Source of the DNA: an uncultured Chthonomonadaceae bacterium
GTDB taxonomy: Bacteria > Armatimonadota > Chthonomonadetes > Chthonomonadales > Chthonomonadaceae
Direction of reading: 5' to 3'
Length of the DNA: 64,000 bases
Assembly (NCBI GenBank): GCA_963817895.1
Contig: CAWFQB010000002.1
Span: 576,001-640,000, forward strand
Under the pieces are notes generated by a model. The model was not told the DNA's origin. It saw nothing but the letters and a program-made list of their open reading frames with translations, and did not search any database. The position numbers and the translations under genes are program-made. Shown in pieces: positions 1 through 64,000 of this stretch. Position 1 is the stretch's first letter. Every line of letters starts with the position of its first letter.

Positions 1-703
1 CCAGAAACGTTCCGTCCGGCGCGACGACCTGACTGCGCCCGATGAAGCGCGTCCCCCGCTCCACGCCCACGCGGTTGCAGGCAACCACGTACATGCGGTT
101 CTCCCAGGCGCGGGCGCGCGTGAGAAATTCCGGCGCGCTGTCGGCCCCCTCCGGCCAGTTTGTCGGCACAACCAGCACATCCGCGCCCCGCAATGCCAGC
201 GAACGCGCGGCTTCGGGAAAGCGCATATCGTAACAGATTAAAATGCCGATACGCGCAAACGGCAGTTCAATGATTGGCAGTTCATTCCCTCTGCCCACAT
301 AACGGTCTATGCCCAGAACGGGCAAATGGCACTTGCGATAACAGGCGATCAACCCTTCCGGCCCGATCACCGCCGCGCTGTTGTAAATGGTATCCGTTGC
401 CTCCTCATGTTCCAGAAAACCGATGACGGCATAGATGTTGGCGAGACGGCAGTAGCCGGCAAATAACTGCATGAATTCACTGTCAGCGGCAACGGCGGCG
501 GGACGGGCCTCTTTCGCGCTGTGATACACATAGCCGGAAAGGGCGCACTCAGGAAACACCACCAACTGCGCCCCCGCAATGCCCGCCTCCCGTATGTACC
601 CTTTTGTAATCTGCGCCCTGTTGTCGCGAATATCGCCCAACTTCGGATTCATCTGTACAACGGCGACGCGAAACGGCGCGCAGTTATTGTTGTCTTCTGG
701 CAT
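1..703 (-). CDS. Carbon-nitrogen hydrolase (nitrilase/amidase) family protein, 3' end runs off the window
   Basis: Manual translation from ATG at 703 gives VAVVQM...LVVFPECALSGY...YNSAAVI...YRKCHL...GILICYDMRFPE...RAWEN, the Glu-Lys-Cys nitrilase motifs. It is absent from the ORF track because there is no stop in the window. Confidence 0.9.
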   Translation of the reverse strand, partial: MPEDNNNCAPFRVAVVQMNPKLGDIRDNRAQITKGYIREAGIAGAQLVVFPECALSGYVYHSAKEARPAAVAADSEFMQLFAGYCRLANIYAVIGFLEHEEATDTIYNSAAVIGPEGLIACYRKCHLPVLGIDRYVGRGNELPIIELPFARIGILICYDMRFPEAARSLALRGADVLVVPTNWPEGADSAPEFLTRARAWENRMYVVACNRVGVERGTRFIGRSQVVAPDGTFL

Positions 704-718
704 GAGAATTGTCCTTAT

Positions 719-1651
719 TTACCGCGCTTCGGCAGTGTAGGGGCGGAAACCGCGTACCATCAGCCCCTTCTGGTTCTCTTTATTCGCCTGCGCGATCCGT
801 TTTTCATTCTCGGCGCGGTTGGCTTCTGTCGAAGCGTTGACAACCACATAGTCGTCGGCGCGGCGGTAGCGGTTGATGAAGACCGGGCGCGGCTTTTCGG
901 AGTGGTTCTCTTTAGAGCCGTGAATGGTTTTGACATGAAAGAAAATCGAGTCGCCCGCCTGTCCCGTAATCGGCAGCGCGGCTTCCCAGGGCCAGGCGTG
1001 GGGATCGAGTCCCAGGTGCGAAAACGTGTCAATGTGATGCAGCGTACCCAATCGGTGCGAACCGGGAACCACATACAACGCGCCGTTCACCAGATCGGTA
1101 TCTACCGCGTAATTCAACTGCCCGACCGGGCCTTCAAACTTGTGTTCAAAGTACGCGCAGTCCTGATGCAGATTTTTGGGATGCCCGCCCACCGGCTCTT
1201 TATACAAAACCTGCCCGTTCAGGAATAGTTCGATATTGGGGCCGAGAATGGCCTCCACAATGTCTACGCTCCGGGTATCAAACGCGGACTGAAAGAACGC
1301 CGCGCTGGTATAGTAGCTGACCGCGCCGAGTACCATGATCTGCTTGTCGCGGCCAAAGTGGGCGGGCGCGGGCAAAAACAGGGTTCCGTTCGGCGTCGTC
1401 CAGCCTTCGGGAATCGCCTTCGCCTGATCCAGCAGGTCGAGCGACTGCTTTGCCCCGGCTTCAATATCGCGCTGAATGTCGGCCAGATAGCGGCGCATCA
1501 GGCCCCGCACAACCAGACACCCATGCTCCTGATAAATGGCGGCGGCCCGCGCTACGTCCAGATTGTCCGCGAACACTTCCAATTCCTGCACAGTGACAGG
1601 TGACAAATTGGCAAGACTGAATTCTTCTGCGGTGATGGTGGGCGTGGGCAT
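719..1651 (-). CDS. Phytanoyl-CoA dioxygenase (PhyH) family Fe(II)/2OG oxygenase
   Basis: LHQDCAY (HxD), NGALYVVPGSH, AGDSIFFHVKTIHGS and downstream R motifs. Confidence 0.85.
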   Translation of the reverse strand: MPTPTITAEEFSLANLSPVTVQELEVFADNLDVARAAAIYQEHGCLVVRGLMRRYLADIQRDIEAGAKQSLDLLDQAKAIPEGWTTPNGTLFLPAPAHFGRDKQIMVLGAVSYYTSAAFFQSAFDTRSVDIVEAILGPNIELFLNGQVLYKEPVGGHPKNLHQDCAYFEHKFEGPVGQLNYAVDTDLVNGALYVVPGSHRLGTLHHIDTFSHLGLDPHAWPWEAALPITGQAGDSIFFHVKTIHGSKENHSEKPRPVFINRYRRADDYVVVNASTEANRAENEKRIAQANKENQKGLMVRGFRPYTAEAR

Positions 1652-1681
1652 GGTGGCTCCTTTGGTTGAGAGTTGAGAATA

Positions 1682-1712
1682 GCCCCCCTCCCAAAATGTT
1701 TGGGAGGGGGGC
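1682..1712. repeat. REP-like palindrome (ccccctccca...tgggaggggg)
   Basis: Inverted repeat seen directly; related hairpins near 22004-22035, 31950-31984, 32327-32363 and 42271-42299. Confidence 0.6.
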
Positions 1713-1721
1713 AGGGTAAAG

Positions 1722-1758
1722 TTTTGTTATCAGATTGTACCCTGTGTTGTTACGGAAG
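1722..1758. repeat. 37-bp direct repeat copy 1 (copy 2 at 2887-2923)
   Basis: ttttgttatcagattgtaccctgtgttgttacggaag vs ttttgtttttagattataccctgtgttgttacggaag, 3 mismatches. Confidence 0.9.
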
Positions 1759-1824
1759 CGGGCGCATTTCAAACCCCTGATAAATGGAATAAGCTATTGG
1801 GGTCGTTTGCCGATGTCTGACACG

Positions 1825-2814
1825 CTACTGCGTCGCGCCGGCCTGCCGGAGAATTTGCGCGATTTTGCGGCCCGCCTGCTTGTCCCCGGCAATCTGCGAC
1901 GGGGGGCGCGTTTCCGGGGCGTTGGGATAGGTCCAGGGCGCTTTGCCTGCGGCAAGTTCTATGGCGAATTGCAAAGCCGTCCGTCCCTGCCTGTTTTTGG
2001 CGCGCATGTCTGCGCCGCGCCGCAACAGCAAGTCTACCACTGCTGGAGTTTTGCTGTTCACGGCGGACATTAACACGGTGTTACCCGCCCTGTCTTTCCA
2101 GTTCACCGCCGCGCCATGCGCCAGCAGCAATTCCACCAGTTCTGCATTGCCCTGTCTCGCAGTCTGGTTGAGGACGGACTCGCCAACATCGCCGTTCATC
2201 TGCGCTTCGGCAGGGTCGTTAGGGGCGGCTCCGCGCTCCAGCAGCAGTTTCACCACCGGATACCGCGCCGCTCTGTCCTTACCGGTGGCTTTGGCGCAGG
2301 CTTGCTGTAAGGGAGTGCTGCCCTGCATACCAACTTTGTTGGGGTCGGCGCCCAAATCCAGAACGGCATTGACGATGGACGCATCTCCATAATAAACAGC
2401 CTCACACAAGTCCTCTGCTTTGAGCCGCGCGCCATGCGCCAGCAAAGCCGGCACAAGTTCATGCGCGGCTTTGTCGGACGAGCGTAAATCTAACGTTTGG
2501 CGTAGCGTATCCTCGTCACTGTTGGGATTTGCGCCCGCTTTCAGCAGCAGTAAGGCGATTTCTACTCTCTGACGACTGTTGCTTGCGTTGATAAAACCAA
2601 CCGTTTGTCGCAGCATGGAATGCCCAACCCAATCGCGGCTGTTTGGGTTCGCGCCTGCTGCCAACAGCCGTTTGACGCCCTCAACATTGCCTTGATCCAG
2701 CAGATGAGCAAATTGCTCGACTTGAATTTGCCGCTGATAGTTGTGTCTGATTACCAGCAGCATGGCGCAGACAAAAAGGGCGAACAGGGGCCAAACCGAG
2801 CGAGAACGGGACAT
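1825..2814 (-). CDS. Ankyrin repeat protein with N-terminal membrane anchor/signal
   Basis: Repeated LLxxGAxPN / GxTxL ankyrin motifs. Hydrophobic N-terminus from ATG 2814; the ORF-track start at 2988 overlaps the upstream gene. Confidence 0.9.
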   Translation of the reverse strand: MSRSRSVWPLFALFVCAMLLVIRHNYQRQIQVEQFAHLLDQGNVEGVKRLLAAGANPNSRDWVGHSMLRQTVGFINASNSRQRVEIALLLLKAGANPNSDEDTLRQTLDLRSSDKAAHELVPALLAHGARLKAEDLCEAVYYGDASIVNAVLDLGADPNKVGMQGSTPLQQACAKATGKDRAARYPVVKLLLERGAAPNDPAEAQMNGDVGESVLNQTARQGNAELVELLLAHGAAVNWKDRAGNTVLMSAVNSKTPAVVDLLLRRGADMRAKNRQGRTALQFAIELAAGKAPWTYPNAPETRPPSQIAGDKQAGRKIAQILRQAGATQ

Positions 2815-2886
2815 GGCAAGCCTCCACGCGAACGGAACGCGATCCATTTGCTTTCGAGACAAGCAGTGGCGAAAATAGCCTTTACA

Positions 2887-2923
2887 TTTTGTTTTTAGAT
2901 TATACCCTGTGTTGTTACGGAAG
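2887..2923. repeat. 37-bp direct repeat copy 2, overlapping the stop codon of the signal peptidase-like gene and containing TATAAT on the minus strand
   Basis: Minus strand reads CTTCCGTAA-CAACACAGGG-TATAAT-CTAAAAACAAAA. Confidence 0.9.
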
Positions 2924-3754
2924 TCGTCGCCAGCGTGATAAAGGAGCCACGATGAACGTGATTTTGCCGATAATGCGTTTGCGTTCAAGGACGCCCCAGT
3001 AGCGGCTGTCGTTACTGTCGTTACGGTTGTCGCCCATGACCCAGTATTCGTCCGCTTTCAATCTCACGGGGCCACCGCGCCAGCGTGTGGCAAAGGTGAA
3101 TTGTTCCTCCAGATTCTGGTCCATGGGTTCTCGTATAGAGTAGGGCCAGTGGGGGTTCCGAAACTCGTTGAGTTGGCTGCCATTTCGGTAAACGTGTCCC
3201 TCTTTGATTTCGATAGTGTCACCGGGCAGGCCGATCAGCCGCTTGGCAAGAACATTCTCAACCTGTCTTCCATTATATCTATGTTCCGCGTCCGCCTCTC
3301 TCGGCGCGAGAAACACTACGACATCGCCACATTGGGGAGTGTTCCACCGATACGCCCCCTTATTGACGACAACCGTGTCGTGAATCGTATCCGCGTGTAC
3401 TATGCGAGCATCCCCGGCTACCGGCTGCCCCGCGTCATGCCCCATCAGGTTCGGCTCCATCGCCTCCGAGGGAATCGTGTAGAAGCGAATGTAGCTGCTG
3501 AACCAGCAGGTAAAACAGAGTAACACTGCCGCGCTGCCAAACGCGAACACCAACCGGCGAGGCCAGCGAACCGGCTTCCGCATTACGGTTTGCTGATCGC
3601 AAGTGACGGCCATGTCGGCGATGCGCTGCCGCAGCGCGGGGGAAACATCTTCGGCAACATAAGCCTGCTGTAATGTGGCCTGCAAGCGCGAATCAAGACC
3701 GTCTTCAGCAGGCAGGGGAGAAGCGCCTGAAGCGCGATGAGAAAACAGATTCAT
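2915..3754 (-). CDS. Signal peptidase I (S26)-like protein with anti-sigma-like N-terminus; catalytic Ser position is Ala
   Basis: IPSEAMEPNL (box B), KRLIGLPGD (box D), MGDNRNDSNDSRYWG (box E); single TM near aa 68-88; start overlaps the ECF sigma stop. Confidence 0.8.
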   Translation of the reverse strand: MNLFSHRASGASPLPAEDGLDSRLQATLQQAYVAEDVSPALRQRIADMAVTCDQQTVMRKPVRWPRRLVFAFGSAAVLLCFTCWFSSYIRFYTIPSEAMEPNLMGHDAGQPVAGDARIVHADTIHDTVVVNKGAYRWNTPQCGDVVVFLAPREADAEHRYNGRQVENVLAKRLIGLPGDTIEIKEGHVYRNGSQLNEFRNPHWPYSIREPMDQNLEEQFTFATRWRGGPVRLKADEYWVMGDNRNDSNDSRYWGVLERKRIIGKITFIVAPLSRWRRLP

Positions 3755-4473
3755 GGCTTCACCGTGTCTTTCATATCGGTTTGAGCGGCGGGAGGCGCAT
3801 CGGGCAGGAAGTAGGCGCGTCCCTCGCGGAAAATGTTGGCGCGAGCGCGTTGCAGCAGGCTGTTGATAGCGTGGGAGGAACGCCGCATAACGGTCGCAAT
3901 CTCGGCAATAGATAATTCTTCGACGTATTGCAGCAATAATGCTTCGCGCTGATCGGGATGCAGAGCGTCCACAAGGGCGCGAATGTGCTGCCGCGCATCC
4001 TGCTGTTGCAGCAGCAGTTCCGGATCGGGCGCGGTTCCGCTAATCTTCTCCCACAGGATATTGGCCGCTTCCGGCGTCACGGCCATTTCCGAAGCCAGCG
4101 TTTCGCGCCGCTTGCTCCGCTTGCGCATGTTGTCCACAATTTTGCGCCGCGCAATTCCCAGCAGCCACGCCTGCGGCGACGCGCCTTGAAAACCAGATAG
4201 GCAGGCAAACGCGGCGGCGAACACCTCCGCCGTAGTGTCTTCGGCCTCCTGGCGGGGTGAAACGCGCCGGCTTACATAGCCGAACACGGTTTCCAGATAC
4301 CGCTCATGCAGCAGCGCGGCAGTCAGGGTTGGACCAGAAGCCGAAACTGTATTCGCGCGGCCTTTATTTGCCAGAAGCCGCGCCGGTGGGCGTGTCAGCA
4401 TCAATCTGTTCACAGAAGTCTCCTGCCGGGTGAAAATGCCTGATCGAAAACGTGCCACGCAGCCGTCCGCCAC
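3751..4473 (-). CDS. ECF (sigma-70 family) RNA polymerase sigma factor; true start probably ~4400-4412
   Basis: Region 2 EAEDTTAEVF...WLLGIARRKIVD; region 4 LHPDQREALLLQYVEELSIAEIA...LQRAR. Confidence 0.9.
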   Translation of the reverse strand: MADGCVARFRSGIFTRQETSVNRLMLTRPPARLLANKGRANTVSASGPTLTAALLHERYLETVFGYVSRRVSPRQEAEDTTAEVFAAAFACLSGFQGASPQAWLLGIARRKIVDNMRKRSKRRETLASEMAVTPEAANILWEKISGTAPDPELLLQQQDARQHIRALVDALHPDQREALLLQYVEELSIAEIATVMRRSSHAINSLLQRARANIFREGRAYFLPDAPPAAQTDMKDTVKP

Positions 4474-4664
4474 CTCGGGATAACGCGACGGTGTCTTCGG
4501 ACGCAGGCAATGAAAAGTAGAGCGTACGAAAAGTGTGGCACAAGTTAAGTTCGCGTTAGCGGTCGAAAACTATCGGGCAAATCAGCAAAATTGGAAGAAA
4601 AGCAGGAAAACAGCCATGTTTTCTCCAAAACAACCCTATCCCTCTTACCTGAAAGGAAATTGCT

Positions 4665-5966
4665 GTGAAACTCAAAACCGTCGCGTCATTGCTGACCGCG
4701 TTTCTCGCCTGCGCGTCCCTGAATGTTCGCGCGCAGGACAACCCCATGATTGCCGGAGCCATTGCAAACGCGCTGGCAACCAAAAACAGCGCGGACGCCA
4801 CTACCCTGGCCGCGCAGTTACGCGCCATGTCCCGCAATCAGGACATAAAGCAGGGGTTGCGCCCGCTTGTGCAATTCGATGGGGACAATGCCATTGTGGT
4901 TTTCGCCATCGAAGCCCCTTCCGGCGCGCCAACCGTGTCGTACACAACCGACGGCTCCACGCTGAACACGCAGCATCACCCCACCCTGATGAAATTGGGC
5001 GAGGACGGCCTGTATGCCGCTGTCACGCGCATAAACGGGGCTGGAAAAATGCCGTTTGCTACCGGAGTCGGCCTGAACGTTGTCTATTATCTGGACGGCA
5101 AGCCGATTGACCGCAAGCGCCCGAATGGCAGTCCCGATGACGGCCATTTTGAAGCGTACCCGCACAACCCGGACAACGATGTGGACCCCAACGCGCCCAA
5201 AGGCAAGTTGACGCAGCAGCCCCGCTGGAAAAGTACAATATTTGCCAACACGGAGCGCGACTGGTGGGTGTACGTGCCGGCGCAATATACCCCCGACAAG
5301 CCCGCCTGCGTAATGATTTTTCAGGACGGCGGCGGCTACAAGGATACGGTCAGCCGCGTGTTCGACCGTTTGATCGCCAAAGGCGATATGCCCGTGACCG
5401 TAGGCATTTTCATCAACCCCGGCGATCTGCCGCGTGGCGTGAGCGCGCCGGGTAACAGGGGTGAGCGCAGTTACGAGTACGACACGCGCAGCGACCTGTA
5501 CCCCCGCTTTCTGCTGGAAGAGATGCTGCCGGAAGTGGAGAAAACCGTCAAGCTCCGGCACGACGCCGCCAGCCGCGCGGTTGCCGGACTGAGCAGCGGC
5601 TCCCCTGCCGCGTTCGCCTGCGTCTGGTATCGCCCCGACCAGTTCAGCAAGGTGCTGTCGTGGATCGGCAGTTTTACCGACCTTTCCCCCGGTGAAACCG
5701 GCTACGAGGGCGCGCACAACTATTCCTTCCTGATACGCCGCCTCAAGGACGACGATCCGCGTACTAAAATCCGCGTGTTTTTGCAGGATGGCGGCAACGA
5801 CCTGGACAATCCCTTCGGCGATTGGCCCCTTTCCAATCAGGAGATGGCCCGCGCCCTGAACTTCAAGCATATAGACTACAAGTTCGTGTTCGGCGGCGGC
5901 AACCACAGCGGCACGCACGGCTACGCCATTCTGCCCGAAACGCTGCGGTGGCTGTGGAGGCAGTAG
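4665..5966 (+). CDS. Secreted alpha/beta-hydrolase esterase (enterochelin esterase-like)
   Basis: Signal peptide (VRA-QD); RDWWVYVP, MIFQDG, ERSYEYD, GLSSG nucleophile motif, C-terminal His. Confidence 0.85.
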   Translation: MKLKTVASLLTAFLACASLNVRAQDNPMIAGAIANALATKNSADATTLAAQLRAMSRNQDIKQGLRPLVQFDGDNAIVVFAIEAPSGAPTVSYTTDGSTLNTQHHPTLMKLGEDGLYAAVTRINGAGKMPFATGVGLNVVYYLDGKPIDRKRPNGSPDDGHFEAYPHNPDNDVDPNAPKGKLTQQPRWKSTIFANTERDWWVYVPAQYTPDKPACVMIFQDGGGYKDTVSRVFDRLIAKGDMPVTVGIFINPGDLPRGVSAPGNRGERSYEYDTRSDLYPRFLLEEMLPEVEKTVKLRHDAASRAVAGLSSGSPAAFACVWYRPDQFSKVLSWIGSFTDLSPGETGYEGAHNYSFLIRRLKDDDPRTKIRVFLQDGGNDLDNPFGDWPLSNQEMARALNFKHIDYKFVFGGGNHSGTHGYAILPETLRWLWRQ

Positions 5967-6089
5967 CAAAGGATGAAGGATGAAGGATGAGGGATGAAGA
6001 CAATGCCCACTCCGCAGCAAACGTTGCCTCTATCAAGCGGCAAGTTTGAGAATAGGAGCATTTGTCTTCATCCCTCATCCTTCATCCTT
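5967..6089. repeat. Element with inverted heptamer arrays (GGATGA(A/G))n ... ((T/C)TCATCC)n
   Basis: Direct inspection; similar element at ~59671-59796 shares the gaagacaatgc core. Confidence 0.8.
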
Positions 6090-6152
6090 CGCAAAACCCG
6101 GTATTTTTCTTAGTTACACTCCGACGCTCCTGTGGAAAAATGCTAGTGTGTG

Positions 6153-6249
6153 ACCGCGCAGGCAGGCTGCCTGGTGGCTGTCCTGCCGCAATGGCGCAGC
6201 AGGACAGCCACGCAGCCATACTGTTGTCTGGCTTTGCTGCCTGCGCGGT
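6153..6249 (+). promoter_or_regulatory. Predicted multibranch RNA structure upstream of flagellin
   Basis: 13-bp outer stem 6153-6165/6237-6249 and 13-bp inner stem 6174-6186/6199-6211. Confidence 0.45.
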
Positions 6250-6354
6250 GGGCTGTTCAAACGGATAGCCCCGTTCGTTTACGCAAAATTATTCCGCGTA
6301 ACGAAGTCGCGGCGGGATGCCGCGCGACGCGCATCACGGAGGAGCAAAAATACC

Positions 6355-7866
6355 ATGGGCTTGCAGATCAACACGAACGTTACCGCGCTCAACGCGCTCG
6401 ACAACCTGACCAAAGTTTCCGGCAATGTCGCCAGCAGCATCGAAAAACTGTCTTCCGGTCTGCGCATCAACCGCGCCGCCGATGATCCCTCCGGCCTGAT
6501 CATCTCCGAAGTCGCTGCGCGCCCAGATTGACGGCCTCAACCAGGCCGTCAGCAACAGCCAGGACGCCACCAACCTGATCAAAACTTCCGAAGGCGCCCT
6601 TACCGAAGTGAACAGCCTGCTGCGCAACGTCCGCCAACTTGCCGTTCACGCCGCCAACACCGGCGTCAACGACCAGGTGGCGGTGCAGGCCGACCAGACG
6701 CAGATCAGTTCGGCCATTGCCAGCATCCAACGCATCGCCGAGCAGACGCAGTTCGGAACCAAGCATCTGCTCGACGGCTCTTCGGGTATCGCGGCCAATG
6801 TGGTAGACACCAAGAACATCGCGGGCATCAGCATCGGCGGCGTGTTCAACAACCTCACCACGCAAAGCGGAACCGTCAACGTGGTTGTCAACTCCGTCGC
6901 CACTCGCGCTCAGGTATCGGGCACGGCTCTGGCGACGTATGCCAGCGTCAACGCCAGCATCAGCACGGTCAACGGCCTGAAAACCGGCAGCGGCGGCACG
7001 GTTGTTCTCAACGGGCAGACCATCAGCGTCAGCGGTTCGGACACCGTGCAGACGCTCATCAACAAGATCAACAACCTGGCAGGCACAACCGGCGTTTCCG
7101 CCGACTTCACCAGCGGCAACGGTTCGGGCGCTATCGTGCTGACGCAGCAGAACTATGGCTCCAACTTCGCCATCAACGAAAGCGAATCGCTCCACCCTGC
7201 TGACAGGCACGGGTTCGCCCACGCTGGTCAAGGGGAGCAATGCCACTGTCACCGTTATCGCTTCGGCTCTGGTCAATGGCGTCGTCACCAGCGTCGTCGC
7301 CACCTTCACCGGGGGACGTTCCGCCACCGACAGCGGGCTGCGCGTGACCGATAACGCGGGCAACTCCATCCTGCTCACGGAAGGCGCATTGAGCAACTAC
7401 AGCGCAGGCGCGCCGGTGCAATTGTCGGTTGCGACAGTTACGGCAGGCAACCTGCAGTTCCAGATCGGCGCCAACGCCGGTCAGACGGTGAGCGCCAGCC
7501 TGGGCAACATCCGCACCACCAATCTGGGCAACACCAGCGTCGCGGGTTCGAACCTGTCCCTGGTTGATGTGACAACAACAACAGGAGCCACCAACGCCAT
7601 CACCATCACGGATGAAGCGATTGGGCAGGTGACGCAGTTGCGCGCCAATCTCGGCGCGTTCCAGAAGAACACGCTCGAACTCGACCATCAACTACCTGAC
7701 CGTGGGCGTGGAGAACCTGTCCGCGTCGGAAAGCCAGATACGCGACACGAACGTGGCCTCGGAAGTCGTGAAACTGACCAAGAACCAGATCATTCAGCAG
7801 GCGGCGACTTCGGTATTGGCGCAGGCGAATCAGGCTCCGCAGTCGGTGCTCTCCCTGCTGAGATAG
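6355..7866 (+). CDS. fliC: Flagellin, split by three apparent frameshifts (~6511, ~7190, ~7680)
   Basis: N-terminus [12 protein letters not shown]...[18 protein letters not shown]-terminus FQIGANAGQ...LRANLGAFQ...[11 protein letters not shown]...[24 protein letters not shown]. Confidence 0.93.
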
Positions 7867-7900
7867 GCAGGTAGATAGGTAGATAGGTAGATAGGTAGAT
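7862..7900. repeat. Tandem octamer repeat (GATAGGTA)n
   Basis: Seen directly after the flagellin stop. Confidence 0.8.
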
Positions 7901-7904
7901 CGTG

Positions 7905-7956
7905 GCAGGAACTCTTTCTCCTCTCTGTAAAATCAGGGAAGAGAAAGAGTTCCTGC
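7905..7956 (+). terminator. Long hairpin after flagellin (possible terminator)
   Basis: gcaggaactctttctc ... gagaaagagttcctgc, 16-bp inverted repeat. Confidence 0.55.
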
Positions 7957-8225
7957 TGTCTGTTGTCGCCTCCCTTCCTTTTTCTCAAGCCGTGAGGGTA
8001 TTATCAATGATGGCAGGCCGCGCAAGCCGAAACTTGCCTGCGCAACAGCCTTCGGCGCAACTCTGGAACTACCCGCGTATGCAAAAACGCTGCAATATGC
8101 CCTGATTCGGAACCTGCATAGTTTGCGGCCTGTGAATTCCCGTTACTTCTGCGCGTCGGCAGTGTCCCTGTAATTGGGCTGTCCTGTTTGCTGTTGTAGG
8201 ATTTACCCTGATTTCGCGTTATTAA

Positions 8226-9080
8226 TTGGAGGGAGACGAAACCTTGACTGATATTCACCAGATGCTGGACGATGCTGTATCGCGGCGAACATTTCTCGCG
8301 CGTATGAGCGCGGCGGGACTGGGAGCGCTGTCGCTTCCCCTGCTGACAGGCTGCAACGGCAATACCAGCAGCAACAATATAAATTCCAGCGTGGGCAACT
8401 CGCTGGGATTTACGGGCGTCCCCGGTCGCAACGCCAACGAGGTCGTGCTGAACTACGCGCTCACGCTGGAGATTGCTGAAGCCGACCTGTACCGCCAGGC
8501 GCTCAATCGCGCGTCGGGACTGGCGCTCGGCACACAACTGGATACGCGCCTGCCTACCCCCGGCACAACCGGCAATTACAAGTTGACGCTGACGGCGGGC
8601 GGCCTGGACAGCAACACGGCTGCGGCAGCCTTTTTGTACCTGACGCAGTTCGCCTATACGGAAGCGACCCATCGAGACTATCTGTTTGCCATCCTGACCG
8701 GATTGGGAGCGCCCCTCGCGCAGGCCAACGTCAAAGGCTACCAGTTCCCCAACAACGAACCCGGCGCGGACCTGCGAACCATTCTGACCACCCTGTACTC
8801 TATTGAAGAGACGGGGCAGCGGGCCTATCTCGGCAGTGTGCCGACGCTGACGGACAATGGCATGGCGCAGATTGCGGGAGCCATCCACTCCACGGAAGCG
8901 CGTCATGCCGCCGCGCTGGCCTATACTCTGGGCAAAGACCCCGGCCCCGCGCCCGGTGTCGCCGCAACCGCAGACGTGAGCGTGACCGGGCAGACGTACC
9001 CGCATCCCAATACGTTTGAATACGCCTCGGCCCCCTCGGACGTGCTGACGGCGGTTTCCACAGCCTACTTTGTCAAATAG
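8226..9080 (+). CDS. Ferritin-like domain protein (Ferritin_2), Tat-exported lipoprotein
   Basis: SRRTFL Tat motif, LLTGC lipobox, VLNYALTLE...EATH...EETGQRAYLG...EARHAA di-iron motifs. Confidence 0.85.
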   Translation: MEGDETLTDIHQMLDDAVSRRTFLARMSAAGLGALSLPLLTGCNGNTSSNNINSSVGNSLGFTGVPGRNANEVVLNYALTLEIAEADLYRQALNRASGLALGTQLDTRLPTPGTTGNYKLTLTAGGLDSNTAAAAFLYLTQFAYTEATHRDYLFAILTGLGAPLAQANVKGYQFPNNEPGADLRTILTTLYSIEETGQRAYLGSVPTLTDNGMAQIAGAIHSTEARHAAALAYTLGKDPGPAPGVAATADVSVTGQTYPHPNTFEYASAPSDVLTAVSTAYFVK

Positions 9081-9114
9081 GAATTCACAGTAATCAGGAA
9101 GGAATCAATTCACG

Positions 9115-9864
9115 ATGAGCGATACGCGACAAACCACGTCCGCGCCCACCTCCGGCCTTCTGCGCGGCGGTGTGGCGCTTGCGGCAACGGCGGCGGTTGG
9201 GCTGGCGTCCCGCAAAGCCAGGGCCTTGTCCCTGACTTTCAACGACAACATCCCCGGAACCGGCGACATCAAAGTTCTGAACTACGCGCTGGCGCTGGAG
9301 GATTTCGAGTCGGCTTTGTATCAGGCGGCGATTACCAAACTGCCCGCATTGGGCGCGAACGCGGGTACTCCCGTCTTCGATTACGCCACCAAATTTGCCG
9401 TTGTCGAGGCCGACCACGCGGCCTTTTTGCGGGCGGCCATTACCACAGCGGGCGCGACACCCATCAGCAAGTTCACCTACGACTTCAGCGCGATCAACAA
9501 CGCGACGGATGCCCGCGCCATTCTGGAAGTGCTGCTGCAGGTGGAAGCGACGGGAGTGCGGGCCTACATCGGCGCGATTCCGCTGTTCAGTTCCAAAAGC
9601 GCGTACCTGCAAACGGCAGCGGCGATTCAGGCGACCGAAGCGCGGCATACTACCATGCTGACGATTGTGCGCAATACCGTGTATGGAACCGCCACTGCCG
9701 TCGCGCCGCTGACGCAGGACGGAAGCGCGATTGTCAACCTCAACTACGATACCATCGGCTACAGCGCGACCAGTCCCAACGAAGGCTATAAGAGCCTGGA
9801 CGTGGCGCTTTCCCCCAACGCCGTGTTGAGCGCCGTCGGCCCGTTCTTCGTCGCGCCCGCATAA
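9115..9864 (+). CDS. Ferritin-like domain protein (Ferritin_2)
   Basis: DIKVLNYALALE...EADH...EATGVRAYIG...EARH. Confidence 0.85.
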   Translation: MSDTRQTTSAPTSGLLRGGVALAATAAVGLASRKARALSLTFNDNIPGTGDIKVLNYALALEDFESALYQAAITKLPALGANAGTPVFDYATKFAVVEADHAAFLRAAITTAGATPISKFTYDFSAINNATDARAILEVLLQVEATGVRAYIGAIPLFSSKSAYLQTAAAIQATEARHTTMLTIVRNTVYGTATAVAPLTQDGSAIVNLNYDTIGYSATSPNEGYKSLDVALSPNAVLSAVGPFFVAPA

Positions 9865-10989
9865 TTCCAGGGCGGCCTTATGTTCGTTGGCGCGCGACGG
9901 GCGCCGACCGTGATTGCGGGTGGAGCCGCCGCGCAGGTCATCAGCAGAGTATGGAAACGGAAGACCGCAGGCAGATAAAAAGGGAGTATGTAGAGACAGC
10001 GTCGAAATATTGGCAATGCAGCGCTTTCAGCCCAGTGTCTCGTTGTGTCAGATTTTACAGTGGAGGCGTCGTGACCTCGGCAGTGTTATGGCGAACGGGG
10101 AGAGTGACCAGGCATCTTCTTGCGACTCCCTTCCAGGTGAAATTGTTGAGAGCGCAGAGTTGATTAGCAACTCTGCGCTTTAATATCCGGCCATCTGACT
10201 GATTAGTAGACTTGTGTTGCGTATTTTAGACGTCACAAGTACGGTAGGGGTTCACTTTCTTCTGGCTGTTGGACACTTTTTTGCAGTCTTTTTTGCGGAA
10301 GGATTGCGGATGGCGTTAGAGGAGGAACGGGAAGGGAGCGCCGGCTACAACGTGGCCGCTTGCTCTGTCTCGGTCGCATGTATCTCTTGCAGGCAGACAC
10401 CGCCTATCACAGCAGGCACAACCCGTAACAAACCTGCGTTCGGAAAGGGACAGATTGACAAAACCTTTCCCGATACACAAACACACATTAAAACGATTGT
10501 TCGCTTCCGGCAGCCAACCAGTAGCAACGGTACGCTTGCCAGGATTTCCCCATGCGGTCAGGCTCCACAGAACAGGGGCTATCGGAAGGATGAGGAGAAT
10601 TTCTATGTGCGCAATTGCGAGGCGTGATAAAAGGGATTATCACGTACTATTTAACGAACGAGCGATTTGGGCAAATTTCTATTCAAAACGGGGATTGGAA
10701 ATCGGCAGACTAGAAGGCAGGTAGGTCTGTCAATATTTAAAAAGAAAAGAGCGGCTTCCTAGCCGCTCTTCAAACTGATGTTATGATGCATAAAGGACGT
10801 TATGGGGCATAACTATACCCGAACGGGAGAGGTCTTGAAAAGGGGTTTTGTGGGGGTAAAAGATAAAACGTGGGTTGAGTTAAGAGGAGGGTATGGGAGT
10901 TCTACGCCAAGGGTGGGTTCGCTCCCCGCAAGGAATTCTGTGGCACCCGGAATCTCATATATGGCGGATTGCTCTGTTGACAGTAAGAT

Positions 10990-12063
10990 TTAGCTTGGAA
11001 TGATGCGCTGTTGCTGGAGGTCCTGCACAAGCTTGACGATTTCCTCGCCCGTGTTGAGGTTCATCTCGTGAAATCCGAAACGTCGGGCCTTCGTGACGTC
11101 GAAGAAGGCATCCACCTCCACGTTAAAGATGAAATCGCCGAACGGCCAGTTGGCAAGCTCACCGAGCGTGTTTGCCTCAAGTCCGTACTTTTTTACCATG
11201 GCGTCCCAGAGCGGCTCTTTGTCCCGCATAGCGTCGGTGAGGGAAAAGGTTTGTGGTGGAGCGCAGTCGATGCCGAAGGCGTCCGCGACCAGAGGAAACA
11301 CCTGACTCCAGCGGAAGACATCGCCGTTGGTGATGTTGAAAATCTCCCCGTAGCAGTCCTCCTTCAGCGCGGCCCATTCCATCGCCCTGGCGAGAAGTGT
11401 GGCGTCGGTGGCATTGGCAAGAATGGCGTACGCCGCTGGGGTTCCGGGGAAGCGCAGTGGCACTCCGGTCTCTTTGCAGAGGCTGGCGTAGACGGCGATC
11501 ACATTCCCTAAGTTCATCGGGTTACCAACCGCAAAACCAAAGACGATATCCGGTCGCAGCGCGGTCCATCCCCAGTTCTTGCCTTGAGAAGCCACGCGCA
11601 GATAATCTTCCTGGTCGTAGTAGAAGTTGGTCCCGAAGTGGCGTGGGTCCGTCTCCTTCGCCGGCGTTTTGTACATGCCCAGATGTGCGCCGTACGCTTT
11701 GCCCCCTTGAATAAAGGCGATGTGGCGAAAGCCGGGGGCCGCGCGCTCGACCGCCTCCACGACATTGCGCAGCATGCCCGTGTTGACGCGCGACGATTCT
11801 GCCGGATCGGACTTCTCCTGGTAAGCGGTATAGAAAACATGCGTGACATCTGAGAGCCAGTCGGACGCTCCCGCAAGTGCCGCAGGATCGAGCAGATCGA
11901 GGGAGCGAAACTCGGCGGTCGTGGGGAAATCTGGCGCGCGTCGGGAGACCGCCTTGACCGCCCATTCCTTTTCCAGATGCGCGATCAGGTTTCGTCCAAT
12001 GATGCCCAGTCCCCCGAGTACAAGAGCCGTTCGTGGCTGATTCATTATGGAAGTACTCACCAT
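10990..12063 (-). CDS. SDR oxidoreductase, progesterone 5-beta-reductase (PRISE)-like
   Basis: ALVLGGLGIIG Rossmann motif, QGGKAYG, NFYYDQED, WTALRP. Confidence 0.85.
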   Translation of the reverse strand: MVSTSIMNQPRTALVLGGLGIIGRNLIAHLEKEWAVKAVSRRAPDFPTTAEFRSLDLLDPAALAGASDWLSDVTHVFYTAYQEKSDPAESSRVNTGMLRNVVEAVERAAPGFRHIAFIQGGKAYGAHLGMYKTPAKETDPRHFGTNFYYDQEDYLRVASQGKNWGWTALRPDIVFGFAVGNPMNLGNVIAVYASLCKETGVPLRFPGTPAAYAILANATDATLLARAMEWAALKEDCYGEIFNITNGDVFRWSQVFPLVADAFGIDCAPPQTFSLTDAMRDKEPLWDAMVKKYGLEANTLGELANWPFGDFIFNVEVDAFFDVTKARRFGFHEMNLNTGEEIVKLVQDLQQQRIIPS

Positions 12064-12184
12064 AGGATCCTCATGCTTTTGTAAAGGCGGCGCGGAACGT
12101 ATCGGCAGCCACCTGCCCTTTCCTGCAACCTTGATCACGGGTTTTTTTGCCCAATGCACCGGAAAGGTATAGTTCGCGCAGTAG

Positions 12185-12877
12185 CTACGCGTTCAATTTC
12201 TCAGCCTCGTCCGGCTCCTCTCCGGGCTTGTAGCGCGGCAGCAGGAAGAAGGCGACGCACAGCAGCGCCACGGCCACTCCGACGCGAGGCGCCGCGACCG
12301 CGACCGGAACTGCGGCGATCTGGATCAGCGTCGCAATGCCGTAGCGGCGCGTCATCTGCTGGAGGAAACCGGGCGTGAGCCGTTCGTCCATCACCCGCCC
12401 GCCTGGCATTGCGTAGAACCACTTCGCCAACCAGGTGCAGGCGGTCAGGGCAAGACCGGCAACCAGGGTCACTGCCGCGACTGGCTCGAAACCCGTGCTG
12501 AGGTGAAAGCACCAGACGCGGATGGGATAAGGAATGACGACGATTGCCAGCAGGAACAGAAGGTTGAGCGCGCCGAACCAGTGATCCGACTTGGCATAGA
12601 TACGGCCCGAATAGTGGTGCTGTAGCCAGTAGGCGCCGATCACGAGATAACAGAGAACGAGCGCGAGATGTTCGCGCCACTGCTCGGCCATGGCGCTCGC
12701 CAGGTCGCTATAGCCATGCGGGCCTTCGGGAGATCCTGGAACCTTGATCTCAACGATCAGCAGGGTCAACGCGATTGCGAAAACCGCGTCGCTGAACCCC
12801 TCGAAGCGATCAAGCCCACGCTCGGCACCATGCGTGTGCGCGCCTGTGCGTTGGTTCGTCTCGTTGCGTAGCATCAT
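12185..12877 (-). CDS. TMEM175 family potassium channel-like membrane protein (DUF1211)
   Basis: RFEGFSDAVFAIALTLL signature, WLQHH, multiple TM helices. Confidence 0.88.
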   Translation of the reverse strand: MMLRNETNQRTGAHTHGAERGLDRFEGFSDAVFAIALTLLIVEIKVPGSPEGPHGYSDLASAMAEQWREHLALVLCYLVIGAYWLQHHYSGRIYAKSDHWFGALNLLFLLAIVVIPYPIRVWCFHLSTGFEPVAAVTLVAGLALTACTWLAKWFYAMPGGRVMDERLTPGFLQQMTRRYGIATLIQIAAVPVAVAAPRVGVAVALLCVAFFLLPRYKPGEEPDEAEKLNA

Positions 12878-13004
12878 AAGTCGTATCTCCCATGCAGGAA
12901 CCGATCCTCGCCGCGTGGCTACTGTTATAAAGTAGCCACGCTATAAATCACCCCAGCGGGCGCGAAGCTCCTTTATGAGGTTGGGGCGGCAGCCCACCCC
13001 TACG

Positions 13005-14174
13005 TTACGGGGCAAACACCGCGCGAACGCAGCCGTCTACTTTCTCTCGGAACATCTTGTAGGCACGGGGCGAGTTTTCCAGCGAGAAGCGGTGCGTGGC
13101 AAGGCAGGCGGTATCCAACTCCCCTCGAGAGGCGTGTTCCAGCAGAAGGGGCAAGTATTTCTGTCCATGCTGCTGTGCCGTGCGGACGGTGAGGCCTTTG
13201 TTCATGATGACGCCAATGGGAAACTTGTCCATTACGCCGTAAACGCCCAGAATCGAGAGCGTTCCTCCCTTGCGGCACGCCATGATGGCCTGACGCAGCG
13301 CTTCGCCCCGGTCCGTGTGCATCCGCAGTTCCTGCTTGACCCGGTCGTACACGTAATCCACGCCCGTGCCGTGCGCTTCCATGCCGACCGCATCAATACA
13401 GGCGTCGGGACCGCGTCCGCCCGTCATTTCCCGCAGCGTTTCCAACACGCTGTCCACTTCCGCGTAGTTGATGGTTTCGGCTTTTCCCCGCTCCCGCGCC
13501 ATTTGCAGCCGTTCCGGGAAGCGGTCAATGGCAATCACACGCTCGGCTCCCATCAGATACGCGCTCTGGATTGCCATTTGTCCCACGCCGCCACAACCCC
13601 ATACCGCTACAATGTCGCCCGGCTGAATGTCGCAGAAGTCCGCGCCCATGTAGCCGGTTGGCGCGGCATCCGACAGGAAAAGCGCCTGCTCGTCCCGAAC
13701 TCCGTCGGGAACCAGAAAACAGTCGTTATCGGCATGGGGCACACGCACATACTGTGCATGCGCGCCCGCATACCCGCCGAAGGCATGCGTGTACCCGTAA
13801 ATGCCCGCTGTGGGGTAGCCCAGCATCGGCTCCTGCAACTCCGGCTTGGGATTGGTGTTGTCGCACAGCGAATAAAGCTGATGCTGACAGTACCAGCAGT
13901 CACCGCACACAATGAAGGATGGCACCACCACACGGTCGCCTTTTTTCACCTTCTTGACTTCCGAACCGACGTCCACGATTACGCCCATAAATTCATGGCC
14001 GATCACGTCTCCCGCGCGCATGGTCGGGATGTACCCGTCAATAAAATGGAGGTCCGAACCGCAGGTCGTAGACAGGGTTACTTGCAAAATGGCATCGCGT
14101 GGATTCAGAATTTCAGGATCAGGGACGGTTTGCACACGCAGGTCGTTGATCCCTTCCCAGCAGAGCGCTCGCAT
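13005..14174 (-). CDS. Zinc-dependent alcohol/formaldehyde dehydrogenase (MDR family)
   Basis: CGSDLH, GHEFMG, CxxCxxC, VWGCGGVG; start MRALCWEG at 14174. Confidence 0.92.
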   Translation of the reverse strand: MRALCWEGINDLRVQTVPDPEILNPRDAILQVTLSTTCGSDLHFIDGYIPTMRAGDVIGHEFMGVIVDVGSEVKKVKKGDRVVVPSFIVCGDCWYCQHQLYSLCDNTNPKPELQEPMLGYPTAGIYGYTHAFGGYAGAHAQYVRVPHADNDCFLVPDGVRDEQALFLSDAAPTGYMGADFCDIQPGDIVAVWGCGGVGQMAIQSAYLMGAERVIAIDRFPERLQMARERGKAETINYAEVDSVLETLREMTGGRGPDACIDAVGMEAHGTGVDYVYDRVKQELRMHTDRGEALRQAIMACRKGGTLSILGVYGVMDKFPIGVIMNKGLTVRTAQQHGQKYLPLLLEHASRGELDTACLATHRFSLENSPRAYKMFREKVDGCVRAVFAP

Positions 14175-14244
14175 CGGCGTTTCCTTTCTCAAAACTGTCT
14201 TTATCCTCTGGTGTCTCGCGCGTAATCGCTTGCAAGACGCGCGC

Positions 14245-15120
14245 CTAATCTTTATCGGCGCGGGCAGCGGGCTGGGGCCGGGTGGTTGGGATCTCACCGG
14301 TCTCAGCCAGCGCTTTGAAGCGCCGGAGCGCCTTCCCCGCCGCCATGTCCGGCACAACCCCCAACAGTTTCGTAAGCGCCTCCCCAATCGCGCCGCCGGG
14401 CGGATCGAAGTGAAAGCGCAAAGTCACTTCGGTTCCCCGGTCGCCAGGAGCGGCATGGAAGCGTACCGAACCCTCGTTGGACATATCTGCCTCGTCCGCA
14501 GAGTGCCAGCGCACCAGTTGTCCCGGGATATCCTCCACAATTCGCGTGTCCCACTCTACATTTTGTCCCAGGGGCATACGCAGTTTCCAGTGCGTGCCCC
14601 TGCCGTTGGCAGGCGCCACATCGGCAAAGGGTTCCATAATGCGTGGGAGTGTCTGCGGCGCGCCCCACAAACGATAGAGTTCGTCGGCGGACCTGCCAAT
14701 CGTCAGGGAGCGCTCCACGATGGTAGGGTCTGCGCCCTCTCCCGCCCGTTCGCGCTGCAGGCGGCTGAGATGCTGCGCGCAGGCGACATCTACCAGCGTA
14801 ATGGCAGCGACGGCCCCCAGAGCAATCTCGGCATTGGCGCGCTTCGGATTGTCGGGCGTAATCGCCGCGCTCAGGGTCGCAATGTCGAGCGCATCGCCGC
14901 CGACGCGCGCCCACACCCATCCCGCCGGTTTGGCTGGCCCTCGCTGAGACAGCAAACCGATGCCCGTTGTAATCTCGCGAAAGCCATACGCGCGCAGCAA
15001 GCCGGCACGGTCTTCCAGACCCAGCCACTTGCCCAGGCTTCGGGGCGCCAGCACTTCGACAAGGCCTAGTCCCACGCTGAACCAGCCTAACGATTGAACG
15101 AATTTTTCATCCTTTTCCAT
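14245..15120 (-). CDS. SRPBCC (polyketide cyclase/dehydrase-like) family protein
   Basis: LGWFSVGLG N-terminal membrane domain; THWK...VEWD...GSVRF...LRRFKALAETGEI. Confidence 0.88.
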   Translation of the reverse strand: MEKDEKFVQSLGWFSVGLGLVEVLAPRSLGKWLGLEDRAGLLRAYGFREITTGIGLLSQRGPAKPAGWVWARVGGDALDIATLSAAITPDNPKRANAEIALGAVAAITLVDVACAQHLSRLQRERAGEGADPTIVERSLTIGRSADELYRLWGAPQTLPRIMEPFADVAPANGRGTHWKLRMPLGQNVEWDTRIVEDIPGQLVRWHSADEADMSNEGSVRFHAAPGDRGTEVTLRFHFDPPGGAIGEALTKLLGVVPDMAAGKALRRFKALAETGEIPTTRPQPAARADKD

Positions 15121-15324
15121 GCTCCTTACCTTTCTGCATATTAAGGGGCGCATTCTAAATGCAAGGCGTTGCCTCCAATGCCTTTCCGGAATTAGGAAAT
15201 CCTTGTCTGAACACAGCAATCACCTCTTCCTGAGCGTGGCTGTTCTGACATGGAAACCTCCGTGGCTTTCTGCATCCCTGCCACTGTTGCCCGGATGAGA
15301 CTCAGGCTGCCGAACCCGGTTTGC

Positions 15325-16011
15325 CTACTGCGTCCCCATGCGATGCATGGCGTAACCGCAAAGGGCAAGAGTGACCGCACCCAACGCTAATTTCCCTACG
15401 GGCAGGGCCGAAGTGCGCTCATGTGCGGTCCTATCAGGCAGGGCCGACGTGCGCGCGTTCGCGGGCATGGCCGAGCCGAAGTGTTCCACGATGGCTTTGC
15501 CGAAGGCGAACAGGTCGTGGGGATCGCGGCTGGAGACCCAGTTCCCATCTTTGACGACAGCCTCGTCTACATAGGTGCCTCCAGCATTGGTGATGTCATC
15601 CTTGATCCCGGCCCAGCAGGCGAGCCGCCGTCCGGCGACCAGTCCGGCAGAGACCAGAACCCACGGTCCATGACAGAGAGTGGCGATGGGTTTCTTCATC
15701 TGCTCGAAGGCGCGCACAAAATCCAGAACGCGCTCACTCTGGCGCAGGAAATCGGGGTTGATGAAACCGCCTGGAATGAGCAGGGCGTCGTAGTCGTTGG
15801 GATCGGCGGTGAAGATGGTACGATTCACCTTCTCCCGTTTGCCGGGCCAGAGCAGGTTGATCCCCTGAATAGCGCCCGGGCGCAAGGAGATCACCTCGGT
15901 GGAGGCTCCGTGCTGTTCGAGAACCTTCTTGGGTTGGGTCAGTTCCACCTGCTCAAATCCGTCGGCAGCCACAATGGCGACCCGAAGGCCCGCCAGCGAT
16001 TGCTTTGCCAT
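15325..16011 (-). CDS. PfpI/DJ-1 family intracellular protease/deglycase
   Basis: DGFEQVEL, YDALLIPGG, NPDFLR, LCHGPW. Confidence 0.9.
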   Translation of the reverse strand: MAKQSLAGLRVAIVAADGFEQVELTQPKKVLEQHGASTEVISLRPGAIQGINLLWPGKREKVNRTIFTADPNDYDALLIPGGFINPDFLRQSERVLDFVRAFEQMKKPIATLCHGPWVLVSAGLVAGRRLACWAGIKDDITNAGGTYVDEAVVKDGNWVSSRDPHDLFAFGKAIVEHFGSAMPANARTSALPDRTAHERTSALPVGKLALGAVTLALCGYAMHRMGTQ

Positions 16012-16265
16012 ATTCCTTCTCCTCGGAGTGTGACAAACCCGGTTTGTCACACCTCTCGTAAAGCCAGGCCACTCATGCCTGCCTAAGCAGAAAGACAATC
16101 AGGAACGTAGGGAGGGGATGCCCTCACAACTTTGCGCAGTTTTCCTGCTTTTCTTATCGTGTGTGCCTTTGAACGTTCCACCATTGGGGTCGCCTGAGCT
16201 TGCCCCGATGGCAGCAATCTCAGGCAACCCCAGCGCGTAGACCGAAGGCTAGAGTGTCGTGCGTC

Positions 16266-17435
16266 TTAAGGTTTCAACACCACTTTGATGCACTCGTCTT
16301 CCTTGTCGCGAAACATCTCGTACCCTTTGGGCGCATCGTCGAGCTTCAGGCGGTGGGTGATGACGAAGCTGGGATCAATCTCGCCTTTTTGCACACGCTC
16401 CAGGAGCGGCTTCATGTAGCGCTGCACGTGTGTCTGTCCCGTCTTCATGGTCAGGGATCGGTTCATAAAGGATCCCATGGGGAAGGCGTCAATCAAACCG
16501 GTAAACACGCCGGCCACCGAAACGGTTCCCCCATTACGGCAGGCCATGATTGCATCCCGCAACGCGTTCGGACGGTCGCTTTCGATCCGCACCGCTTGCT
16601 TGGCGCGATCAACCACTGCGCCGATGCCGTGCGAGTCCGCTTCCGCTCCCACCGCCTCGATACAGGCATCCGGTCCCCGCCCGCCCGTCATCTCCTTGAG
16701 CGCCTCGTTGACGTTGACTGCGGTAAAGTCCAGCGTTTCCGCCCCCACTTTTTCCCGCGCCATGCGCAGCCGTTCCGGGATGCGGTCAATACCGATCACG
16801 CGTTCCGCCCCCAAGAGAAACGCGCTCTTCATCGCGAACTGTCCCACAGGGCCGCAGCCCCACACGGCAATCGTATCGCCGGGTTGAATGTTGCAGTTCT
16901 CCGCCGCCATGTACCCGGTCGGGAAAATGTCGGACAGGAACAACACCTGCTCATCGTCTAGGCCATCCGGTATCTTGATCGGCCCGACATCGGCAAAGGG
17001 CACACGCGCATATTGCGCCTGTCCTCCGGCAAATCCCCCCAGAAGATGCGAGTAGCCGAAAACGCCTGCGATGGGGTGCCCCAACATCTGTTCGGCCATG
17101 TAGGCATTGGGATTGGAGTTCTCGCACACCGAGAACAAGCCCTTCTGACAGTAAAAACAGTTGCCGCAGGCAATGGGGAAGGGAACCACCACGCGATCCC
17201 CCACCGTCAGGTTGGTTACTCCTTTGCCGACTTCGACCACTTCTCCCATGAACTCGTGGCCGAGAATATCGCCCGTCTGCATTGTGGGCATGACGCCGTC
17301 GAAGAGGTGCAAGTCCGAACCGCAGATCGCTGTGGAGGTGATTTTGACAATGGCGTCGCGGGAATTGAGAATTTTAGGGTCGGGAACCTCATCCACGCGC
17401 ATATCGCCCTTGCCGTGCCAGCAAGTTGCCTTCAT
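16266..17435 (-). CDS. Zinc-dependent alcohol/formaldehyde dehydrogenase (paralog of 13005-14174)
   Basis: [28 protein letters not shown]. Confidence 0.92.
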
Positions 17436-17568
17436 GAGCGTACTCCTTGTCGTAGATCCTTTTTCTGTGGGTCCTCAATGAATGTAAACATTCAAAACAG
17501 AAGCATTCAAACAGGAACCCGCAAAATAAATCGAGTCAAGCAGAAGGAGACGGATTTAGCCGCCTCGT

Positions 17569-18558
17569 TTAACCGGTTGCCGCTTCCGCAGAGGGCTGAC
17601 CGGGGCGTTGCCGGGATCCCATGCCCTCAATGCTGCCATCCGAGCGGACGACTTCCCCCGTTTCCATGACTTGCTTGAAGCGGCGCAAATCTTCATAAAC
17701 CTGGATGGCCGGCTCTTCCCCGAACAGCTTGGCAATGCCCGCGCCGACCGCGCCTCCCGGCGGAGCGTACTGCATTTGTACGCGCACGATGGTGCCCCGT
17801 CCACCCGTTGCCGGTTCGAAGTGAACGGCCCCCGCGTTCTTGATATCCGCGCCTTCCAGCGACTGCCAGGCGATGCGCCGGTTGGGCTGATCGTCCACGA
17901 TTTCGGCATCCCACTCCACCGTCTGTCCTGCCGGGGCTTTGGCTTTCCAGTGAGAACGCCCCTCCCCCAGAGGCTGAACCGACTCCAGGTGGAGCATAAA
18001 GCGCGCGAGGTTCTGGAAGTCATGCCAGAACGTGTAAAGTTCTTCCGGCGACTTGTTGATGGTGACTGTTTCCTTGACGTCCATCCTTGATTTTCTCCGT
18101 TCAGGTTGTTGTGTGACCGCCCCGTGGTTAGCGGCGTTGGCGCCATTGGATGCGTGGAGAAGGTGCCGTCCGTCTCCCTTCTGTCCCATGTTGGTCGCTC
18201 GGCTGAGTTGTTCGCTGCAAAGCAGATCCAGCGCCGTGACGCCCAGAACCGCGGCAGTGGCGAACGAGAGCCGCTCGCGTTGGGCCTCTTGGGCGTTGAA
18301 CGTCGCGCCCAGCAACGTGAGGTCCATCATGTCGCCTCCGAAGCGCGACCACATCGCTCCCGCAGGTTGCGCCTCTCCCAGGATCGCGAGGCCGCTGACG
18401 ATTTCACGCAAGCCGAGGAGACGAAGCACAACCTCGTTCTGGGAGTTGTCCGGGACACCAATGGCTTTTGCCAAGCGGCGCGGGGCAAGAACTTCCACCA
18501 GCCCCAATCCCAGACTGAACCACCCTAAAGCTTGCGTCAACGTTGCGTTTTCTTCCAT
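17569..18558 (-). CDS. SRPBCC family protein (paralog of 14245-15120)
   Basis: LGWFSLGLG; SHWKAK...VEWDAEI...LRRFKQVMETGEV. Confidence 0.88.
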   Translation of the reverse strand: MEENATLTQALGWFSLGLGLVEVLAPRRLAKAIGVPDNSQNEVVLRLLGLREIVSGLAILGEAQPAGAMWSRFGGDMMDLTLLGATFNAQEAQRERLSFATAAVLGVTALDLLCSEQLSRATNMGQKGDGRHLLHASNGANAANHGAVTQQPERRKSRMDVKETVTINKSPEELYTFWHDFQNLARFMLHLESVQPLGEGRSHWKAKAPAGQTVEWDAEIVDDQPNRRIAWQSLEGADIKNAGAVHFEPATGGRGTIVRVQMQYAPPGGAVGAGIAKLFGEEPAIQVYEDLRRFKQVMETGEVVRSDGSIEGMGSRQRPGQPSAEAATG

Positions 18559-19431
18559 GCTGCCCCCTTCCTGAGCATCGCCAATACATGGTTCTCCTCT
18601 CCTGAGCAGGAGCGTTTGCTGTTGTTGCTGTCACTCCCGGAGAGTAGGATTGGCGCTTGCTTGTTCTCAGAGGTTACGTGCCAGAATAAAATGTGGCCTA
18701 GCGCATTCAGCCGAAACTTCTCTACTAAATCCGGGTTATATGGATTTATCCTGTGTTCGGGGAGGGATACGCCCTGGAGAAAAGTTCGCCGGATAACATC
18801 TTACGTCGGGTAAAAGTCCAAGGGGATGAGGATCACGAGAATGCAGGACTAGGAGACGGGCTTGCAAAATGCTTCATGAGAACGGCCATTCTGGTAACTA
18901 ATCTCGGAAGACTGGCACTTGGCAACACTGTTCTGAGTTTCGATACCTTCGCTCGTATCGGTAGTTAGAAGATGTTGCATTCGCTCTGTTGAGTAGGGAA
19001 CATCTTGTAAAGCCAGAGTATTGGATTGGCGTATGAAGATCATCCTATCCTCCTCTTGATTCAACAGGCGTAAAGAATAATCCTGTTGAAATAGTCGACT
19101 TAAAACATATCTTTAAAATTTTATTTATATGGACAAAGAGCCGCATCAGGAAGTGGCATTGAGAAACAAGAGTATTCTCACACTTTTACATTCCAACAAA
19201 CAGAAATGGCCTCGTAAGAATTCTGTTTGACAGCCCCGCCACCTTCATTCCGCTACCGCCACATTTTCCCGTTAAAACCTGTTGAGAGAAAAGGAATTTG
19301 CGCCTGCGTTCCCGAAATAAGGCGCGTGTGGCGCAGGGCTTTATCCGCCTGCTATATTGTTCTGCGCCGCCTCTGTCTGTTCGTATCACCCGCATTATCG
19401 CAGCCCTGTCGCAGGAAGTTTGTATACAACC

Positions 19432-20901
19432 ATGTCGAAATATCATTCTGTTTCAAGACGACGCAGCCCTCTACCCATCGCGTCGGCAACCATTTTTCAG
19501 GCAGGCAAAAGCCTTGTTTTACTGGGCGTGGCGGCTTTGTTGAGCGGCTGCCACAAACCCGGCTCCAACGCTGCCGATACTGCCGCCGTCACGCCCAAAC
19601 CCACTGTGAAAGCCGTCGCCGCACCCGCCACGATTCCGCTTCCGCCCATGCCCGAAGGCGGCGTTCGCGGCATTTATGTGACCGGCTGGGTAGCGGGGCT
19701 GCACAACCGTTTCAACGCGCTGTGTGGACTGGTGGATCGCACCGAACTCAACGCGATGGTCATTGATGTCCGAGATGACGGCGAAATCAGTTACAAGGCG
19801 GATATTCCGCTTGCCATTGATTCTCATGCGTGCGTGAAGAAGTATGACGTGGACAAAGTGATCGCCACGCTCAACGAACACCATATCTGGCCGATTGCCC
19901 GCATCGCCTGTATGCGCGACACGCCACTCGCCAAAGCCCACCCGGAACTGGCCGTGCATGGGCCGGACGGGCAGGTATGGCATGACCGCTCCAAACACTA
20001 CTGGCTGAATCCCTACAAAAAAGAGGTTTGGGATTACAATGTAGATGTCGCGCTGGACGCGCTGAAACATGGATTTAAGGAGATACAGTTCGATTACGTG
20101 CGCTTTCCGAGCGAGGGCAAAATCTCCACGCTGCAATATCCCGGCAAGCCTCCCGGTTCCAAACGCACAGACCAGATCAACGCCTTTTTGAAATACGCCA
20201 GCGCGAAAATTCACGCGCAGGGCGGATGGTTTTCCGCCGATGTGTTCGGCCTGACGCCCACTGTGGAAAGGCGGTATCGCCTGCGCCATCCCGAAGCCGC
20301 AACACAAATGGCGGGCGCGAAGCCAACCAACGCGGCAGGAGTCGCGTCGGGCGCGATGCCCTCTGCCGCAACACCGGCGGCAGGCGCGGCGGCGACCATG
20401 CCTGCCGCTTCGTCCGCATCCCCGGCAGGAGGGAAAAACCTCGTCGCAAACACGGGCAAATCCGGCAAAACGGGCGCGTCCAAATCAAGCAAAAACGCGA
20501 AAAACGCGCCTGTTGATAAAATCGCCGAAGACATGGGCATCGGGCAGATGTTCAGCAAAATGGCGGCGAACATGAATTACATGTGTCCCATGACGTACCC
20601 TTCGCACTACGCGCATGGCGAGTTCGGCATTGCCAACCCCAACGCGGAACCCTACAAAGTGATCCTGAAATCCGTGGGCGACGCGAAAGACCTGATTGCC
20701 GACGTGCCGAACTGCAAACTGCGCCCCTGGATACAGGATTTCACGCTTGGCCCGCCGCACTACGGCCCCAATGAGGTGAAAGCGCAAATCAAGGCGCTTC
20801 ACGAACTCGGCATCCACGAGTATCTGCTGTGGAACGCGGGCTGCAAATTCACGGAAGCGGCACTGGCGAAGAAGAGTTCGTCCAAAGTAGCGACAAAATA
20901 G
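19432..20901 (+). CDS. Putative glycoside hydrolase (DUF4015-like) lipoprotein
   Basis: LLSGC lipobox; RGIYVT, NAMVID, GFKEIQFDYVRFP, SADVFG, PMTYPSHY, RPWIQDF. Confidence 0.8.
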   Translation: MSKYHSVSRRRSPLPIASATIFQAGKSLVLLGVAALLSGCHKPGSNAADTAAVTPKPTVKAVAAPATIPLPPMPEGGVRGIYVTGWVAGLHNRFNALCGLVDRTELNAMVIDVRDDGEISYKADIPLAIDSHACVKKYDVDKVIATLNEHHIWPIARIACMRDTPLAKAHPELAVHGPDGQVWHDRSKHYWLNPYKKEVWDYNVDVALDALKHGFKEIQFDYVRFPSEGKISTLQYPGKPPGSKRTDQINAFLKYASAKIHAQGGWFSADVFGLTPTVERRYRLRHPEAATQMAGAKPTNAAGVASGAMPSAATPAAGAAATMPAASSASPAGGKNLVANTGKSGKTGASKSSKNAKNAPVDKIAEDMGIGQMFSKMAANMNYMCPMTYPSHYAHGEFGIANPNAEPYKVILKSVGDAKDLIADVPNCKLRPWIQDFTLGPPHYGPNEVKAQIKALHELGIHEYLLWNAGCKFTEAALAKKSSSKVATK

Positions 20902-20969
20902 TGAGAGTGGAGAGTGAGAGCGAGAGTAGTAACGCATTTTCTCTCACTCTCACTCTCCACTCTTCACTT
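20901..20969. repeat. Inverted (GAGAGT)n ... (ACTCTC)n short-repeat element
   Basis: Seen directly; related arrays at ~43727-43828 and ~48504-48528. Confidence 0.75.
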
Positions 20970-20991
20970 ATGACCAACAAAGGAGACACTT

Positions 20992-21975
20992 ATGAAGATC
21001 GGCATTTTTACGGCTCTGTTCCATGACCGCCCCATCGAAGAGGCGCTGGACTACATCGCGGGCGCGGGCATTCAGGCGGTCGAATTCGGCGGCGGCGCGT
21101 ATCCCGGCGACAAACATTTGCAGGATGTGGGCGGCGCGGAAGCCCTAATCAACGACGAGGGCAAGCGCAAGCAGTTGCAGCAGATGCTGGATAGCCGGGG
21201 ATTGGAACTGACGGCCATTTCCGTGCATGGCAACCCCATCCACCCCAACAAAACAATCGCGCAGGAGCATCATACGGCTTTTCGCAACGCCGTTCTGCTG
21301 GCGGAAAAGATGGGCATCGGCGTGGTCAACGGTTTCAGCGGCTGTCCCTCGGGGCCGGGCGGGCAAAATCCGAATTGGGTGACATGCCCCTGGCCGGACG
21401 AGTTCCGCGATATTCTGGAATACCAGTGGAATACGGTCGCCATCCCCTACTGGACGGAACAGAACAAGTTCTTGCAGGAGCATAACGTCAAATTCGCCAT
21501 TGAAGCGCATCCCGGCTTTGTGGTCTACAACCCGGAAACCGTAATTAAACTGCGCGAAGCGGCGGGCGAAAACATCGGCTGCAACTTCGACCCGTCGCAC
21601 TTCTGGTGGCAGGGCATTGACCCGCTCGCGGCCATCCGCTATCTCGGCCCGAAGGGCGCGATCTTCCACGTCCACGCCAAAGACACCCGCATTGACCCGA
21701 TCAATTCCGGCATCAACGGCAATCTGGACGTGAAAAGCTACGGCGCGATTGCCGAGCGCAGTTGGGTGTTCCGCTCGGTCGGCTACGGCCATTCGCAGGA
21801 ATGGTGGAACGAGTTCGTGACCACGCTGAAAATGATCGGTTACGATTGGGTGCTGTCCATCGAGCATGAAGACGGCATGATGAGTACCAAAGAGGGCCTG
21901 ACCAAAGCCCTGCAAACGCTGGAAATCGCCGTCGTCAAAGAGAAACCCGGCGCGATGTTCTGGGCCAAAGACTGA
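20992..21975 (+). CDS. Sugar phosphate isomerase/epimerase (xylose isomerase-like TIM barrel)
   Basis: AIEAHPG, NFDPSH, HVHAKD, LSIEHED metal-binding motifs. Confidence 0.9.
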   Translation: MKIGIFTALFHDRPIEEALDYIAGAGIQAVEFGGGAYPGDKHLQDVGGAEALINDEGKRKQLQQMLDSRGLELTAISVHGNPIHPNKTIAQEHHTAFRNAVLLAEKMGIGVVNGFSGCPSGPGGQNPNWVTCPWPDEFRDILEYQWNTVAIPYWTEQNKFLQEHNVKFAIEAHPGFVVYNPETVIKLREAAGENIGCNFDPSHFWWQGIDPLAAIRYLGPKGAIFHVHAKDTRIDPINSGINGNLDVKSYGAIAERSWVFRSVGYGHSQEWWNEFVTTLKMIGYDWVLSIEHEDGMMSTKEGLTKALQTLEIAVVKEKPGAMFWAKD

Positions 21976-22149
21976 ATAGTTGATAGTGGCCCTCAACCCC
22001 TAACCCCTTCTCCCAAAAAAGCCTGGGAGAAGGGGAACCTGTTGAGATATACTCTTAACCACATGTTGGTAAACTGGTGTCTATCACATGGCAGGCGAAA
22101 TCGGTTTACACCTGCCCTAACAAATTTTAGGTGTAGCGGTATTGTCCTT

Positions 22150-23013
22150 ATGACCAAAAAGTACGATGTGACCACGAAAGACCTTGTGGAACTGCGTCCC
22201 TCAGATTGGCTGCCCTACCTCGGTTTGCCGCCTGCCGACGTAGAGGTTGTGGAAGCGGAACTGTCTACGGTTTCGCTGGCCGCCGATAAGGTATTGCGCA
22301 TCCTGGAAGAAGAACCCTCCCTGCTGCACATCGAGTTTCAGAGCGGACATGATGCCTCCGTTGTAGAGCGCGCGCTGCACTACAGCGTGGTGTTGCATGT
22401 TCGGCACAAATTGCCGGTTCGCAGCGTCCTTGTGTTGTTGAGCGAGGAAGCGGACAGGGGCAGTATTACGGGCGTACTGCAATATCGCTTGCCGGATACG
22501 CGCGTGTATCTGGAGTTCCGGTATCAGGTGGCGCGGGTGTGGGAAAAGCCCGTCGAAGAGGTGCTGGCAGGTGGATTGGGAACGCTGCCCTTCGCCCCGC
22601 TTGCCAGAGTGACCGAACAAGAACTGCCCGCCGTGATTGAGCGCATGAAGGCGCGTATTAACGCTGAAGCGACGCCCGAACAGGCGGGCAAACTGTGGAC
22701 GGCAACCAATGTGCTGATGGGCCTGCGCTATGAGGCCGAGTTCACGCGGCAACTGCTGCAAGGAGTGATGAACATGAAAGAATCCGTCACGTATCAGGCT
22801 ATCGTCGAAGAAGGTCGACAGGAAGGCCGACAGGAAGGCCGCGCAGAAGAAGCGCGTAACATTTTGCTGCGACAAGCCAGCATACGCTTCGGGCCACCGT
22901 CTGATGCGGTTCAGTTAGCGTTAGAGGGAATAACGACACTGGAAACGCTCGAAATTCTCTCTATCCGAGTTTTGAGTGTGGAAAGCTGGACAGAACTGCT
23001 TGACACGCCATAG
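22150..23013 (+). CDS. Rpn-like PD-(D/E)XK protein with DUF4351-like C-terminus
   Basis: ADKVL...LHIEFQS PD-(D/E)XK-like core; MKESVTYQAIVEEGRQEGRQEG repeat. Confidence 0.8.
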   Translation: MTKKYDVTTKDLVELRPSDWLPYLGLPPADVEVVEAELSTVSLAADKVLRILEEEPSLLHIEFQSGHDASVVERALHYSVVLHVRHKLPVRSVLVLLSEEADRGSITGVLQYRLPDTRVYLEFRYQVARVWEKPVEEVLAGGLGTLPFAPLARVTEQELPAVIERMKARINAEATPEQAGKLWTATNVLMGLRYEAEFTRQLLQGVMNMKESVTYQAIVEEGRQEGRQEGRAEEARNILLRQASIRFGPPSDAVQLALEGITTLETLEILSIRVLSVESWTELLDTP

Positions 23014-23064
23014 TGTCAACTATACACTTATGGCCGCAATCAGCAGCGCGCCATTGCCTCGCGT

Positions 23065-25635
23065 TTACCCGTTTACAGTTGAACTTGCTGCGGGAGATGG
23101 ATTCGTAATTTGATACGTTTTGCCCGTCTGCGTGGGGAACTCAGAAACGGTTGGTGTTGCCTGATGAACTTTTACGGCGTGGCCGCTTTCTGTGACTTGC
23201 AGGCGGGAGCCGCGTATGTGGCACGGCTGACCATTAAGGGAATGTATGGCTGCCGCTGTCAGTTTGCCGTTTTGCCATGCCATGTCTACCGTGAAGCCAT
23301 CCCGCGCCCGCAAGCCTTTGACATGCCCCTTGTTCCACGCGGACGGCAGGGCGGGCAGAAGATCAATGTACCCGTTCTGACTTTGCAGCAGCATTTCCGC
23401 TACGCCGGACGTGTAGCCGAAGTTGCCGTCAATCTGAAACGGCGGATGCGCGTCGAACAGGTTGGGGTACACGCCCGCGCCGCTGCCATTATACTGCACA
23501 TCCTTTGAACCGGCAGGCGTCAGGAGATTACGGACAAAGATATAGGCGTGTTCCCCGTCGCGCAATCGCGCCCACAGGTTCAATTTCCACGCTAATGCCC
23601 AACCGGTTCCGCCATCCCCGCGCAGTTCCAGCGCTTTTTTCGCGGCTGCGAACAGTTCGGGCGTCGTGTCGGGGTTGATCTCGTTGCCGGGATACAGGCC
23701 GTACACATGCGAAACGTGCCGATGATGCGGATCGGCAGGCGTGAAGTCCTGAAACCACTCCTGCAACGCGCCCTCATGGTTGATTTGCAGGGGATACAGG
23801 CGGGCAAGCGCGGCTTTCAGCTTTGCCGCAAACGCCTCATCCTGCCCCAGTAGCGCCGAGGCCTGAATACAATGCGTGAACAGGTCATGGATTACTTCCA
23901 TATCCATTGCGGTCGCGATGGACACGTCGGCGTGTTGGCCGTCCGGCGTGGTAAAAGAGTGTTCGGGCGAAGTAGAGGGCGCGGTGACAAGGTGGCCTTT
24001 GCCGTCGTCAATCAGCCAGTCGAGACAGAACTCCGCCGCGCCCTTCATCAGCGGATAGGCGCGGGTCGCGAGAAACTTTTTGTCGCCGCTGAACGCATAG
24101 TGTTCCCACAAATGCCGACACAGCCACGCGCCGCCCATCGGCCAGTTTGCCCATTGCGGCGAACCACCCCCATGCCCGACAGGATTGCTTTGCGCCCATA
24201 TATCCGTATTGTGGTGAGCCGTCCAGCCATGCGCGCCGTAGTTTATCATCGCCGTCTTGCGCCCGTTCGCGGCGAGCGCGGGCAGAAAATCGAGCAGGGG
24301 CAGGTGGCACTCGGCTAGATTGGCGGTTTCGGCAGGCCAGTAGTTCATCTCCGTGTTGATATTGATGGTGAAGTTGGAACTCCACGGCGGGCGCGGCGAG
24401 TTGTTCCAGATGCCCTGCAAATTGAGGGGCGGCCCGCCCGGACGCGACCCGGCAATCATCAGATAGCGGCCATACTGAAACAGCAGCGTGGCGAGTTGGG
24501 GATCATTGCTGGCATAAAACTGTTTGACGCGCTCGTCTGTCGGCGCATCCGCCGTTTTCGCCGCGCCAAGATCGAGTTCCACGCGCCCGAACAACTTCTG
24601 GTAATCCGCGACATGGGCGGCAAGCAGTTTCTCATAAGCGTGAGCGGTTGCAGTTTTCAGAACCTGCGTGGTAAATTCGGCAGGGTTTTTGCCCTCGCGA
24701 CTCGGCGAATGATCGTAGCCGTTGAAACTGGTGGCGGACGCGAGGCGCAGGGTCACGCTGTCCGCGCCGATGATGCGCAGGCTGTCCGCGTCGGCAACAG
24801 TGACGCCGCCCTGCGTTTCGATTTGCAGGCGCGACTCGAAACGAGTCCCTTTTGAATCCGCGCCCTCATCGTAGGCAATCGGGTTGTCGCTGCGGACATA
24901 ATTGGGATCGGCGCGAACCGGGGCGCGTCCCTGCATAATCAATGCGCGAGTGCCGTCTGTCGTAGTCTGATGATGCAGAAGGCTGTCCAATCGGGCGCGA
25001 AATTCAATCTGTCCGGGCTTGTCCGCCGTTAAATGGACGATAAGGATTTGATCGGGATGGCTGGCGAAAATCTCGCGGGTGAAATGGATGCCGTTTTGCG
25101 TATAGCGCGTGGTCACGACGGCGCGGCGCAGGTCAAGCGCGCGGTTGTAATTCTCAACCGGGGAAGAGGCGTTGGGGGCGGAACTGAAATCCAGATGCAG
25201 GTCGCCGAGCGGCATGTACGCCTGCGTATACGGCCCCTGCATCTGGCGGCAGAGTTTGTCGGCTTCGGCGTAATGTCCCGCGAACAGGGCTGCCCGTATT
25301 TTCGGCAGCACATCCTTCGCGCCGGGATTGTTGCCGTCCTGCGGTTCGCCCGACCAGAGGGTAGACTCGTTTAATTGCAAATGTTCATGCAGGACGCCGC
25401 CGAACACCATTGCGCCCTGCCGTCCATTGCCGACGGGCAGGGCTTCCACCCATTTTTGGGCAGGCCGGCGATACCAGAGACTGAGCGGTTCCTGCGGCGC
25501 GTTCGCCTGTCCCTGAAAAACGACACTGTTTTCCGCCGTCTGTATATTCTGCATCCGTTTCTCTGCCCGTCCCATTTGCGCTATAACCAACAAAAACAGA
25601 AGTATTGCCGCCAGTATGCTGCTTCGCTGCATCAT
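23065..25635 (-). CDS. Glycoside hydrolase family 95 (alpha-L-fucosidase-like), secreted
   Basis: [46 protein letters not shown]. Confidence 0.93.
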
Positions 25636-25728
25636 TTCACCTTTGTCTGGAAACCGGTTAAAACTACAAATTCTTTCCTGAGTAATCATCGCTTCTTATG
25701 ACAGTAACTCTTGACTACGCTGGCAATG

Positions 25729-26160
25729 TTACCTCAATGGATGTTCCTCGCCAAGCGCCAATAATGCGCGTCGGATGTTCATTGCGCCACGCCGATTTAA
25801 CCGTAGACGCGCGATGGTGACGCGCCCGGTTGCGGTCACAGGTGAGACGCTCAACGCATCTTCACTCCATGCAAAGTGGTCGCTCCAAACGTCATTGCGA
25901 GGATGGTAAAGGGGAACCTGCTCACCGGTTTGCGTATCCAGAACGCTTTGGTCATCCTGCTTACGGTTGTTACAGTTGTGGCAGGCGAAGGCAAGATTTT
26001 CTAATTCGTCACTTCCCGAATTCGCTACGGGCTGAATAGGATCTACGGTAAACGTATCCAGTGAAAAATCTTCGGGTGATTGACAGTATTCGCATCGGCC
26101 CCGCGCTCGGGCAATGACCTCCCGCCGTATACGAATGGAAATTTTGCGTCTGGCTGCCAT
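25729..26160 (-). CDS. HNH endonuclease
   Basis: RARGRCEYC...NLAFACHNCNNRK...LYHPR...W..HF; the usual DH reads DP here. Confidence 0.85.
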   Translation of the reverse strand: MAARRKISIRIRREVIARARGRCEYCQSPEDFSLDTFTVDPIQPVANSGSDELENLAFACHNCNNRKQDDQSVLDTQTGEQVPLYHPRNDVWSDHFAWSEDALSVSPVTATGRVTIARLRLNRRGAMNIRRALLALGEEHPLR

Positions 26161-26166
26161 GAGCGG

Positions 26167-26526
26167 TCAGGGAGTAAGAAGCGGACGAATTCCCAGTCGC
26201 TCCATTAGTTCGCGTACTGGAATGTCGCGCAATCGAGAAAGTTGAGTCAGATCTATCAGACGCTGCGCGCCGCGCTCCTCCCGTTCGTCCAGAAGGGTTT
26301 GTAATCGCCTGCTTCCGTCAGAGTTCAGCAATCCGGCTTTTTGGCGACGCAACAGCCGATGGAATTCGCGCGTTTCGGTTTCCGGCGTTGCCGTGTGAAT
26401 ACGCCATAGAAGTTCCACTTCGAGCAGACGTTGCGCCGCCAGTTGTTCCGGCGTCACGCCCGCATGATCGGCTTCATCGCGAAAACGGGCTTCCATATCC
26501 GGTTGCAAAGTGATAGTCAGTGTCAT
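26167..26526 (-). CDS. Hypothetical protein, antitoxin-like partner upstream of HNH
   Basis: MTLTITLQPDMEARFR ribbon-helix-like N-terminus; directly upstream of the HNH gene. Confidence 0.6.
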   Translation of the reverse strand: MTLTITLQPDMEARFRDEADHAGVTPEQLAAQRLLEVELLWRIHTATPETETREFHRLLRRQKAGLLNSDGSRRLQTLLDEREERGAQRLIDLTQLSRLRDIPVRELMERLGIRPLLTP

Positions 26527-26533
26527 TGTTTTA

Positions 26534-27328
26534 TCAACGCTTATCGTCGTCTTTGGTTGAGTTCTTCCACAGCTTTTCGAGCTTGCGCTGTTCCTGTTTG
26601 GCGCGGAACCAGCCTGACAGTCCACTGCGGGCGGGTACGCGGTCTTCATCGTACATGCGCAGCGGGGGCGGCGTTTTGGAACGGGCGGGGGCATAGCCGC
26701 GCCACATAGAGCGGCCATAGCGGGCATACAAATACGCCGTGCCGCAAGCGACAAGCCCGAACAATCCCATTGCCCCTGCGCCCAACTCATACCAGACGAA
26801 TACCAGCGTCAGCGCCAGCAGCACGGGCGCGGGGATGCGGCATAATCCGCCGTAGAAACAGATCGATTCGCGGGAATTGACGACGCACCACGCGACAGTG
26901 GCCGGGGCAATCGCGAAGTACAAACCCGCCAGCGGAATAGAGGGAAAGCCCAGCAGAATCCCGCCTATCCAGACGCTGACCGCCATCAGGGCGGCGCAGC
27001 CGAAGAAGAAACCGAGAAAGGTTTTCAGCCCCCAGCTCCGCTCCAGACTGCCGCACATCCAGAACGCCCACAGGCAAGAAAATAGCACGTTGATCGGATG
27101 CCCGCCACCCGCCAGAGGCCATGTCAGCAGCGTCCAGGGATACTGCATCCAGTGCAGAGAGTTGAACCCCAGCCAATAGGCCGGACTGGAAGCAGGCGCA
27201 ATTCCACTCCAGAAGAACGAAATCACGTTCAGGGCGATCAGCGTGACGGTGACAGGCGCACCCGTTTGCGTAACGAAACGCTGAACTTTCTGCAATGGAC
27301 TATTATAATTATTGTAGCGGCTATACAT
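26534..27328 (-). CDS. Rhomboid-like membrane protein
   Basis: VTVTLIALN, PWTLLTW, GSLERSWG; several TM helices; no clear GxS catalytic motif. Confidence 0.7.
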   Translation of the reverse strand: MYSRYNNYNSPLQKVQRFVTQTGAPVTVTLIALNVISFFWSGIAPASSPAYWLGFNSLHWMQYPWTLLTWPLAGGGHPINVLFSCLWAFWMCGSLERSWGLKTFLGFFFGCAALMAVSVWIGGILLGFPSIPLAGLYFAIAPATVAWCVVNSRESICFYGGLCRIPAPVLLALTLVFVWYELGAGAMGLFGLVACGTAYLYARYGRSMWRGYAPARSKTPPPLRMYDEDRVPARSGLSGWFRAKQEQRKLEKLWKNSTKDDDKR

Positions 27329-27483
27329 CGGGTAGGCTCCGGTGAGGCACGTTGGTAGTTTGGTAGGTTGTTAGTTGTCAAGTTGTTAGGGCTTAAGAAG
27401 TTTTTGCTCTTGTTTCAGGATACCCTATTTATGCGTGGGCGGTTCCCGTTGCGACATGAGAAATGGCCGCTTCTTTACATTTA

Positions 27484-28781
27484 GGGACTCTCTAGAATTA
27501 AGTTGTTCCATTAGCAACGGTGTCAGGTCGTATCTCAACGAACCACTTGTCCAAGCCAGGTAGTCGGCGCACCTGAGTTTCCAGGGCTTGCATAGCTTTT
27601 TGGCTCAACTTCACGCCGATGGGATAGGTCTGTTCTATCAATTGGACGCTCGGAGGCTTGCCTTTCCAGGTCATGGAGCGGGCAAACTTGACCACGGCAT
27701 CTACACTGTCGAGCCAGTCGCCGTTCCAGTGGTTTTCCAAGACGCCCCAACAGCGTTCCACAGGATTGTACTTGCTGTGGTAAGGCGGATAGTACGCCAG
27801 TTGCACACTCAATCCCGTTTGCTGGACGAACTGCACCAGCCGATGCAGGAACTGTGTGCGCCGACTATGACACTCCGGCCCGTTGTCAAGGTTGAGGTGC
27901 AGCGTCGTGATGTGCGCAAAGCGTTGCCGGTTGGCTTCCCACCAGTGGTGGAGAATGTCGGCCAGGCAGTCACTCGTGACCTTTGACGTGCCCGCGTACA
28001 GCGCCAGTTCGTCCTCAGACGGCAGCAGCAACCCAACGGGCGTAACCTGAGCGCTCGGGTGAAAGTCATGGTCGGCGGCATGAACTTGGACGCGGTTGTT
28101 GCCGCCACGCGAATACTCGCCTACCTTCACGGTGGCTTTGGCATCCATAGAGACCCGCAACGTGGTTGCGTCGGTGTCGGCTTGCGAGTTGACCTGGCTC
28201 AGTTTGTCAAAGATGGCGTCGGTTTCGGCAATCTTTTTTTGGGCAGGCTCTTCTGCACCTTCTTAGGATGGTAGCCCAGGCGCGTGAGGCGCGTGCGGAT
28301 ACTCTCCTCACAGGGGAGTTCGCCTTCGGTGTAGCCCTTTTGCAGGATCAGTTGCCGACGCACCTCGGCAGCCGTCAAGCGGGTATATAACCGCTGATTG
28401 CGAAACTGCGGGTCGGTCTGGCTCTGCCCATCTACAAGCGCGCGGATGTCGTCGAGCAGGTGGGGCAACCGCGCTTCGGCGGGCTTGCGTCCGCGCAGCG
28501 CCAATGCACCGGCACAGGTGACGCCGCTACGCAGTTCGTATCCACCTTTGCGCAGCGTGTCGCGGTTCCAACCCAGTTCGCGTTGCGCCAAGCGTTGTCC
28601 ACCCGCGCCAAGTTCGCGCACAATCCGCGCCATGAACAAACGGCGCGTGCTACCTTTGAGCGTATTAGCCGTCTCGATGAACACAGCCTTGAGGCTGTCG
28701 GTAAGTTCCACAGAGTAACTCCTGCATGGTAATAGCAGGTTGTTCCATGTTCTCTGGCATATTTTAATCTTTGAGAGTCCC
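27484..28781 (-). mobile_element. ISAzo13 family insertion sequence (1298 bp) with imperfect terminal IRs and TTA target duplication
   Basis: Ends gggactctc...gagagtccc; TTA at 27481-27483 and 28782-28784; transposase inside. Confidence 0.88.
27498..28711 (-). CDS. ISAzo13 family DDE transposase in two frames joined at an AAAAAAAG slippery site (~28233-28240)
   Basis: RVSMDAKA, LDNGPE, YYPPYHSKYNPVE motifs; N-terminal GRKP...SQTDPQF...YTRLT. Confidence 0.9.
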
Positions 28782-28805
28782 TTACAGACGTGGCATAGGA
28801 CGGGC

Positions 28806-30200
28806 TTACGGTTTTGGCTTTTCGGATTCGGCCAGATGGCGCAGGGTTTCGCTGACGACGAGCATGGCGCGGCCCTGATGATAGGCTTCCGTCCATTGGT
28901 CGCTTTTGATATGGCCGGGAATGGGGGTACCGTCACGGCTGACAGTGGCATACCAGCCCCCGTAACGATTATCGGTTTGATGGGCGCGAATAAACTCCCA
29001 TTGACGCAAAAACGCCTGCCAGTAACGCGGCGTTTCCCGCCCATATTTTTCGTGCATCAGCAGCAGGGCGTTCAAGCCTTCCGCTTCCACCCACCAGATT
29101 TTGTCCGTGACAACCGGCGGGCCGAACGCCGTGCCGGAATCGTAAAAGCCGCCGTTCGTCTCGTCCCATCCATATTCCAAAGCGTGATCCACCAGTTGCC
29201 GCGCCGATTTCCACGTTTTGGCGTCCTGCCCTATGTTCAATGCCTGCGCCGCTTCCACGAGCAAAAACGCGGTTTCCACGTCATGCCCGAAGGAATCGTG
29301 GTCGGGAATGGGGCGCCATGCCGGGGTGTAAAACAGATTCATGCAGCCGGGTTCCACGACGATACGGTCACGGACAAGGGCAAACACCTCTTTCAGCCGT
29401 GTCCGTACCCCCGCATCCGGCCACACGCCATACAAAGCCGTGAGCGCTTCCAATAGATGAATGTGCGTGTTCATGGACTTGTAGCCGTAATGTGTTCCGA
29501 TGAAGTCATTAGCACCGGCATTGGCGGTGGCAGGCGGCGTTAGAATCGGCTTGCCTTCCCGCGTAAGGCTCTCGTAATAGCCGCTATTGGATTTATCGTG
29601 GGCGTGGGCTTCCAGCCAACCGTAAGCGCGTTTCGCCAGATCGAGAGCGCGAGTCTCTTTGGTTGCCTGATAACACGCCGCCGCCGCGTAAATACCGAAT
29701 GCGATGCCGTAAACATGTTTTTCGCCATCCCGTTCCGGCTGTCCGTTTTCATCCAATGCCCAGAAGAAGCCGCCGTGTTCTTTATCCCACAATTTGCTGT
29801 CCAGAAAGTCCAGTCCGTGCCGAGCGGCGTTGCGGTATGTTTCCGCCTGTTCGGGGTAGCGCATTGCAGACTGCGCGGCGATCCACGTCAGGCGCGATTG
29901 ATACACCAGTCCTTTGTCGTTCTTCGGGTCGCGCGTCCAATCCTCGCGGAAGTTCTGATAAAATCCGCCGTGTTCATTGTCAAGGGACGCGGGAAACCAT
30001 TTTGCCAGCACATGCTGCTTCAAATTGGTTTCTACATTATCAGCAAGCAGGCGGTAGTCAGCGGGGGACGGCGCGGCATCAGCAGAAAGCATTACATTGA
30101 TTCCAGTAGTTTTAATTTTGAATGGCTCTGACGCGGCAGCAGGCGAAGACAGAATGTACAGCGGCAGCGTCAACATTGACAGCAAGCAGAAATATTTCAT
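28806..30200 (-). CDS. AGE family epimerase/isomerase (cellobiose 2-epimerase-like) with signal peptide
   Basis: DKEHGGFFW, KSMNTHIHLLEA, SFGHDVE, KIWWVEAE, YH. Confidence 0.9.
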   Translation of the reverse strand: MKYFCLLSMLTLPLYILSSPAAASEPFKIKTTGINVMLSADAAPSPADYRLLADNVETNLKQHVLAKWFPASLDNEHGGFYQNFREDWTRDPKNDKGLVYQSRLTWIAAQSAMRYPEQAETYRNAARHGLDFLDSKLWDKEHGGFFWALDENGQPERDGEKHVYGIAFGIYAAAACYQATKETRALDLAKRAYGWLEAHAHDKSNSGYYESLTREGKPILTPPATANAGANDFIGTHYGYKSMNTHIHLLEALTALYGVWPDAGVRTRLKEVFALVRDRIVVEPGCMNLFYTPAWRPIPDHDSFGHDVETAFLLVEAAQALNIGQDAKTWKSARQLVDHALEYGWDETNGGFYDSGTAFGPPVVTDKIWWVEAEGLNALLLMHEKYGRETPRYWQAFLRQWEFIRAHQTDNRYGGWYATVSRDGTPIPGHIKSDQWTEAYHQGRAMLVVSETLRHLAESEKPKP

Positions 30201-31933
30201 TTCGTTTGTTCTTCATCGCTGAGTAAAAAACGCAACTGCGGATCGTTGAGAACGGCGCTAATAGTCATTGGCTTGCCGTCCACGAGCAGGGTTTGTTTTA
30301 TCAATCGGACGCCGTGGCTGTAATCTACATACGTGTCGCGGTGTATGGTTGTCAGCGGTTGAATGGGCTTGCCGTCGAGCGTGTGCCAGCCATAAATCGC
30401 AACGTGGTTCGGGCGGGAAGTCAACAGGGGCGTCGTGACCACATCCTTCTTGATGCCCGCTACGAGCAGACCGAGCGGCTTGCCCTGTCGCTGCGTTTCG
30501 ATGATGGCGTTGTGTTCCACAAAGGTTTTCACGGCCTCGCGCTCAACTGTTAAGGGACGCGGCTCCAGTTTCAGGTCGGAATGGGCGTAGATGTCGTTGA
30601 CCATTTTGCGGGTCGGCAGGGCGCAGCCAAAACGTTCGGCAATACGGCCCGCCGTCATGGGCGTGAGCGGAACGCGGACAAAATCCTTATCATTCCCGAC
30701 CGCCAGATAGTCCGGCGTCACCTCATATTCGGCAGTATGCGTCACGCCCTTACTGTCCACGCCCGTTACGCGAATCGTCTTGAATTTGCGCAGGAATTCG
30801 GGCAGGCCGCCGGTCGTAATCTGCTGAAACAGGGTCTCTTCGCGGTCGGCAAGCGGCATGTTGGCAACATGCGCCAAAATTTCCGTCCCGCCGGACGGGG
30901 TTTGCTGTGGTTTCGGGGGCGCGGCAGGCTGTATCCAATCATTATAAGCGCGTGGCCCGCCAAACATGCCCCATGCAGTGGTGTTCTTTGTGCCGTATGT
31001 GACCGCCATGAGGAAGCCGTTCATCTCGCCCACAAGCGCGGTGTGCAGGATTTTGTTGGCCGGGTTGTTGTGAATGAGGAACAGGCAGCGCCCCTGCAAC
31101 CCCTCCCATCGCGCAAAATCGCCCTGAACCGTTTCCGCTAAAGTGACATGATGGGCAAACGTTTCCAGCATCCGATGCGTGGCGCGATACGTGCCGCCCT
31201 CCGGCCCGTTTACGAGTTTGCCGTCAAGGGTAATGTTGCGGTCATCGTAGGCAAGCGTGATTAAATGCCGCTTGCGGTTGCCGTTGAGCCATGCCAGCAG
31301 TTTGTCGCCGTGTTTGTCCGTGTCGGAATAGGAGTAGTTGGCGTCCAGAAACGCGATGCGCTCCACATACGCGGGAATGGTTTCGCCGCCGTTCAGAAAG
31401 CCGAACAGAAAACTGCCGCCCCCGCTATGCCCCGTCAGCGCAACCCGAACCGGCGCGCCCGGAACCCGTTTCAACAAACTCTCCACCAGAGCGCGAATCA
31501 GGGCGGCGTTGTCGGCATGTTTCTGCCGCCACGCGGGCCAACTTCGCCCCTCCGCCTGTACACACGCGAGAACGATATTTTCCTCTTTATCCACCTCGCG
31601 CAGCCGCCGTGTTTGCGCCGCAATATGCTGAATATCGAAATGCCAGTCCGTCCCTTTTTCCAAAGTCGAACCCATCGTCTGCTCAATCGTGTTGCCGTTC
31701 GGCGTGGCATAGATAATGAGCAGTGTCGGATGTTTCGCGTCGAATTGCGCGGCAGCAGGCGCGTTCAGCAGGATGCGGACGCCTTCCGGCGTCGTCTCTT
31801 CCAACGTCTGTTCGCCAAACCACGGACCCGCCGCAAATCCGGGCAGTTTTTGCTGAGAATGAGCGGGCATAATTCCTGCCAGCAAAAATGTGATGCTGCA
31901 AAATAGCCAGCGGGCAGTTTGTAAAGAGAGCAT
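30197..31933 (-). CDS. Secreted hypothetical protein: alpha/beta-hydrolase-like N-domain plus uncharacterised C-domain
   Basis: Signal peptide; GHSGGG motif; C-terminal IYGWH...YVDYSHG; 4-bp overlap with the downstream gene. Confidence 0.7.
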   Translation of the reverse strand: MLSLQTARWLFCSITFLLAGIMPAHSQQKLPGFAAGPWFGEQTLEETTPEGVRILLNAPAAAQFDAKHPTLLIIYATPNGNTIEQTMGSTLEKGTDWHFDIQHIAAQTRRLREVDKEENIVLACVQAEGRSWPAWRQKHADNAALIRALVESLLKRVPGAPVRVALTGHSGGGSFLFGFLNGGETIPAYVERIAFLDANYSYSDTDKHGDKLLAWLNGNRKRHLITLAYDDRNITLDGKLVNGPEGGTYRATHRMLETFAHHVTLAETVQGDFARWEGLQGRCLFLIHNNPANKILHTALVGEMNGFLMAVTYGTKNTTAWGMFGGPRAYNDWIQPAAPPKPQQTPSGGTEILAHVANMPLADREETLFQQITTGGLPEFLRKFKTIRVTGVDSKGVTHTAEYEVTPDYLAVGNDKDFVRVPLTPMTAGRIAERFGCALPTRKMVNDIYAHSDLKLEPRPLTVEREAVKTFVEHNAIIETQRQGKPLGLLVAGIKKDVVTTPLLTSRPNHVAIYGWHTLDGKPIQPLTTIHRDTYVDYSHGVRLIKQTLLVDGKPMTISAVLNDPQLRFLLSDEEQTK

Positions 31934-32103
31934 TTTACCTCACCCCAACCCCTCTCCTTGCCGCGCAAAGCGCCAGGAGAGGGGATTTTCAGGCTAAAAC
32001 CAGTTCAGTTCCTATTGTCTATTCTGCATTGGCGGTAGAATTCCTCTAATAACCTTCATGCGCTACCACATCGTCAAGGGTGAACAGTTAGGTAGGGGCG
32101 CTG

Positions 32104-32234
32104 CTTGCTGCGCCCTCTGCAAACTTGCTGCGCCCTCTGCAAACTTGCTGCGCCCTCTGCAAACTTGCTGCGCCCTCTGCAAACTTGCTGCGCCCTCTGC
32201 AAACTTGCTGCGCCCTCTGCAAACTTGCTGCGCC
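32104..32234. repeat. 20-bp tandem repeat (CTTGCTGCGCCCTCTGCAAA) x6.5 inside a GTAG-type REP pair
   Basis: Identical contiguous units with no spacers; flanked by gtaggggcgctgcttgctg and cagcaagcagaacccctac. Confidence 0.92.
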
Positions 32235-32458
32235 TTGATTGAGGAGGGTTCAGCAAGCAGAACCCCTACAACCTACCCTACCATTCTACTTTGACGGTGT
32301 AGTACGCACAATTTTGCGCATGAGTAGCCCTTCTCCTGGCGCGTTGCGCGGCCAGGAGAGGGGTTGGGGTGAGGCGCATAAAGAAGGAAACAGCAGAGGC
32401 AACGTCCAATTTGACAAACATTATAACACTCCAAAATGAGAACGGGAAGAACGAACCT

Positions 32459-33845
32459 ATGCGTGTGCTGATTACCGGAAGCGATATCCGACAAGCGCAA
32501 ATGGCTCTGCCTGCGCTAAAAGCCGAGCATGAAGTCATCGCCCTAAACGAAGATGCGCTGCTGAAACCGGCGCGACTGGAAGCGGAACTGGCAGGCATTG
32601 ACGTTGTGCTGCATCTTGCGCCCCTTTTGCCGATTACAGACGAGCGGCGCGCGTTTGATCTGGCGACGCGGGGAACGTACAACCTGATGAAAGCCGCGAT
32701 TGATGCGGGCGTTCGGCGCGTGGTTGTGGGCAGTACGCTGGACTTGTTTGACGCGCGTTCCCATTTCGTGGAGGGTGACGGAGGGCTGGCGTCCGCGTCC
32801 CTGCCCCATTCCCGAACATCTGGTTCCCCTGCTGGCGGAACAGTCGGTACGCGAATCAGCGCGGGGCGTGAATATGCCGGGCGTGTGCCTGCGTTTCGGA
32901 ACAGCCTCGGAGGAAGAAACGGCGGAACATATTCGCGATGCTGTTTGTTCTGTCGGCAATCATCGTCCGTTCTGGCGGGTTCGGCACGTTGGACACCGGA
33001 CGGGAACCCGGCAGGACGATGGCCGGAGTTGGCAGGAGATACTCGGCCCGGAACAACCCATAGCCTCGCGCCCGATTTGCAACGTTGTCGTTTTCGGCGC
33101 GGGCGGGCCGGTGGCTGCGGACGCCGCGCAGATGTTGAAGGCTGCGTATACGCTTCGCCTGACAGACCTGCGCCCATTAGAAGACATTGCGCGGGAAGCG
33201 AAACCGCAATCCGAATACGCGCCTCTCCCTGTTCCGCTCGGCTTACCGCATGAAAACCGCGTCGTAGATGTCCGCAACTATGACGAGGTAGACGCCGCCT
33301 GCGAGGGCATGGACGCCATTGTAAACTGTACCGTTGTACGGCACGACCCCGAAGACGCGTTTCACGTCAATACGTGGGGCGCGTACAATATTGCCCGCGC
33401 CGCCGCCAAACATCAAATACGGCGGGTTGCGCATACCGGCCCGCAAATGGTAGCCCTGACGCATGAAACAGGCTACTGGGGTGACGAAGAGGTTCCCGGT
33501 AACGCCCCGCCCCGCGTGGGAACGCACCTGTACGGACACAGCAAGTTTTTGGGGCAGGAGATTTTGCGCGCGTTTGCCGAATTCTACGGACTGGAAGTTC
33601 CCGTGCTGCTGTATAACATTTTCGTCGCGCCCGACAAACCGTTCGGCATGGATCAGTTCGCCGTCAGTTGGCGGGACTCGTCCCGCGCCCTTTGCGCCGC
33701 GCTGAATGTGGCGTCCCTGCCTCGGCCTTATGAGATCATGAACATCTCCGCCGACCTGCCGCATGGCCGCTTTCTGCCAACCCGCGCCGAAGAACTGCTC
33801 GGCTGGAAACCGCTGGACGACCTGCATCAGAACTGGCGCGGGTAA
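32459..33845 (+). CDS. Tandem two-domain NAD-dependent epimerase/dehydratase, one frameshift near 32755
   Basis: MRVLITGS...GTYNL..AA first domain; VVVFGAGG...YGHSK second domain in the shifted frame. Confidence 0.75.
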
Positions 33846-33926
33846 AGAACAAATACGAACTTAGCCGCGAATGAACGCGAATGAACGCGAATAAATGCAA
33901 TTGCGGCTTAAACAGGAGGCGCGAAG

Positions 33927-34355
33927 ATGGAATCGAAGACGACGGGTAAGCGGATTGTCACTAAGGGCGCGTATGCGCGAGTTCAGATCAACAAGTATTG
34001 GGGATGGGTACAGACCGCAAGTTCGTTTTTATTATGTATTGCGATACTTTTCGTTATTATACAGGACACAGAGCATAATTTTGGGTTGAGCCATATAATC
34101 CGAGAGCTGCTATTAGTTGTATTTGCAGTTTCGCTGTATCACGTTGCGGTATGTCAACTAAAGCGTACCCTTGCCATTAAACCTGTTGTTCCCCTCACCC
34201 GTGCCAATACTGGCAGCCTACCCACCTCTGACAGTCTGGTACGCGCTTCGGAGGAACCGATGCAGGCACAGAAAGCCGCGTTGCTCCGCGCTGCCGCAGC
34301 AACACAGGAAATGCCACCTGACCAACTTGTGCGGGCGGTGAACGGGCAGGAATAG
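33927..34355 (+). CDS. Hypothetical membrane protein (2 TM)
   Basis: AGGAGG RBS, two hydrophobic segments, C-terminal LxRA repeats. Confidence 0.7.
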   Translation: MESKTTGKRIVTKGAYARVQINKYWGWVQTASSFLLCIAILFVIIQDTEHNFGLSHIIRELLLVVFAVSLYHVAVCQLKRTLAIKPVVPLTRANTGSLPTSDSLVRASEEPMQAQKAALLRAAAATQEMPPDQLVRAVNGQE

Positions 34356-34365
34356 AGGCAGGCAC

Positions 34366-35373
34366 ATGAAAGTTTTAATTATTGGCGGCACGGGACTGAT
34401 TAGTACAGGCATTACCCGCCTGCTGCTGGAACGCGGCGATGCGGTGACGCACTACAACCGGGGGCAGCGTTCACAGGAGTTTGCGGGACGGGTGACAACC
34501 GTTCCGGGGAATCGGTACGCCCATGCCGCGTTCGAGGCGCAGATGGCGAAACGGCCCCGTTTCGATGCGGTTGTGGATATGATCGGTTACGCGCCTGAAG
34601 ACGTGGAAAGCCTGTTGCGGGCGTTCGGCGACAAGTGCGGGCATCTGGTTTTTTGCAGCACGGTAGACGTGTACGCCCGTCCCGCGTCCCGTTACCCGGT
34701 GACGGAATCGGAACCGTTTCGTCCGACAAGCTGGGAGTACGCGCAAAAGAAAGCGGCCTGCGAAGCTCTTTTGTGGGAGTGGCAGGCGCGGGACCGGCAG
34801 CCGTTTACCGTAATCCGCCCCGTCCACACCTACAGCGAACAGGGCGCAATCGTGCATAGTTTCGGGAGCGCGAATTATCATCTGGACAGGTTGAAAAAGG
34901 GCAAGCCCATCATCGTACATGGCGACGGTAGCAGTTTGTGGTCGTCCGTACATCGAGACGACGCCGCGCCCGCCTTTGTCAACGCGCTGGGCAATCCGGC
35001 CACGTTCGGTAAAAGCTACCATCTGCCCGGCGACGAGTGCATTACGTGGAAACAGTACCACGAACAGGTTGCTGAAGGTATCGGCGCGCCACCGCCCCAA
35101 TTCGTTGCCATTCCTACCGATGTGTTGTACCGGATGGACAAGCGGGCGTATATCTCTGCCATCAACTTCGCGTACAACAACTGCTTCGATCCCACTGCGG
35201 CCAAAACCGATTTAGGATTCCGCTATACCATTTCTATCGCGCAGGGCGCAAAGCAAATTTATGAGTGGCTGACCGCCAACAACAGACTGCAAAACAGCGA
35301 CGACGTGACGGCAGACGATCAAATTATTGCCGCGTGGGAACAGGCGCGACAGCATTTGCCATCTTCAATTTAG
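34366..35373 (+). CDS. NAD-dependent epimerase/dehydratase family protein
   Basis: LIIGGTGLIS, CSTVDVY, YAQKK, TVIRP. Confidence 0.9.
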   Translation: MKVLIIGGTGLISTGITRLLLERGDAVTHYNRGQRSQEFAGRVTTVPGNRYAHAAFEAQMAKRPRFDAVVDMIGYAPEDVESLLRAFGDKCGHLVFCSTVDVYARPASRYPVTESEPFRPTSWEYAQKKAACEALLWEWQARDRQPFTVIRPVHTYSEQGAIVHSFGSANYHLDRLKKGKPIIVHGDGSSLWSSVHRDDAAPAFVNALGNPATFGKSYHLPGDECITWKQYHEQVAEGIGAPPPQFVAIPTDVLYRMDKRAYISAINFAYNNCFDPTAAKTDLGFRYTISIAQGAKQIYEWLTANNRLQNSDDVTADDQIIAAWEQARQHLPSSI

Positions 35374-35384
35374 CGCGTCTCATG

Positions 35385-36233
35385 TCAGTCTTGTTCAACG
35401 AACTGCCAATCATCCGCCAAAGTTATCTGAAAATTCAGGTTATGAAAGCTGCGCGGAACCTCGGTTGCTTTGCATTTGCCGAAGCCGATACCACGAGGGG
35501 CGCCGTCCGAGCCAATCCAAAAACACACAACGCCATTGCTGTCGCGTTCGGCAAGTGTGACGGTATAGAAGCCGACGCGAACAGGCTTTGTCGGCACATC
35601 GCCGCGCTCTATTCGTTGCGCCAGTTGCTCGAACTGTGTTCGCTGCAACGCAAAAATCAAGCGCATCGGCCAGTAGGTATCAGGCATCAGGAACACCGCG
35701 CCCAATATGGCAAGCCAGCAAACCCCCAACAGGCTCAGGCAGGGCCTACTCCACGCCTTCTTACCCGAACGCAACACGATAAACCAGACAATACCAAGAA
35801 ACAGGGTGAGAATACCAAGCAGAAAACCGCCTGCCGCTGTTGCGGTCGCTGACTCGCCAAGCGCGGTGAAGCACGTAAGCCACGCAATGCTTTGCAGGTC
35901 AATGCCGGTACACAGCGCCAACAGTCCAATGTCTATTCGCCGCAGCCATACGTTTGCCGCAAAAGATGTTGCGCCGGGATAGGTTTGCGCTTCAACAGGT
36001 AACATGGTTTTCCTCTCGTGATCCATCGCATCCATTTGCGCGTTGAACTCGCGCAGTTTGCGCCGACGTTCCTCCGGCCCAAGATGCGCCCACAAGCGGA
36101 AGAAGACCCGCAACGCAGCCACTATCCACTGCGCAAACCAGAGTTGAAGAGCATCTTCGTATTTTTTGCGCTTCCACGACTTCATCTGTTCGCGTTTCTC
36201 CAACTTGTATGCTTCTGCTGTGAAAGCAGGCAT
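35385..36233 (-). CDS. Hypothetical membrane protein
   Basis: 282-aa ORF with several TM segments; start uncertain. Confidence 0.55.
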   Translation of the reverse strand: MPAFTAEAYKLEKREQMKSWKRKKYEDALQLWFAQWIVAALRVFFRLWAHLGPEERRRKLREFNAQMDAMDHERKTMLPVEAQTYPGATSFAANVWLRRIDIGLLALCTGIDLQSIAWLTCFTALGESATATAAGGFLLGILTLFLGIVWFIVLRSGKKAWSRPCLSLLGVCWLAILGAVFLMPDTYWPMRLIFALQRTQFEQLAQRIERGDVPTKPVRVGFYTVTLAERDSNGVVCFWIGSDGAPRGIGFGKCKATEVPRSFHNLNFQITLADDWQFVEQD

Positions 36234-36248
36234 TTACGCGGCGTGAAG

Positions 36249-36587
36249 CTATTCGTTCTTTGGTTCGCGTTGCTCCAAGCGTTTTCGCAACTCCTCATTT
36301 TCGCGCTGTAGTGTTTCCAGTTGTTCCCGCAAGGTGTTGTTTTCCGGTTCAGGCTGTGAAGGGCCGGGGAGCAACAGGCGATCTGAACGCAGCACGATGT
36401 TCTCCAAACGCAACCGTTGCATTTCGCGTTCGCTTTCGGCTTTATCCCGCTCCCGCTCGAAATCATGCGCAAGTTGTCGCGCGATCTCATAAAGTTCGGT
36501 AAACTTCTGGTTGAGTTCCTTGATTTCCTGCCGCAACTCTTTAGTAGCGTCTTCCTGTTTCTGAACTCGTTGGGTCAAGGTAGCCAC
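36249..36587 (-). CDS. Hypothetical coiled-coil protein
   Basis: E/R/L-rich heptad pattern. Confidence 0.65.
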   Translation of the reverse strand: MATLTQRVQKQEDATKELRQEIKELNQKFTELYEIARQLAHDFERERDKAESEREMQRLRLENIVLRSDRLLLPGPSQPEPENNTLREQLETLQRENEELRKRLEQREPKNE

Positions 36588-36624
36588 TTTTGTGGCGTAC
36601 TCTACAAATTGCTTTCACATCAGG

Positions 36625-36850
36625 TTATCCCGCTCTTTTCAGTCGGTTCATCTGCTCTCTCAATTGCGCGAGAGTGACTTCGGAACGCGCTTTGATAACC
36701 TGTCTTTCCGCTTTCAGACGCTCACTTTCCGCCTCATCTCTGTCCATAAGTTCTTCGAGTTCGGTTGATCTCAACAAGCAACTGTGTGGCAATGGCTTCG
36801 TATTCCGCTTTGGACTTGTGTTTTGGCTTGGTTAGTACGGTTACGCTCAT
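36625..36850 (-). CDS. Small coiled-coil hypothetical protein with one apparent frameshift (~36760)
   Basis: Manual translation MSVTVLTKPKHKSKAEYEAIATQLLVEINR / LEELMDRDEAESERLKAERQ...RAG*. Confidence 0.5.
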
Positions 36851-37042
36851 GGTTCTGCGCCTTTATTGAGTTGACATAGCATCAGAATTGGGTAGGATGC
36901 TGCGTTCATCGTTAGCCAATGCATCCGCTTGCATAGTGGATCAATGCAAGCAAAAGGGAGGGCAGATAACTGCGCTCTCTTTAATTATACACCGGAACCT
37001 TCCCGCATCGAATACGTTTGTATGAACTTGTATTGTCCGCTT

Positions 37043-37585
37043 TCAGACACGTTCCAGCGGTTGATGGGGTTCCGGCGGCAGGACAACGCAGATACTATCG
37101 CCGGGACATACTTCGCCATCCGTAAGAACAATGCCCATAATGCCCGCTTTGCGAATCAGATTGCCCGCTTCGTCCCGGTCTAAGGTTGCCGCCATCAAAC
37201 CCGGCTGAAAATTGTCCAACTGCGAACAGGGATTGCGCAGCCCCGTCACTTCGACAACAGCCGTATCGCCAAGATGCAGGCGCGTTCCTTTCGGCAATCC
37301 GAGCAAATCAAGGCCGCGCGTCGTGATGTTTTCGCCCATGTCTCCGGCGGATACCGCAAACTCGGCGTCTCGTAATTCGTCGTGCAGTTCGGCGTGTATC
37401 AAATGTATCTGCCGCAAATTGGGCTGTGTTGGGTCTTGCGCCACCCTCGAACGATGCTTCACCGTTGCGCCACAATGCGCGTCCCCCTCCACGCCAAAAC
37501 CACGCAGTACACGAATACCGCTTTGGTTCTCCTTGCTGAACGTGTGCGTAGTCTTGCGGCTTACCGTTACCACTATGGCGCTCAT
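37043..37585 (-). CDS. MOSC domain-containing protein
   Basis: GVEGDAH, GENITTRG, RNPCSQL, GDSI. Confidence 0.9.
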   Translation of the reverse strand: MSAIVVTVSRKTTHTFSKENQSGIRVLRGFGVEGDAHCGATVKHRSRVAQDPTQPNLRQIHLIHAELHDELRDAEFAVSAGDMGENITTRGLDLLGLPKGTRLHLGDTAVVEVTGLRNPCSQLDNFQPGLMAATLDRDEAGNLIRKAGIMGIVLTDGEVCPGDSICVVLPPEPHQPLERV

Positions 37586-38376
37586 CGAATATCACTCCTA
37601 TGAGCAGCGCCAATGGCAATCATTTCAAATGCCGAGGCATAGTATTGATTTACATCCTTCAACACGTTTTCCGCATCAGCGCGAGGATCAACCTTAGAGG
37701 CAAACCATTGAGAAAACGTTACCATACACTCCTCATCAGCATTGCTCATGATTTCACTTGCCCAAAGAGTGTACTGAAGGTTAAATCTTTGTAAATCTTC
37801 CTTTGGATGAAAGCCGTGCCTCTGACAAAAATCTTGATAATCCTGTTTGAACACTCCGTTAGCAACCTTGTTCCACATGAAAGCTGTATCATATATCGGG
37901 AATAAACTGGGATTGAAAAAGTGCAGGAACTTGGAAACCGCCATCCACGGATAAACGGTTGGATAACGCAGTGTAGGCTTAATCTTACCGATGCTGGTCA
38001 AACAAGCCTCGACTTTGTGGTTGCTGGCACTGTTGATGAGGTTAGCAGAGGTAAGCGAAGATGAGCGTGAACAAAGTTCACACTCATTTGTTAAAACTTG
38101 GAAAGTTTCTTCAGCACTCCAACATGGACCCGCAGCATTGCGAAATACCTGCCAACCTGAGCGTAAACTTTCATAGATATGGCTGAACGCTTCCTGACTT
38201 TCTGGTTTGTTACCTTTCGCCGCAAAAGCCGTTTTCGCCTGGTTGTAGAGATACAACTTATGACTAAGGCTCCAGCCTGTGGGAACGGTCGAATGGTAGG
38301 AGTCTAGAGCTTGTTTGGTATATGGCGCAGTATAAAAATGTGCTAATCTCATTTCTCTCCATTCTACAAGCGGCAC
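37582..38376 (-). CDS. Hypothetical protein (lower GC) with SKFLHF..P..FPIYD motif
   Basis: 264-aa ORF; AT-richer than neighbours; stop overlaps the MOSC start. Confidence 0.65.
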   Translation of the reverse strand: MPLVEWREMRLAHFYTAPYTKQALDSYHSTVPTGWSLSHKLYLYNQAKTAFAAKGNKPESQEAFSHIYESLRSGWQVFRNAAGPCWSAEETFQVLTNECELCSRSSSLTSANLINSASNHKVEACLTSIGKIKPTLRYPTVYPWMAVSKFLHFFNPSLFPIYDTAFMWNKVANGVFKQDYQDFCQRHGFHPKEDLQRFNLQYTLWASEIMSNADEECMVTFSQWFASKVDPRADAENVLKDVNQYYASAFEMIAIGAAHRSDIR

Positions 38377-38509
38377 TCCCTGTTTTGCTACACCATGTAC
38401 ACACGATAGTTCTAACGCTCATGTCCATTATAGAGGAACAACGAGAGGTTGTCAATAGTTTTGACATACGTATTCAACGCTTGGTCACGATGAGAGGGTA
38501 ACAATATAG

Positions 38510-38770
38510 ATGGTACAAGAAATAGTTGGTGGCGAGGCTTATAAGTTTGAGCCGTTGGGCAAGTATGTGGTTCGCGCGGTTGGCGTATGTGGCGGACGCC
38601 CAACGTTCAAGTACACGCGGGTTGAAGTGGAAGGCATATTGGATCGTCTCGCGGCGGGTGAAAGCGTGGGAAGCATTGTTGCTGGGTTTGGCGGACGTAT
38701 CTCGCGTGAGGCCGTTTTAGAAGCCGTCCGAATTTCAGACAATGTTTTCGCAATCAGGCGGGTAGAATGA
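38510..38770 (+). CDS. DUF433 domain protein (putative antitoxin)
   Basis: VCGGRPTFKYTRVEVEGILDRLAAGES signature. Confidence 0.85.
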   Translation: MVQEIVGGEAYKFEPLGKYVVRAVGVCGGRPTFKYTRVEVEGILDRLAAGESVGSIVAGFGGRISREAVLEAVRISDNVFAIRRVE

Positions 38771-38880
38771 GGATATTGTTTTCATTCTTCACTTGCGATA
38801 AGCAGGCGAACACTGTCTTCCAAGTAACTCCCGGTCACGGGAGTTACTTTTGGAGTGACCTTGCTCCGCAATTGGGGATG

Positions 38881-38970
38881 CTGAACCATGATTTTTATGA
38901 TTTCAGGATTAACATGATTGAGTACACGCGCCATCATGGTAATCCTTTAATCACATAAATCATGGTTCAG
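38881..38970. repeat. ~90-bp inverted-repeat element (ctgaaccatgattt ... aaatcatggttcag)
   Basis: 14-bp perfect terminal IR with further internal complementarity. Confidence 0.7.
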
Positions 38971-39002
38971 ACAGTCTACTTGGGGAAGGTAGCGCACACG
39001 GC

Positions 39003-40730
39003 ATGAGCCTGTTACTTGACGGAACTATTATTCTGCTCTACTTCGCCCTGATTACCTATGTCGGGCTGGCGATGGGGAAGCGCGAAAACACCCTGAGCGA
39101 TTTCGCGCTTGGCGGGCGCAACATTCCGTGGTGGGCGGTGATGGCGTCCATTATCGCGGCGGAAACCAGCGCGGCCACGTTTCTGGGCGCTCCTGGCGAG
39201 GGCTACGACAAGCGCAGTCTCGCGTATGTGCAGCTTGTCATGGGTGTGATTATCGGGCGGTTCCTCATCGGCAACTTCTTTCTCAAGCCGTACTACACCT
39301 ACAAAGTTTACACGGTCTACGATTATCTCGGCGTTCGGTTCGGGCCGCGCACCAAAAAGTACGTGTCCGGCCTGTTTCTCGTCATGCGGACTCTGGCGTC
39401 GGGGGCGCGGCTGTTCGTGCCGTCGCTTGTAATGGTACTGGTGTGGCGGTTGTTCACCAATGGCGGGAAGCCGGTCGCGTTCAGCCAGCAGGCCGTGAAC
39501 AGCGTCGCGCCGTATGTCGTCGCCATTGTCGCGCTGACGATTTTCACCTGCATCTATACGGCAATGGGCGGCATCAAAGCGGTCATCTGGACGGACGTGA
39601 TACAGGCGTGTCTGATGTTCGGCGGGGCGCTAGTCGCTATCGGGACGCTGCTGCATCACGTCGGCGGGTTCGAAGCCGTTGCCAGAGCTGTGCCGAACAT
39701 GACGCATGTGCAGGGCTACTTTCTGACCGGGTTGGAGTCGGATTCCGTGGCCGCGTGGCAAGCGAAAGAACACGTTGCCACAATGGGATTCTGGCAGTAC
39801 GTCCGGCTCGTTTTCGCCAGTGACTATACGCTGTTTTCCGCGCTCATCGCGTCCACGTTGGGCAACATGGCGGCGTTTGGCACGGATCAGGACATGGTTC
39901 AGCGGATGCTCACCGCGACAACCTATAAAAGCGCGCGGCGCAGCCTGCTCACCGCCGCCTTTATGGACATTCCCATTGCCGCCGCGTTTACGTTTATCGG
40001 CATTCTGTTGTATGTGTACTACCTGCAAGACCCGACGTACAAACCCGTCGCCAATTCCGACGTGTTCGGCGCATACATTCTGAATGTGATGCCGACTGGC
40101 ATACGCGGACTGGTGCTGGCGGGCGTGTTCGCAACCGCGATGGGTTCCCTTTCCGCCGCCCTCAACTCGCTGGCGACAAGCGCGACGAATGACTGGTACA
40201 TTCCCCGTGTTGCCGCGCGTCTGCCCCACGCGGATGAAGCGCAGTATGTGCGGGCGGCGCGGGGCTTTACACTGTTGTTCGCCGGATTGATGGTCTTGAT
40301 TGCCGTCGCGTTTGCCAAAGCCAAAGTGACCGACCCGAACATCCGCATCATTCCCGTCGTACTCGGAATTGCCGGATTTATTCTCGGCCCCATGCTCGGC
40401 GTGTTTCTCATCGGCATGTTCACGCGCAACCGGGGTTCGGACCGGGGCAATATTCTCGCCGTCACAATTGGCCTTGTGGCGACAACCATTTTGGGTCGCC
40501 TGCACATCACGCTTGCCAACACGTTCGCGCCCCTGTTCGGCCACGCGCCCACATTCGCCGCCCCCGACTGGCTGCCGCTAGTATCGTTTACATGGTTCGC
40601 CATGATTGGCGCGGTTGTCGTGTTCGGCGTAGGCGTGTGGTTCCGAACGCCGGAAAGTGTTCTGGAAGCGGCAAAACGCAGAGCCGCAGAAGCCGATGCA
40701 GGCGAAGACAAGCCGCTTGCTTTACGGTGA
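39003..40730 (+). CDS. Sodium:solute symporter family transporter
   Basis: LGGRNIPWW, ETSAATFLG, GGIKAVIWTD, DQDMVQR; many TM helices. Confidence 0.92.
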   Translation: MSLLLDGTIILLYFALITYVGLAMGKRENTLSDFALGGRNIPWWAVMASIIAAETSAATFLGAPGEGYDKRSLAYVQLVMGVIIGRFLIGNFFLKPYYTYKVYTVYDYLGVRFGPRTKKYVSGLFLVMRTLASGARLFVPSLVMVLVWRLFTNGGKPVAFSQQAVNSVAPYVVAIVALTIFTCIYTAMGGIKAVIWTDVIQACLMFGGALVAIGTLLHHVGGFEAVARAVPNMTHVQGYFLTGLESDSVAAWQAKEHVATMGFWQYVRLVFASDYTLFSALIASTLGNMAAFGTDQDMVQRMLTATTYKSARRSLLTAAFMDIPIAAAFTFIGILLYVYYLQDPTYKPVANSDVFGAYILNVMPTGIRGLVLAGVFATAMGSLSAALNSLATSATNDWYIPRVAARLPHADEAQYVRAARGFTLLFAGLMVLIAVAFAKAKVTDPNIRIIPVVLGIAGFILGPMLGVFLIGMFTRNRGSDRGNILAVTIGLVATTILGRLHITLANTFAPLFGHAPTFAAPDWLPLVSFTWFAMIGAVVVFGVGVWFRTPESVLEAAKRRAAEADAGEDKPLALR

Positions 40731-40804
40731 GTAAGAGCCGCGCGATTTATTCCCTGGTTGCTGACGCTATTTGAAGCAGATGACTGCAAAAAGTAAACAT
40801 TGGT

Positions 40805-40966
40805 TCATCGGCGCATCTCGGAAATGACGTCTGTTACAGAAAGCCCTTCCGGCCAGACTTTGCTGAGTTCATCTGCAAGTTGTTGGCGCTCTTTCTCCCA
40901 ATATGCTTGCGTGGTTTTCAAGCGTTGACGCGGTTCTTTAATCTCTTTGGAAGTTGTTTCTGCCAT
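40805..40966 (-). CDS. Small hypothetical protein
   Basis: MAETTSKEIK...WPEGLSVTDVISEMRR; resembles antitoxin C-termini. Confidence 0.45.
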   Translation of the reverse strand: MAETTSKEIKEPRQRLKTTQAYWEKERQQLADELSKVWPEGLSVTDVISEMRR

Positions 40967-41065
40967 AACTGAAGTATACTTGGAATCCAACATAGAATGG
41001 TATAGGCTGGTATAATGAACCTGTCTCTGAAAATGTAATCTCCTCGTTGAAGGGCAATCACTACC

Positions 41066-41842
41066 TTGCAGCCGGAAATTTCCTTATTTGATGGCAAAGT
41101 CTGTTCTCGCTGCAAGATTTGGCAGCCGTTCTGTAACTATTCCAAAGACAGTCAGAAGCTGGATGGTTTAAGGTACTTTTGTAAGACTTGCCGCAAGAAG
41201 GATAAGACGGATCCCGCTTATACAAAGGCTTACAACGAAGCGAACCCTGAAATTCGTAAAGCCGCGATGAAGAAATGGGCGGACGCGCATAAAAGTGAAC
41301 GCAATGAGTATAATCGTCAACGTTACCAAAATCCGAAGATAGCAGAGAAACTGCTTAACAGGGTTAAGAAGTATGCTGCTGCGCACAGGGAAGAACGCCT
41401 TCGATATGGCAGAAAATGGCGTGATAACCACAAAACCTTGATTGCGCAAAATCATAAGTCTTATTATCCGGGCTATTACTTCGCGCTAAAAGCATCGCCG
41501 GAAGAAGTTCGTAGGCTGTTGCCGAAATTCAAACATGCTTCTGATGCTGCAATACTGGATTGGCAGCATCGTCATAAAACGCAGGCTCGTCATCGAAAGT
41601 ACGCTTATCGCTCAAGGAGGCAATCCACCGATGGTAAGTTTACTAATCAAGAGTGGCAAGCATTATGCGTGGAGTTTGGGAGGCGCTGTCTTCGTTGTGG
41701 GGGACATGATGATCTGACAGCAGATCACATCATTCCACTCGTCTTGGGCGGCAGCAACGATATTTCAAATATTCAGCCACTTTGTAGATCATGCAATAGT
41801 TGGAAAAACAAAAGAACCATTGATTTTCGGAACATTGTTTAG
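41066..41842 (+). CDS. HNH endonuclease with N-terminal zinc finger (phage-like architecture)
   Basis: CSRCK...DGLRYFCKTC; K/R-rich linker; CLRCG...DHIIPLVLGGSNDISNIQPLCRSCNSWK. Confidence 0.85.
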   Translation: MQPEISLFDGKVCSRCKIWQPFCNYSKDSQKLDGLRYFCKTCRKKDKTDPAYTKAYNEANPEIRKAAMKKWADAHKSERNEYNRQRYQNPKIAEKLLNRVKKYAAAHREERLRYGRKWRDNHKTLIAQNHKSYYPGYYFALKASPEEVRRLLPKFKHASDAAILDWQHRHKTQARHRKYAYRSRRQSTDGKFTNQEWQALCVEFGRRCLRCGGHDDLTADHIIPLVLGGSNDISNIQPLCRSCNSWKNKRTIDFRNIV

Positions 41843-41847
41843 GAAGG

Positions 41848-42183
41848 ATGAAGACAATGCCTAGCGTAGTTGAAGAGCGTCGTATTGGTGTCATAGATTT
41901 GCCGGAAACGGATGTGCCGCCGACCGATGGCGGATTGGAGCATACGCCGGATGATACGGGAAGCGATTTCGGCAGATGCCCGGTGTGCCAGAAGCCGCTT
42001 CGCCCACACGACCCAAATACCGGTGAGCCGCGAACGCCGCCCGTCGGCAAAGGGTTTTCCAGCCGCGCCAAATGCGGCGGGTGTGGCACGATTTTGTACT
42101 ACAAGGGTGACAAAGAGTGGGGCATCCTCCTGGACAGCGACCTGTCCGACGAAGACCGCGCCCTTGATAAACTCCGCTGGTAA
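41848..42183 (+). CDS. Hypothetical protein with CxxC...CxxC zinc ribbon
   Basis: CPVC and CGGC motifs; purine-rich RBS-like sequence upstream. Confidence 0.65.
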   Translation: MKTMPSVVEERRIGVIDLPETDVPPTDGGLEHTPDDTGSDFGRCPVCQKPLRPHDPNTGEPRTPPVGKGFSSRAKCGGCGTILYYKGDKEWGILLDSDLSDEDRALDKLRW

Positions 42184-42386
42184 GCAGGAATATTGGTTTT
42201 CCGCGCGGAACAAGCGCTTCATGTAACATTTCCCCTGCTAACAATCTCTAAGAACCTGCTTTCCATACGTTCCCCTTCTCCCAGTATTGGGAGAAGGGGT
42301 CAGGGATTGAGGGCTATAGGAAACATTTTGAACTCATTCGCTGCGTTTTCAGGCGCAGCCACTCGGCGCGATGAGGAGATACAATT

Positions 42387-43721
42387 ATGCCGGACAACAA
42401 ACGAATAGATCGGCGCGGGTTTTTGAAGAGCGCGGCAACTGTGGGAGCGGGTATCGGCCTGTTCCACATTGTTCCCGCGTCCGCAATGGGGCGCAACGGC
42501 AAGACCGCGCCCTCGAACCGCGTGGTTATGGGCTGCATCGGACTTGGGGGGCAGGGTTCGGGGAATATGGGCGCGTTCCTCGGCCAGCCGGACACGCAGA
42601 TTATCGCTGTCTGCGACGTGGACCTGAACCATCTCAATGGCGCGCAGCATACTGTCAACGACCACTACAAAACAATGGACTGCACCGCCTACCACGATTT
42701 CCGCGAACTGCTGGCCCGCAAGGACATTGATGCCATTTCCCTTGCCACGCCCGACCACTGGCACGCCGTTCCCGCGATTATGGCGCTGAACGCGGGCATG
42801 GACGTGTACGGCGAAAAACCTATTTCACACTGCCTGATGGAGGGCCGCTACATGGCCGACGCGCAGAAGAGAAACGCGCGTATCTGGCAAACGGGAAGCT
42901 GGCAGCGCTCGCAAGACAACTTCCGCAAAGCCTGCGAGTTGGTACGCAACGGACGAGTGGGCAAGGTTGTTCGTATCGAAGTGGGATTGCCCACCGGCAG
43001 CCCGCATGGGCCTGTCACCTTCAAAGACGCGCCTCCCGAACTGGATTACGAGTTCTGGGTCGGGCCATCGCGTATGCAGCCGTACTGCGACGAGCGGACG
43101 CACTGGAACTGGCGCTGGCAGCTTGATTACGGTGGCGGTCAAATGATGGACTGGATCGGCCACCATGCCGACATCGCCAACTGGGGCATGGGATGGGACA
43201 GCTACGGCCCGTCCGAAGTGGAGGGCAAGGGCGAGTACCCGACCGAAGGCATCTGGAACGCGGCCACCACCTACCATGTCGTTGCCAAATACAAAGCGCA
43301 TGGTCCTGTCGCGCATCCAAACGGCGTGGAATTGCACGTCGCCAACGACGGCAACGCGAACATCCGCAGCGGAACCAAATGGATTGGCGAAGACGGCAGT
43401 TGGGTGTGGGTAGACCGGGGCGGCTTCGACGCCAGCCAGAAGGGTTTGTTGCAGGAGCGTATCAGCCCCAATGAGGTACAACTGTACCGCAGCCCCGGCC
43501 ATCAGCGCGAATTCGTGGATTGCGTGAAAACCCGGCATCAGCCCCTCGCCCCGGCGGAAACCGCGCACCGCGCCGCGTCCATCGGGCATTTAGGCCAGAT
43601 TGCCATGCTGTTGGGCCGCAAAATACGCTGGAACCCGGAAACCGAAACCATTGCCGACGATCCCGCCGCCACCCGCATGTTATCCACACCCATGCGCTCT
43701 CCGTGGCATTTAGAAGCGTAG
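42387..43721 (+). CDS. Gfo/Idh/MocA family oxidoreductase, Tat-exported
   Basis: DRRGFLK Tat motif; IGLGGQG; ATPDHWH; YGEKP; QTGSWQRS. Confidence 0.93.
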   Translation: MPDNKRIDRRGFLKSAATVGAGIGLFHIVPASAMGRNGKTAPSNRVVMGCIGLGGQGSGNMGAFLGQPDTQIIAVCDVDLNHLNGAQHTVNDHYKTMDCTAYHDFRELLARKDIDAISLATPDHWHAVPAIMALNAGMDVYGEKPISHCLMEGRYMADAQKRNARIWQTGSWQRSQDNFRKACELVRNGRVGKVVRIEVGLPTGSPHGPVTFKDAPPELDYEFWVGPSRMQPYCDERTHWNWRWQLDYGGGQMMDWIGHHADIANWGMGWDSYGPSEVEGKGEYPTEGIWNAATTYHVVAKYKAHGPVAHPNGVELHVANDGNANIRSGTKWIGEDGSWVWVDRGGFDASQKGLLQERISPNEVQLYRSPGHQREFVDCVKTRHQPLAPAETAHRAASIGHLGQIAMLLGRKIRWNPETETIADDPAATRMLSTPMRSPWHLEA

Positions 43722-43844
43722 ACAAAGTGGAGAGTGAAGAGTGAGAGTGAAGAGTGAGAGTGAGAGTAAATGCTTGTTCTCTCACTCTCACTTAGCACTT
43801 TCACTACATTCTACTCTCACTCTCACTTCCCCAAAGGACCAAGC

Positions 43845-45902
43845 ATGAAGCCGACCCGTAGAATCGCGACCGCGTTGACGCTGCTCGCGCTGGGCGCGGG
43901 CGCCGCCGTTGCCACGCGCGCCGGAGCGCAGACCGCCCCGCAAGATGATCCCTTCGAGAAACTCAAAACCTACGATTTTCAGAGCCGGGGGCCGGTCGAG
44001 GCCATCCGCAACCTGATTGACCAATCCGTCACGGATAAAACCGCCACTTCGCAGATCGAGCAGAAACTGGACGCGGTTCTGGACGATCCCGCCGCCACGT
44101 TTGCCGGCAAACAGGAGGCCGCCCGCTTTCTGTGGGTAATCGGTTCCGGCAGAAGCGTGCCGTCACTGGCAAAAATGCTTGCTGATGACAAACTGGCCGA
44201 TGTCGCCCGCTACGCATTGGAGCGCAACGCCGATCCGGGCGCGGCCAAAGCGTTGCGCGAAGCGGTCACGACAACGAAAGACAAAACGCGCATTGGCGTT
44301 ATCAACTCTCTGGGCAACCGGGGGGATGCGGACGCCGTACCCGTCCTGAAGCCGCTGGTGGCCTCTTCCGACACAACAGTTTCAGAAGCGGCTATTATGG
44401 CGCTTGGCAAAATCGGAACCCCTGCCGCTGTATCCACTCTTCGCGCCCTGCCGCCCGACAACACGCAGGCCGGACGGGCGATGATTCGCGCGGCGGAACG
44501 GCTGGCGGCAAGCGGCAAAAAATCCGATGCGCAGAAATTATACGAGGGGTTGGCGGGAGAAAGCCGTCCTAATGTGATTCGGGCGGGAGCCGTTCGCGGA
44601 TTAGCGGCGATGCAGTCGCCCCGCGCTGTTGCCGTATCACTGTCCGCGTTGAAATCTTCTGACACCTATTTGCAGCAGGTGGCCGCACAGGTTTTGGGCC
44701 AGTTGAATACGCCCGCCGCCACTGCGGAAGCCGAAGCCGCGTGGCCTACCCTGCCGCCTGCCGCGCAAACCGTGCTGCTGACGGCGTGGGCGGACCGCAA
44801 CGAAACGAGCGCGGGCGCGTTAGCGCTGCTGGCAACCGAAAGCGCTGATCCTGCCGCGCGTCAGGCGGGCATTTATGCCAGCGGACGTATCGGAGGCGTG
44901 AAAGCCGTGCCGCGCCTTGCGGACATTGTGGTACATGGGCAGGGCGGGGATCGCAACAGCGCGCGGGAAGCCTTAGCAGGCATGTCGGGCGCGGACGTGG
45001 ATACCTCCATTCTGCAACTGGCGCAGAACGGTTCGGCGGACGCGCGCGGAGCGATGCTGAACATTCTGGCGGATCGCCCGACCCCAACCACGCGGGCCGC
45101 CCTGCTCAACGCCGCCAAAGGCAGTGATTCTCGCGTTGCGGTTCAATCCCTCCGCGCATTAGGACGTATCGGAAGCGCGGCTGAGTACCCGGAACTGATT
45201 CAATTAACGGTCACAACGTCGAATGATGACGCGCGGGACGCGGCACGGGACGCGGTTGTATCCATCAGCGGGCGCGTAGGCAATGGCGAACAGGCCGCAG
45301 CACCGGTTCTGGCGGCGTATGCGGGCGCGTCCTCACAGGGCAAATCCGCTCTTCTGCCCGTGCTTGCCAACATCGGCACGGATCGCGCTTTGGCCGAACT
45401 GACGAACGCGACAAAATCTGGGGACGCGGGCGTGAAGCAGTCCGCTGTCACAGCCCTTGCCGAAACATGGGCTGATACGCGCCCACTGCCCACACTGCTG
45501 AATATCGCGTCCACCGACAGCGATAAATCCCTGCGCGTACAGGCGTTGCGCGGGTATCTGCGCCTTGTGCAGCAGGACGAGCGCATGGGGAGTGTGGAGA
45601 AAGTCGGTCGCGTGGGTCAGGCGTTGCAGACCGCGCAACGTCCCGAAGAGAAGCGACAGGCGCTCAATATCCTGCGCGATGTTCGCGTGACGCAGGCGGT
45701 AGAGTTAAGCGCGAAGTATCTGGACGACCCGGAGGTATTTTCGGACGCGGCGAACACCGTGATTTACCTCGCAGGCCCACAGCGCAGAAACAACCGTAAT
45801 CTGCCTGCGGTCAAGGGATCGGCCACAACCGCCGCGCTGACCAAGGTGATTGAAATGACCAAAGACGACAATCAAAAGGCGCTGGCGCAAAGCCTCCGGT
45901 GA
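43845..45902 (+). CDS. HEAT repeat domain protein with signal peptide
   Basis: Repeated ALG.IG/A..AL HEAT-like motifs; N-terminal signal peptide. Confidence 0.85.
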   Translation: MKPTRRIATALTLLALGAGAAVATRAGAQTAPQDDPFEKLKTYDFQSRGPVEAIRNLIDQSVTDKTATSQIEQKLDAVLDDPAATFAGKQEAARFLWVIGSGRSVPSLAKMLADDKLADVARYALERNADPGAAKALREAVTTTKDKTRIGVINSLGNRGDADAVPVLKPLVASSDTTVSEAAIMALGKIGTPAAVSTLRALPPDNTQAGRAMIRAAERLAASGKKSDAQKLYEGLAGESRPNVIRAGAVRGLAAMQSPRAVAVSLSALKSSDTYLQQVAAQVLGQLNTPAATAEAEAAWPTLPPAAQTVLLTAWADRNETSAGALALLATESADPAARQAGIYASGRIGGVKAVPRLADIVVHGQGGDRNSAREALAGMSGADVDTSILQLAQNGSADARGAMLNILADRPTPTTRAALLNAAKGSDSRVAVQSLRALGRIGSAAEYPELIQLTVTTSNDDARDAARDAVVSISGRVGNGEQAAAPVLAAYAGASSQGKSALLPVLANIGTDRALAELTNATKSGDAGVKQSAVTALAETWADTRPLPTLLNIASTDSDKSLRVQALRGYLRLVQQDERMGSVEKVGRVGQALQTAQRPEEKRQALNILRDVRVTQAVELSAKYLDDPEVFSDAANTVIYLAGPQRRNNRNLPAVKGSATTAALTKVIEMTKDDNQKALAQSLR

Positions 45903-45964
45903 GCAGGGAGGAAAGCCTTCTGATTGTTTCTTATCACAGCAACGGTCGGCTCCAGGCTCCACGC

Positions 45965-46010
45965 CTAAAACAAAGTAGGGACACAACATTGTGTCCCTAC
46001 TTTGTTTTAG
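45965..46010. terminator. Perfect 22-bp hairpin between convergent genes with a GTAG-REP core (probable bidirectional terminator)
   Basis: ctaaaacaaagtagggacacaa/ttgtgtccctactttgttttag; core repeated at 58640-58667. Confidence 0.7.
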
Positions 46011-46043
46011 TTGAACGATACTGGTATTAGACTGAAAGGGTTT

Positions 46044-46775
46044 TCAGCCTGAAACCAGATTTGCTTTGCCGGTTTGCAGATCGTAGATTGCGCCGGCAAT
46101 TTTTACATGTCCCTGCCGCACATGCTCGGCCACAATCGGTTTGAGCGCGCGCAGTTGTTCCATGCCAAGCTGCACATTGGCGCGGATGGCGTTTTCCAAC
46201 ATATCGCCAGGCGCGTGTTCCACTTTGGCGACAGCGGGTTCGATCATGTGGACAAGGCTGGTAATAGAACCGGGCAGGCTGTGCTTGTCATGGTGATACT
46301 GCACAGCCGCGCGGACAGCCGCGCACTGGCTATGACCTAAAATCATAACGAGGGGTACGCCAACCTGTTCCACCGCAAATTCCACACTGGCTTTTATCAC
46401 GGCTCCCGCGCTGTTGACCACATTGCCCGCCACCCGAATCACAAACAGGTCGCCAATCCCCATGTCGAACAGAATTTCCGGCGGAACCCGCGAGTCGGCG
46501 CAGCCGATCACGGCAGCAAGGGGTTTTTGCCCCGCTGCCACCGCCTTGAAATCTTCGGGACGGGCGCGCGGATGCCGCAGTTCCCCCTTTACAAAACGCG
46601 CGTTGCCGTCCATCATCTCTTTCAAAGCGTCGTCCGCGCTCATGCGGGGCTGCGGTCGGGGCGTGGCGGGCGGCGTTTGCGCGTCCGCGTCAGAAGCGGC
46701 ATTGCCAAGCGTCCAACTCAGCAGCGCGGCCCCGGAAACCTGCGTAAACTCGCGGCGGGAAAAACGTGAAGGCAT
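46044..46775 (-). CDS. Beta-class carbonic anhydrase, Tat-exported
   Basis: SRREF Tat motif; CADSRVPPE; RVAGN; GHSQCAAV. Confidence 0.93.
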   Translation of the reverse strand: MPSRFSRREFTQVSGAALLSWTLGNAASDADAQTPPATPRPQPRMSADDALKEMMDGNARFVKGELRHPRARPEDFKAVAAGQKPLAAVIGCADSRVPPEILFDMGIGDLFVIRVAGNVVNSAGAVIKASVEFAVEQVGVPLVMILGHSQCAAVRAAVQYHHDKHSLPGSITSLVHMIEPAVAKVEHAPGDMLENAIRANVQLGMEQLRALKPIVAEHVRQGHVKIAGAIYDLQTGKANLVSG

Positions 46776-46776
46776 C

Positions 46777-48255
46777 CTAATTCTCCTCTATGTAATACTT
46801 GTCAGGCTGCGTTTGAATACTGGGCTGTCCGTCAATGTTGAGGACAAGCACGGACGCGCTTGAATCCGGCAGATGATCGGGCAGGCGCAGGGTTACGCCG
46901 TATTTGGTTTTCTTGACCGGAACGGCTTTGCGTGAAGGGTCGGCTAGAAAGTACGCGGACGTGATTTTGTTTTGCAGGCCGGGGAGGTCGAGCGTATCGC
47001 CCGGACGCTTGTACAGGTGCAGGTAGATTTTACCCGAATTGGCAGTACACGCGCCCCAATCGAATTTGCGGCTGCCGAAGGGACTCGGTGATGTACCGTA
47101 AATGGCTTCGCCGTTTGTTTTCAGCCATTCGCCCATGCCGATAAGCCGGTCCTGCATGATTACTGGAATTCGCCCGTCTGCTGTCGGCCCGATGTCGAGT
47201 AATAGATTGCCGCCCTGACTGACCATGCCGATAAGCAGGCGTATCAGTTCCGGCGTCGTCCGGTAATTGTCGTAATCCTCGTTGCGGTTGTAGCCGAAAC
47301 TGGCCCCGATGCCCCGGTTCTCTTCCCATTTATGCTGCGCAGTGGCGTCGGCCTTGAAATCCGTGAAGCCGCCATACTCGGTCGTATAATAGCCGCCGTG
47401 CTTGCCCCGCGTGTCGCTGCCCCACCGGTCGTTGATAACCACATCGTCGCCGGTTCCGCTGTCATTGTATAGCCACGCCATCAGTTCGGGCGTATGCCAT
47501 TCCGCCGACGTGTGTTCCCATTCCCCGTCCGCGAAAATAATGGACGGCTTGTAGCGCGTGACCAAATCCTTGAACTGCGGGAAGAAATGCTCGTCGCGAA
47601 AGCGGGCAAAATCGGATTTATAAAGGGGGTTGTACCACTCGTACAGCGAATAGTAGAAGCCCATTTTCAGCCCACGAGCGCGTACCGCCGCGCTCAAATC
47701 GCCTGCAAGGTCGCGATGCGGCCCCACTTCCACGCTGTTCCACGCCCGCCCCCAATCCCGCGTCGCCTCCCTGCTCGGCCACAGGCAAAATCCTTCGTGG
47801 TGCTTGGAGGTCAGGGCCACATATTTCGCGCCGCTGCGGGCAAACACGTCCGCCCACTGCTGCGGATTGAACAACTCGGCCTTGAACAGGGGCGCGAAGT
47901 TCTCATACGGAAATTCTTTGCCGTAATTTTGTTCGTGGAACTGCCGGGTCGGATTCTTGGGATCGTTGAGGTAGTTCCAGTACCATTCGGCATACGTGCC
48001 TTTTTTGCCCCACGACGGCACGGAATACACGCCCCAGTGAATGAAAATGCCAAACTTCGCATCTTTGTACCATTGTGGAATTGGGCGGCTGTCCAGCGAT
48101 GTCCAGTTCGCCTCGTACCTTTTGGCGTATTTTTTCACAGCGGCAGTTTTAGGGACGGGGACAATTTTGCCGTTTGCGGGCGCGGAGAAAGCGGGCGTTT
48201 GGGACCTTGCGCCGATCAGCAGCAACGCGGCAAGCAGGTTTCGAGCGTATTTCAT
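46777..48255 (-). CDS. Glycoside hydrolase family 29 alpha-L-fucosidase
   Basis: DAKFGIFIHWGVYSVP, TSKHHEGF, INDRWG, GNLLLDIGP. Confidence 0.93.
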   Translation of the reverse strand: MKYARNLLAALLLIGARSQTPAFSAPANGKIVPVPKTAAVKKYAKRYEANWTSLDSRPIPQWYKDAKFGIFIHWGVYSVPSWGKKGTYAEWYWNYLNDPKNPTRQFHEQNYGKEFPYENFAPLFKAELFNPQQWADVFARSGAKYVALTSKHHEGFCLWPSREATRDWGRAWNSVEVGPHRDLAGDLSAAVRARGLKMGFYYSLYEWYNPLYKSDFARFRDEHFFPQFKDLVTRYKPSIIFADGEWEHTSAEWHTPELMAWLYNDSGTGDDVVINDRWGSDTRGKHGGYYTTEYGGFTDFKADATAQHKWEENRGIGASFGYNRNEDYDNYRTTPELIRLLIGMVSQGGNLLLDIGPTADGRIPVIMQDRLIGMGEWLKTNGEAIYGTSPSPFGSRKFDWGACTANSGKIYLHLYKRPGDTLDLPGLQNKITSAYFLADPSRKAVPVKKTKYGVTLRLPDHLPDSSASVLVLNIDGQPSIQTQPDKYYIEEN

Positions 48256-48553
48256 GGCAGGCGCTCCTTTTGAGAATAGCATAGTATGCTTCATGTATTC
48301 GCGTATCATGGCCTGAACTCCTCTTACATGCAGGACAATAGCCACTTTTCACGACCTGCGCGACTATCCTTTACCCGTCGTTAAGCAATCCGCAACCCTT
48401 GTGCGACACAGGCAAGGATGCAACTTATTTTCATTGTTCGCCGTCATAGTGTGCGATACGGTTGTATTCTCCATACTTACGAACAGAGTTGACCGAAGGT
48501 GGGACTCTCACTCTCACTTGCCACTCTCGCTTTCTAAGCCCTGATACGAAATT

Positions 48554-49619
48554 ATGCAAATAATCACACCCCGGCAGTTGAGCAAACTGCTTCTAAACGT
48601 TGCCATGACGCGCACAGTTTTTATCTGGGGGCCGCCCGGCATCGGCAAATCCGCGCTTGTGGAACGGTTCGCCCGTGAGGTCGGGCTGGACTGCGTCTCC
48701 CTGCTCGGTTCGCAACTGGCCCCGGAAGACCTGATCGGCGTCCCGCGCATCGAAGATGGGCGTTCCGTGTTCTGCCCGCCGCGCATGATTGCCCGCGATG
48801 AGGCGTACCTGCTGTTCGTGGACGAACTCAACGCCTGCTCATTCGAGGTGCAAAAAGCGTTTTACAGCCTCATCAATGATCGGCGGCTTGGCGAGTACCA
48901 TCTTCCCGCCGGTTCCGTTGTCGTCGGGGCGGGCAACCGGGCGCAGGATCAGGCGATTGTGAAACCGATGTCGTCCGCCCTGATGAACCGGATGCTGCAC
49001 GTTGAATTGAAGCCGACCGCCCGCGACTGGCTGGATTGGGCGTATGCGCAGGGCATTCACGAGTGGATCATTCGTTACATCGAAACCCGCCCCGACCATC
49101 TGGCCGCGCCCGCCGCCCAAAACCGAAGAAACGTTCAGCACGCCGCGCTCATGGCATATTCTGAGCGACGCCCTGCTCGCTTACGGTTCCGAGGTCAACG
49201 CCGGACGAGATCGAAATGCTGGCGTCCGGCTGTCTGAGCGGCAGCCATGCCCGCAGTTTCGGCGCGTTCATCAAGCAGTTGATGGGAACCCTGCGCATCG
49301 AGAAAATACTGTCCGGCGAACAGCCGCTTTGCCGCGTTCCGCCGAAGACCGGGACGTGTTGTATTTCATTGTGCAGTCCATTCGCGCCCAACTCGCCAAA
49401 ACCCTGCCGCCCGAACGCGACGATGTCCGCCCCGCCCACCGCCAGATGGTCACGCAGGCCAAGCGCGTGTTGGTAGACCTGTGCGACATCAGCGTGGAAA
49501 TGGCGACGGTCATGGTAGCCGAAGAGATGGGCGAATCCGCCCGCAACCTGCCCGCGTGGTTTCTGGTGGAAGTGGTACGCGACCTGCCCCGTCTCGCGCA
49601 GCGCGTAGCGGTAAAATAA
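48554..49619 (+). CDS. MoxR-like AAA+ ATPase (AAA_5), with apparent frameshifts (~49110, ~49200, ~49335)
   Basis: GPPGIGKS Walker A, LFVDELN Walker B, AGNR, TPRSW in the shifted frame. Confidence 0.85.
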
Positions 49620-49681
49620 GGGGGCAGGATTCAGGATTCAGGGGTCAGGCGTAATCCACAATCAAAAATCGTCAATCAAAA

Positions 49682-51568
49682 ATGAACAAAGAACGGAAGC
49701 AAAAAGAACAGCATAAGGAAGACCGACTGACGCGGACGCGGCAGCGGATACGGGGCGCGTGTTCGCAATTGCACAAGTCCGTGCTGTCGCCACTGCTTGC
49801 CAATGTCACGCTGTCGGAATGTGACGAGTCGGACAGTGACGTTGCCATCGGGGGCGTATCGCCGTCGAGTAATGCGCTGTGGGTCAATCCGCATCGGCGG
49901 CAGGAGTTGGGCGAGGCGGAATGGACGTTCATTCTCGCGCATCTGCTGCTGCATCTTGGGTTGGGACACGAGGCGGCATTGCCCGATAAACACGCCCTGC
50001 TGTGGACGCTGGCCTGCGAACACGCTTCAGACAATCTGGCCGCGTCCCTGCATCTGGGACGCGCGCCCCACGATTACGGCGTGGATACCGCCTTTGCGGG
50101 CATGACGGAAAACACTATTTACGACCTGCTTGCCAACGACAAACGCGCCCTTGCCAATGTGAAAACGTATGCGGGCGCAGGCCGTTCCGACATCATACGC
50201 CGCGAACCCCGTTCCGGCGTATCCCGTTCCATCGGCGAGTTGTATCAAACAGGCGGCAAGCGGCGCGATTACGAAATGCTGCTGGCGGAAGGCATCCGCA
50301 TGGGCGTGGAACGGGCGGTCGAGGAGGCGGCGGACACATTGGGGCAGGCAACGGAAGACCGAACCAAAACATGGCGCCCGCTTGAAAACGCGAAACGCTG
50401 GGTGATGAACGAGCTTCCGCTGCTGGGGGCATTGGCGGCGCAGTTGCGCGTGATTGCCGATGGCGCGATGTGCGACCGCATGGACATACCCGTCGCGGCG
50501 GTCAATGCGGGATTAGGCGAAATCTATTTTCATACCGGGCGCGGATTGTCGCAGGAGGAGGTATTGTTCGTGTACGTTCACGAACTGCTGCACGTCGCGC
50601 TTCTGCACCATGCCCGCTTACAGGGCCGTGACCCCTATCTTTGGAATCTAGCGGCGGATTTTGTCATCAACGGCTGGCTGGTGGAGATGGGCGTGGGGCA
50701 GTTCCCGCACGTCGGCGGCCTGTACGATCCGCGCTTGAAGGGCATGTCAGCCGAAGAAGTGTACGATCTGTTGGGGCGTGACCCGCGCAAATGCAAAGAA
50801 TCTGGTCGGCTTCGGCGGCAAAAAGGGCGACGTGCTGCTGGACGAGCGGCGCATCTACAAGGGCGAAGTGTCCACGCTGGACGACGTATACCGGCGGTGC
50901 ATGGCGTCGGGATTGGCGTGTCAGGGGTACGGGCGCGGCACGATGCCCGCCGGACTTGATCGAAGAGATCAAATCGCTGTTCACGCCGCCCGTGCCGTGG
51001 GATGTGGAACTGGCGCGGTGGATGGACGTCGCATGTTCCGATTGTGCGCGAAACCCTGCGCTCGTATGGACGGGCCAGTCGGCGGCAGGCGTCCACTCCC
51101 GATATTCCGCGCCCCGCCCGGTATGTGCCGCAGGAGTGGCGCGACGCCTGCACGTTCGGCGTGGTTTTGGATACGTCCGGCTCGATGGATCGGGAATTGT
51201 TGGGGCGGGCATTGGGCGCAATCGCGTCCTATGCCGAAGCCCGCGAAGTTCCTGCGGTTCGACTGGTCTTGTGCGACGCCGCGCCGTATGACCGGGGCTT
51301 TCTCTGCCCTACCGACCTGCGCGGCATATTCCCGGTTCAGGGGCGAGGAGGAACGGTTTTGCAGCCCGCCATCAACTACCTGCTCAACCGCCCGGACTTT
51401 CCCGGTTCCGCGCCCGTAATGATTATCACGGATGGCTGGTGCGAGGAGGAGTTGCTCGTGCCGCGCGACCATTGCTTTGTTATGCCGCGCAAAGGCTGGA
51501 AGGAGGGCGCAATGCCGCTAAGAACGTCCGCCCCCATCTTCCGCGTCCTCAAACCGGATCAGGAATAA
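49682..51568 (+). CDS. DUF2201 putative metallopeptidase plus vWA-like domain protein, apparent frameshifts ~50800-51040
   Basis: HELLHVALLH and WNLAADFVIN; C-terminal VLDTSGSM MIDAS, GRGGT, ITDG. Confidence 0.82.
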
Positions 51569-51586
51569 CGAATAGGCGAGTGTTTC

Positions 51587-52210
51587 ATGCCGACAGAGAC
51601 TATTGCCGATTTAGACAGGGTTCCTATTGTGGAGTGCGGAGAACCGTTGGTGGATTTGCGAACGGCTTGCCCGAATGTGGAAGTCGGTACGCACCCGATT
51701 TTCCTGCGCTCCGGCGCGGCGGAACGCTTAAATGCAGCGCAGGCATGGCTGGAAACGCATCATCCCGGCTACGGTTTGCGCGTTGGCGATGCGTACCGCA
51801 GTTTCGACAAGCAGGCGCGTTTATTTCGCATTGCCTGCCGCGTTTCGCGTCTGCTGCATCCCTTCCGTTCCCGCGCTTATGTCCACGATGCCGCCAATAA
51901 GTACGTCGCCGCGACAGATACAATCTCTCCCCCGCCCCATACGACGGGCGGAGCAGTTGACGTCGGACTGCTCACGCCCAATGGCAAACGCGCCGATATG
52001 GGGCCGTTCACCCTTGCCGCAACCCGCGCCGACTACGTCGAACTCTCTCCCCTTGCCCGATCTCATCGTGAAATGTTGTTCGCCGCAATGGAACACGCCG
52101 GCTTTTCCAACTATCCCGAAGAGTGGTGGCACTGGTCCTACGGCGACAGCGGCTGGGCATGGCGCACTTCTCAACCCTGCGCCTGTTATAACAGGTGTTC
52201 CCTCTTATAG
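51587..52210 (+). CDS. D-Ala-D-Ala dipeptidase (M15/VanX-like)
   Basis: DAYRS, PHTTGGAVD, EEWWHWSYGD. Confidence 0.9.
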   Translation: MPTETIADLDRVPIVECGEPLVDLRTACPNVEVGTHPIFLRSGAAERLNAAQAWLETHHPGYGLRVGDAYRSFDKQARLFRIACRVSRLLHPFRSRAYVHDAANKYVAATDTISPPPHTTGGAVDVGLLTPNGKRADMGPFTLAATRADYVELSPLARSHREMLFAAMEHAGFSNYPEEWWHWSYGDSGWAWRTSQPCACYNRCSLL

Positions 52211-52252
52211 TCAAGGCGATTGTTGGTTGATTTTCGTTCTTTATATAAGAAC

Positions 52253-53653
52253 TCACTTTCCGTCTCGCCGCGTATCTCCTGGATATTTTGGATTCACAAC
52301 TCCGGTTTTAATTTTATAAGCGTAGAAAGATACTAGTGAGACACATACTAATGTTATGAGTACAATTCCTTGATACAACAAACTGGAAGGATTAACCCAC
52401 TTTAACGTCTCAGCAACCACACCCACAGTGGCTATAGTCATTCCAACTAACGCAATTACGTTGGAACGGCGGCGCATAGCAGAGACATCATATTTGATAT
52501 TGGTAAGTGTCTCTTGCACTACTTGAAGGTCTTTACTGTACGAGCGCGGCAGATTCTCTCGTATCCACTCACCATTGAAGACGGTGCTGTATATGCAGTT
52601 ACGCACCTGGAGTAAGCCGTTTTCACTGCGAACAATGCCGGACAGTTTCAGATGAGATTTGACAAGAGATTTTTCCTCGTCTTCGACGGGAATGTTTTCC
52701 AGTAATACCTTCTGGTAGGTTATCAGGGCTTCCTCTTTGTTAGGGGCGCGCAACAACAGCATATCTCGGATAAACTGAAGGTGACTGTCCTGCCGACTCC
52801 CCCTTTCCAGGAATATTTCGTGAACCACTTTATCTATGTCGGCTTCGTTCCAGTGGGCGCAATTCTGCTCACATAGGGCGCGAAATAGTCGTTGCGTCAG
52901 ATACGGATGCCCGCCTGTCCATTCCAGCGCCCATGTCACAACCTGCCGGGTTTGTCGGGAATTAAGGTTGAGGGGCTGCGCCAGAGGCAGTGTCTCTTCT
53001 GCCGTAAAGTCGGCGAGTTCCACGTGCTGTCCGATGTTGAACGGAGTGCGTGAGGGATCGCGGATCAGATCGCCGGGGGTTGCCACGCCGATTAGCACAA
53101 ACGAGAGCCTTTTGAGGTTTTCGTCCGTTGCCCGCGCGTTGTAGGTAGCGCGAATGGCGGCAAAGAAGTCGTCCGTAAAGCCAAGACTCAGGGTTGTATC
53201 TATCTCATCAATGAAGATAACAATGGGCTGGCTGACCTCGACAAGCAGAATCTGCTGAAAGAATTTCATCAGACGCTGTACCGGCCCAAGATCAGACGTG
53301 GTTTTCCACCATGTCAGCACGTCCGTCGAGAGAGGCAACTGCTCTTCTATTTTTATGAGCAGGCCCAGATACCAGGCTTCGGGAGTCACTTGCGTACCGA
53401 TTGCCGTCAGATCAATAATGACCGCCTGCACGTTTTGCTGTTTCAAACGGCGCGCGGTTTCGATCATCAGGCTCGACTTGCCGACCTGACGCGACGACAA
53501 AACATAGGCGAACGTACCGGCGCAGCACAGGTTCAGCAGATGCGTGTCCGCCTGTCGCGCGATGTACAATCCACCACCCGCCTGCACCGTTCCGCCCACC
53601 GTGTAAATGCCGGGCGCAGTTACTCTTTCCGCAATTTGCATTTTGACTCCCAC
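52253..53653 (-). CDS. AAA_35 (STAND-like) ATPase with two C-terminal TM helices
   Basis: YIARQAD, SSRQVGKSSL, IFIDEID, PFNIG, WTGGHPYLTQ; hydrophobic C-terminus. Confidence 0.88.
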   Translation of the reverse strand: MGVKMQIAERVTAPGIYTVGGTVQAGGGLYIARQADTHLLNLCCAGTFAYVLSSRQVGKSSLMIETARRLKQQNVQAVIIDLTAIGTQVTPEAWYLGLLIKIEEQLPLSTDVLTWWKTTSDLGPVQRLMKFFQQILLVEVSQPIVIFIDEIDTTLSLGFTDDFFAAIRATYNARATDENLKRLSFVLIGVATPGDLIRDPSRTPFNIGQHVELADFTAEETLPLAQPLNLNSRQTRQVVTWALEWTGGHPYLTQRLFRALCEQNCAHWNEADIDKVVHEIFLERGSRQDSHLQFIRDMLLLRAPNKEEALITYQKVLLENIPVEDEEKSLVKSHLKLSGIVRSENGLLQVRNCIYSTVFNGEWIRENLPRSYSKDLQVVQETLTNIKYDVSAMRRRSNVIALVGMTIATVGVVAETLKWVNPSSLLYQGIVLITLVCVSLVSFYAYKIKTGVVNPKYPGDTRRDGK

Positions 53654-53683
53654 GTAAAGCCTTCAAACAAAGCGACTGCGAGA

Positions 53684-54784
53684 TCAGGACGCAGGCGGCA
53701 TGTGGTTTTTAATCCAGCGCCCGTCAAAGACCTTTCGGTAAAGGCGGTTGCGGACATAAAGCCAATCTTGTTGACGATGCACGATGCCTGCCAGTTTCAA
53801 ATGGCACTTCAGCAGCGATTGTTCCTCATCCAGCACCTTGCGATCTTGCCTGTAAATCGCCTGGTACATTTGCAGGACGGTAAGGGCGCTTTCCGGATGT
53901 GGCGCGCGCTTGAGCAGCATGTCTTTGACAAAAGAGAGATTGTCATCGCCGCGTCCGCCGTCCTTCATAAATGTTTGGCGTATCAGAACTTCGAGTTCAG
54001 CCGGTGTCCATGCCTGAATCGGAACCTCTGCAATCAGGCGACATAACCTTTGCGTGAGGTGTGGGTGTCCTCCTGTCCATTCCAGCACCCCGCCAAACAG
54101 GTTCGACGCTTCCCGGTCGGGCAACTTCCAGCCACCAGTGAGGGAACACGCTTCTTGCTCGGTGAAATCGGTCAGTTCGATATGCTGTCCAATATCAAAT
54201 CGTCTTACGTTTACGTCGCGCAACAGTTCTCCGGGCGTCGCCACACCAACCAGAACAAAGGCCACGCGCCGCAGGTCGGGGTTTAAGGCGCGGCGGCTAT
54301 GCATCGCTCTGATTGCCATGAAAAAATCATCCATGGAAAACCCCAGGCTTAATATCAGATCAATTTCATCTATAAAGATGATAAGGCGATTAGGAACATG
54401 GGTGCGCAGCAGCTCCTCAAAAAAGTCAATCAAGCGCGGCCCCAGGGGCTTATCCCCGCAAGTGCTCCAAAGTTGCGCCACATTATTGGGAGAGCGCAGT
54501 TGGTCGCTGATCGTCGTTATAAACCCGTTATACCACTCCTCCTGCGTCAACTCCTTCCCAAGCGCCTGCAAATCCAAAAAAACCGTATTCGTGTCGTGAT
54601 TTTGCAGCTGATTCATCGCGCGCACGATCAGGCTTGTCTTACCCACTTGACGTGAAGCGAGGATATGCGCCGAATCCCCGTTAAGACAGTGCTTAAGCAG
54701 TTCGGCATCCGCTTTGCGCTCGATGTACAACCCTCTCTCCGGCGACACAGCCTCCCCAACAGTATACAAGGTTACATCAGACAC
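53684..54784 (-). CDS. Stand-alone AAA_35 ATPase
   Basis: GTG start overlapping the upstream stop; YIERKAD, ASRQVGKTSL, IFIDEID, WTGGHPHLTQ. Confidence 0.88.
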   Translation of the reverse strand: MSDVTLYTVGEAVSPERGLYIERKADAELLKHCLNGDSAHILASRQVGKTSLIVRAMNQLQNHDTNTVFLDLQALGKELTQEEWYNGFITTISDQLRSPNNVAQLWSTCGDKPLGPRLIDFFEELLRTHVPNRLIIFIDEIDLILSLGFSMDDFFMAIRAMHSRRALNPDLRRVAFVLVGVATPGELLRDVNVRRFDIGQHIELTDFTEQEACSLTGGWKLPDREASNLFGGVLEWTGGHPHLTQRLCRLIAEVPIQAWTPAELEVLIRQTFMKDGGRGDDNLSFVKDMLLKRAPHPESALTVLQMYQAIYRQDRKVLDEEQSLLKCHLKLAGIVHRQQDWLYVRNRLYRKVFDGRWIKNHMPPAS

Positions 54785-57424
54785 GAAGATGCCTCCCGAA
54801 ATATTCGGCATACAGGGAACAGCGCGGCACAACAACGCTCTTTTCCAGCCGTACCAATCCCGCCCCACGCAGCCTAAAACTCATCTGCTCGTCATTCAGC
54901 GCACTTTTATTAATTACCAGTCGCATCGCCTTCATCTGATCCGGCTTGTTGGAAAGGCGCAGCAAATGGTAACGCAAGTGATCTCCGAACGGCCCGTTGT
55001 CCAGGGCAGCGGTTTCAAAAAACTCCTGCGCCGTATACCGTTCCTGCGCCAACAGATATAAGGCCCGCCGCGTCAGATAAGGATGCCCTGCCACCAATAG
55101 GTGTAATCGCGCGGCCTGTTCTTCATCCAAAGAGGGCGTATGGAGTTGATTTAGCTGGCGAACCTGATCCAGAGTAAAGTCGCTCAAGTCCACGACTTCG
55201 CCAACATTGAAAGGGGATTGATGCAGATCGTCTATCAATTGGTAGGGTTCGGTAGACGTTACCAGTGCCAGATCCAGTCGTTTCCAGCCGGGATCGCTGC
55301 CCGTCACCGCGCGATTGTTGTGCCAACTGCGCAGCATCGCAAAAAAATCGGCGCGGAAAGTGGTATCAAACACCGTTTCCACCTCATCCATTGCAAGAAC
55401 CACCGGCGCGTTAAGGGAGGGAAGCAAATGTTTTCCCATATAGCGCGTACAGCGTTGATTGTTACTCAACGGCGTATCCCAGTATTCCTGCACTTTGTCT
55501 TCGGCCTGTAGCGCGTCGGTCAGTGTCAGGCAGAACTGCTGGTAAAAACTATTCGCATCCAGAAGCGCGTCGCGTCCAAACAGTTGAAAATCAAGAAAAG
55601 CGACCCGTTTGTCGCGTTCCAGAGCCTCCTGCATCACTCAATTCAACAAGGAGCTTTTCCCTATTTGCCGGGGGCCTTTGATGGTGATCGTCACGCCGGA
55701 ACCGCGAATGGCTTCAATCGCCACGCGGTCAGCTTCACGCGCCACATAGAAAATCGAATCAGCCTGCATCGTCCCTTCAGGCTTTTCCAGCGGGATCGGC
55801 TGCGCGGCAGGGGCAGGCGCGACGGAAACAAGGGAATTGGGCGCGGGATTTAGAACCGGGATTTGCGCCAGTTCCGCGCCTCCGATAGCCTGCATCAACT
55901 GTTGCGCCAGCGCGTCAGTATCCTGTGGCCCGTTCCAAACAGCCCACTGAATAGGATCAAGATAGGAGTTCAGAGGATAGCGAAGGGGTTCCTTATAGCG
56001 CAGGCGTACCGGCAGAATACGCGGCCTGCCTTCGCGCTGCGCGCGGCGATGCGCGATTGCCACCTCCCCGCCCACCATCTCGCTGTTGACCGAGTGTTCC
56101 GAAAGCAATACAATCAGGAAATCAGCCCGTTCCAGTTCCGATTGTATGCGCCCCGCCCAATCCGTTCCTATTTCGATAATCTGGTCAATGAACACGTCAT
56201 GATGCGGGCGCAGAGCGGCGTAAAGTGCGCTCGCCACGCCGGTATCTTCCTCCACATGCCGATAGCTGATAAAGATGCGCACGCGCTTGTTTGCTGCCAA
56301 AGTGGTTTCCGTTGAAGTTGGAGGTTGCGCAGTAATTACGTTGGGCGTAGACTGTCCTGTGGCATTTGTCGCGGGGGCAGTCGCGTTGCTGTTTGTGGCG
56401 GAAGCCTGACCGCCTGTATTGACCGCGCCCGTCTGAACACCGATAGCCGCAACATTTGCCTGTGCAGGATACGTGGTAGACGTGGCGGCAGGAGATTTTT
56501 GCAGCAGGTACTGCGTCAGATGGTTTCGCGCCAGTTTCTCGAACTGCGCCTCGCCATTATACGTCCAGTACAGCCCCTCGGCGGGAAAGCGCCGTTTGAA
56601 TTCCAGCACATGCTTGAATTGATCAATCTCTTCCAGCGAGGTTGGCAAATACGCCTTCTGGTTGAAGTAGACCATGATTTGCGGACGGCCTGTTTCCTGC
56701 CAGGAGTGGTACGCGGTTAAAAATTCGTGTTCCGTACCCGATCCAGCATCCTGCGTAGGTGTCCCGAAGCGTTTCCAGAAAACACCGATGAGGATGTCCG
56801 CGTCCTGAATACGCAGGGAAGTGTCTACAACCCCCTGTGGGCCATACGGAGAAAATCCCGGCGCGGCGTCCGTTTCCCAACGTATCAGTTCAATCACTTT
56901 GCCCTGCGCAGGCGCGATAGTGTGGTTGATACCTCCACCACCCCCGCAAGCAGGTCGCGCTCGGCCTGCACATCGCCGGGGGAAGCAACGACAACGCGCC
57001 ATACCTGGCGCGTTGGCCCCGAAGAAGGCGGCGTAACGGTGGAGGCATTGTCGGAAGTGTTGACGGGAGTAGTTACGTTGCTTTGCGCAGAGGGGAAGGG
57101 ATTAGATACACCTTGTACGTTGCTTCCCTTTTGCGTGGCGGCAGTGGAAGCGCCTTGCTGTCGTAAAGTATGCACGAAGGCATTCAGGCGCTCGTTTGAT
57201 GGATTGATTTCCCACGCGCCTTCAGCCAGTTCAACGGCGCGCCCGCGCGCTACCGCCCACTGTACCAGATCGAATACTGTATCCGCCAAGCTGCCCTGCC
57301 CGACAATGGCGTTCAGGTTCATACCCAGCCGAAACCTGATCAGACGTTCCAATTCCCCGCGCGAAGGATAAGCCGCCAGTAACGCCTCATACAGCTGCTG
57401 AAACTGTTCCGATGTTAATTCCAT
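54777..57424 (-). CDS. EAD1 - DUF4062-like - TIR - AAA_35 multidomain protein, with a frameshift near 56930 and an in-frame TGA at 55638-55640
   Basis: EAD1-like MELTSEQFQQLYEALLAAYPS...FDLVQWA...NPSN; VVVASPGDVQAER...SGTEHE; TIR IFISYRH...SEHSVNSEMVGGE; GPRQIGKSSL, MDEVE, SPFNVG, GHPYLT. Confidence 0.8.
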
Positions 57425-57606
57425 TGTCTGTCTGCCCGCCTCATGCTAACGGCTTGCCCGCCCGTTGATAAAAATACTGCTCATGCAAAGGCTATTATTC
57501 GTCAATCATTGTAAACTATCCTGCAAATTTGCACGACGATTGATTTTGTTTTTATTCCATTCTAATGAGCAAGTAACCCTGTTCTCAATCAGAGGACAGG
57601 GTTGCT

Positions 57607-58582
57607 TTATGCGCTTGCTTCAACAATGCGGCGGGGCGACGAATAAAGGCAAAACGTTGCAGTCACAATATCTTTAAGGACAGCGCTTACTGCGGGTTGG
57701 GACACGTACTCGGTTCGGCAGCGTTTCAGGTAGTTCAGGCCGTGTACCTGGCCGGTCATTTCCAGTTCGCCTTTGTAGACGGGGTCGTGCCAGCCTTCGA
57801 TGTCGATGCTGCCTTTGAAGCCGCCCCGGCGCAGATCGCTGATGATGTCGGTCCAGTTGCTGTCGCCAAAGCCGGGCGTGCGGTGGAAGGCGAACTGTGG
57901 CGGGCCGTGACGCCGTACTCGCGCGACCACGTCCCATAGGACCGTCGCGTCCTTGCCGTGGACGTGGAAGATCTTGTGCACCCATTTGCGCAGTTGCGGC
58001 AGTGGGGTCAATCAGGCTGACCATCTGGTGACACGGCTCCCACTCCAGGCCCAGGTTGTCGGCGGGAACGGCGTCGAACATCATTTCCCAGGCGGCGGGC
58101 TGTGCGCGATATTCCAGTCGCCGCTGCTGCCAGTCGCCGCCCATGTCGCAGTTTTCAAAGGCGATCTGAACGCCTTATCCGCGGCCCGCTTTGCCAGCGG
58201 CCCGAACACTTCCTTGAAACGGCGCGAGGGAGTCGGGAATGGGCTTGCCGCGCAAGCCGCCCCGTAAATCCGGCGACAATGTCCGCGCCGAAAGGGGCGC
58301 GTCGTCAATGGCGGCCTCCCACGCCCGCAGGGTTTCCAGGTCGGTTTCTTCGCCTTCCAGCGGGTTGCCGAACACGGCAAGGGAACTGACAACCGCCTGA
58401 TCGCCCAACGCCTCTCGGACACGCGGGGCCAGTTCTTTCAGGTTCGCGCCGCCGAGCGTCTGCCAGAACGAAATCTGGATACTCTCAAAGCCATGCGGCA
58501 AAATCTGCCGGATGTATCCGGCGCGATCGGCCTGCTTGCCGTCCGCCATCGTGCCGATGCGTATATCCGGCGTGTAGCTCAT
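57607..58582 (-). CDS. Sugar phosphate isomerase/epimerase (TIM barrel), several frameshifts, 3' end uncertain
   Basis: GFESIQI, FGNPL, LEWEPCHQ, HVHGKD, SIDIEGWHD spread over different frames. Confidence 0.75.
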
Positions 58583-58695
58583 GCGATTTCCCCTCATAAC
58601 AGCAGATTATTCTCAACACCGTTCAAGCAGAACAGGGCCGTAGGGACACAACATGTTGTGTCCCTACGCAGTCTTACAGGTTATAATACTGGTTA

Positions 58696-59656
58696 TTAAC
58701 GAGGCGCGTGTTGGCGCAGTTGTTGCCGCCGCGCCTGAAAAATAAGGCTGACAAGGGTTTCCCGCTGCCATGCGGGGAGTTGAACGAATTCGCCCCGGAC
58801 GCGCAAACTCAGGCCGCCGCGCGTGACGATACGTTCACTGGAATGAACTCGCAGATGCAGGAGCGTTTCGCGCATAAGCGGAATATTCAAGCGGCACTCC
58901 AGCGTTGCGCCCTCCTCCCACTGCTCACATAAATGGGCAAGAGTATCGGGACGCTGCGCTCCATCGAGTTCCAGACACAGGCCGCCGCCGGATAAATCGC
59001 GCAGGGTTCCGCGCAACGTTTCCGCTCTGCTTTTACCATGATCGTCTGTCAGCCGTTGATTGCAGCGTGATAGGAGCCTGAAGCGAGACGCGAACATACT
59101 TCCGACGCTGTATGCGGGCCAGCCAGAAGGGGAGTTTCACCACAACGCGCGTTCTGAACGGCTGTTCCGGGTCGGGATCAACGCTGCGCGCTGCTGCCGT
59201 AAAGCGGAACAGTTCACTGTCGCCACTTATCTGCACGGTCAAGGCTTGCCCCACAAAAATCGGGCAATGTCGCTGCCTCGCCGTTTCATCCTCGCGAGTC
59301 AGCGTTTCCGGTTCCATCAGGAGCGTCAAGAACCCACGCTTCAGGCCGATAATTTGCCCGGTGATCGCCCCGTTGCAAGGTGACGCCGCGAAGTTGAAAC
59401 TTGCCTCATTCGCTTCTTCAGAAAGAGAGTTAGAGTGTAACTTAGCCGTGTCTACGCCCACCAAAATACGGAAATTCTGTCCAATACGCAGGGCTTCCGC
59501 AGCCGGAGCGACTTCGCCTGCCGCCATTTGCCGCGCCTGTTTCCAGTACCAGAAGCGTTCGGAAGTGTGCCACAAACTTGCCACAATTAATCCCGCTCCG
59601 GCCAGCAACATTCCCCAGACTACCCAAACTACCCACGTTCCCTCAACGACCTGCAT
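58696..59656 (-). CDS. PilZ-domain (YcgR/flagellar brake-like) protein with N-terminal TM, frameshift near 59040-59070
   Basis: QRRKYVR (RxxxR) and DLSGGG (DxSxxG) c-di-GMP motifs. Confidence 0.8.
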
Positions 59657-59670
59657 GGCTGCGCCCTCCA

Positions 59671-59796
59671 CAAAGGATGAGGGATGAAGGATGAAGGATG
59701 AAGACAATGCTCTTCAGTATTCATTCCTTTATGCAGAAGTGAAACTCTCATAATAGAGAGAATCCTTTCATCCTTCATCCCTCATCCCTCATCCTT
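59671..59796. repeat. Second element with inverted GGATGA(A/G) heptamer arrays
   Basis: caaaggatgagggatgaaggatgaaggatgaagacaatgc ... tcatccttcatccctcatccctcatcctt. Confidence 0.8.
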
Positions 59797-59960
59797 TGTA
59801 TCCGCTTCCATGCGTCGATTTTAGAACTGAAAATCCATTTTCCTTCTTGTTGCGGTACAGACGATTACATTGCAAGATTTGTGCCAAAAATGCGCGAAAC
59901 GCTTTCAAGCAAGCATTTCGCGCATTTTTGCGGGGAGATAAACCCAATCACTATCGACGA

Positions 59961-60712
59961 TCAACATCTTACGGGCAGGACGTGCGCCCGACATCGCCGT
60001 AGATGTAGCCGGACAGCAACAATCTGGCTGGGACGGTGGTATTTGGCGTGGCCGTCCATGAAGGTCACATTGGAGCCGTCAATGTGCCGCGTGGAGATCA
60101 GATTACCGCCCAAGCCATTGACGGGCGGCAGAAAATAGCCATCATCGGTCGAGTCGCCGGAAATGTCATTGGCGTCCTCGCACTCTTCCAGCAGCAGAAT
60201 CCAACTGCTGGTGGTATCGAAAGCGGCCAGCGTTTTGCCGTACACGAACGGCACAGCGGGCGTCGGATTGCCCGTAAAGGCGCAGCCATTAACGGCGTAT
60301 GAGTTGCCGTTAAAGCGGCCTTTGCTGTCATCGGGACACACGAATACCTGTGCGTTCTTGACGTAAGAGTAGATCGCGCCCTGACGCGGATCGTAGCCGG
60401 GAGGCCCATCATGCTGTCTGCCGCAAACTTGTTATAGTATATCCAGCCGCCCTGTTTGCCTGCCGCATCCGCGCCTTCCGCTGCGGACGGCAACTGCTCA
60501 TCGTAATCCTGCACGTACTGAAAAAAAGCCAGACCAAGCTGCTTTTCGTTGCTCAGGCAACTGGTGCGCCGCGCCATTTCACGGGCGCGGGCAAAGGTAG
60601 GAAACAGAATCGAGGCGAGAATTGCGATAATGGCGATGACCACGAGCAATTCAATCAGAGTAAAGGCGGTATTGGGCGTTGGGCGTTGGGCGTTGGGTAT
60701 AGCGTGGCGCAT
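59961..60712 (-). CDS. DUF1559 prepilin-type N-terminal cleavage/methylation protein with H-X9-DG motif, frameshift near 60400
   Basis: [30 protein letters not shown]...CLSNEKQ...[21 protein letters not shown]. Confidence 0.9.
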
Positions 60713-60994
60713 ACAACAGTGTCCTTCCAGCAGAAATCAACTTACAGTGGACTTTTAGAAGCTTGCGATAAGCTCTCAATAGTTTTCAATGCAAACGGCG
60801 GGAGCGGGAACGTCCTCGACTTCATCAACCGCCTACAGTAATGATAACACAGGTTTCAGCCAGCGGCAATCCTCAATAACAGAATACCGGCAACATCTGC
60901 TGTTCTGTCCCCGGCCTGCCCTCTTATTTACTGAATATACAGCAGAACTATAAGAAAATTGTGAAAGCCGCTCATGCGTTTTGGATAGATGGAT

Positions 60995-63265
60995 CTAGTT
61001 GACGGCAGACGCGCCGGTTGCGGCGCGGCCTTTTTCCAGAACGCCGCGCGCTGTTACCAGGCGGTTGTGGGCATCCGTCAACTCTATCAGGGCGTCGGTG
61101 CGGGCGGCGCGGAGCGAATTGCTGATTTGCGCCTCATTGGAACCGATATACTTGCGCAGGTAGCCGATGGACTGCGCGAGCAGGGCCGCGCCCTGTCCGT
61201 AATGGGCGTGGGTCACGTCCTGTCCGGCGGCGGGCGGCAGTTTGTCCAGAAAGTCGGACGCGGCTTCGGTACGCTCTTTCAAGTCCGTCGCGTGCTGCAT
61301 CAGGTCGGCGTTGGCGCGTTTGCCCACGCCGCCAACAATTTCATTCACCTGATCCAGCATGTCCTTCATGCGCGATTCGAGCAGTAGCATGATCTCGAAA
61401 TAATCGCCCTGATACGTTTGCGTGTCGGTTGCCGGAGTCAGACTCCGCGCCCGCTCGATCTGCTGCAAACACGCGGCATACTGCGTGGTGTCACTGCCCG
61501 CCCGCGCCACCAGAACGCGCGCCAATCGGCGGTGCGGGAGGGGGCTTTTCGGATCGTTCTTTGCCGCGCTTTCAAACGCGGTCAGGGCTTCGGCAAACTG
61601 GCTGTCGCCCAGCAGAGCGTCGCCAAGCGCAACCTGCGCAGCCGTATCTTTCGGGTTTGCGGCAATCACGTCGCGCAGCATTTTAATGGCGTTGGCGGTA
61701 TCGCCCTTGCTGAACAGGCTGTTGGCGCGCAGGCGGGACAGGTCGGCGTCGTTCGGAGCCAATCGCGCTGCCCGCTCGATTTCCGATACGGCCATATCGG
61801 GCATTTGCCGATCCTGATAGGCGATAATCAGTTTTTTGCGCAGGTTCAAATCGCCCGGATTTTCGTTGATGGCCTGCCGCAGCGTTTCGATGGCGTTGGA
61901 CAGGTCGCCCGTCTGCCGATACCGATCCGCGATGGCCTCAAGATTTACTTTATCCGAGGGCGCAACCGGGGCTACCAGAGTCGGCTCGGTCAGCAGGCTC
62001 GCGCCCGCGTCCGTGTTCAGAATGGCAGGCTGATTTTTGCGGCTGTCCGGGTCGTTTTTGGGACGGGCATCGGTGACGAGCGGCAGGGCGGGCGGCGTGG
62101 CTGCCGAGGGTGTTTCCTGCGGGTTCGCGCCGTTGTTTCCATTGCCGCTCTCACCGGCAACAGGTGGATTTCCGGCAGTATTGCGGACAATCTGTGTATT
62201 GCGCGTATTTTTAGCAGGCTGCTTGCCCGGTTTCGCCGTCTTGTTTCTTCCACCTGAAGGCGTTTTCTCCGGCGTTACCGTATCCGTATCGGCGGGCGTG
62301 TTGTTCCGCGCCGCGCTGTTCCCGGTTGCCGCGTTCGCGCCGCTATCACCGGTACGGCTCGTTACCGGATTTCCTGTTTTTTCCGAAGTTCCCGCCGCGC
62401 CGCCCGTACTGCCTGCCGTTTTCTGACCGCCCGCGTTTGCGCTGTTATCGTTCTCGTTGGTCGTATCGGGCGTGTTTTTGGCGACAGCCGTATCGTCCTG
62501 CCCGTTGTCGCCGCTCTTATCTTTGCCGTTTTTGGCGACTTTGTCTTTTTTGCTTTTCTTCGGGTCCGTCTTGCCGATGATGCGGGTTTTATTGAGATGG
62601 ATGTTGTCGGCAAGATGGGAGGGGATGCCCAGATACCTGTCAATGTTGTCTACCATCAGCGCCAGCATCTGGTCATTTTTCAGGCGCATTTTGCCGATTT
62701 GCGCGTCTATGGTGAACGGCTGCGACAGGGGCGTAATCCACTGTTCCGAACCCGCGTCCTGCATCAGGCGCGCCTCGGTTTTCAGGCTGGCCTTGTCCAT
62801 GTCGCTGCTAACCATTAAAATGCTGCGCGCGCCGATGATACCGGCGAGTTTTTGCAGCGACGCGGGCGCAATGGGTTCGGCCAGTTCCGAGGCGGTAATG
62901 GCGTGTTCCAGCAGAGCGCGGCGGATACTGGGATGATCCGGGCTGTACAATATCACCTGATACTTGCGCGACTCGCGCACGGACGTTCGCAGCATCAGCG
63001 ACAACGCGCTATTCACATCGTCGCGCTTTGCGGGCGTTCCCACTGGCCGCTGCACGACGAGGAGCAGGATGGGCAGACCGTCGGGGGTGGCTGGTGGCTG
63101 GTGGTTGGTGGTTGGTGGCTGCGTATCATCAGTCTTCTGTTTTACGTCTTCAGTCTTTGGGTTGGCATCCTGCGCATACACGGGCGCGGGCATCAGCCAC
63201 GAACCGCCAGCCGCCAACCACCAACCACCAGCCACCAGCCACCCGCATTTCGTTAATTGCCGCAT
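60995..63265 (-). CDS. Secreted tetratricopeptide repeat protein with a long low-complexity linker
   Basis: Signal peptide (VYA-QD), T/N/G-rich linker, TPR-like helices in the C-terminal half. Confidence 0.8.
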   Translation of the reverse strand: MRQLTKCGWLVAGGWWLAAGGSWLMPAPVYAQDANPKTEDVKQKTDDTQPPTTNHQPPATPDGLPILLLVVQRPVGTPAKRDDVNSALSLMLRTSVRESRKYQVILYSPDHPSIRRALLEHAITASELAEPIAPASLQKLAGIIGARSILMVSSDMDKASLKTEARLMQDAGSEQWITPLSQPFTIDAQIGKMRLKNDQMLALMVDNIDRYLGIPSHLADNIHLNKTRIIGKTDPKKSKKDKVAKNGKDKSGDNGQDDTAVAKNTPDTTNENDNSANAGGQKTAGSTGGAAGTSEKTGNPVTSRTGDSGANAATGNSAARNNTPADTDTVTPEKTPSGGRNKTAKPGKQPAKNTRNTQIVRNTAGNPPVAGESGNGNNGANPQETPSAATPPALPLVTDARPKNDPDSRKNQPAILNTDAGASLLTEPTLVAPVAPSDKVNLEAIADRYRQTGDLSNAIETLRQAINENPGDLNLRKKLIIAYQDRQMPDMAVSEIERAARLAPNDADLSRLRANSLFSKGDTANAIKMLRDVIAANPKDTAAQVALGDALLGDSQFAEALTAFESAAKNDPKSPLPHRRLARVLVARAGSDTTQYAACLQQIERARSLTPATDTQTYQGDYFEIMLLLESRMKDMLDQVNEIVGGVGKRANADLMQHATDLKERTEAASDFLDKLPPAAGQDVTHAHYGQGAALLAQSIGYLRKYIGSNEAQISNSLRAARTDALIELTDAHNRLVTARGVLEKGRAATGASAVN

Positions 63266-64000
63266 GATTTAATCCCTTTTTCGCAGACGCGGACGCCGTT
63301 GCGCGCGGTTTCGGGGTCGCGGGCTTCCAGCTTGCGGTACTCGTTGATGGCCCGCTCAAAATCGGATTTAGCGGAGGCAAGATCGTTCAGTTGTTGAAAG
63401 CAGAGAGCGCGTTGTTGCAGCACGTAGCCCATCTGGTCGCCCGCGCTGGCAAGCGACTTGGTAAAAGCGTCAATCGCGCCTTTGTAATCGCGCGAACGTT
63501 TTTTCTCATCGCCGAGCGCCAGAAAGGAGCGGGATTCCGTAGTTGTCCCCGGACCGGGCGGGGGAACGGTTTTCACTGCGCCGGTCGGAGTTTTGTCTAC
63601 CACGATGCGGCTGAAACCGTTGCCTTCACTTCCGCCCTCGTTCTTTTTGCCGGGAACATCCCCGGAGGTGACCTGCATGATGATCTTGCCGTTACCCTCG
63701 GTCCCATCCGGGTCGCCGGTCAGAACGACACGTCCACCATTACCGTCGTTGGCTGTATTGCCGGAATTGCCTCTGTTTGCGGTTGTTTTTGGCGGCTTTA
63801 TTCCCGGCAGGCGCGGGGAAGCGGGGGCGCTGGAAGCGGAAGGTACAGGCACATACCGGATCGGGCCTTGCTTGACAATCACGATAGGATTGGGGGAACC
63901 GGGCGGGTTCGCGCCCAATGTGGGCAGGTTGTTGGGTACAATCGGATTTACGCCGGGATTGTTTGCGCCGGGGCCGTTGGGAGCGGCGGGACCGGGCAGG
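63253..64000 (-). CDS. Pro-rich protein with C-terminal TPR, 5' end outside the window
   Basis: Pro/Asn-rich region then LGDEK..DYKGAIDAFTK...AKSDFERA TPR-like motifs. Confidence 0.7.
   Translation of the reverse strand, partial: LPGPAAPNGPGANNPGVNPIVPNNLPTLGANPPGSPNPIVIVKQGPIRYVPVPSASSAPASPRLPGIKPPKTTANRGNSGNTANDGNGGRVVLTGDPDGTEGNGKIIMQVTSGDVPGKKNEGGSEGNGFSRIVVDKTPTGAVKTVPPPGPGTTTESRSFLALGDEKKRSRDYKGAIDAFTKSLASAGDQMGYVLQQRALCFQQLNDLASAKSDFERAINEYRKLEARDPETARNGVRVCEKGIKSCGN

Follow-up and report, generated by a model that had tools for sequence, protein, structure and literature searches.

A three-gene variant of the paired AAA_35 STAND ATPases, with predicted NADase domains and a putative membrane anchor, in an uncultured Chthonomonadaceae bacterium

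Three co-oriented genes are encoded on the minus strand at positions 52253..57424 of the window, the 64,000-nucleotide stretch of DNA analysed here. A profile search against Pfam found AAA_35 in every one of them, with scores above 27 bits, which is above the Pfam cut-off (E-values 5.7e-9 and 1.8e-86 for the two pieces of gene 1, 1.2e-31 for gene 2 and 4e-37 for gene 3). All three ATPases carry a Walker A motif RQ(I/V)GK(S/T), a Walker B motif hhhDE and a GHP motif, in agreement with an initial reading of the sequence without database searches (the sequence-only reading). That reading regarded the ATPases as three paralogues. They do share AAA_35, but gene 1 shares 26-28% identity with the other two, versus 45% between genes 2 and 3. 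Judged from these alignments the ATPases are of two subtypes, type A (gene 1) and type B (genes 2 and 3), and not three equals.

Gene 1 (54777..57424, minus strand) is about 880 codons long if whole, and has two breaks in the assembly. It encodes, in order, EAD1, a linker, a NIR/DUF4062-like domain, a linker, a TIR domain and a type A AAA_35 STAND ATPase. The EAD1 adaptor domain (57164..57424; E 6.3e-20, bit score 71.9 with the cut-off at 24.2) and the TIR domain (55896..56285; TIR_2, E 1.8e-21) had both been recognized correctly beforehand. The EAD1 is the only one matched in the genome, which is 81% complete. The glutamate of the TIR motif SEMVxxE is present in at least 90% of the family alignment rows, and from its position we predict it to be catalytic. 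The type A module (54780..55790) has Walker A near 55676, Walker B near 55397, QSPFNVG near 55220 and GHP near 55088.

The NIR/DUF4062-like domain (56496..57004) is split by a frameshift, and for this reason its DUF4062 match is partial and below the cut-off (18.4 versus 24.7 bits). The domain proposed earlier aligns across the frameshift with three intact homologues (33-41% identity), which themselves score 26.4 (passing), 23.9 (just under) and no hit with the DUF4062 profile. The region also matches the N-terminal part of the PADLOC model PDC-S60 (E 1.9e-28), and near 56735 a TEHEF motif has the same glutamates as the intact homologues. We predict that this domain is an NADase; in other systems, DUF4062 is a demonstrated anti-phage NADase (bioRxiv 10.64898/2026.09.04.749371). 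The front end of gene 1 has two NADase-type domains, TIR and NIR, which is unusual in the family, and together with EAD1 they bear out the conflict-type domain set first noted.

The two breaks differ in how they compare with short-read contigs. At the one-base frameshift (56931..56932), one contig of run X1, with a depth of 2.1, carries one more base, and several frameshifts in the neighbourhood are likewise corrected by short-read contigs. The frameshift is probably an assembly error. The in-frame TGA just 3' of Walker A (55638..55640) falls outside the coverage of the X1 contigs, and may be a real nonsense mutation or else a base error. Recoding of TGA was ruled out, as TGA ends 1,734 of 4,292 long ORFs and is the commonest stop codon of the genome. 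Among 130 candidate in-frame stops scanned for a biased sequence context no motif was enriched, and the gene 1 site itself fell just under the filter.

Gene 2 (53684..54784, minus strand) overlaps gene 1 by 8 nt, as first described, provided that it starts with the GTG at 54784. It encodes a divergent type B ATPase of 366 aa, which is a bare ATPase as the sequence-only reading had it, with no C-terminal tail or membrane helix. Walker A and B are intact, and the loop R-T-P-F-N is altered to V-R-R-F-D. Gene 2 keeps 68 of the 81 invariant columns of the type B alignment and 20 of the 95 variable ones, a pattern that looks like selection. A fragment, P0137, is 70% identical to gene 2 and has the same altered loop and absent tail. 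Sequence clusters (50% identity) with a match to gene 2 at E up to 1e-30 number 3,936. A metagenome scan of 68 stretches with gene 2 gave five relatives, all 30-33% identical, and so no close relative with context. A recent duplication of gene 3 was ruled out as the origin of gene 2 by the 45% identity and the separate branches. The idea that gene 2 lacks a type B arginine finger was weakened, since only 92 of 144 B modules have an arginine at the position.

Genes 2 and 3 share one frame and are separated by a 42-nt spacer (53642..53683) with two stops and a GGGAG ribosome-binding-like site 5' of the gene 3 ATG. Scans of the locus for promoters and terminators stayed at chance level, and a repeat scan gave nothing meaningful.

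Gene 3 (52253..53641, minus strand) encodes a 462-aa type B ATPase followed by an amphipathic helix and a predicted two-helix membrane hairpin (52304..52459). The hydropathy prediction places the helices at residues 395-416 and 421-446, in line with the two helices reported before, and basic residues flank the hairpin on both outer sides. The tail is 97 aa long, has no Pfam hit and no repeat or ligand-binding sensor. Tails of at least 150 aa occur in 45 of 48 complete B genes from 80 related loci, and gene 3 is without such an input domain. Similar hairpins are found in L145, P0217 and P0301, whereas most B proteins have a single helix and a coiled coil. Gene 3 is 59-63% identical to the partners of TIR-A proteins from other phyla, compared with only 45-49% for gene 2, and from this we infer that gene 3 is the cognate-type partner of gene 1.

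AAA_35 genes of this kind are organized in pairs. Type A is followed directly by type B in a fixed order in 74 of 80 related loci, and a membrane helix lies behind the type B ATPase in 61 of 69 cases (109 of 124 in a second count), usually followed by WD40, CHASE2 or FGE domains. The membrane anchor had been singled out as a special feature and possible damaging effector. Being the rule for type B, it instead reads as an anchor or sensor. The outputs on A proteins are freely swapped across the family and include CHAT, trypsin, kinase, cyclase, ParA and EAD7. Fused forms are also found: 147 representatives include 20 B-B fusions and one B-B-B fusion, and most of the B-B fusions are lone metagenomic sequences seen out of their gene context. 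In addition there are B-TIR-A fusions (P0003, P0014, L063) and A-B fusions (P0311, P0284). L137 has a kinase-TIR-A gene and then B-B-TM-TPR, and L145 has TIR-A and then a B with two helices. B-B proteins without a sensor and with one or two membrane helices are P0208, P0211, P0212, P0217 and P0301. Since A-B, B-TIR-A and B-B fusions occur naturally, the proposed hetero-oligomer is plausible. The gene 2-type loop loss affects one module in 11 of the 20 doubled-B fusions; the loop is intact in all 20 first modules and in 10 of 21 later modules. In the fusions it is the membrane-proximal module that has the altered loop, but here it is the soluble ATPase. L144, another bare B, looks like a plain nonsense truncation.

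The host genome has 23 AAA_35 modules (10 A and 13 B), with BTAD-type A partners among them. It also has a second run of three AAA_35 genes, and such runs are not rare. The exact order A, bare B, B-hairpin was found in no other locus examined. No copy of the triple turned up in 61 related genomes, nor in 251 from the phylum, three other classes (301 genomes each) or another phylum (151), where the large searches scored only 3-7 candidates per genome. Compared with TIR-A proteins from other phyla the gene 1 ATPase reaches 53-61% identity, versus 32-36% with most A copies of its own genome, and it falls within a TIR-A clade apart from the latter (support 100). The best reading is that the cassette was horizontally acquired. 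None of seven neighbours in the window matched PADLOC at 1e-10. Around 19 related loci, 18 of the 112 neighbours did, a count without a random control and mostly of partial generic domains. The surroundings do not look like a defence island.

The closest folds are the archaeal STAND-type ATPases 2qen (Z 18.7, rmsd 4.7, 308 aligned) and 2fna (Z 18.1, rmsd 5.1, 312 aligned), and a P-loop domain, a GxP helical domain with the GHP motif and a winged-helix-like domain are all present, so the STAND-like assignment made at the outset is sound. Judging in part from this fold, AAA_35 (PF14516) pairs probably correspond to Npun2340/2341 of the MNS clade, a family for which the source is reportedly Leipe 2004. 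Like this locus, AAA_35 pairs have two subtypes in the order A-then-B, TIR ahead of A, a membrane helix behind B and a fold nearest archaeal SSO1545 and PAB2304. Unlike them, the locus adds a tail-less, loop-altered B and an EAD1-NIR front on A, and is without a WD40, CHASE2 or FGE input. The Npun2340/2341 family is named in PMC8195603. A PDB sequence search gave no relative of the family, and a literature search found no experimental study of AAA_35 paired ATPases.

Avs and bNACHT proteins, including the NIR-bearing Avs2, also combine a STAND ATPase with NADase-type effectors and probable assembly-triggered NAD+ depletion. Each of these is, however, one protein of three parts with a repeat sensor at its C-terminus, whereas effector and input here lie on separate ATPases. 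No repeats and no Avs or NACHT models were matched in genes 1-3 (Pfam, PADLOC, NCBIfam), consistent with the lack of a repeat sensor first reported. In plant and animal sensor-helper NLR pairs, two linked STAND proteins split sensing and execution. A similar division of labour may apply here by analogy, though our locus belongs to another STAND clade and has a membrane-anchored partner. The EAD-coupled and EACC1 conflict systems (Kaur 2020, 2021) share EAD1, swappable effectors, a membrane-segment STAND ATPase and a distribution among filamentous and complex bacteria. They differ in that our operon has no second EAD1, MoxR-vWA-VMAP, GAP1 or EACC1 component. PADLOC 2.0 and NCBIfam 20 gave no whole-protein match to a named system, only domain-level matches, none near the NCBIfam cut-off, which supports the first proposal on this point.

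We suggest, with slightly better than even confidence, that the locus was acquired horizontally and is a variant of the paired AAA_35 STAND ATPases, acting as a membrane-tethered switch that triggers NAD+ depletion. In brief, the family would split an NLR layout over two proteins. Type A would be cytoplasmic with swappable outputs ahead of the ATPase, and type B would have its ATPase inside, followed by a membrane helix and then an input domain that varies. Gene 3 would be the membrane-anchored partner and, as it has no outer domain, would respond to membrane state or a membrane-inserted protein. Gene 2 would be a second, nucleotide-binding B subunit, whose altered contact loop suggests that it caps or tunes the assembly. 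Activation would co-assemble the gene 1 ATPases and cluster TIR and NIR, which would degrade NAD+ so that the attacked cell stops growing. EAD1, with no partner in the genome, might at most self-associate.

Three other explanations have to be weighed. As the sequence-only reading proposed, the hairpin of gene 3 could act as an effector that damages the membrane and is activated along with TIR when the three ATPases form a complex. A hairpin on an oligomerising STAND protein resembles the two-helix type of 2TM pore effectors, the locus is without a sensor, and the single helix and coiled coil of most B proteins look different. The hairpin is nevertheless at the C-terminal input position, the site of the family anchor, profile searches of its tail against effector families gave no match, and an Atlas search with the tail gave a best score of 0.79, which is chance level; we find this explanation very unlikely. 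It is unlikely, but less so, that the locus is a decaying relic, i.e. a transferred cassette with a real nonsense mutation in gene 1, a lost gene 3 sensor and gene 2 as a leftover. The TGA lies behind Walker A and no read examined corrects it, EAD1 is orphaned, no orthologous locus was found in 60 relatives, and broken or truncated B genes occur elsewhere (e.g. L044, L085, L099, L144). Yet the frameshift and several nearby ones are corrected by short-read contigs, and a recent stop would not undo an earlier function of the layout. Both type B genes are uninterrupted and show constraint. The form of gene 2 is common to P0137, and the tail of gene 3 is a clean, recurring hairpin.

The third explanation is a switch for general transmembrane signalling that has nothing to do with invaders, with TIR and NIR serving as scaffolds or making a signal instead of killing. 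Signalling outputs (BTAD, kinase) are found on many A proteins, and CHASE2, GAF/PAS or FHA on many B proteins, so defence is not the sole plausible role of the family. The number of AAA_35 modules in the genome, the lack of a defence-island context and the single viral contig found point the same way. Against this, the copy belongs to the TIR-A clade, the family is present on 44 plasmid records with freely swapped outputs, and TIR, NIR-type NADase domains and EAD1, all found in gene 1, are conflict-associated according to PMC7159879 and PMC8195603. For this locus we rate such a switch as quite improbable, between the other two explanations.

Returning to the membrane-tethered NAD+-depleting switch, the locus would be a three-gene version, and a rare one, of a putative two-protein A/B switch that is widespread in bacteria; it adds a stripped-down ATPase and has no outside sensor. 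By domain order, fused equivalents of the triple recur as B-B-membrane-helix proteins, A-B fusions and the A plus B-B operon of L137. We speculate, as a long shot, that bacteria have a split, membrane-tethered NLR-like system of co-assembling, non-identical STAND ATPases, and that this locus is its minimal sensor-less form. The hairpin would report envelope disturbance, the soluble loop-altered ATPase would cap or gate, NIR and TIR on one subunit would execute, and the repeated loop loss in doubled-B proteins would be the signature of a built-in terminator subunit. The family is mobile and very large. If A and B are an effector/sensor pair across the membrane, they would give bacteria an equivalent of paired NLRs, one able to read signals beyond the cytoplasm, and the sensor-less and doubled-B forms are the simplest cases for finding the trigger. 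Because the stop codon in gene 1 makes this copy a poor test subject, the intact homologues L145 and L137 are better suited.

The locus consists of three co-oriented genes on the minus strand, each assigned an AAA_35 ATPase by domain search: gene 1 (57424-54777), gene 2 (54784-53684) and gene 3 (53641-52253). This arrangement had been claimed in the sequence-only reading and is borne out, as are the EAD1 and TIR domains of gene 1. In brief, gene 1 opens with EAD1 (E 6.3e-20); the DUF4062-like domain comes next, and TIR_2 (1.8e-21) then leads into the ATPase. The claimed DUF4062-like domain gives a mixed picture: with X set at the break, it aligns across a frameshift to three intact homologues at 33-41%, but these score 26.4 bits, 23.9 bits and not at all against DUF4062, so that only one exceeds the 24.7-bit cut-off.

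Gene 1 is interrupted twice in the assembly, by a one-base frameshift at about 56931 and by an in-frame TGA at 55638-55640. We compared the window with contigs of the short-read run X1, which may be its source sample, since three pieces among those listed are identical to the window. The comparison bears on the frameshift; the TGA lies outside X1 coverage. One X1 contig (depth 2.1) carries an extra base at 56931, and the frameshift is likely an assembly error, a call to which this single low-depth contig lends weak support. X1 also shows single-base differences at 49111, 49201, 50798, 51031 and 58003, where neighbouring genes are broken in the window. Recoding of the TGA is unlikely, because it is the commonest stop codon of the source genome. 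A convergent operon on the plus strand (48554-52210) encodes an AAA_5/MoxR-like ATPase, a DUF2201 metallopeptidase-VWA protein and a D-Ala-D-Ala dipeptidase, and its frameshifts coincide with X1 single-base differences. Upstream of gene 1, a gene for a xylose-isomerase-like TIM barrel is fragmented (57607-58597, minus strand) into several pieces; at least one of its breaks, that at 58003, is probably an assembly error, since X1 differs there.

The ATPases are of two types, A with output domains in front, and B with the ATPase first, followed by a membrane helix and a variable tail. They probably correspond to Npun2340/2341 of the MNS clade. The type A and B profiles share 30% identity over 322 aligned columns; the ATPase of gene 1 shows 26-28% identity to those of genes 2 and 3, and these two are 45% identical to each other. 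In the source genome we counted 10 modules of type A and 13 of type B; several stand as A-B pairs, and there is one further three-gene run, B-B-A on contig C10, where a TIR-A gene follows two genes for long B proteins whose tails are WD40-like (L003 4314-13339). Proteins with a domain ahead of TIR-A are common (712 matches among 8,000 scored candidates, using a read-through query), the front domains including CHAT, kinase, cyclase, trypsin and EAD7. In the 80 top-ranked loci out of 567 found in genomes, a Nostoc-heavy and hence not independent set, a B gene lies directly downstream of A in 74, elsewhere in the locus in 3 and is absent from 3. The order is reversed in near-identical pairs on two Chlorohelix plasmids, where B-TM-WD40 precedes an A gene whose front end is kinase-like (L196 7986-14685, L197 6910-13646).

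Of the B genes, 69 have a complete ATPase, and in 61 of these a hydrophobic helix follows within 40 residues of it. A predicted membrane anchor is thus the norm of the B family rather than a special trait of this locus. Net charge is higher before the helix than after it in 54 of the 61, which suggests, on hydropathy calls, that the ATPase is inside and the tail outside. Tails in relatives include WD40, CHASE2, FGE-sulfatase and TPR/PD40. No solved structure related by sequence was found. The predicted model of gene 3 (pLDDT 85.5, pTM 0.74, 31 sequences) is closest in fold to the archaeal ATPases PAB2304 (2qen, Z 18.7) and SSO1545 (2fna, Z 18.1), with plant NLRs and Orc1/Cdc6 lower (Z 15.2 or less); Foldseek ranks Orc2 first and these two next.

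Gene 2 shares one frame with gene 3 at a spacing of 42 nt. It is intact, and constraint shows in what it retains of the cognate B alignment: 68/81 invariant but only 20/95 variable columns (invariant columns kept by gene 3, 78/81). It clusters with the fragment P0137 (70% identical, support 100), which likewise lacks a tail and has a changed R-T-P-F-N loop ending in R-F-D. The bare B of locus L144 ends just ahead of an in-frame hydrophobic remnant, as a nonsense truncation would, which counts against reading the tail-less gene 2 as a working subunit. A search of 1.84 billion proteins, with summed scores that favour multi-module proteins, gave 147 new representatives: 124 single B, 20 B-B, one B-B-B and two starting with an A-B fusion. 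In P0208, P0211, P0212, P0217 and P0301, B-B is followed only by one or two membrane helices, and by domain order, read apart from gene context, these are the fused equivalent of genes 2 and 3. The exact triple was seen in none of the loci examined, a point against this equivalence. Related layouts are kinase-TIR-A then B-B-TM-TPR (L137), TIR-A, B-TIR-A, B-TM-WD40 (L063), and TIR-A then B with two helices (L145). An unchanged P-[FY]-N loop is present in 123/124 single B proteins, chosen by score, in 20/20 first modules and in 10/21 later modules, one fusion with a partial module being left out; 11 of 20 fusions contain a changed-loop module. Against the fused equivalence, the loop-changed module at this locus is the soluble one. 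Other architectures were an A-B fusion that also includes a third ATPase of a different kind (P0311), B fused straight to DUF4062 without a membrane helix (P0285) and a tail-less B-spacer-B (P0215). L144 (468-6670) encodes a TIR protein, a ParA-TIR-A fusion (also in L035), the bare B and TPR-S, a TIR-ParA-type system grafted onto an AAA_35 pair; its STAND type is absent from those listed in the accessible part of the ParA preprint.

The ATPase of gene 1 groups apart from the clade formed by the other A copies of the source genome (support 100); its identity to TIR-A proteins from cyanobacteria, Acidobacteriota, Chloroflexota and others is 53-61%. The B partners of those proteins share 59-63% identity with gene 3. 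The L059 pair is the nearest row in both trees, with weak support (80 and 89); trees were made with FastTree only, from hand-picked A rows and after removal of near-identical B rows. We found no orthologous locus in the 60 relatives searched, and EAD1 once in the source genome (81% complete). The family was located on 44 plasmid records and one viral contig. These sequence comparisons suggest that genes 1 and 3 are a cognate pair acquired by transfer; we claim no donor. Elsewhere in the source genome, 16 tRNA genes are tightly clustered as in mobile elements (G000 C4 227906-230044). Within the window, two adjacent ORFs at 27498-29044 (minus strand) resemble a transposase in pieces, and a low-GC stretch (0.50-0.53; 37582-38376 and 41066-41842) includes an unnamed 264-aa protein and a putative HNH-like protein.

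EADs are defined as homotypic adaptors (PMC7159879), and DUF4062/NIR has been shown to act as an anti-phage NADase (bioRxiv 10.64898/2026.09.04.749371). In the accessible text of bioRxiv 10.64898/2026.01.04.697583, MNS appears in the tree only; seven supplements of its journal version (PMC13581612) hold no AAA_35 or Npun entry, and three further large files may classify the clade. The accessible parts of bioRxiv 10.64898/2026.10.19.760177 and PMC10907252 make no mention of the pair, and literature searches outside subscription journals found no experimental study of it. The locus is a new form of a named paired-STAND family that is apparently unstudied by experiment so far.

The observation of the sequence-only reading is confirmed and its interpretation partly supported. 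Setting the observed anatomy, pairing, fusions and constraint beside STAND biology, we lean towards a model in which nucleotide exchange would drive co-assembly of the ATPases, clustering TIR and NIR (the DUF4062-like domain) so that NAD+ is degraded. The gene 3 hairpin would be the likeliest input, because gene 3 lacks an outer domain, and gene 2 may be a capping or tuning subunit. That the hairpin is instead a membrane-damaging effector is improbable; a helix at this place is usual among B proteins. A decaying relic would fit the in-frame TGA in gene 1 but not the intact gene 2, and we consider it unlikely; the value lies mostly in the family-level pattern, less in this possibly broken copy.

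Signalling outside defence is a rather doubtful alternative to the NAD+-degrading assembly. Defence itself is only a candidate role: no named defence-system model matches the locus, and PADLOC matches none of its seven neighbours in the window. Around 19 loci, 18 of 112 neighbours (from 139 listed) gave PADLOC matches, a count with no random control, and most are partial generic domains (kinases, ABC ATPases, TnpB-like proteins); one neighbour kinase matches the PD-T4-6 model at full length. Also in the source genome, L011 (4122-5480, G000 C4) may be a defence locus: the N-terminus of its intact 452-aa product is NIR/DUF4062-like, and the operon also includes an ATPase-like gene and one that may encode a DNA methylase.
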